Source: a virus (Duplodnaviria; Caudoviricetes). From it: a DNA stretch of 25,139 bases. Below the pieces are notes generated by a model. The model ran no database searches. It saw only the letters and a program-made list of their open reading frames with translations, and was not told the DNA's origin. Location of the stretch: the IMG/VR virus record IMGVR_UViG_3300016474_000309, positions 1 through 25,139 of that record, one strand, 5' to 3'. Shown here piece after piece: positions 1-25,139 of the stretch (the stretch's first letter is position 1; each line of letters opens with the position of its first letter). The position numbers were made by a program, and so were the translations under genes.

Positions 1-45
1 CGGTTTCTAATCCGTCGGCCAGTGGTTCGAATCCACTCAGGTGTA
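1..45 (+). tRNA. 3' half of a tRNA, probably tRNA-Arg(TCT); likely prophage attachment site (attL/attR)
   Basis: Perfect T-arm AGTGG-TTCGAAT-CCACT (21-37), 5-nt variable loop CGGCC (16-20), acceptor 3' strand CAGGTGT + discriminator A45, anticodon loop TT-TCT-AA (4-10). No encoded CCA. Truncated by the window edge and directly upstream of an integrase. Confidence 0.8.
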
Positions 46-160
46 CTAAACACAACCATTTGGTTTTACAAGTGATATGTTGTTGTGGTTCTTTTCATCA
101 ACCACAATCCGTATCGGAGTTTTCAGGTATATGTACTCAATAACCATCTTCAGCGACGAC

Positions 161-1198
161 ATGGGAAGACCCAAGAATCAGATCCCAACTCTGCGTCATC
201 ACAAGGTTTCCGGCCAATCGTTCATAGTTTGGGCCGGTCAGACTGTTTATTTAGGCAGTCACGGGTCTCTGGAGTCCATTGACAATTACAATGAAACCGT
301 CAAAAACATCAAGCTGTATGGCAAAACCGTTGTTGATAAAACTGACAAGGTGACGTTGAAAACGATCGGATTGAAGTATCTGGAATCACTACCTGAAAAC
401 TACCCGAAAACTTCCAAGGAACCGATCGCGATCCGCCGCGCCATTGAGGAGTTGATCCGTTGGTCAGGCGACGACCCGGCGGAGTCGTTCAAGCCTGCCA
501 AGTTTCTGGAGCTGAGAAAAACATGGGTCGATAAGGGCCGAAGCGTCAAGACCATCGGCAACTACCACAGCTATGTCCTCAATATGTTCCGCTGGGCGGC
601 CATCATGGAGCTTGTTCCGGCATCGGTTTGGCATGCACTTCAGGCCATACCGAAATTAAAACCGAACCGATCGCCGGCCAAGAATCCCAAGGTAATCCAT
701 CCGGTTGAGTGGAAGGACGTGGAGGCGGTCAAGCCGTTTGTGGCCACGCAGGTCTGGGACATGATCCTGCTTCAATGGTGGACAGCCATGAGGTCAGGCG
801 AGTTGCTCAGCATGACGCTGGCAGAAGTTGAGGATGGTGTTTACCGGCCGGCCAAGCATAAGAATGCCTGGCGAGGCCACAAGCGAGAGGTGTTTATTGG
901 CCCAAGAGCCAAGCCGATCATTCAGAAATATTCGAAAGGCAAAGATCCGCATGAATTGCTATTCACCGGATACACCAATAACTCCTATGGGAGGGCCATC
1001 AAAAGAGCGTGCAAGCGTGCCGGCATCGACTATTGGCACCCGCACCAGTTGCGCCACGCTGCCGCCGATCGTGCCCGCGATGCGTTTGGCCTTGATGCGG
1101 CACAGGCGGTACTGGGCCACAAGACAGCAAACACCACTGAGATATATGCCAAGGTGAAAAGAACTTTGGCCAAGAAGGCTGCGGAAGATCTAGGATAA
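161..1198 (+). CDS. int: Tyrosine recombinase (phage integrase)
   Basis: Catalytic motifs MRSGE (R), KHK (K), HQLRH (HxxR), LGH, EIY (Y). N-terminal 'PTLRHHKVSGQSFIVWAGQTVYLG' resembles the arm-binding domain of planctomycete integrases. The ATG at 161 (MGRPK) is preferred over the TTG at 77. Confidence 0.95.
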   Translation: MGRPKNQIPTLRHHKVSGQSFIVWAGQTVYLGSHGSLESIDNYNETVKNIKLYGKTVVDKTDKVTLKTIGLKYLESLPENYPKTSKEPIAIRRAIEELIRWSGDDPAESFKPAKFLELRKTWVDKGRSVKTIGNYHSYVLNMFRWAAIMELVPASVWHALQAIPKLKPNRSPAKNPKVIHPVEWKDVEAVKPFVATQVWDMILLQWWTAMRSGELLSMTLAEVEDGVYRPAKHKNAWRGHKREVFIGPRAKPIIQKYSKGKDPHELLFTGYTNNSYGRAIKRACKRAGIDYWHPHQLRHAAADRARDAFGLDAAQAVLGHKTANTTEIYAKVKRTLAKKAAEDLG

Positions 1199-1379
1199 TC
1201 GTCATGAACCATACATTTACACAGGTAAACGATTTGTACAGACTGAGAAACACTGTTAAGCCTGGGGGGGGGGTAAGATGGGTTAAATCTTGCGTTGAGC
1301 CTGATTTAGTCGGTGACGTCCAAAGGTCATGACGTTTTCAATGTTTCATGGAAGTTGGTTGTCAAATGAGGTAAGTCCG

Positions 1380-1532
1380 ATGCGTGCTATTCACTATCTT
1401 GTTCTGTCGGCCGGCTTGTATTCGGCCGTAGCCTGCTTTATTGGTTGGGCCTGCTTATTTCTGGCACCGTTTTGGGTAGCTCATTTATTGATGATTTCCT
1501 TTGACTGGTGGACCGATCGCCCTTGGGCATGA
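1380..1532 (+). CDS. Small hydrophobic membrane protein (50 aa)
   Basis: GAGG RBS upstream of ATG 1380. MRAIHYLVLSAGLYSAVACFIGWACLFLAPFWVAHLLMISFDWW is almost entirely hydrophobic (1-2 TM segments). Confidence 0.55.
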   Translation: MRAIHYLVLSAGLYSAVACFIGWACLFLAPFWVAHLLMISFDWWTDRPWA

Positions 1533-1950
1533 GTTGGTAGGTTTGTTCCTGGCCGCAAGGAAGCGGCTGGGCGGGTGGCTTGTATAACGGGACAAACCTT
1601 GGGACATTTTAGACCGCTTTTAGACATGGCTGTTTTTGCTACCATTGTCAAGCAAAGGTTTTGCGGCAAATAAAACGAGGACATTCATGCAGACATTTGA
1701 AGAGACAGCTTGGCATGGACGACAACCAAGAGCCAGATCCGTCTTATTAAAATTTTCGGCCGTTTTCTTTAATAAGACACCCCCTTGTTAAAATTTATGC
1801 CATCAAATTAAAATACACGCTCACAAACCGGCGGCAGTGCCGGGGCTGGAGCTTGACGGCCGCCATGTGGTGGCGAGGCTCAATCGGCCAGAAGACGAGG
1901 ATTCTTTTTTGAGATGGTGAGTCGGAACGTTGTTGAATTCCAAGGATGGA

Positions 1951-1976
1951 AGGCCGCCATGATGGCGGCTTTTTTT
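1951..1976 (+). terminator. Rho-independent terminator
   Basis: GCCGCCA-TGA-TGGCGGC stem followed by T7. Confidence 0.8.
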
Positions 1977-1980
1977 GTTT

Positions 1981-2021
1981 GGCCAATTCCGGCCAATTCG
2001 TGGCCAATTCGCCGGCCAATT
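1981..2021. repeat. Four tandem GGCCAATT(C) direct repeats
   Basis: Copies start at 1981, 1991, 2002 and 2014 (periods 10, 11 and 12 bp). Confidence 0.85.
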
Positions 2022-2232
2022 ATTCTTCGGCCGCGTCGATCAGTCGCCTGATCCACTCCGCCGACGTGCAGCCAGCCTTTGCAGCCAGTCGGGCCAGTTT
2101 CGATTTTTGATCCGGCGAGAGCGATACCGGGAATTGCGGTTGCCTACCTTCGCCGAGCTTTGCGACCTTCTTCGGCGGCTTTGGCTCGTTGGTGCGAGGC
2201 CGGCCTCGGCCTCGCTTGGTGGTGTCGTCCAT
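2020..2232 (-). CDS. Small DNA-binding protein (AT-hook-like GRGRPR plus ribbon-helix-helix)
   Basis: KRGRGRPR motif, then QFPVSLSPDQKSKLARLAAKAGCTSAEWIRRLI, which has the RHH/CopG strand-helix-helix pattern. Confidence 0.75.
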   Translation of the reverse strand: MDDTTKRGRGRPRTNEPKPPKKVAKLGEGRQPQFPVSLSPDQKSKLARLAAKAGCTSAEWIRRLIDAAEE

Positions 2233-2354
2233 TGATGCTGATGCTGTTCAGGCTGCTGGGCCAGGGTGAGACTGGCACCAAAGAATGAGATGGTCACTGT
2301 CCATGCGGCCATAATACTATCCTCCGTGATTGGTAGAAAGAGCGTGGTTGTTTG

Positions 2355-2537
2355 TCAGGCGGCAAAGATTACCCATCGTTTGCCGTTGTCGTGGATCAGG
2401 TCAACGTCGATGCCGATCATCTCGGCCAGTGTGTTGGCAAAGACGACTTTTTCCACTTCCACCCGATCGGCTTTGCGGAATGCGTCCCATGTGCGGATGC
2501 GTGTTGGGATGCGGTTGTAGATCTCGTTGACGGTCAT
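2355..2537 (-). CDS. Hypothetical protein (60 aa)
   Basis: AAGGAG RBS and a consensus sigma70 promoter upstream. Confidence 0.65.
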   Translation of the reverse strand: MTVNEIYNRIPTRIRTWDAFRKADRVEVEKVVFANTLAEMIGIDVDLIHDNGKRWVIFAA

Positions 2538-2583
2538 GGCTTGCTCCTTATTTCCGATCGGTCACGTTTGACCTTACACTTAT

Positions 2584-2612
2584 ATAATCGTCTATGTAGC
2601 ATTACTTGTCAA
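2584..2612 (-). promoter_or_regulatory. Sigma70-type promoter for the small-gene operon
   Basis: TTGACA (2612-2607) - 17 nt - GATTAT (2589-2584), with an AT-rich UP-like region upstream. Confidence 0.7.
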
Positions 2613-2736
2613 GATATTTATGCGAAAATTTCCAAAGTTTTTTGAAAAGGCGGTCAGATCTTGATCCATGTGCCGTGCGACCACGCGGGTCCGGTGGCGG
2701 GTGTGACGGTCAGGATGACGTGATATGTGCCGGATG

Positions 2737-4413
2737 TCACCCAGTTTGAAACACCGTTCTTGATACACGGCCATCAAACGTGATGGCGACAGTGTAAGAT
2801 CCCGAAGTTGAATATGTGTGAGATATAGACGCTAAGGCAGCTACGGACACTGGAGAAGAACCATCTCCAAAATCAATTGTGGCATTGGCCCCCATATTTG
2901 TTGGGAACACAGCAGTCCACGTCATGGTCTTTCCGTTTCGAGAAGTTAAGTTCATGGTGGCAAACGGATATGTATCTTCTCCGGTTGAACCCCACGGGTA
3001 GATGTTGGCGTTGGCCGTGCAAGTTGGATACTGAAGAGTGACACCTTCCACCGTTGGCGGCGGGTTAAAAAACCACAAACTGGGAAAATATCCCGATCCT
3101 GCTACTATGTTTTTCCACGTGTTCTGGCCAACCAAAACGTTGTTGTAGTAATAGGCGCAATGAACCCAAAGGATTTGAGATTGGTCACGGCTTGTGGACC
3201 AAGTAAACCCAGGCACGTTGGAATACGTTGGGTCCACGTTAAATATTTCATCTCCGCCTGCAAAGCACGTTGTAACAGTAGAACCCGAAACCATCAAGCA
3301 ATCGTCGGGAGGACGGACTCCAAAATCTCCTTGAAGATACTCATCAATCCCGATTGCCCACGGGTCGGGGTATGGATCATCCGGCTGAGTGCCGTCTGGG
3401 TTTTGTGGCAACACGTACCATGTTTTTACAACCATGCTTAAATTGACAGGGTTGTAAGTGGGGTTTTCTTCAAACCATTTCATTAGCCAAAACGATTGGC
3501 CGCCCGCATGTTGAAGTGTTCGATTCCAAACAATTTGCCCTTGGGGGTTAACAGAGTACCATTTTTGTCCAGCTTGATAAAACGGGGCTTGTGGGTCTGG
3601 ACCGGCTACATACGGGTTATCCCAAAACTCCAAGTTTTGAGCATACATGTAAGTCTCTACCGCTGCCCATTGATTTTGATATGACGAATCCGACAAGACC
3701 GCAAACCACGTTTGAAGTTTTACCCGAATGACGCGAGAACCGTCCAGAAATATGTAAGACTCCGAAGGCACGCGGGCCGCAATTGAGTTTTCAACAATCG
3801 CCGAATCTTTGTTGGTAAACCCGGCCGAATACGGTAAATTTCCTACAAATTCAATTTTACAATTGCCTAGCGAATTCACATTCAACGATTGTGGCAAAGC
3901 GCCCTGAGCATCATCAGAGCCGTATCCGTACAAATAGCCCAATTTAATTGGGCCTTGGAAATAGGCTACGCATGTGGACGCAGGAACATTTCCGCACGGA
4001 GAAAACTCGTCAGCTGGCTGAAGTGACCTCGCTGTATTTCCTAAAGTCCATAATCCCTTAAATGCTAAATCTGGCCCATAAACAGGCGGGCTTAACGGTG
4101 CTGAATTGCCAATGTTGGCGGCGTGCAAAACAAAAGATTGCCATGCACCACCAACGTCGTTTGGCACCTGTTGAACAGTTGGCAAATCCAAATAAGGATC
4201 AATTGTAGGGGCCAGCACTTGCGGAGAGCCGTACAACGTGTTGAAAAATCCTTGCCACGCAAAACCAGCATATCCACGTGCTTGCCGTAAAAGTCCGTTA
4301 TTGTCTGTGAATTGAAACAGGCGAAAGTCTTGAATGTTTTCCAAATATGGTTTGTTGGGCGCCACGGGGTTCACGACCCATTGGCCCTCTGTGTTTTTAA
4401 CATCCAGCCACAA
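2737..4413 (-). CDS. Putative receptor-binding/tail tip protein with C-terminal PKD domain (probably the 3' part of a frameshift fusion with 4488-4796)
   Basis: Last tail gene, aromatic/Pro-rich, lower GC than its neighbours. C-terminal IDFGDGS...SHTYSTSGSYTVAIT is the PKD signature. The frame stays open upstream to the T9 run at 4490-4498. Confidence 0.75.
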   Translation of the reverse strand: MWLDVKNTEGQWVVNPVAPNKPYLENIQDFRLFQFTDNNGLLRQARGYAGFAWQGFFNTLYGSPQVLAPTIDPYLDLPTVQQVPNDVGGAWQSFVLHAANIGNSAPLSPPVYGPDLAFKGLWTLGNTARSLQPADEFSPCGNVPASTCVAYFQGPIKLGYLYGYGSDDAQGALPQSLNVNSLGNCKIEFVGNLPYSAGFTNKDSAIVENSIAARVPSESYIFLDGSRVIRVKLQTWFAVLSDSSYQNQWAAVETYMYAQNLEFWDNPYVAGPDPQAPFYQAGQKWYSVNPQGQIVWNRTLQHAGGQSFWLMKWFEENPTYNPVNLSMVVKTWYVLPQNPDGTQPDDPYPDPWAIGIDEYLQGDFGVRPPDDCLMVSGSTVTTCFAGGDEIFNVDPTYSNVPGFTWSTSRDQSQILWVHCAYYYNNVLVGQNTWKNIVAGSGYFPSLWFFNPPPTVEGVTLQYPTCTANANIYPWGSTGEDTYPFATMNLTSRNGKTMTWTAVFPTNMGANATIDFGDGSSPVSVAALASISHTYSTSGSYTVAITFDGRVSRTVFQTG

Positions 4414-4487
4414 ATATTCCAGTGTTCCTGCTATTCCCCAAAACGTTGATGGAATAGGCGGGGCAACAGGAACGCATCCCGTTTTTC

Positions 4488-4796
4488 TTAAAAAAAAAGC
4501 GGTTGACCCGTGTTTTGATCGCGTTTGGCTCGATAGACCCAGCCGACTGTGGCGGACTGATTGTTCATCTCAAAAGCCGGATCAAAGCCGGGTGCACCTT
4601 TTTGGCTGGTCTCCTGCCAAGAGCCATCGGCCGCACGTGTGACGCGGGTCCAAGAATACTGCGTGACGCTGCCGACCACGGTGGACGCGGTGATCTTGAT
4701 CGTGAACTCGCCAGGGTCGATTTGTTGCAGCGTGACGCCGTTGGGAGTCACGCACCCGCGTAGGCCATTTAAGTTCAGGGCTTTTCGTTCACTCAT
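4488..4796 (-). CDS. Tail tip adaptor / N-terminal part of the receptor-binding protein
   Basis: ATGA-coupled to the upstream gene. Ends ...PLFF* within a T9 run. Confidence 0.7.
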   Translation of the reverse strand: MSERKALNLNGLRGCVTPNGVTLQQIDPGEFTIKITASTVVGSVTQYSWTRVTRAADGSWQETSQKGAPGFDPAFEMNNQSATVGWVYRAKRDQNTGQPLFF

Positions 4797-5302
4797 GTCG
4801 TTGGTGGAGCTGACCCACCCCTCACGTAATCGTATTGGGCCACCGTTGGAATGCCGGTGAGCGTGTAAGAGAACGAGATCTTGGAGACGTCGTTGACATC
4901 AGCCGAGACCTTGATATTGGAGAAGTAGCCAAAGCAGGCGTGATAGACCGTGCCCACCAGCACCTTGAAATAGTATTGGCCAGATGTGAATGGTGTGATG
5001 GCACCGGAATAGGTCGGCACCACCGAGGACGGTTGCACGTAACCTTCCACGGTGCCCGAGAGCGTTGCGTTCTCCACCCAGCCATCCACAAAACCGTTGA
5101 AGGCCGTGGTGGGTGCCGTGGCCACAGTGGCCGATTCTTCCACAGAGATGGTGCCATTCAAAATCGAGTTGAGCGTTGTGGGAACGCTGCCATCAGACGG
5201 GGCCGGTGCAAAGCCAAACCACTGGAAGCTCACGCGCTGGCCGGCCATGTTTTTAAGGCCGGCACCAGTGAAAACCGTGTTGGTGTAAACAATCGCCGCC
5301 AT
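4793..5302 (-). CDS. Tail protein with tube-like fold (distal tail / tube paralog)
   Basis: Beta-rich. Motifs GTISVEESAT..TAPTT and KVSADVNDVSKISFSYTLTG parallel those of the tube protein at 8588-9043. Confidence 0.6.
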   Translation of the reverse strand: MAAIVYTNTVFTGAGLKNMAGQRVSFQWFGFAPAPSDGSVPTTLNSILNGTISVEESATVATAPTTAFNGFVDGWVENATLSGTVEGYVQPSSVVPTYSGAITPFTSGQYYFKVLVGTVYHACFGYFSNIKVSADVNDVSKISFSYTLTGIPTVAQYDYVRGGSAPPTT

Positions 5303-5314
5303 CGGATCACCTCA

Positions 5315-6511
5315 TCAGTACGGGTTGACGGTCGGGCTGGCCCAGACGGCGGCAGGGTCAAAACCGTAGAAAAAGAGCGTGGCGGCCGCCGATGTCCAGA
5401 AGTCCGCATACTGATAAACGCGGTTGAGATAACTGTCGTAGCTGTTGGTCAGGGTCAGGTTGGGATACATGCCGGCCGGTTGCAGCGTGCTGTTGGAGCC
5501 GTTGGACGTGGCCATTGGCGGCCGATACGTGGCCCAGCCGTAGCTTGTCTGCTTCCATGTGATGTTGCTGGTGGAGTTGCTGGTGGCCGCTGGTGTGATC
5601 GGGATCAAATTCCAGTCGCGGTCGCGGGCCGTGAAGTGGTGCGTGATCTTGTAGCCCATATAGCCCAGCGGGCTGATTGCGGACTCCACGTCAGAACCTT
5701 CATACAAGAGCGATCCGGCCGGCCACTGGACGGTATCATGCAGGTTGATCTTGCCACGCAGTGACCGCATCAAGGTCAGGTTGACCAGCGATGCGTCCAC
5801 CCAAGGGAACTCGATGGTGATCGTGTCCTTTGGCTCGATTAACGTCTGGCCTTTGGATAGCGGGTAAAGTTGCAGATAAGACCAGTTGGGATCGGTCCAC
5901 GTCGAGGTGTTGGCCGGCGTGCTGGCCGTGATCACGCTGATGCCGCTTCGGCCTGGCGTGTCGAGAGGGTAAGTGATGTTGCTCACCGTGCCGGTGCGGG
6001 TGTCCTGAATGCAGTACCCTGTCCGGTCGGCACCCATCTCCTGAAATTCGCCGGTGCCATTGACCGAGACATAGGCGCAGTTGATGCCAAACGAGTTGAC
6101 AGGCTTGAGCATCCATTCCACGTCCACGATGCACGTACCAGCGTTCTGAATCGTGTTGGAGGCTGTGCTGTTGCCGTTCCAGATGCCGTCGGCTGAATTA
6201 CCCGAGACGGAATCCATCGCGTTGGGTGCAAAGCCAGAGACGGGCTTGATGCTCATCCGCTGGCTGGTCAGTTGCGGGATCAGTGAATGTTCGATCTGGG
6301 TCTTGTAGGCATAGTCTGGCGATGGCGTTCCGCTGGTGGCGGCCGCTGCTGCGGCAAACCTCAGCTTCGGGTCGATCAGGTTGCGAGCCTTCAGCAGCGT
6401 GTCGGTGGTGTAAGGTGCACGCCATCGGCCGGAATAGGTCAAGGTGTTGGCCTCACCTGAGTATCCAAAGCCTTCGGTGTGCGGTATCCAGTTCTGGAAG
6501 ATCGTGGACAT
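5315..6511 (-). CDS. Tail tip/hub protein
   Basis: 398-aa beta-rich, S/T/N-rich protein immediately downstream of the tape measure gene (assigned by synteny). Confidence 0.65.
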   Translation of the reverse strand: MSTIFQNWIPHTEGFGYSGEANTLTYSGRWRAPYTTDTLLKARNLIDPKLRFAAAAAATSGTPSPDYAYKTQIEHSLIPQLTSQRMSIKPVSGFAPNAMDSVSGNSADGIWNGNSTASNTIQNAGTCIVDVEWMLKPVNSFGINCAYVSVNGTGEFQEMGADRTGYCIQDTRTGTVSNITYPLDTPGRSGISVITASTPANTSTWTDPNWSYLQLYPLSKGQTLIEPKDTITIEFPWVDASLVNLTLMRSLRGKINLHDTVQWPAGSLLYEGSDVESAISPLGYMGYKITHHFTARDRDWNLIPITPAATSNSTSNITWKQTSYGWATYRPPMATSNGSNSTLQPAGMYPNLTLTNSYDSYLNRVYQYADFWTSAAATLFFYGFDPAAVWASPTVNPY

Positions 6512-6513
6512 AA

Positions 6514-7935
6514 TTAAACTCCAAACGCTGTTTTTAAGCCGCCACGATCTGAGGCCAGCGTGGTCTTGCTGGTCACCGACTGCACGCCGGTATCCTTCGG
6601 CGATGTGTTTTGTGCGATCCGTTCCAGTACGGCCAACTGCTTGTCCGGCTTCTGACCAAAGACGCCAGAAAGCAGAGAGCTGAAGGCATGGCTGGATGCC
6701 TTCATGGCCGTGGAGACGGGTTGCTGCATGGCACCCAGTGCACCCGGGCCGGTCTTGGATCCGGTGTCGGCGGTGAACTTGGCCTTCAGGTCGTTGACCT
6801 GGGTATCCATCGCGGCCTTGGATGCGTCGATGCGGGCTTGTGCCTGGGCGTTTTCATCACGCAGGATCTGCTTGGCACCGCCCATGTCCTGCTTTTCAAC
6901 CAAGCCCAGCGTGAGCTTGTTGGCAACGGATGTGAGCGTTTCCCAGATCGACAGGAAAACGATGGAGATCTTGTTGGTCAGGATCTGCCATGTATCCGAT
7001 GCATTGACCAGATACGGCACGATGCTGGCGGCAAAGCCTGCCACAGAGGATGCCGCATTTGTCAGGGCCGTCACCATCGGCTGGATCAGGGCGTCGGCAG
7101 CAATTGAGATATAGCTGAAAGCCGTGTAAAGGTGTTCGCCAAGCTGCTTGAACGCACCGCCGTTGGCCACCTGCATGATGGTGTCGGCAAACTTGCCACG
7201 GAAGTATTCAAACGCCTGACCAACGATCAGCAGGTCTTGGCCGATGCGAGCAGATGCGGCGTTGGTCTTGGTGTCGGCAGCGCGGCCAAGGTTGGCATAG
7301 CCATATTTGGTGCGATCAAAATCGCCCTGCGCCCGCTGAGTCTTGGCCATGAACTTGTCGATGACATACTCGGCACGGGTCTTGCCGGAGGTGGCTTGAT
7401 CTTCCGCCGATGCATCCACGCCATACTTGCGGAGGATCTGAAACTCGCCCGCCATCGCCGAGGCAAGGTTTTCGCGGATCTGCTTGGAGTCGATATTATC
7501 CTGACTGGAAAGATCGGCCACGCGGGCCTCGACCTTTTCGGCCATGTTCTGGGCAATCTGTTTGCCGATCCCCTGGTTGGTCAACTGGTTGACCGTACCC
7601 ATGTAGGACTCAAGAATCTGGGCCTGATTGCCCAGCCCTTTCATCTCAAGCTCTTTGGCGAAATTCTTGGCACTATCGGCCGTGTCGCCCAAGAGAACAT
7701 CCGTCTTGGACAGGGTCTCGTTGAGCGTGGAAGCGTTTTCAATGCTGGAGCCGATGTTGTTGGCCACCAGCGAGAACGCACCGCCCACGCCCTTACTCAT
7801 GATGTTGCCAAGAGCTACAGCACCGACTTGCTTGGCAAAGCCAGAGACGGCTCCAAACGCCTTGGAGAGGCCAGCGGTCAGGCCGGAAAGATTGGTGCCG
7901 ATCGAGACGTAGAGCTTGGAGATCTCACCGGCCAT
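6514..7935 (-). CDS. Tail tape measure protein (473 aa)
   Basis: N-terminal MAGEISKLYVSIGTNLSGL is typical of TMPs. Ala/Gly-rich helical sequence following the chaperone pair. Confidence 0.9.
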   Translation of the reverse strand: MAGEISKLYVSIGTNLSGLTAGLSKAFGAVSGFAKQVGAVALGNIMSKGVGGAFSLVANNIGSSIENASTLNETLSKTDVLLGDTADSAKNFAKELEMKGLGNQAQILESYMGTVNQLTNQGIGKQIAQNMAEKVEARVADLSSQDNIDSKQIRENLASAMAGEFQILRKYGVDASAEDQATSGKTRAEYVIDKFMAKTQRAQGDFDRTKYGYANLGRAADTKTNAASARIGQDLLIVGQAFEYFRGKFADTIMQVANGGAFKQLGEHLYTAFSYISIAADALIQPMVTALTNAASSVAGFAASIVPYLVNASDTWQILTNKISIVFLSIWETLTSVANKLTLGLVEKQDMGGAKQILRDENAQAQARIDASKAAMDTQVNDLKAKFTADTGSKTGPGALGAMQQPVSTAMKASSHAFSSLLSGVFGQKPDKQLAVLERIAQNTSPKDTGVQSVTSKTTLASDRGGLKTAFGV

Positions 7936-8146
7936 CGCTAAACATCTCCTTGATCGACTCGATTAACTCATGCCGCGTGTGTGGCTGTAATAATCCCGGC
8001 GGATCAGATTCAGGCGTCACCAGTGCGATGGCCTGAATCGGCGTGAGGTTCAGCACCTCTCGATAACTCATGTGGTACTCGACCACCAGAAAGCGGATCA
8101 GTTGGTGCCAGTTGACTGGGTCGCCTGATCCGCTGCCGGGTTTGGG
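7925..8146 (-). CDS. Tail assembly chaperone C-terminal extension (gpGT, -1 frameshift frame)
   Basis: The -1 frame reads PKPGSGSGDPVNWHQLIRFLVVEYHMSYREVLNLTPIQ, a typical gpT 'evl.Lt..q' pattern, entered at the CCCAAAC slippery site. Confidence 0.8.
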   Translation of the reverse strand, partial: PKPGSGSGDPVNWHQLIRFLVVEYHMSYREVLNLTPIQAIALVTPESDPPGLLQPHTRHELIESIKEMFSDGR

Positions 8147-8577
8147 TCGTCTGGCCTCTTGCCGGTCCAAGCGTAGGTTGCCAGCTTGGCAAACGCTTCG
8201 GGGTTGGTGTTTTCCACGATCTCCCGCACCTGTTCTTTGGTCAGGTCGGGATGGAACTTTTTGAGCATCTCGCCCACAATGGCCGTCTGAAGCTCGATGG
8301 ACCGCAGGATGATGGCCACACCTTCTTCGCTGTCCACGGCCGGCGGGAAGAACGCACGACGTGCACAGGCGCGGTTGAAAATGGCATCAGCCACGGCCGG
8401 CGGCTGGTCTCGCATCGCTTCGCGGGCGATCACCATCGGGTCATCGGCCTGCTTGCGGACATAAGCCTGAATCTGCGAGCGGCCGCCGATGGTCAGCGGT
8501 GTCATCTTGTAAACGACACCGCCAAGCTCGGCATCAAGGAAGTCATCACCAAGTTCGTTCAGGTGAAAAACAGGCAT
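8098..8577 (-). CDS. Tail assembly chaperone (gpG-like)
   Basis: Lies between tube and tape measure genes. GAGG RBS. Contains an XXXYYYZ heptamer near its 3' end. Confidence 0.8.
   Translation of the reverse strand: MPVFHLNELGDDFLDAELGGVVYKMTPLTIGGRSQIQAYVRKQADDPMVIAREAMRDQPPAVADAIFNRACARRAFFPPAVDSEEGVAIILRSIELQTAIVGEMLKKFHPDLTKEQVREIVENTNPEAFAKLATYAWTGKRPDDPNPAADQATQSTGTN
8140..8146 (-). promoter_or_regulatory. Programmed -1 ribosomal frameshift site C CCA AAC
   Basis: In-frame GAC CCA AAC matches X XXY YYZ. The -1 frame is open to 7925. This is the conserved gpG/gpGT arrangement. Confidence 0.8.
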
Positions 8578-8587
8578 AAGACCTCTA

Positions 8588-9043
8588 TCAGTTGGCCAGT
8601 ACGGTCAGGTTGTTGGTCGTCAGATCGCCGTGGTTGACCAGCGACAAATCGACGTTCAGGATGTCGTTGGGATCAAGGCTGTGCTTGAGGTCGGTGATCA
8701 TGAACGCACCCACCTTGTTCATGCTGCCGGCCGTGATGTTTCCGGTGACGTAGTCGCCCTTTTTCAAGGCCCACGTGGTACCGTTGGCAAAGGGTGCCGT
8801 CAGGTTGGACTGGGATACGTAGGCGGAGACTTCCAGTTGCACCTTCTCGTTGCCGGGTGCCACCAGCGTGCCAGCCGTGTTGGTTGGAGCTTCGGCCGAT
8901 TCGACCGACTCATCAATCGATCCGCTCTTGATGACCAGGCTGATGGCCGTGGCGTTGGCCTGAATCACGCCACCAAGCGTGATGGGTGTCAGGAGGACGG
9001 TACCTCCCTTGAACGTTTGCGGGTTGCCCTTGGCAGCGGCCAT
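8588..9043 (-). CDS. Major tail tube protein
   Basis: 151-aa beta-rich protein upstream of the chaperone. C-terminal 'FMITDLKHSLDPNDILNVDLSLVNHG' tube-type motif. AAGGA RBS. Confidence 0.8.
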   Translation of the reverse strand: MAAAKGNPQTFKGGTVLLTPITLGGVIQANATAISLVIKSGSIDESVESAEAPTNTAGTLVAPGNEKVQLEVSAYVSQSNLTAPFANGTTWALKKGDYVTGNITAGSMNKVGAFMITDLKHSLDPNDILNVDLSLVNHGDLTTNNLTVLAN

Positions 9044-9055
9044 TGCTTAATCCTT

Positions 9056-9433
9056 TCAGGACGGGGTGATCATGAAATCGACGGTGAACTCAAATGACCA
9101 GACATTGGCCTGACCGGTCTCGACGGGTGTGGCAAAATCTTCCGGCTCAGCCTTGACGTTGATCAGGCCGGGACAAGTGAACGATGACAACAAGGTCATG
9201 GCCGTAAAGCCGTTCTCGTAGGCCGCCACGGCGTCGGTGTCGAGCAGGGCAAAGCGATAACGGTGGGTGTCGATCTGCAAGCCCACGTTGGCGTATTCGC
9301 GGCTGAAGCCCATCGGCCGATATGTGGCCACCGGCGGATCATCTGAGGCGGGTGCATACTCCAGCCACAAGGCCGGCAGCGATCCCGCGTTGGCCGCCCA
9401 ATAAGTGGCAATCTTGGCTGGCAGATCGTTCAT
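9056..9433 (-). CDS. Tail terminator/completion protein
   Basis: Size and position just upstream of the tube gene. 'APASDDPPVATY' resembles the terminator P.xP motif. Confidence 0.65.
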   Translation of the reverse strand: MNDLPAKIATYWAANAGSLPALWLEYAPASDDPPVATYRPMGFSREYANVGLQIDTHRYRFALLDTDAVAAYENGFTAMTLLSSFTCPGLINVKAEPEDFATPVETGQANVWSFEFTVDFMITPS

Positions 9434-9798
9434 GCTGGCACCGCCAAGGCCGGCTTGCGGCGAACGAGGCTGATTTCCGTGTGGTGTCCGCTCAGGCCGG
9501 GATAACGCACGGAATCGACCTGGCCAAGGAAGGTCACGCCATAGTCGGCGACCACCTTCACCCAGAACTTGGTTTCCACAGGCTGGGCATATTCTTTGGG
9601 CAGATAGACGATGTAACGGGCCTCAGTCTGCTCAAAGTTGCCCGGCTCGACATATCGGCTGGTGTTCTTCTGGTCCACCCGGCATCGGCTGGAACCGACC
9701 TTGGCCAGCGTCTGCGTGACTTGACCAAACGAGCCTTGGCCGTTGGTCTCCTGATAGATCGTGGCCGTGGCGTTGAGCAGGTGTGCTGGCAGGCTCAT
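9430..9798 (-). CDS. Head closure / head-tail adaptor (SPP1 gp16-like)
   Basis: 'ATIYQETNGQGSFGQV...CRV...HHTEI' pattern and synteny. Confidence 0.7.
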   Translation of the reverse strand: MSLPAHLLNATATIYQETNGQGSFGQVTQTLAKVGSSRCRVDQKNTSRYVEPGNFEQTEARYIVYLPKEYAQPVETKFWVKVVADYGVTFLGQVDSVRYPGLSGHHTEISLVRRKPALAVPA

Positions 9799-10208
9799 TT
9801 GGTGCCTGCTTTCTTGAGAGCGTCGGCGATTCTTGCCTCAATTAACGGCAGGCATTTTTCAAATGATGGTTCGAGGTAAGGCCGTGGCGGGAATGTGCCG
9901 CGCTTCGTTTTTCCACCCAGCTCTTGAAGCCGTGCGTAAATCAAGTTGTCCACAGGCCCGACCTTGGCAGAGAACCTATCCTTGGACGGCTCAACTTGAA
10001 TTGACGAACGCAAATGACCGCCCTGTTTGTGCGGTGGCTCACCGGGTGCCGATGGCTCGCCGGGGAAAGCACCTGGTACCGAAAGAGCATCTTTTGTAGC
10101 TCTGTTAACTTTCAGTGCCGACCATTCCACAGCGTTTATAATGGCACGCTGTGCGTTTGCTGCGTATTTGTTGCCACGCCACGTGATCTTTACGTTGGTT
10201 GTCGCCAC
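9795..10208 (-). CDS. HK97 gp10-like neck/tail completion protein
   Basis: Motifs PSAPGEPPH..G.LRSSI, YARLQELGG, PPRPYLEPS. Confidence 0.85.
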   Translation of the reverse strand: MATTNVKITWRGNKYAANAQRAIINAVEWSALKVNRATKDALSVPGAFPGEPSAPGEPPHKQGGHLRSSIQVEPSKDRFSAKVGPVDNLIYARLQELGGKTKRGTFPPRPYLEPSFEKCLPLIEARIADALKKAGTK

Positions 10209-10212
10209 GGCA

Positions 10213-10767
10213 TCACCCCGCTGTGTAAACGCGATAAGGCTGGATCAGGGTGGAAATATAAGGCGGCAGACCTTTCAAAAAGGCCGTGTTCATCGTGTAG
10301 CTGTAATCGCCGATCGACTCGCTGGAGACGATGCTGCTCTTGCCTTGCATGTCGAGCATCCACGTCATCACCACACCGATCAGCATGTCTTGCGTGGTCT
10401 GGTCGAGGCCGGCGGAAGTATAAGTCACAACGATATTGGTGATGCCCGGGTCCCAGCCCAGCACCTGATTCCAGAATCCCTTCCACATGCGGCTGACGCG
10501 GCCTTCGGAATCCCAGTGGATGCTGGTCATATCCATCGCGTTGCCGTTGGAGGTGATTGAGTCCACCGAGGCCACTGGTGTGCAGTTGAGCCAGAGAATC
10601 GACTGGTTCTTGCCGCTGAATGTCTGCGTCTTGCTGCCGGCCGTCAGGTCACGTCCAAGAGCTTGCACCAGATACGCCTCAGCCGCGTTGGCAAGAGCCT
10701 GAAGCGGCCCCGGTGCCAAGCTGGCGAGTTGCGGATACATGCTTGTGACTTGCGGGCTGACTGGCAT
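10213..10767 (-). CDS. Head-tail connector (gp6/gp15-like adaptor)
   Basis: Motifs AAEAYL..LGR, PVASVDSI, IVVTYTSAG, SESIGDYSYT, LIQPYR. Start at ATG 10767 with a GAGG RBS. Confidence 0.85.
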   Translation of the reverse strand: MPVSPQVTSMYPQLASLAPGPLQALANAAEAYLVQALGRDLTAGSKTQTFSGKNQSILWLNCTPVASVDSITSNGNAMDMTSIHWDSEGRVSRMWKGFWNQVLGWDPGITNIVVTYTSAGLDQTTQDMLIGVVMTWMLDMQGKSSIVSSESIGDYSYTMNTAFLKGLPPYISTLIQPYRVYTAG

Positions 10768-10786
10768 GGTAAGCCTCTTGTAAATA

Positions 10787-10905
10787 AATTCAGGGTGATA
10801 TGACGACCACCCTGAACTCTTTCCATCCAAGCCGATCACCCGGCTTGAAATCAGGGTCAGACGGTGATGTCTGACCCCCGGCTCGCAAGGGAGGGATAAG
10901 CTCCC
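10787..10905 (-). ncRNA. Candidate structured cis-RNA: four hairpins, two with complementary loops; the last is terminator-like
   Basis: Minus strand: GGGAG/CTCCC; GGGTCAGAC-ATCACC-GTCTGACCC; TTCAAGCCG-GGTGAT-CGGCTTGGA; AGTTCAGGGTGGT-CGTCAT-ATCACCCTGAATT followed by TATTT. Confidence 0.55.
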
Positions 10906-10920
10906 CGGCCCGTTATTGCA

Positions 10921-12363
10921 TTACTTGCTCTTCAGCACGCGGATGGCGTTGGGCTGAACAACACGGCCACCACGACGAGCACGAAGAACAAACTCATAAG
11001 AGCCGTTCTTGTATGCGGGCTGGTCGTTGACCTTGATGGTCGGGCTGACCCGATCCAGCATGTAATAAGCGGCCTTGAAATCGCCGTAGTACAGCGGCAG
11101 TGTGCCGGCCGTGACCGACAGGCTTGGCATGTTTTCCGAGATGATGATCGGACGGCCCAGCAGCGAACCGTTGGCCCACGTGGTACCGCCGCCAGGCGTG
11201 GCGCCAATGAAGCCATAGTTCGGCAGGAAGAGCGGACGGGACTGGCTATCGACCAGAGACGCGATCGCACCCAACGTGGACGAGTTCATCAGCCAGGCAC
11301 CTGTAGCACGGAACTGCTGCGGTGTCTGGTAGAACATGTTGATCACGTCCTGATACGTGATCACGGCACCCGTGGTGGTGGCGGTGATTTGCGTCACGAC
11401 ACCCGACTCGGTCAAGCCATAGGGTTGGCTGGAACCGGTACCGGCGATGATCGCGGCATCCGTAGCCACGGCCAGCGACTTTTGGAAGATGTCGGGGATC
11501 AGCGTGCTCAGGCCATAAGCGTTGTCTTCGAGGATCGAGATCGAAAACAGGCCATAGGCCCAGACTTCGTTGACGTTGATGTCGATCTGCTCAACCGTCA
11601 GGTTCGAGCCTTGATCGGTCGGGCTGGCCGGCGTTTCACCGCCCCACGACACCGTCACCGGATAGGCCGGATAGATGTTGTTGGTCGTCTTGACGCGGGG
11701 GAAGCGGGTTGTCAGCGTGGTGGTCGGGATGGTGCGGACAGCGTCCTGAAGCATGCCGGCCTGCGGAGGCGTCATGATCAGTTCGGACCACTGGATCGGC
11801 ACCAGCGCGGCACCGCCACCAGCGGTACCAGCGGCCACGCCTTCGGTGAATGCCTTGCGGACCAGCTCACCGGCACCGGCGTAGTCACGGCCACCAGACC
11901 GCATGAACTTGAGCACTTCGCGGGTGAACTGCGGCGTGCAAGCCTTGGTGATGGTTTCTTCGGAATAGCCTTCCGACAGGTAGGCTTCCACGGTCTCGGG
12001 CTTGGGTTCAATAGCGGGAATCAGGTTCTTGTTGGTCAGATTGACCTTGAACATGCCGGGCTGCGGCACGTATCCGCCGGGCGTGGCCTTCACGTCATAA
12101 ACGTGGCCAGGCCGATTGGCGGCCGGCACTTCGTTGGCCCATGCGTTGTTTTGTTCGATGGTCGCCTTGAGGGCAACACGGCTGTTTTCCAGCTCGGTCG
12201 CTTTGGTCACGGCGGCGTTGATCTCGGAAAGGCGGTCGCCCACCTTCTTCATTTCAACGGCTTCATCCGTGGTGTAGGTTTGCTTGGAAACAAGCTCGGA
12301 AGCACGCGCCTTCAACGTCGCGGCTTCGGCCTGCAATGCAGCCAGTTCGTGGTTTTCGGCCAT
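10921..12363 (-). CDS. Major capsid protein, HK97 fold, with N-terminal coiled-coil scaffold (delta domain)
   Basis: Motifs GGGAALVP, WGGE, IIAGTGSSQPYG, WLMNSST..L.DSQSRPL, LLGRPIIISENMP, YGDFK, RRGGRVVQPNA. Confidence 0.95.
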   Translation of the reverse strand: MAENHELAALQAEAATLKARASELVSKQTYTTDEAVEMKKVGDRLSEINAAVTKATELENSRVALKATIEQNNAWANEVPAANRPGHVYDVKATPGGYVPQPGMFKVNLTNKNLIPAIEPKPETVEAYLSEGYSEETITKACTPQFTREVLKFMRSGGRDYAGAGELVRKAFTEGVAAGTAGGGAALVPIQWSELIMTPPQAGMLQDAVRTIPTTTLTTRFPRVKTTNNIYPAYPVTVSWGGETPASPTDQGSNLTVEQIDINVNEVWAYGLFSISILEDNAYGLSTLIPDIFQKSLAVATDAAIIAGTGSSQPYGLTESGVVTQITATTTGAVITYQDVINMFYQTPQQFRATGAWLMNSSTLGAIASLVDSQSRPLFLPNYGFIGATPGGGTTWANGSLLGRPIIISENMPSLSVTAGTLPLYYGDFKAAYYMLDRVSPTIKVNDQPAYKNGSYEFVLRARRGGRVVQPNAIRVLKSK

Positions 12364-12427
12364 GCTTCTAACCTCTAATTCGGGCTAAGTTAAACTCATG
12401 GCCTGCCCGTAAAGGGCCACAAGCACG

Positions 12428-12467
12428 TAATGTCCTTACATTATCACCGTTAAAAGCGATTATGCAA
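12428..12467 (-). promoter_or_regulatory. Possible internal promoter for the capsid gene with an overlapping palindromic operator
   Basis: TTGCAT (12467-12462) - 16 nt - GATAAT (12445-12440). Inverted repeat TAATGT-N4-ACATTA at 12428-12443. Confidence 0.4.
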
Positions 12468-13254
12468 GTGCAGGAGGTTTGTTGGTCGGGTCAACCGTGG
12501 TAGCGACCACAGAATAAGCGTCCCAGCCCCAGCCCTGAACGTTCTTCTCGCCGATCCAGCAATAGCCATTCTGGCCCCAGCGGGTGCCCCAGCTATTCTG
12601 CATTTTGATCAGCCATTCACCGGTCGCTGTGCGTTTCATCCCCATGCCGCCACACACCGCGTGGTTGTGAGCACCGGCATGATTCTGTGGCCGGCCAAAC
12701 GAGTCCAGCGTGTTGAAATTGCCATTGACCGACAGACTGAAGTTGAACGGCTGACGGAGCTGCGCGGCGATGCACAGGCTCTTCCAGTCTGGCAGAGCGT
12801 AACCGATCTCGATTTTATGGTTGGCCGCGTTGGCCTTGGCGGCCGCTGAGATCATCGTCGGGTTGATCAGGCCATAAAGCACCAGCGGCTCTTCGCATGT
12901 GCCTTCACGGCTCAGCAAGGCCAGTGCGTCGGCAATGGACGAGCCGGTGTCCCAGCCATTGCAGAGCTTGGCATAAACGTACCAGGCCGAAAGAGCTTCA
13001 TAATGCTGGCCTGAGATCCATCGTGCGATCTCCAGCGAACTGGCGGCTGCGTGACCGTTGCAGGCACCACGGCCGTTCTGGTCCTTGATCTTGATCGGGT
13101 AGGCGGCATCGGTCGTCAGGTCATACTCACGCCACTCGGAGACGGGTATATCCGGCAACGCGGCCGCCGTCATCAGCCGTTGCGTCGATGGCCGGTTGCC
13201 GAGATACCGCCACTCACCGTCAGGCGTTGGCCATGCTTCGAGACGTGTCGTCAT
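12460..13254 (-). CDS. Papain-like cysteine peptidase (C1A family)
   Basis: IKDQNGRGACNGHA (oxyanion Q, catalytic C), NHAV (H), QNSWGTRWGQNGY (N). Confidence 0.9.
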   Translation of the reverse strand: MTTRLEAWPTPDGEWRYLGNRPSTQRLMTAAALPDIPVSEWREYDLTTDAAYPIKIKDQNGRGACNGHAAASSLEIARWISGQHYEALSAWYVYAKLCNGWDTGSSIADALALLSREGTCEEPLVLYGLINPTMISAAAKANAANHKIEIGYALPDWKSLCIAAQLRQPFNFSLSVNGNFNTLDSFGRPQNHAGAHNHAVCGGMGMKRTATGEWLIKMQNSWGTRWGQNGYCWIGEKNVQGWGWDAYSVVATTVDPTNKPPALA

Positions 13255-13781
13255 TTGACGGCCTCCGCCAGCTTGACGATGTCATCCAGCGTCTTTGGGC
13301 TGGCCACCTTGATCAGCTTGCCGCCACCATCCTGAAGGATCACGCACGGTGTGCCGCTGGTTGTAAGCTGCTGCCGAAAGCCAAGAGTGTCGATGTCCTG
13401 CTCGATGGTTGCGTAGGTGCGGAACTCGATGCCCTTGGCTTCCACGGCCTTTCTCAGGTCGGTACTGGTGCGCCATGCGGCCTGCTCCGGATTGTTCGCG
13501 TCCACGATCACGCTGAACCACTTGACGCCGGCAATCTGGTCAGGCACCGGCGGCGGCTTGGGCCGTGGTTTCTCCGGCTCAGGCACGACATCGGCCGAGC
13601 GGATCACCGTCACGCGGCCAGATTGCTTGCCGACCAGGTAGGTGTTACCGGCATCGCTGAACGTCCAGGACGGTTCAGAGATCACCGGCAGCGATTGAGC
13701 GGTCAGATCGGCCGGCGGTTCGGCCGATGACTGCTGAAAAGTTAAAAGTAAAGTAAGTAACGCCAGTAATGGCTTAGACAT
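13251..13781 (-). CDS. Secreted protein: signal peptide, Pro-rich linker, thioredoxin-like fold lacking CxxC
   Basis: MSKPLLALLTLLLTF signal; PEPEKPRPKPPPVP linker; 'GTPCVILQDGGGKLI' cis-Pro loop pattern. ATGA-coupled to the peptidase. Confidence 0.65.
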   Translation of the reverse strand: MSKPLLALLTLLLTFQQSSAEPPADLTAQSLPVISEPSWTFSDAGNTYLVGKQSGRVTVIRSADVVPEPEKPRPKPPPVPDQIAGVKWFSVIVDANNPEQAAWRTSTDLRKAVEAKGIEFRTYATIEQDIDTLGFRQQLTTSGTPCVILQDGGGKLIKVASPKTLDDIVKLAEAVK

Positions 13782-13803
13782 AAGTCGTCCTGTTTTGGGC
13801 CGG

Positions 13804-14064
13804 TCATCCTCGATAGGCGGCCTTGGCGGTCTCCTGGCATCCCTCGACCCATTGGCCAAGTTCATCAGCGGTAAACGTTGCGGCCTGTCCAGACCGGATT
13901 TTGGCGGCCAGCCGCTCCAACAGATCGGGGAGGATCTGCTGGAGGATCGGCACAATCACAATCTTGACGATCGGCCACAACAAAGCGAACGGGATCACGG
14001 GGAAACCCATGTTGGACCGTTCGTCAGCGTTGTTGACGATGTGCGGCGTGCTCATTTGCTGCAC
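13804..14064 (-). CDS. Small membrane protein
   Basis: Hydrophobic FPVIPFALLWPIVKIVIVPILQQIL segment. Exact start uncertain (14055 is ATGA-coupled). Confidence 0.6.
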   Translation of the reverse strand: MQQMSTPHIVNNADERSNMGFPVIPFALLWPIVKIVIVPILQQILPDLLERLAAKIRSGQAATFTADELGQWVEGCQETAKAAYRG

Positions 14065-14288
14065 TTGCCATCAGGGCAGATCACAACCACGGGAGCCACG
14101 GCCTGACGCTGGAAGAGCTTGGGCAGCACCAGACGCGACTTGGCAGGCTCGGTCGTCATGAAGATCACCGGTGCGGCCTTGGCAGGCTCGACCACGAACA
14201 ATTGAGGCACCGGCTTGGCAGCTTCGGCCTTTTCACACTTGCCAGACTGACATGCTTGCACGGCATAAATCACGTATTCAACGGCCAA
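14052..14288 (-). CDS. Small protein with two CxxGKC motifs
   Basis: CQSGKC and CPDGKC flank an Ala/Pro/Val-rich linker. TTG start with AGGTG upstream. Confidence 0.6.
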   Translation of the reverse strand: MAVEYVIYAVQACQSGKCEKAEAAKPVPQLFVVEPAKAAPVIFMTTEPAKSRLVLPKLFQRQAVAPVVVICPDGKCSK

Positions 14289-14396
14289 CGGATCACCTGA
14301 CCTTTCTGGGACAGAGTTGAACTGCCAAGGAATTCTTAGCAGTTGAAGAGTGCCGCCATGCTGCCTCTCGGCATGAGGCGGCCGGCGCTGGGGAGT

Positions 14397-14669
14397 TTAC
14401 TCGCAGACGCTTTTACACTTGATGCCCATCTCAAGTTTCTTGATGAGCACCTCGTTTTTCAGCTTGCTCTTGCGATACTCTCGCAGGCTGTGCCAGTGCA
14501 GATAGCCCACACCGGCGGTAAGGATGGCGGGTGTAATGTCCACCAGGTGATGCACCAGCGAGCCTTCCAGTGGCCCCGCCACAACGCCGATCAGCTCGCA
14601 GGCTGAGAGCGTGAACCAGATTGGGACAGGTAAAAAACCGATCCCATTTGCATCAGGCTGGTGATCCAT
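14397..14669 (-). CDS. Holin-like membrane protein
   Basis: Two hydrophobic segments and a basic C-terminal tail (REYRKSKLK). Confidence 0.5.
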   Translation of the reverse strand: MDHQPDANGIGFLPVPIWFTLSACELIGVVAGPLEGSLVHHLVDITPAILTAGVGYLHWHSLREYRKSKLKNEVLIKKLEMGIKCKSVCE

Positions 14670-14671
14670 CT

Positions 14672-14932
14672 TTATTCACCCTGTTTAAGGTAATAACTGC
14701 CGAGGTAACGAGTCTGAAGCCATGCCGCCAGCATCGTCAGGGCCGGGACAAAGATCGCCACCTTGGTCCCAGTCAGCCATTTATCAGACTGCTGGAGCAC
14801 TGAGACAACCACCATCAGCAGCACGTTAAAAAGGCCGCTGGATGCGATGGTCGCCAGTGCGATCCGCTTCAACTCAGATAGATTAACATAACCCTGAAGG
14901 CTTGGTAATCTCTTCAGCTCATCTTCGCTCAT
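14672..14932 (-). CDS. Holin-like membrane protein
   Basis: Two predicted TM helices (IALATIASSGLFNVLLMVVVSVL; VAIFVPALTMLAAWL). Confidence 0.55.
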   Translation of the reverse strand: MSEDELKRLPSLQGYVNLSELKRIALATIASSGLFNVLLMVVVSVLQQSDKWLTGTKVAIFVPALTMLAAWLQTRYLGSYYLKQGE

Positions 14933-15165
14933 GCGGGCCTCGGTGGTGCGGGTGGAAGTGGTTTGGTTGGCCGTGGCCAGACATAGTTTGGATCTGCCAG
15001 ATACTTGTTCAGATCCGGTTTTTCACAAGGGATCATGGCCTGGTAGTATTTCACCCAGACCAGCTCGTCGGCACTCCAGCGGGCGATGGCAAGCTGGCGT
15101 TGCTTGACCTTCTCCAGCGTGGCCTTGTCGAATGCCTGGCCTTTCATGAACTGTTCCAGCGTCAT
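14929..15165 (-). CDS. Hypothetical protein (78 aa)
   Basis: ATGA-coupled on both sides. Confidence 0.65.
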   Translation of the reverse strand: MTLEQFMKGQAFDKATLEKVKQRQLAIARWSADELVWVKYYQAMIPCEKPDLNKYLADPNYVWPRPTKPLPPAPPRPA

Positions 15166-15371
15166 TTGCTGTCACCTCTCGGGACTGTAAAACAATGTCC
15201 CAGCACCACGCCAATGCCCAAGGCAAAACCAAGCGTGTGCTGGTTGACTTCCCAGATGGATTGGCTCCACGTCATGCCGCCCGACTGCCACTTGACCAGA
15301 TCGACCAACAGAAGCACGATGGCGATGGTGATCAGCAAAATGAAGTTCTTGGCGGCGGTGTTGAAGGTCAT
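15162..15371 (-). CDS. Small two-TM membrane protein
   Basis: Start MTFNTAAK at 15371 overlaps the upstream stop (ATGA). Hydrophobic segments FILLITIAIVLLLVDLV and LGFALGIGVVLGH. Confidence 0.65.
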   Translation of the reverse strand: MTFNTAAKNFILLITIAIVLLLVDLVKWQSGGMTWSQSIWEVNQHTLGFALGIGVVLGHCFTVPRGDSK

Positions 15372-15814
15372 GGCAATGGCGGCCAATTCATGGGTGGCAA
15401 TTCGGCAATCAATTGTTCTGGCGTTGGAATTGGCCTTGTACCGGCCTGCACTTCGCCAAGAATCTGATAAGCCTTGATCCAGACCGCGTCTCGCCATGCT
15501 ACGCAGGCTTCGCCTTCCGCCTTAAATTGCGGTGTGGCTGAAAGTGCATATGTGCAGGCCGAAATAATTGTGTCGTATCCTCTCTCGCCTGCCACGGCGT
15601 TGAGATGGTCAGCCACCACTGCCTGAGCTTCAGCTTCAGTCATTGGCGGTGGCACGTAATCACTGGCCAGAATCCATGTGCCACCAAGCAGGTCCTGGCA
15701 AAATGCGATGCCGATGTCTTTGCTGAACACGCCATTTTGATCAAGGCAAACGCTGTCGTTCACCGTGATTGATTGAACAGATCTGCCATCTACCAGGCGG
15801 ATAAAATCAGCCAT
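15368..15814 (-). CDS. Fibre-associated protein (tail fibre assembly-type)
   Basis: HLNAVAGERGYDTIISACTYA...F.AEG.A.V.WRD.VW...RPIPT.E.LI.ELP..W is a motif I recall from genes next to phage fibre genes. Confidence 0.7.
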   Translation of the reverse strand: MADFIRLVDGRSVQSITVNDSVCLDQNGVFSKDIGIAFCQDLLGGTWILASDYVPPPMTEAEAQAVVADHLNAVAGERGYDTIISACTYALSATPQFKAEGEACVAWRDAVWIKAYQILGEVQAGTRPIPTPEQLIAELPPMNWPPLP

Positions 15815-15825
15815 CGTGGCCCTCG

Positions 15826-16773
15826 CTAAAAAGTAATGGAGCCTGACCCAGTAAACTGGTAAACGCGATACCCACCGGAAACCGTAATTGTAGGGCTGCC
15901 AGTGGTTGCTGATGCGGCTGGGTAGGCGTCTGGATAACGAATCACCACGATTCCAGATCCACCAGGCTGCCCCGCTCTTGCCGCGTTGGCACCTCCGCCT
16001 GAACCGCCGCCGCCGCCACCCGTGTTTGCAGTTCCGGCCACGCCATCGGCACCGGCAGCACCGCCAGCACCGCCGCCGCCTGTGCCTCCTGATCCGCCTG
16101 TTCCGGAATAAGCGCCGCCGCCGCCGCCGCCAGCGTAAGTTACAGACGACCCGGTGATGGAACTGGCCGTACCATTGCCGCCCGCCGCACCCGCAGCACT
16201 TGTGGCACTCGAACCAACTGACGAAGCGCCCCCGCCGCCGCTGCCACCGTCCACTGCTCCTGTTGACCCGCCAGCGTTGCCTTGTGATGGCACCGTGGCC
16301 GGCGTATTACCTGCGCCACCGGATGCGGAACGAGTCGCACCGCCACCAGATCCGCCAGCCAAACCCGTCTGGTTTACGCCGCCAGATCCACCTGCACCTG
16401 CCGCACCACCGCCACCGCCAGACGAGGTGATGGTGTAGAAGACGCTGTCACCGCCGTTTGAGCCTCTGGCACCGGCTGCGCCCGCCGCTCCGCCTGCCCC
16501 AACAGTCACAGTCAAAGCAGACCCCATTGGCACCAACAAGCCTGACCCGGTGCGAAAACCGCCTGCACCACCACCGCCACCGCCTTTGTCGTTCAGTGCG
16601 TGGCCGCCGCCGCCACCACCACCGGCCACGACAAGATAATCCACAAACGTGCCAAGCAGCGGCCATGTTCCGGCCTGCGAATATCTCGCCGCTTCATCCA
16701 GCGTCCAGATGCCCGGTGCCGATGTTTGTGTTGGCGTTGGCGTGTAGCCGATGTAAGAGCCGTTTTGCCTCAA
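15826..16773 (-). CDS. Glycine-rich virion appendage protein
   Basis: VDYLVVAGGGGGG...GGGGAGG...TVTVGAGG...GGSGIVVIRY...YRVYQFTGSGSITF matches the common phage glycine-rich domain. N-terminal 'SAPGIWTL.E' motif. Confidence 0.85.
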   Translation of the reverse strand: MRQNGSYIGYTPTPTQTSAPGIWTLDEAARYSQAGTWPLLGTFVDYLVVAGGGGGGGHALNDKGGGGGGAGGFRTGSGLLVPMGSALTVTVGAGGAAGAAGARGSNGGDSVFYTITSSGGGGGAAGAGGSGGVNQTGLAGGSGGGATRSASGGAGNTPATVPSQGNAGGSTGAVDGGSGGGGASSVGSSATSAAGAAGGNGTASSITGSSVTYAGGGGGGAYSGTGGSGGTGGGGAGGAAGADGVAGTANTGGGGGGSGGGANAARAGQPGGSGIVVIRYPDAYPAASATTGSPTITVSGGYRVYQFTGSGSITF

Positions 16774-17129
16774 GACAAGACCTCATAAGACGCGGTGCCT
16801 TGCAAGGTGTTATTAGCCGATGCTGTTAGGCGAAGCGATTCACCCTCCAGCAGATTGACTTTTGAGTCGCTTGTAATGACGACCAGCGTGGCGTTTGCAG
16901 CGATCACCACGCTGTAAGCCAGGTTGCTTTGCACGGCCGTGCCGTTGTAAACATCCACCGTAATGGCGGCCGGAATCGCTCCATAATTGGCCACATAAAG
17001 CGATGTCATGCGAACCGAAGTATTTGAGCCAGCCGAGTTGGAAACGATTGGCGTTGCCGCCGTTGTGGCCGTCAAACTGGTGCGGGACAGAGTGCAGTTT
17101 GCCGAGCTGAATATGTTTGGTGCCGCCAT
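16770..17129 (-). CDS. Small beta-sandwich virion protein
   Basis: MAAPNI...SLYVAN...ITVDVY...LAY.VVI.ANATLVV...LLEGESLR is a common phage structural protein pattern. GGAG RBS. Confidence 0.7.
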   Translation of the reverse strand: MAAPNIFSSANCTLSRTSLTATTAATPIVSNSAGSNTSVRMTSLYVANYGAIPAAITVDVYNGTAVQSNLAYSVVIAANATLVVITSDSKVNLLEGESLRLTASANNTLQGTASYEVLS

Positions 17130-17133
17130 TGCG

Positions 17134-18201
17134 TCATCTCCCAAAGATCATGCTGTAAGCGATGGCCTTGGCGGCCGAAATGCCTGTTCCGCCGCCACCG
17201 CCAGACGCATTTGCCGATAGAACGCCATTGGCGTCGATCGTCAGGTTGGCACCCACCTTGACACCGCCAAGAGTTGTTGTTGTTGCGTTCGGTAGTGAAT
17301 AAGCGGCCGGAATGGCCACCGAGATGACGCCATTGGCATCGGCCGAAATGTTGGCACCGATCTTCACGCCGCCAAGCTGCGTGGCGTTGGCCACCGGCAG
17401 AACCGTCAAGAATCCGCTGGGGTTGCCGGTGAGCGGGTAGTAACGTCCATCGGCATAGCTTTGAGTGAGCAGAGAATTGGCTGAATATGTCGTGTTGCCC
17501 GTGAGCTGCGTGAACGTGATGGATGTTCCAAGCAATTGCAGGCGTGTGCTGTTGCCGGTGCCATCGTTAAAGCTCAGGTTTACGGCCGACACGCTCGACT
17601 GCACCGACGACGTGGCGCAGGCCGTACCGTTGGTGTAGTTGGTGGCCGACAAACAGGCACTGAGGCCACCGGCCGTCACCTTGACGATTCGGCCAGGGTT
17701 GCCGCTTGCATCCAAAGAGGTCTGATACTGAAGATAAACGCTGGACGGAGTGCCGCTGGTCAGGCCAGAAGCGATCTGGGTCAGAGTGCCGTTGACCGCA
17801 GCTTGCAGCGTCGAGCCGGAAAACGTGCTGTTTCCCGTCCACGTGGTATTCGGCAGGATCGGCACATAGCCAGAGACGTTCGGCGTGTTGGCCGACAGCA
17901 CGCCATTGCCGTCGATCGCCAGATTGGCACCCACCTTCACGCCGCCAAGCTGCGTGGCGTTGGCCACCGGCAGGGTGTAATTGGCTGGCAGGATGACCGA
18001 CAGCACGCCGTTGGCAGTCACTGAGAGGTTTGCACCGACGATCACCGAGCCAGCCGTGTTGGCCGTAGCCAGCGGGATAATGGCACCGGATCGCAAGTTG
18101 ACGACAGATCCGCCAACCGGCCGCATTACCAAAACGCTGGACGTGCCGCGTATGGTAACGTTGGAAAAGCCGGCTTGGATCAGCGTCAGGTTGCTGCTCA
18201 T
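17134..18201 (-). CDS. Fibre protein with four 'LP.A....LGGVKVGANL....NGVLS' repeats (head/tail fibre type)
   Basis: Four internal repeats. C-terminal 'GISAAKAIAYSMIFG' anchor motif. Confidence 0.8.
   Translation of the reverse strand: MSSNLTLIQAGFSNVTIRGTSSVLVMRPVGGSVVNLRSGAIIPLATANTAGSVIVGANLSVTANGVLSVILPANYTLPVANATQLGGVKVGANLAIDGNGVLSANTPNVSGYVPILPNTTWTGNSTFSGSTLQAAVNGTLTQIASGLTSGTPSSVYLQYQTSLDASGNPGRIVKVTAGGLSACLSATNYTNGTACATSSVQSSVSAVNLSFNDGTGNSTRLQLLGTSITFTQLTGNTTYSANSLLTQSYADGRYYPLTGNPSGFLTVLPVANATQLGGVKIGANISADANGVISVAIPAAYSLPNATTTTLGGVKVGANLTIDANGVLSANASGGGGGTGISAAKAIAYSMIFGR
17362..17973. repeat. 39-bp identical direct repeat inside the fibre gene (17362-17400 and 17935-17973)
   Basis: CTTCACGCCGCCAAGCTGCGTGGCGTTGGCCACCGGCAG occurs twice. 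Confidence 0.9.
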
Positions 18202-18551
18202 TGGGTCACCTGTGGCGAGACATACGCGCCGCCTTCCACCGACCGCACCACCGTGCCGCTGGCGTTTGTCACCTTGATGTCATACAGGTAGTTGCCACCG
18301 GCAATGGCTGTAGTCTGCACCGCCGTCAGGGCCACCGTAGCCGTGCCGCCTGTGGCCGATGTGATCGTGATGCCGCCTGTGGCTGTCGAGAGCGTCGCCA
18401 CGGGTGTGACGCCATAATCCGACCGAATCTGCATCTTGATCGTGCAGCCGGTCAGGTTTAAAGGCGTGCCGTCGGTGTTCTGGAAGTTCAAGTAGAGTGC
18501 CCAGTCGGCACCCTGCTCGATGTCCGTGATCTGGTAATAGGCGGCACTCAT
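18198..18551 (-). CDS. BppU-N-like fibre anchor/adaptor protein
   Basis: IEQGADW...PLNLTGCTIKMQIR...GGITI...V.LTA.QT......YDI......V.R.VEG...VSPQVT motif. Confidence 0.75.
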   Translation of the reverse strand: MSAAYYQITDIEQGADWALYLNFQNTDGTPLNLTGCTIKMQIRSDYGVTPVATLSTATGGITITSATGGTATVALTAVQTTAIAGGNYLYDIKVTNASGTVVRSVEGGAYVSPQVTQ

Positions 18552-19432
18552 CAGACAAGCTCCAGCAGCAGGGTCAGCTTCTGAGCTTCAACCACGCCCA
18601 CCGGCACCGCCTTTTTGGCCTGCTCTTGCTCTTCTTCCTGTTCGCCGGCCTCATACTCAGGCGACTCGGCCGCCTCGTGTTCTGGAGTTTCGGCCTCTTC
18701 GTCTTCCGCCATCGCCGTGTTTTGATTGACCAGGCCCAAGAGGTTGGTGATCTCTTCCGAGACCGACCCGAGCACCTCCAGCATGGCCCGCAGCTTCATC
18801 TCATTCTTGCCCGAGAGCACGCGGCCGGCTTTGAGATCGGCACCCGCCATCTGACGTGCCGACTGCATGGCGCGACTCATGAACACCTTGAAGGCAGGCG
18901 GACAGCTCTCCCAGCTTTTGAAGGCCATGATGCGTGCGTTGTCGTTGGCCGGAATCGTCACGGGCGAGACCTCCATCAGGCGTGCTTTCTCGATCAGACG
19001 GATGGTGCGTGCCGACTTCAACCGGCGTGCCTCGGCCGCGTCGGGTGTGTAACCCGCCTTCTCCCAGATCTGTTCCAGCTCAGGCGGCGAGACCATGCTG
19101 GTCTGGATCGGCTCCATGCCCACCGAGAGTTTCTTGATCACGCCATCGGCCATGAGTGTCCGCATCTCTTTGGACGCGGCCACGTCGCTGAACTTGGCTT
19201 TGACGTAGAGACCTTTGTTGTCTTCGTAAGCGTCGGTGTATTTGCCCAGCGGTGCCGTCCAGTTGTGCATCGAACCGCCGATAAAGCCATCCTGCAAGAA
19301 CTCGGCGAGTCCGTCCTTGTAACAACCAGGCATGACGACATCGCCCGCCTTGTCCAGCGTGTAGAACGTGCTGGCGTAGCCTTCAAAGCCGCCCGCGTTC
19401 GCCTTCAGTGTGATGTCGGTCGTCTTAAGCAT
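18551..19432 (-). CDS. HK97-family prohead protease with acidic C-terminal extension
   Basis: FEGYASTF..LD..GDVV, HNW, GLYVKA, LSVG, LMEVSPVTIPANDNA; also KAGRVLS and a Glu-rich tail. Confidence 0.92.
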   Translation of the reverse strand: MLKTTDITLKANAGGFEGYASTFYTLDKAGDVVMPGCYKDGLAEFLQDGFIGGSMHNWTAPLGKYTDAYEDNKGLYVKAKFSDVAASKEMRTLMADGVIKKLSVGMEPIQTSMVSPPELEQIWEKAGYTPDAAEARRLKSARTIRLIEKARLMEVSPVTIPANDNARIMAFKSWESCPPAFKVFMSRAMQSARQMAGADLKAGRVLSGKNEMKLRAMLEVLGSVSEEITNLLGLVNQNTAMAEDEEAETPEHEAAESPEYEAGEQEEEQEQAKKAVPVGVVEAQKLTLLLELV

Positions 19433-19474
19433 GGTTGTAACCCTGTAAGTAATAAGGTTGAGCCTAGTTTAGCA

Positions 19475-20347
19475 TCAACCAGCGATCGTTTCATCCCATT
19501 TCTCGGGCGCTTCGTCATCCAGCACGGCCACCACGGTGCAGCGGCAATTCGGGTGCAGCGGGGCGCATTGGACGGTGGCGTAGTAATCCTCTTTGCTTTG
19601 GCCGGTGGCGAACGGCTGGCCCTTTTTTACCCGTCGTGGCTTGCCATTGATCAGGCCGATACGCTTGCACTCTTCGCAGGCGTCATCCGACAACAGCCAC
19701 TCATAGCCCACCACGACTTCCATGTCCTGAGTGCCAGCCAAAAAGCCGTAATTGTGGGCACGGTTGGACTCGGTGACGGCGATGCGGCGTGCTTTCCATC
19801 GGGCCGTCTCGGCAAAGAACTTGGCGAGCCGGTCAGTCTTGTCTGCAAGCGTCTCGCCAGCCTTCTGACCTTCCAGCAGTTCCTTCTGCATCTCTTCCAA
19901 CAGCCGCTGGGCTTCATCGGCCGTAGCGGCCTGAAGGTCGTTGATGGTCGATTCAGCCAGCTTGATTTCATGCTGCTTGATCTGGTCGTAGATCGAGACG
20001 TTGCGGACATCCCATGAACCAGCGTCACGCTGGCCAAGGCTCAAACGTGCCTGGCGTGCGGCCCGGTCAAACATGCCGATGATGTCCACCACAAACCGCT
20101 TGACCAGCGGATCGGCCATGTCGTGCGTGATCTGCACGCGGATCGGATCGCCCATCCGCTTGAGCACAGGCCCGGCCGCCTGCTTGAACTTGGCACGGTA
20201 GATCGGTTCAAGCCGCCACCAGAACGACGACAGGATGGCGTAGAACGAGCGGTAAACCCGTTCTTCGTCCTTGGCCGTCAGCTTGGGTTGCAGAGCAACC
20301 TTAGGCTGCCGAGTCTTCGAGCTGGTAAGCGTTCGAGCTTTGGCCAC
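19475..20347 (-). CDS. Minor head morphogenesis protein (Mu gpF / SPP1 gp7-like)
   Basis: ARRIAVTESNRA, W.L..DACEEC, PLHPNCRC. Confidence 0.9.
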   Translation of the reverse strand: MAKARTLTSSKTRQPKVALQPKLTAKDEERVYRSFYAILSSFWWRLEPIYRAKFKQAAGPVLKRMGDPIRVQITHDMADPLVKRFVVDIIGMFDRAARQARLSLGQRDAGSWDVRNVSIYDQIKQHEIKLAESTINDLQAATADEAQRLLEEMQKELLEGQKAGETLADKTDRLAKFFAETARWKARRIAVTESNRAHNYGFLAGTQDMEVVVGYEWLLSDDACEECKRIGLINGKPRRVKKGQPFATGQSKEDYYATVQCAPLHPNCRCTVVAVLDDEAPEKWDETIAG

Positions 20348-21599
20348 CGATCATGCCCGCCTGTGGTGTGGGTGTAGACTGGGTCGCGTAGGTGTCGCCA
20401 TCTTCGGTCGGCTCAAGCGCCACGATCCGGCGTCCTTCGTTGCGGGTGATCAGGCCGGCCTTGTACAGAGCCACGGCACGATCGGCCTGAGCCTTCTGGT
20501 CTTCGGCCAGTGCCTCGACGTTGGCATAATCCCACTTCAGCCGCATCCGGCCCGACGGGTCGTACATCGGCAGCAGTTGGCTTTGGAGCGTCTTGGCGAT
20601 CAGCTCATGGAACGGCACCACCGCGTTGATCCACGCGGCCCGCTGGGCCTCTCGGTAGTTGGAATAGGTCTTGCCCGGGTCAGGCAGGCCCAAGAGCATG
20701 GGAGACAGGCCCATCGCCGAGCAGATGCGAGCCACGGCATGGTTATCCACGTCGGTCAGCAGCATGTCCTTTGGCTGGGTGCCGAGGTTGGAGACGTCCA
20801 CAGGTGCCGAGAAGATCAGCGGCGATCCCTGCTGATCCAGTCCTACCGATTCCATGATCGATGTGCGAAGCTGGTCACGCTGCTTGTCGCCGATCTGGTT
20901 GTCACCGATCGGGCTGACCACGATATTGGTCACACCGGTGTTCTTCAAAATTGCGCCCGTGTAACCGGCCAGCATGTTCACCAAGGCGATCTCGCGGCAG
21001 CAGGCCATCAGTGGCGTGTAACCAAGGCGGTCGTTCCAACTATCGATTCCACGCTTGAAGACGATCACGCTTTCGGGTGCGAAGTTCTCGATCCGACCTG
21101 TGCCGGCCGGGATATACTTCCAAGCGTTCAGCCATCGGCTGCCGTCGGTCGGAAAGTCGGGTGCGGTCTGGCGAGCGTCCAGCCAATAAAGCTCACCCAC
21201 CGTGCCGCCGTTAGTCTGGGCGATGTAGGAAAAGGCCGTGCCCGAGCACATCAGGTCGGTGATCCATGCCGAGATCATCGCATGGCCGGAATAGATCGGG
21301 TTGGGCTGGTGGAGGACATCCAGAATCGGGTGGCCTTCCAGCTCCACTTCTTCACCAAACTTGGTGCACATGTAGAGCCGCAGCGGCACGCTGGTGATGT
21401 TGCGTGTGATCCAGTCGAGGCCCAAGGCCACCACCGGATTCTGCCGAAAGTCGCCTGCCTCGCTCAGCCAGTCAAAGCGTGCCGACGGAATCTGCCGTGC
21501 ACGCTGGGCATAGATCGACCCGCCACCGCCACGGCCAGAGAACAGGGTTCTGACGCCGTTGGATAGGCCGGATAGCATCTGTCCGAAGTAGTTCTGCAT
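20301..21599 (-). CDS. Portal protein (HK97 family)
   Basis: HPILDVLHQPNP, G.TPL, ICSAMGLSPMLLG..TYSN, ITRNEGR motifs. Follows TerL. Confidence 0.93.
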   Translation of the reverse strand: MQNYFGQMLSGLSNGVRTLFSGRGGGGSIYAQRARQIPSARFDWLSEAGDFRQNPVVALGLDWITRNITSVPLRLYMCTKFGEEVELEGHPILDVLHQPNPIYSGHAMISAWITDLMCSGTAFSYIAQTNGGTVGELYWLDARQTAPDFPTDGSRWLNAWKYIPAGTGRIENFAPESVIVFKRGIDSWNDRLGYTPLMACCREIALVNMLAGYTGAILKNTGVTNIVVSPIGDNQIGDKQRDQLRTSIMESVGLDQQGSPLIFSAPVDVSNLGTQPKDMLLTDVDNHAVARICSAMGLSPMLLGLPDPGKTYSNYREAQRAAWINAVVPFHELIAKTLQSQLLPMYDPSGRMRLKWDYANVEALAEDQKAQADRAVALYKAGLITRNEGRRIVALEPTEDGDTYATQSTPTPQAGMIGGQSSNAYQLEDSAA

Positions 21600-21648
21600 G
21601 GCGTAATAACCCTAAGCTCAGGAATAAGATCACAACACTATACCAAAT

Positions 21649-22821
21649 TCAAATAGCGACCCCCACCTTTCTCATCAAGTAGTTGAACGCCAGACTGAGT
21701 GCATCCACCTGGTCATCGGTCTGGCCATCTTCGCCGTTGAAGTCGGCCACCTCGTCGAGGAAGGCCGTGATCCAGTTGCCCTTGACCAGCACGATGCCGC
21801 CTTTGGCCGATTCCTTGGCGGCCGGCAACGCTCGCTGGTACTTGCTGCCCGATGGCGACTCCTCGACCACGTGATAATCCAACAGGTTCTGCCGCACATA
21901 CTGGTTGGCCCGCTTGCCGGCTGATCCCGGCTCGCGTTCCAGCAGCACGGTCACATCCTGACCATCGGCATCGGCCGTTTGCTTCTGGATGGCGTCCAGC
22001 TCATCCGGCCCCCACTGGCCACGGATGACCGAGTCCACGTAATACTTGCCGTTGATCTTGTGCATCCGCAGGCCCACCGAGTGATCGCCACCGCCCGGCG
22101 TCGCGGCACAGTCCCATGCACGCACGCTCAGCCGCTCGCTGGCCGGCAGTGCATCCACCGACTGGAACCATGTCCGTTTGAAGAGGGTGCCGCCCGGCTC
22201 GACAAACTCGCCCAAGAGTTCCTGCCGCTGCCAGTCGGCTGAATAAGCCCCCTCAAGACTTTGTACAAATTCCGGAGGGTTATAGACGTTGGACGCAGAC
22301 GTGGCCTGCGTCATGCTGATCTGGCCGGTTTTTACAAGGTCATACATCCAGTGCCGCGTGCCTTTGGGTGTGGACGTAAGCCAGATGCGTCTTGGCTCGC
22401 GACGTAACCGGCCAATGCACACAAGCCAGGTTTGATGATCGACGTATCCGGCCTCGTCCACCCAGATCCAACCGGCATTTACGCCCCGCAGCCTGTCGGG
22501 CTTGTCGGCAGACCGGAAAAGGATTGTGCGTCCGCCCATAAGCTCGGCCGTCATGGTGGCCACGTTGAAAGACTTGACGATCCCAACTCCATCCGTCATT
22601 TCACGGAACGTCTTCAGCACCGTATCACGCAGCATGGGATATGTTGGGCTTACAACCATGCCTGTAGTGTTTGCCGGCTGGCAGATCATTTCCCAACAGC
22701 CGGCAAACGTTTTTCCGCTCCCAACGCCGCCAATAAATGCCCGCCAGGGCGACGGGTCATTCCAGAATTTTCGTTGGGGCTTCGTCGATGTCTGTATGTT
22801 CAATTCTGGGCTTAACAGCAA
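21649..22821 (-). CDS. terL: Terminase large subunit
   Basis: Walker A GGVGSGKT, LRG...WVDE Walker B, TSTPKG, RNase H-like nuclease WDCA...DHSVG...DDQVDA. TTG start. Confidence 0.95.
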   Translation of the reverse strand: MLLSPELNIQTSTKPQRKFWNDPSPWRAFIGGVGSGKTFAGCWEMICQPANTTGMVVSPTYPMLRDTVLKTFREMTDGVGIVKSFNVATMTAELMGGRTILFRSADKPDRLRGVNAGWIWVDEAGYVDHQTWLVCIGRLRREPRRIWLTSTPKGTRHWMYDLVKTGQISMTQATSASNVYNPPEFVQSLEGAYSADWQRQELLGEFVEPGGTLFKRTWFQSVDALPASERLSVRAWDCAATPGGGDHSVGLRMHKINGKYYVDSVIRGQWGPDELDAIQKQTADADGQDVTVLLEREPGSAGKRANQYVRQNLLDYHVVEESPSGSKYQRALPAAKESAKGGIVLVKGNWITAFLDEVADFNGEDGQTDDQVDALSLAFNYLMRKVGVAI

Positions 22822-23089
22822 TGTAATCGTTTCCTTCAGAATCGACGGTACTCATGTCCACAGGCAAAGGCACCTTGCCGTCGATGCGTTCGTAGATCGC
22901 ACTCCAATAACGAAAATCGCCTTCAAGAGCTTTTTTCAAGCCCTTCTGGATTAACGCTTTAAGCAGATCTGGCCTTGAGTCCAGTTCAGCTTCAAGAGCG
23001 GCCTGAAGTGGCTTCTTGGGCCGGCCGTTGGGGTTGCCAGATACGCCTTTGGGCCAAGGAGGTCTGAGGTTTTGCGGGTTTGGTGGCAT
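22757..23089 (-). CDS. terS: Terminase small subunit (DUF5681-type N-terminus)
   Basis: NLRPPWPKGVSGNPNGRPK motif, KALEGD, ERIDGK. GGAGG RBS. Directly upstream of TerL. Confidence 0.8.
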   Translation of the reverse strand: MPPNPQNLRPPWPKGVSGNPNGRPKKPLQAALEAELDSRPDLLKALIQKGLKKALEGDFRYWSAIYERIDGKVPLPVDMSTVDSEGNDYIAVKPRIEHTDIDEAPTKILE

Positions 23090-23108
23090 GGATAGTTGTC
23101 CTCCGGTG

Positions 23109-24359
23109 TTAATCCGGTGTGCCTACCGGAGTCTCTCTGACTGCGACCATGCCCGTCAGTTGCTCCCATCGTTTCACGATCACGTCGCAATATTGCCGGC
23201 TGATCTCCATGCCGTAACACTTGCGTCCAAGCTGCTCGGCGGCGATCAACGTGGTGCCTGAGCCAAGGAATGGGTCGTAAACAATATCATTTTTATCGCC
23301 ATGATTTCTGATTGGGCGAGCCATACATTCAACGGGCTTTTGAGTGCCATGACCTGTTGGACTGTCATTTTTATCCTGAGATCTTCCCATAGGCTGAAGG
23401 CTTCGAATATCCCATGTTGTCGATTGTGTTCTGTCTCCGCACCATTTTGAAGATTGCCCGCTTCGAACTGCATACCAACACGGCTCATGTTGCCAATGGT
23501 AGTGCCCACGAGAAATTACAAAATTAGGTTTGCGCCACACAATCTGCGATCGAATTTTAAACTGCGCATTTCGAAGGTGTAACGCTAAATCGGCCGCAAA
23601 AACCCCAGCATGCCAAACATATGCTACATGACCAGGAAACAGTTGATATGTTAAAGTCCAATCAAACACATCATCAGACGTTACAAGTCCCGTTGATGCT
23701 AGTTTTGTACCATCTAAAAAACCTTTTACTTTTCCTTCTCGCCAATTAGGATCGTATTCGACTCCATATGGTGGATCAGTAACCATAATAAATGGCTTCT
23801 GCCCATCCATCAGCCTTGCCACATCCTCAGCTTTTGTCGAATCACCGCACAGCAGTCGATGCTCACCAAGAATCCACAGGTCGCCCGGTTTTGTGATTGG
23901 GTCGGCCGGCGGCTCAGGCACTTCATCCTCAACGACTTCGGTTTTCCCGAGCATGTCGTCGGCCAAGCCCTTGATCAGGCCGTCTATTTCGCTTTCGGTG
24001 TAACCGGCCGCCTCGATCTCATAATCTTCCGACTGCAACGCTCGCAGTGTTTCGGCAAGCGCCGTGTCGTCCCATTCTGCAAGCTCGGCCGTCCGATTGT
24101 CGGCGATGGCATACGCGGTAGCGTCTGAGCCTTTCAAGCTGGTGACGGTGACAGTAATTTCTTTCCATCCAAGCTGCTTTGCGGCTTGATATCTACCATT
24201 GCCTGAGAGAATCACCCCCTGGTCGGTGACAACAATTGGGTGTTGTTGCCCAAACTTGCGAAGGCTGGCAACAATGCTTGCCAGATTGCGTTCGCCATGC
24301 CGGCGGAGGTTGGCCGGATCTTGGCTGATGGAATCAATCGAAACCGTTTTGACCTGCAT
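23109..24359 (-). CDS. ParB/Srx N-terminal domain fused to an N6A/N4C DNA methyltransferase (beta class)
   Basis: DPAN.R.H...SLRKFGQ..PIVV...GNGR..AA...IADNR (ParB); HRLLCGDST, TDPPY, HGTQKPV, DPFLGSGTT. Confidence 0.93.
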   Translation of the reverse strand: MQVKTVSIDSISQDPANLRRHGERNLASIVASLRKFGQQHPIVVTDQGVILSGNGRYQAAKQLGWKEITVTVTSLKGSDATAYAIADNRTAELAEWDDTALAETLRALQSEDYEIEAAGYTESEIDGLIKGLADDMLGKTEVVEDEVPEPPADPITKPGDLWILGEHRLLCGDSTKAEDVARLMDGQKPFIMVTDPPYGVEYDPNWREGKVKGFLDGTKLASTGLVTSDDVFDWTLTYQLFPGHVAYVWHAGVFAADLALHLRNAQFKIRSQIVWRKPNFVISRGHYHWQHEPCWYAVRSGQSSKWCGDRTQSTTWDIRSLQPMGRSQDKNDSPTGHGTQKPVECMARPIRNHGDKNDIVYDPFLGSGTTLIAAEQLGRKCYGMEISRQYCDVIVKRWEQLTGMVAVRETPVGTPD

Positions 24360-24420
24360 CCCATGAACTCCTAAGTAATAACCGTAACCACTGTAACGCG
24401 CAAAACACGCCTATGCCACC

Positions 24421-24627
24421 TCACTCGGCATCGCTCAATTCCTCCACTGGCCTCTTGATGTAAACAGGCTTCCCGTAAATGGTTGATTTTGTGTCCACGT
24501 ACTCAAAATAAGCGTTGAAGGTGTACTCCCGCCAAACGACATTGCCATCAGATTTTGGCTTGAAGTCGCATGGGACAAGGATCGGCCTTGTTGGCAAATA
24601 CAGAACAGGCTTGACCTCACTCGGCAT
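24421..24627 (-). CDS. Hypothetical protein (MPSEVK..., 68 aa)
   Basis: ATG at 24627 lies inside the junction repeat with a GGAAGG RBS. Confidence 0.7.
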   Translation of the reverse strand: MPSEVKPVLYLPTRPILVPCDFKPKSDGNVVWREYTFNAYFEYVDTKSTIYGKPVYIKRPVEELSDAE

Positions 24628-24865
24628 CGTCCGGCCCTTCCTGCGGAAGTGGATCAATCGAGATCATGTTGACAGGCTTGCAAGCAGGCAAGGCGGGATA
24701 CTCCGGAATGCACTTACACTCCACGGTAAGAAGTGAATTGATGTTCCATTCGACCTTTAGCGATTGCAGAATTCTTGGCAGGCCAAAAATCTCGATCAAA
24801 TGGCTGATGACTTCACGTTGTTCTTTTAGGCTTGTAACCATCGACCTTTTCACTTCAATCGGCAT
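24617..24865 (-). CDS. Hypothetical protein (82 aa)
   Basis: Starts and ends inside junction repeats. Confidence 0.7.
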   Translation of the reverse strand: MPIEVKRSMVTSLKEQREVISHLIEIFGLPRILQSLKVEWNINSLLTVECKCIPEYPALPACKPVNMISIDPLPQEGPDDAE

Positions 24866-25133
24866 CGTCCGGCCCTTCCTCGATTGTCGTTGTTTCTTCC
24901 AGCAGATCCCCGATCTTGCCTTCGTAATCGTTGTAGTACCAATCCTGATGCGTCATGCCCGGCTCAATCTTTACTTCCTCATGATGGATGTCTTCCACCC
25001 CAAGCGGATGGTCGTTGATCTCTTGTTGGGCGTAGTGCTCCACCATTTCATCAACGGTTTCGCCCTTTGCTTCGTCCACCAGGACAAAGAAGTCGATGTC
25101 AATCGAGACGTTGCACTTGTAGAGCTTTTTCAT
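24855..25133 (-). CDS. Hypothetical acidic protein (92 aa)
   Basis: Open frame ending EEGPDDAD* in the junction repeat. Confidence 0.7.
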   Translation of the reverse strand: MKKLYKCNVSIDIDFFVLVDEAKGETVDEMVEHYAQQEINDHPLGVEDIHHEEVKIEPGMTHQDWYYNDYEGKIGDLLEETTTIEEGPDDAD

Positions 25134-25139
25134 TCGGCC

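Follow-up and report, generated by a model that had tools for sequence, protein, structure and literature searches.

Threonine-biased N-X-S/T sequons in the fibres of a temperate phage clade and a candidate cytoplasmic N-glycosyltransferase in its likely planctomycete hosts

Particle proteins of tailed phages can receive sugars in the host cytoplasm: in mycobacteriophages, as Freeman et al. reportedly described in 2023, capsid and tail tube are glycosylated by phage glycosyltransferases through O-linkages. In mycobacteria, the host enzyme MepM was shown experimentally to methylate a phage tail protein at an ELS motif (PMC13445384). The soluble N-glycosyltransferases (NGTs) HMW1C, ApNGT, and AaNGT of family GT41 combine an all-alpha domain with a GT-B fold and have no TPR array, the enzyme gene of HMW1C systems lies beside that of a sequon-rich exported protein, and HMW1-type adhesins are elongated, beta-rich surface proteins with numerous N-X-S/T sites (PMC3012730, PMC10507012). 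AaNGT requires Arg177, and its Asp215 binds the Thr at position +2 of the sequon (PMC10507012). ApNGT acts on its motif when the motif is unfolded or in loops (PMC6881330; bioRxiv 10.1101/2020.09.10.281741), and tagged AP205 particles were fully glycosylated by ApNGT in the cytoplasm (PMC6881330).

The locus analysed here is a 25-kb virus record (25,139 nt, hereafter the window) that holds most of a temperate tailed phage, and the finding is a variation on known themes: NGT-adhesin systems, virion glycosylation, and host modification of phage tails. Likeness to the HMW1C systems lies in a candidate enzyme predicted to share their domains and lack of TPRs, in many N-X-S/T sites on elongated, beta-rich proteins, and, in genomes G006 and G323, in an enzyme gene beside one for a sequon-rich exported protein. 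The differences are the planctomycete setting, an identity of about 20%, the predicted status of the enzyme, and a phage virion as the proposed second substrate. The likeness to mycobacteriophages is in tailed-phage particle proteins with sugars added in the host cytoplasm, but here the sugars are predicted to sit on sequon Asn residues, chiefly those of fibres and tail proteins, and no transferase was found in the phage. As with MepM, modification of a tail protein at a short motif would depend on an enzyme of the host, whereas the sites here are many and the modification is a predicted glycosylation (PMC13445384). The AP205 work shows that phage coat subunits modified by a cytoplasmic NGT still assemble, but it used artificial tags in E. 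coli, and the motif must be accessible in the unfolded state (PMC6881330). In the full-text literature, a scope that takes in few subscription papers, neither NGT-modified natural phage virions nor HMW1C-like enzymes in planctomycetes were found; NGT-homologue tables in supplements could already list the family described below.

Sequon counts in the fibre and other window proteins

The gene set of the window comprises an integrase, a tail module, an HK97-type capsid, a C1 peptidase, fibre genes, a prohead protease, Mu F, a portal, and a terminase, together with a probable lysis cassette. The tyrosine integrase gene (77..1198, plus strand; PF00589, phrog_1) adjoins the 3' half of a tRNA-Arg(TCT) (4..45, plus strand), the probable attP core, an arrangement that marks the phage as temperate. 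As the sequence-only reading had stated, the window holds no glycosyltransferase among its 32 ORFs searched with Pfam and phrog profiles. Five relatives of 33 to 36 kb, 96 to 100% complete, were examined end to end; the window itself is about 10 kb short.

The protein at the center of this analysis is a 355-aa fibre (17134..18201, minus strand). It had been described as carrying 19 of its 31 Asn in N-X-S/T sequons (X not Pro) where about 7 were expected from a Ser+Thr content of about 24%, with Ser or Thr at N+1 of only 7 of the 31 Asn and with the bias extending into the nonrepetitive middle. All of these figures were reproduced: the ORF recount returned 19/31 and 7/31, Ser+Thr measured 23.7%, the shuffle mean was 7.0, a single shuffle in 200,000 attained 19 sequons, and residues 106 to 265 placed 9 of 13 Asn in sequons (p = 0.004). 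The sequons lie at residues 4, 14, 58, 74, 81, 108, 118, 124, 137, 188, 191, 208, 217, 236, 272, 284, 305, 319, and 331. Their excess is Thr-specific, with 14 N-X-T against 3.5 expected (4x) and 5 N-X-S against 3.5. A motif at the DNA level is an unlikely source, because the Thr codons are varied and the other reading frames, which have few Asn, carry no signal.

Four phi29-head-fibre-like repeats surround a swappable middle module in this protein. The name "fibre" is supported at the sequence level by a match to PF11133 (E = 1.8e-6; 28 bits against a cutoff of 24.6) that covers a 31-residue repeat only, and, weakly, by similarity to the head fibre of PDB 3QC7 (E = 0.0017). What is shared with phi29-type head fibres is this repeat of about 30 residues (LP-A...LGGVK), while the remainder of the protein is a mosaic. 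Attachment to the tail is also possible, given the neighbouring LtfC-like beta-sandwich protein (18198..18551, minus strand; PF23926 below cutoff, phrog_1084/phrog_3304), a probable fibre adaptor. A monomer model of the fibre had a pLDDT of 39.7 and was unusable.

The leading alternative to glycosylation is a structural by-product: thin fibres and tail proteins would use Asn-X-Thr to begin beta-strands or to form turns, repeats and a replacement of Asp by Asn in the lineage would have multiplied the motif, and the host NGT would serve host proteins only. We consider this account unlikely, and the fibre itself contains several features that speak for it. Its 31 Asn stand against 6 Asp, and 3 of the 19 sites fall in a G-x-N-L/I-S/T motif found across the whole repeat family. 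An even-offset bias is also present: the earlier claim that the enrichment is specific to +2 needs refining for the fibre alone, where N-2 (13) and N+4 (12) are raised as well, and holds at the clade level with duplicate sites removed, where the even offsets weaken (N-2, 1.13; N+4, 1.19; +2, 1.53).

Elsewhere in the window, the counts given for proteins said to lack the motif were correct (portal, 1/20; TerL, 1/13; protease, 1/9; C1 peptidase, 1/17). With expectations of just 2.4, 1.6, 1.0, and 2.0, however, these proteins are merely not enriched, rather than depleted. Besides the fibre, the sole outlier among 33 window ORFs is a 398-aa tail protein encoded after the probable tape measure (5315..6511, minus strand), which has 11 of 26 Asn in sequons (p = 0.0065, as one of 33 ORFs tested). 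Across its nine homologues, enrichment is 3.6x at 81% identity and 1.0 to 1.7x at 34 to 48% identity, a fading with distance that argues against a structural by-product. For the LtfC-like protein, 2 of 5 Asn are in sequons in the window, compared with 5 to 6 of 8 to 10 in relatives (eight such proteins were retrieved). The probable tail tube protein (8588..9043, minus strand), so labelled from size and position alone, has 5 of 14 Asn in sequons, all N-X-T, and its family has 13 against 5.0 expected with duplicate sites removed. A small Ser/Thr-rich protein directly after the fibre (16770..17144, minus strand; likely start ATG 17129) has no family match in Pfam or phrog profiles, and 5 of its 11 Asn are sequon sites (p = 0.1); its gene position suggests a role in the virion.

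Other exposed or structural proteins are unenriched. The Gly-rich second fibre-like protein (15826..16773, minus strand; PF21722) has 3 of 9 Asn in sequons, with no significant enrichment, the LamG-type second fibres of the clade are likewise not enriched, and the HK97-type major capsid protein (10921..12363, minus strand) has 5/24 against 3.7 expected. The PKD-domain tail-end protein (2737..4413, minus strand; 4/40 against 5.4 expected) is exterior yet unenriched, an internal counterexample. The original proposal of sugars coating the particle was thus too wide, as the capsid, portal, PKD tail-end protein, and second fibres are all unenriched.

The motif across the clade and in control phages

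All nine close homologues of the fibre are enriched 1.9- to 2.6-fold, including ones with an unrelated middle module, and among 110 distant repeat-sharing proteins listed of 898 matches, 12 reach at least 2x. Over 37 clade fibres with duplicate sites removed, Ser or Thr occupies N+2 at 130 of 315 Asn (1.53x; 94 Thr and 36 Ser), while the value for Asp at +2 is 0.96x and other offsets range from 0.8 to 1.2x; these are phages of one clade and are not independent of one another. Two control fibre sets (108 and 250 proteins) gave 1.18x and 1.06x for Asn at +2 and 1.12 to 1.14x for Asp, so that a swap of Asp to Asn is too small to produce enrichments of 2- to 4-fold. The effect also survives a control for hydrophobic X, again counting against a structural by-product: with a hydrophobic X, clade fibres have 51 of 102 sites for Asn against 36 of 165 for D, Q, K, E, or R (odds ratio, 3.6), compared with odds ratios of 1.4 and 1.2 in the control sets of 108 and 250 proteins.

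Proline at X is not avoided, since 6 of the 12 Asn-Pro sites (a small number) have Ser or Thr at +2, as a structural origin would allow. Unmodified Asn-Pro-Ser/Thr sites need not be purged. In the shared repeat, distinct Asn-containing linkers are in sequon register in 5/5 cases in the clade and 6/32 outside it (p = 0.001), the clade linker having gained an Asn in this register relative to the phi29-type head fibre. Within the repeat linker, as within loops of tail proteins, the register of the sequon shifts, which counts against a structural by-product.

Beyond the fibres, N-X-T reaches 231 against 129.4 expected (about 1.8x) over 28 structural families of the clade, compared with 107 against 109.9 for N-X-S (0.97x) and 72 against 78.6 for D-X-T (0.92x). 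Removing five head-fibre-type families still leaves 151 N-X-T against 88.4, and this presence in unrelated folds is a further difficulty for the by-product account. Five internal or assembly families have 9 N-X-T against 11.2 expected, and 111 other clade families have 76 against 71.4, with classes set by function after some per-family results had been seen and with unenriched structural families retained. When only proteins whose Ser+Thr content is 17% or more are counted, the window reaches 2.84x and the five relatives 1.81 to 2.25x. Each of these six genomes is higher than all of 65 control phage loci (80 fetched, four clade loci set aside, and 11 too small), whose Ser/Thr-rich proteins have a median of 1.08 and a maximum of 1.76.

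Tail modules cut by position, from the head-tail adaptor to the tail end, give 1.41 to 1.82x in the clade. The same positional cut in prophages of seven enzyme-negative hosts already gives 1.35x (73 against 54.2), and the tail-wide contrast is therefore modest; the Ser/Thr-rich proteins of those prophages stand at 1.5x (38 against 25.3). Some of the enrichment in tails comes from a general Asn-X-Thr bias, in line with a structural contribution. Pairwise conservation of the Asn and of the +2 Ser/Thr did not separate target from control families. Overall, the motif is lineage-specific and not a general fibre property, with a strong signal in fibres, a modest one across the tail, and none in the capsid.

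Likely hosts and a family of NGT-like enzymes

The window att core has no exact match, and it occurs with three mismatches, in planctomycete tRNA-Arg genes, in 5 of 401 class genomes, G006 and four others; G006 has the enzyme described below, and the four others are absent from the enzyme matches. A degenerate form of the query found seven loci, of which four are labelled as planctomycetes, one as Verrucomicrobiota, and two are untitled. G006 is the nearest match to the window att within its family, which the label of one homologue suggests is Isosphaeraceae. The att of relative G002 is a tRNA-Lys(CTT) with a 42-nt core, present within three mismatches in 88 of 121 family genomes and exactly only in G077, G280, and G391, all members of a single genus; an intact tRNA is present in G077. 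For relative G003, the closest att sequences are those of G050 and G019 (two mismatches), which have no enzyme match.

Among 15 viral contigs of the G002 att type, 8 carry the exact variant, one of them with a capsid 84% identical to that of the window. These eight are close kin and not independent; six with enough structural genes are enriched 2.0- to 2.6-fold, and two with few sites give 0.87x and 1.6x. Sequons stand at 2.0 to 2.3x in L341, L344, and L346, three viral loci that share the tRNA-Arg att type but differ in their tail genes. In viral contigs whose att variant is that of enzyme-negative hosts, the flank contains hardly any structural genes.

When the window was compared with five NGT-positive genomes, DNA and spacer matches did not exceed chance level. 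The window capsid had no match in genome contigs, and against the 401 class genomes it found one distant prophage at 28%. Used as a single query in viral contigs, the fibre gave 30 pattern matches, zero of them confirmed. The att sites point to planctomycetes as likely hosts of the clade, and the near att matches would place the host of the window phage itself there as well.

Genome G006 encodes about eight TPR-type GT41 genes and one 616- to 635-aa protein without TPRs (no TPR Pfam match), designated G006:C117 (locus L169, 292-2199). Against PDB sequences it is closest to ApNGT and AaNGT (3Q3E, E = 3e-23; 8P0Q, 2e-20), ahead of SPINDLY (1e-8) and OGT (6e-5), and it is 19 to 21% identical to proven NGTs. 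Its structure model (pLDDT 93) has an all-alpha domain and a GT-B fold over the full length, with TM scores of 0.78 to 0.81 to ApNGT and AaNGT against about 0.55 to OGT and SPY (Z scores of 38.4 to 39.4, with 554 to 559 residues aligned at an rmsd of 2.9 to 3.1, against at most 31.9). The protein scores 103 bits against NF049992, the curated NGT equivalog with a cutoff of 1000, and is therefore assigned to a distant sister family rather than to the Pasteurellaceae equivalog. HMW1C_N (PF18071) matched none of five genomes, G006 included, and was also silent in the control.

The nucleotide-side Lys and His positions of G006:C117 align with those of AaNGT. Unlike in AaNGT, His214 and Asp215 appear as Gln211 and Glu212, with position 212 acidic in 75 of 91 family rows, and no Arg stands at the place of Arg177 in the sequence alignment; an invariant basic residue at 151 might take over its role. 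G006:C117 is predicted to be an active N-glycosyltransferase of Asn-X-Thr specificity. The sequence-only reading had called for a cytoplasmic HMW1C/ApNGT-type enzyme from phage or host, and the likely host lineage supplies a candidate where the phage does not. PF13844, a weak probe for this family, matched none of the five relatives, their contigs are absent from an NGT-profile scan of viral loci, and no transferase was seen by eye in their gene lists.

Copies of the NGT-like gene are present in 9 of the 121 family genomes (one copy split in two frames and one cut by a contig end) and in 18 of 401 class genomes. It is concentrated in the genus of G077, with 5 of 8 genomes compared with 4 of 113 elsewhere in the family (Fisher, 3e-5; genomes of one genus are not independent). 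In G077, the NGT-like gene heads a nucleotide-sugar operon. In the draft data for three members of that genus (G050, G019, and G391) there was no enzyme match.

In the host itself, the NGT probably acts on a large surface protein rich in Asn-X-Thr. In G006, the NGT-like gene lies head-to-head with that of a 2026-aa Ig/dockerin protein containing 55 N-X-T against 28.9 expected and 16 N-X-S against 21.1, and in both G006 and G323 the enzyme adjoins a large exported-type protein with N-X-T at 1.9 to 2.0x and flat N-X-S. Close orthologues of this surface protein were found only in enzyme-positive G006, G323, G125, and G303. A search pattern shaped after G006 had been seen returned 1 match in 121, which is not independent. 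Generic planctomycete exported proteins, enzyme-positive or -negative, were unenriched (18 against 16.0; 36 against 30.1). In enzyme-negative G205 and G299, weak homologues of the surface protein show D-X-T at 1.6 to 2.2x, and those in G153 and G149 have N-X-T at 1.6 to 2.3x without a full-length enzyme match; Asx-X-Thr is therefore also structural in this beta-rich host family, a point for the by-product account of the phage sequons.

Two other host signals were set aside. A 3x-enriched protein near the G295 enzyme is pentapeptide-repeat-like, and it was not counted because N-L-T is intrinsic to such a protein. Host-wide sequon avoidance, at 0.69 in G006, was rejected, since positive samples gave 0.84 and 0.98, negative samples 0.95 and 0.92, and negative G085 0.60.

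Viruses also encode the NGT-like family, at 21 loci, seven in temperate phages and 14 in larger phages. In three annotated temperate loci, the gene lies among head genes together with a GT2 gene; the genes of L358, for example, run terminase, portal, Mu F, NGT-like, GT2, protease, capsid. Five of the temperate enzyme-bearing phages were compared with the window and have terminase, portal, capsid, Mu F, protease, or C1 peptidase genes in common with it, to differing degrees. Gln211 and Glu212 are kept in 7/7 temperate copies, and the acid is lacking in 13/14 copies of larger phages. Three temperate enzyme-bearing contigs include tail genes; enrichment is seen in two of them (1.84x and 2.63x) but not in G432 (1.11x, acid kept); two further temperate contigs have second-type fibres only and are unenriched. 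The 4 of 14 larger enzyme-bearing phages examined whole comprise three at 0.77 to 0.96x and G436, at 1.88x though its copy has no acid at that position. The phage copies support a virion role for the NGT-like family, with a correlation that is not clean.

A second alternative, which we judge improbable, keeps the sequon as a tag and gives it to another reader, whether a different host or helper enzyme (a TPR-type GT41, a membrane oligosaccharyltransferase at lysis, or a non-sugar modifier) or host glycans bound by unmodified Asn/Thr-rich surfaces. The TPR-type GT41 genes of G006, the tolerance of Pro at X, the lack of an Arg177 counterpart, and the three enzyme-negative members of the G077 genus all leave room for it. 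However, TPR-type GT41 enzymes resemble O-transferases, STT3 exceeded its cutoff in none of five candidate hosts (draft genomes; control positive in 4/14), and the sole sequon-type fold found tracks the host genus and recurs among the head genes of related phages. That the sequons are a relic of ancestors with their own NGT, now unused, is very improbable: in related temperate phages the enzyme gene does lie at much the same place in the genome, and five near-complete clade genomes yielded no copy, but enrichment extends to middle modules and tail-end proteins that were newly swapped in, and the likely hosts supply the enzyme.

Proposed explanation and its meaning

The explanation that we favour, and on balance think probable, is that the fibres and certain tail proteins, though not the particle as a whole, are glycosylated by a host cytoplasmic NGT. 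The window phage's own host would carry the enzyme, and sites on the virion would be occupied. Fibre and some tail subunits, translated in the cytoplasm, would be reached by the host NGT before folding; a hexose would be added to the Asn of N-X-T, and the subunits would then fold and assemble. In this way the phage would borrow the surface-protein glycosylation pathway of its host without a transferase of its own.

The weakest step is the purpose. Glycosylation has a role in the stability of HMW1. By analogy with HMW1, we would guess that thin, nearly uncharged, beta-rich fibres might be stabilised, solubilised, and given a host-like sugar surface.

A broader scheme is possible and is offered tentatively. 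Planctomycete phages may N-glycosylate their virions in two ways with one undescribed NGT family: some would encode the enzyme and a GT2 extender among their head genes, while the present clade would have dropped the enzyme, would write Asn-X-Thr tags into its fibres, and would wear the host glycan, its host range hanging on the host enzyme.

If the favoured explanation is true, the window would represent a tailed phage that, in nature, has a host enzyme attach sugars to Asn at the sequon, and soluble NGTs would extend past pathogen adhesins to environmental planctomycetes and their viruses. For metagenomic phages, sequon content would then hint at both the host and the modification, and the family would offer new NGTs for cytoplasmic glycoengineering.

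Attachment sites and the capsid-to-fibre interval

Among phages of the clade, attachment sites alternate between tRNA-Arg(TCT) and tRNA-Lys(CTT), as seen at positions 4 to 45 of the window and near the respective integrases of the clade genomes G001 to G003. The integrases of these att-switching phages are divergent, sharing 30 to 37% identity. The interval between the capsid and fibre genes (window 12460 to 15497) encodes a papain-like C1 peptidase and, alongside it, a Pro-rich partner; the remaining genes there are several small open reading frames of membrane-like character. This region, common to other planctomycete-type phages, is possibly a lysis cassette.

Sequon-rich proteins of phage and host

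A single fibre C-terminal domain, compared by eye, carries several sequons in fibres P0002 and P0007 and nearly none in P0112, L004, and L005, as if, on these sequences, sequons arise once the fibre module has been acquired. In the likely host lineage, a large Ig/dockerin surface protein (L169 2397 to 8477, G006:C117; also L302, L303, and L304) contains N-X-T at about twice the expected frequency, with an Asn:Asp ratio of about 5:1, and is the likely host substrate of the NGT-like enzyme. In distant homologs of this protein, D-X-T occupies such positions. Pentapeptide-repeat-like proteins lie near a split NGT-like gene of G295 (L253 14312 to 18011, G295:C25), with 91 of 147 Asn residues in sequons; there, N-L-T/S is generated by the repeat itself.

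Host neighborhoods of the NGT-like gene

Two host operons (L234 9856 to 19875, G077:C31; L244 8895 to 12645, G125:C134) are led by the NGT-like gene and encode a GHMP kinase, epimerases, a TPP-dependent pair, a DegT aminotransferase, and a B12 radical SAM protein, with a LamG-like gene facing the NGT-like gene. The sugar donor may be an unusual one. G006 carries about eight TPR-GT41 genes. At one of its loci (L163 5764 to 16036, G006:C119) TPR genes stand in a tandem row of four; GT41 domains occur in two of them and a GT9 domain in one. Since several of the homologs of the NGT-like protein at 35 to 40% identity (among P0121 to P0240) carry cyanobacteria labels, the family is wider than the planctomycetes.

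Phage-borne members of the family

In temperate phage contigs, NGT-family genes lie among head-region genes (L356 4908 to 6713; L358 and L359, about 4900 to 6731; L360 3937 to 5751; also L357, L361, and L362), where a GT2 gene accompanies them; L361 adds radical SAM and methyltransferase genes. These sets are candidate phage-encoded cassettes for virion N-glycosylation. Members of a divergent clade of this enzyme family occur on viral contigs of 22 to 232 kb (L363 to L376), usually directly preceded by a methyltransferase-domain gene. In 13 of these 14 copies the acidic residue responsible for reading position +2 is missing, so the acceptor of the divergent enzymes may differ.
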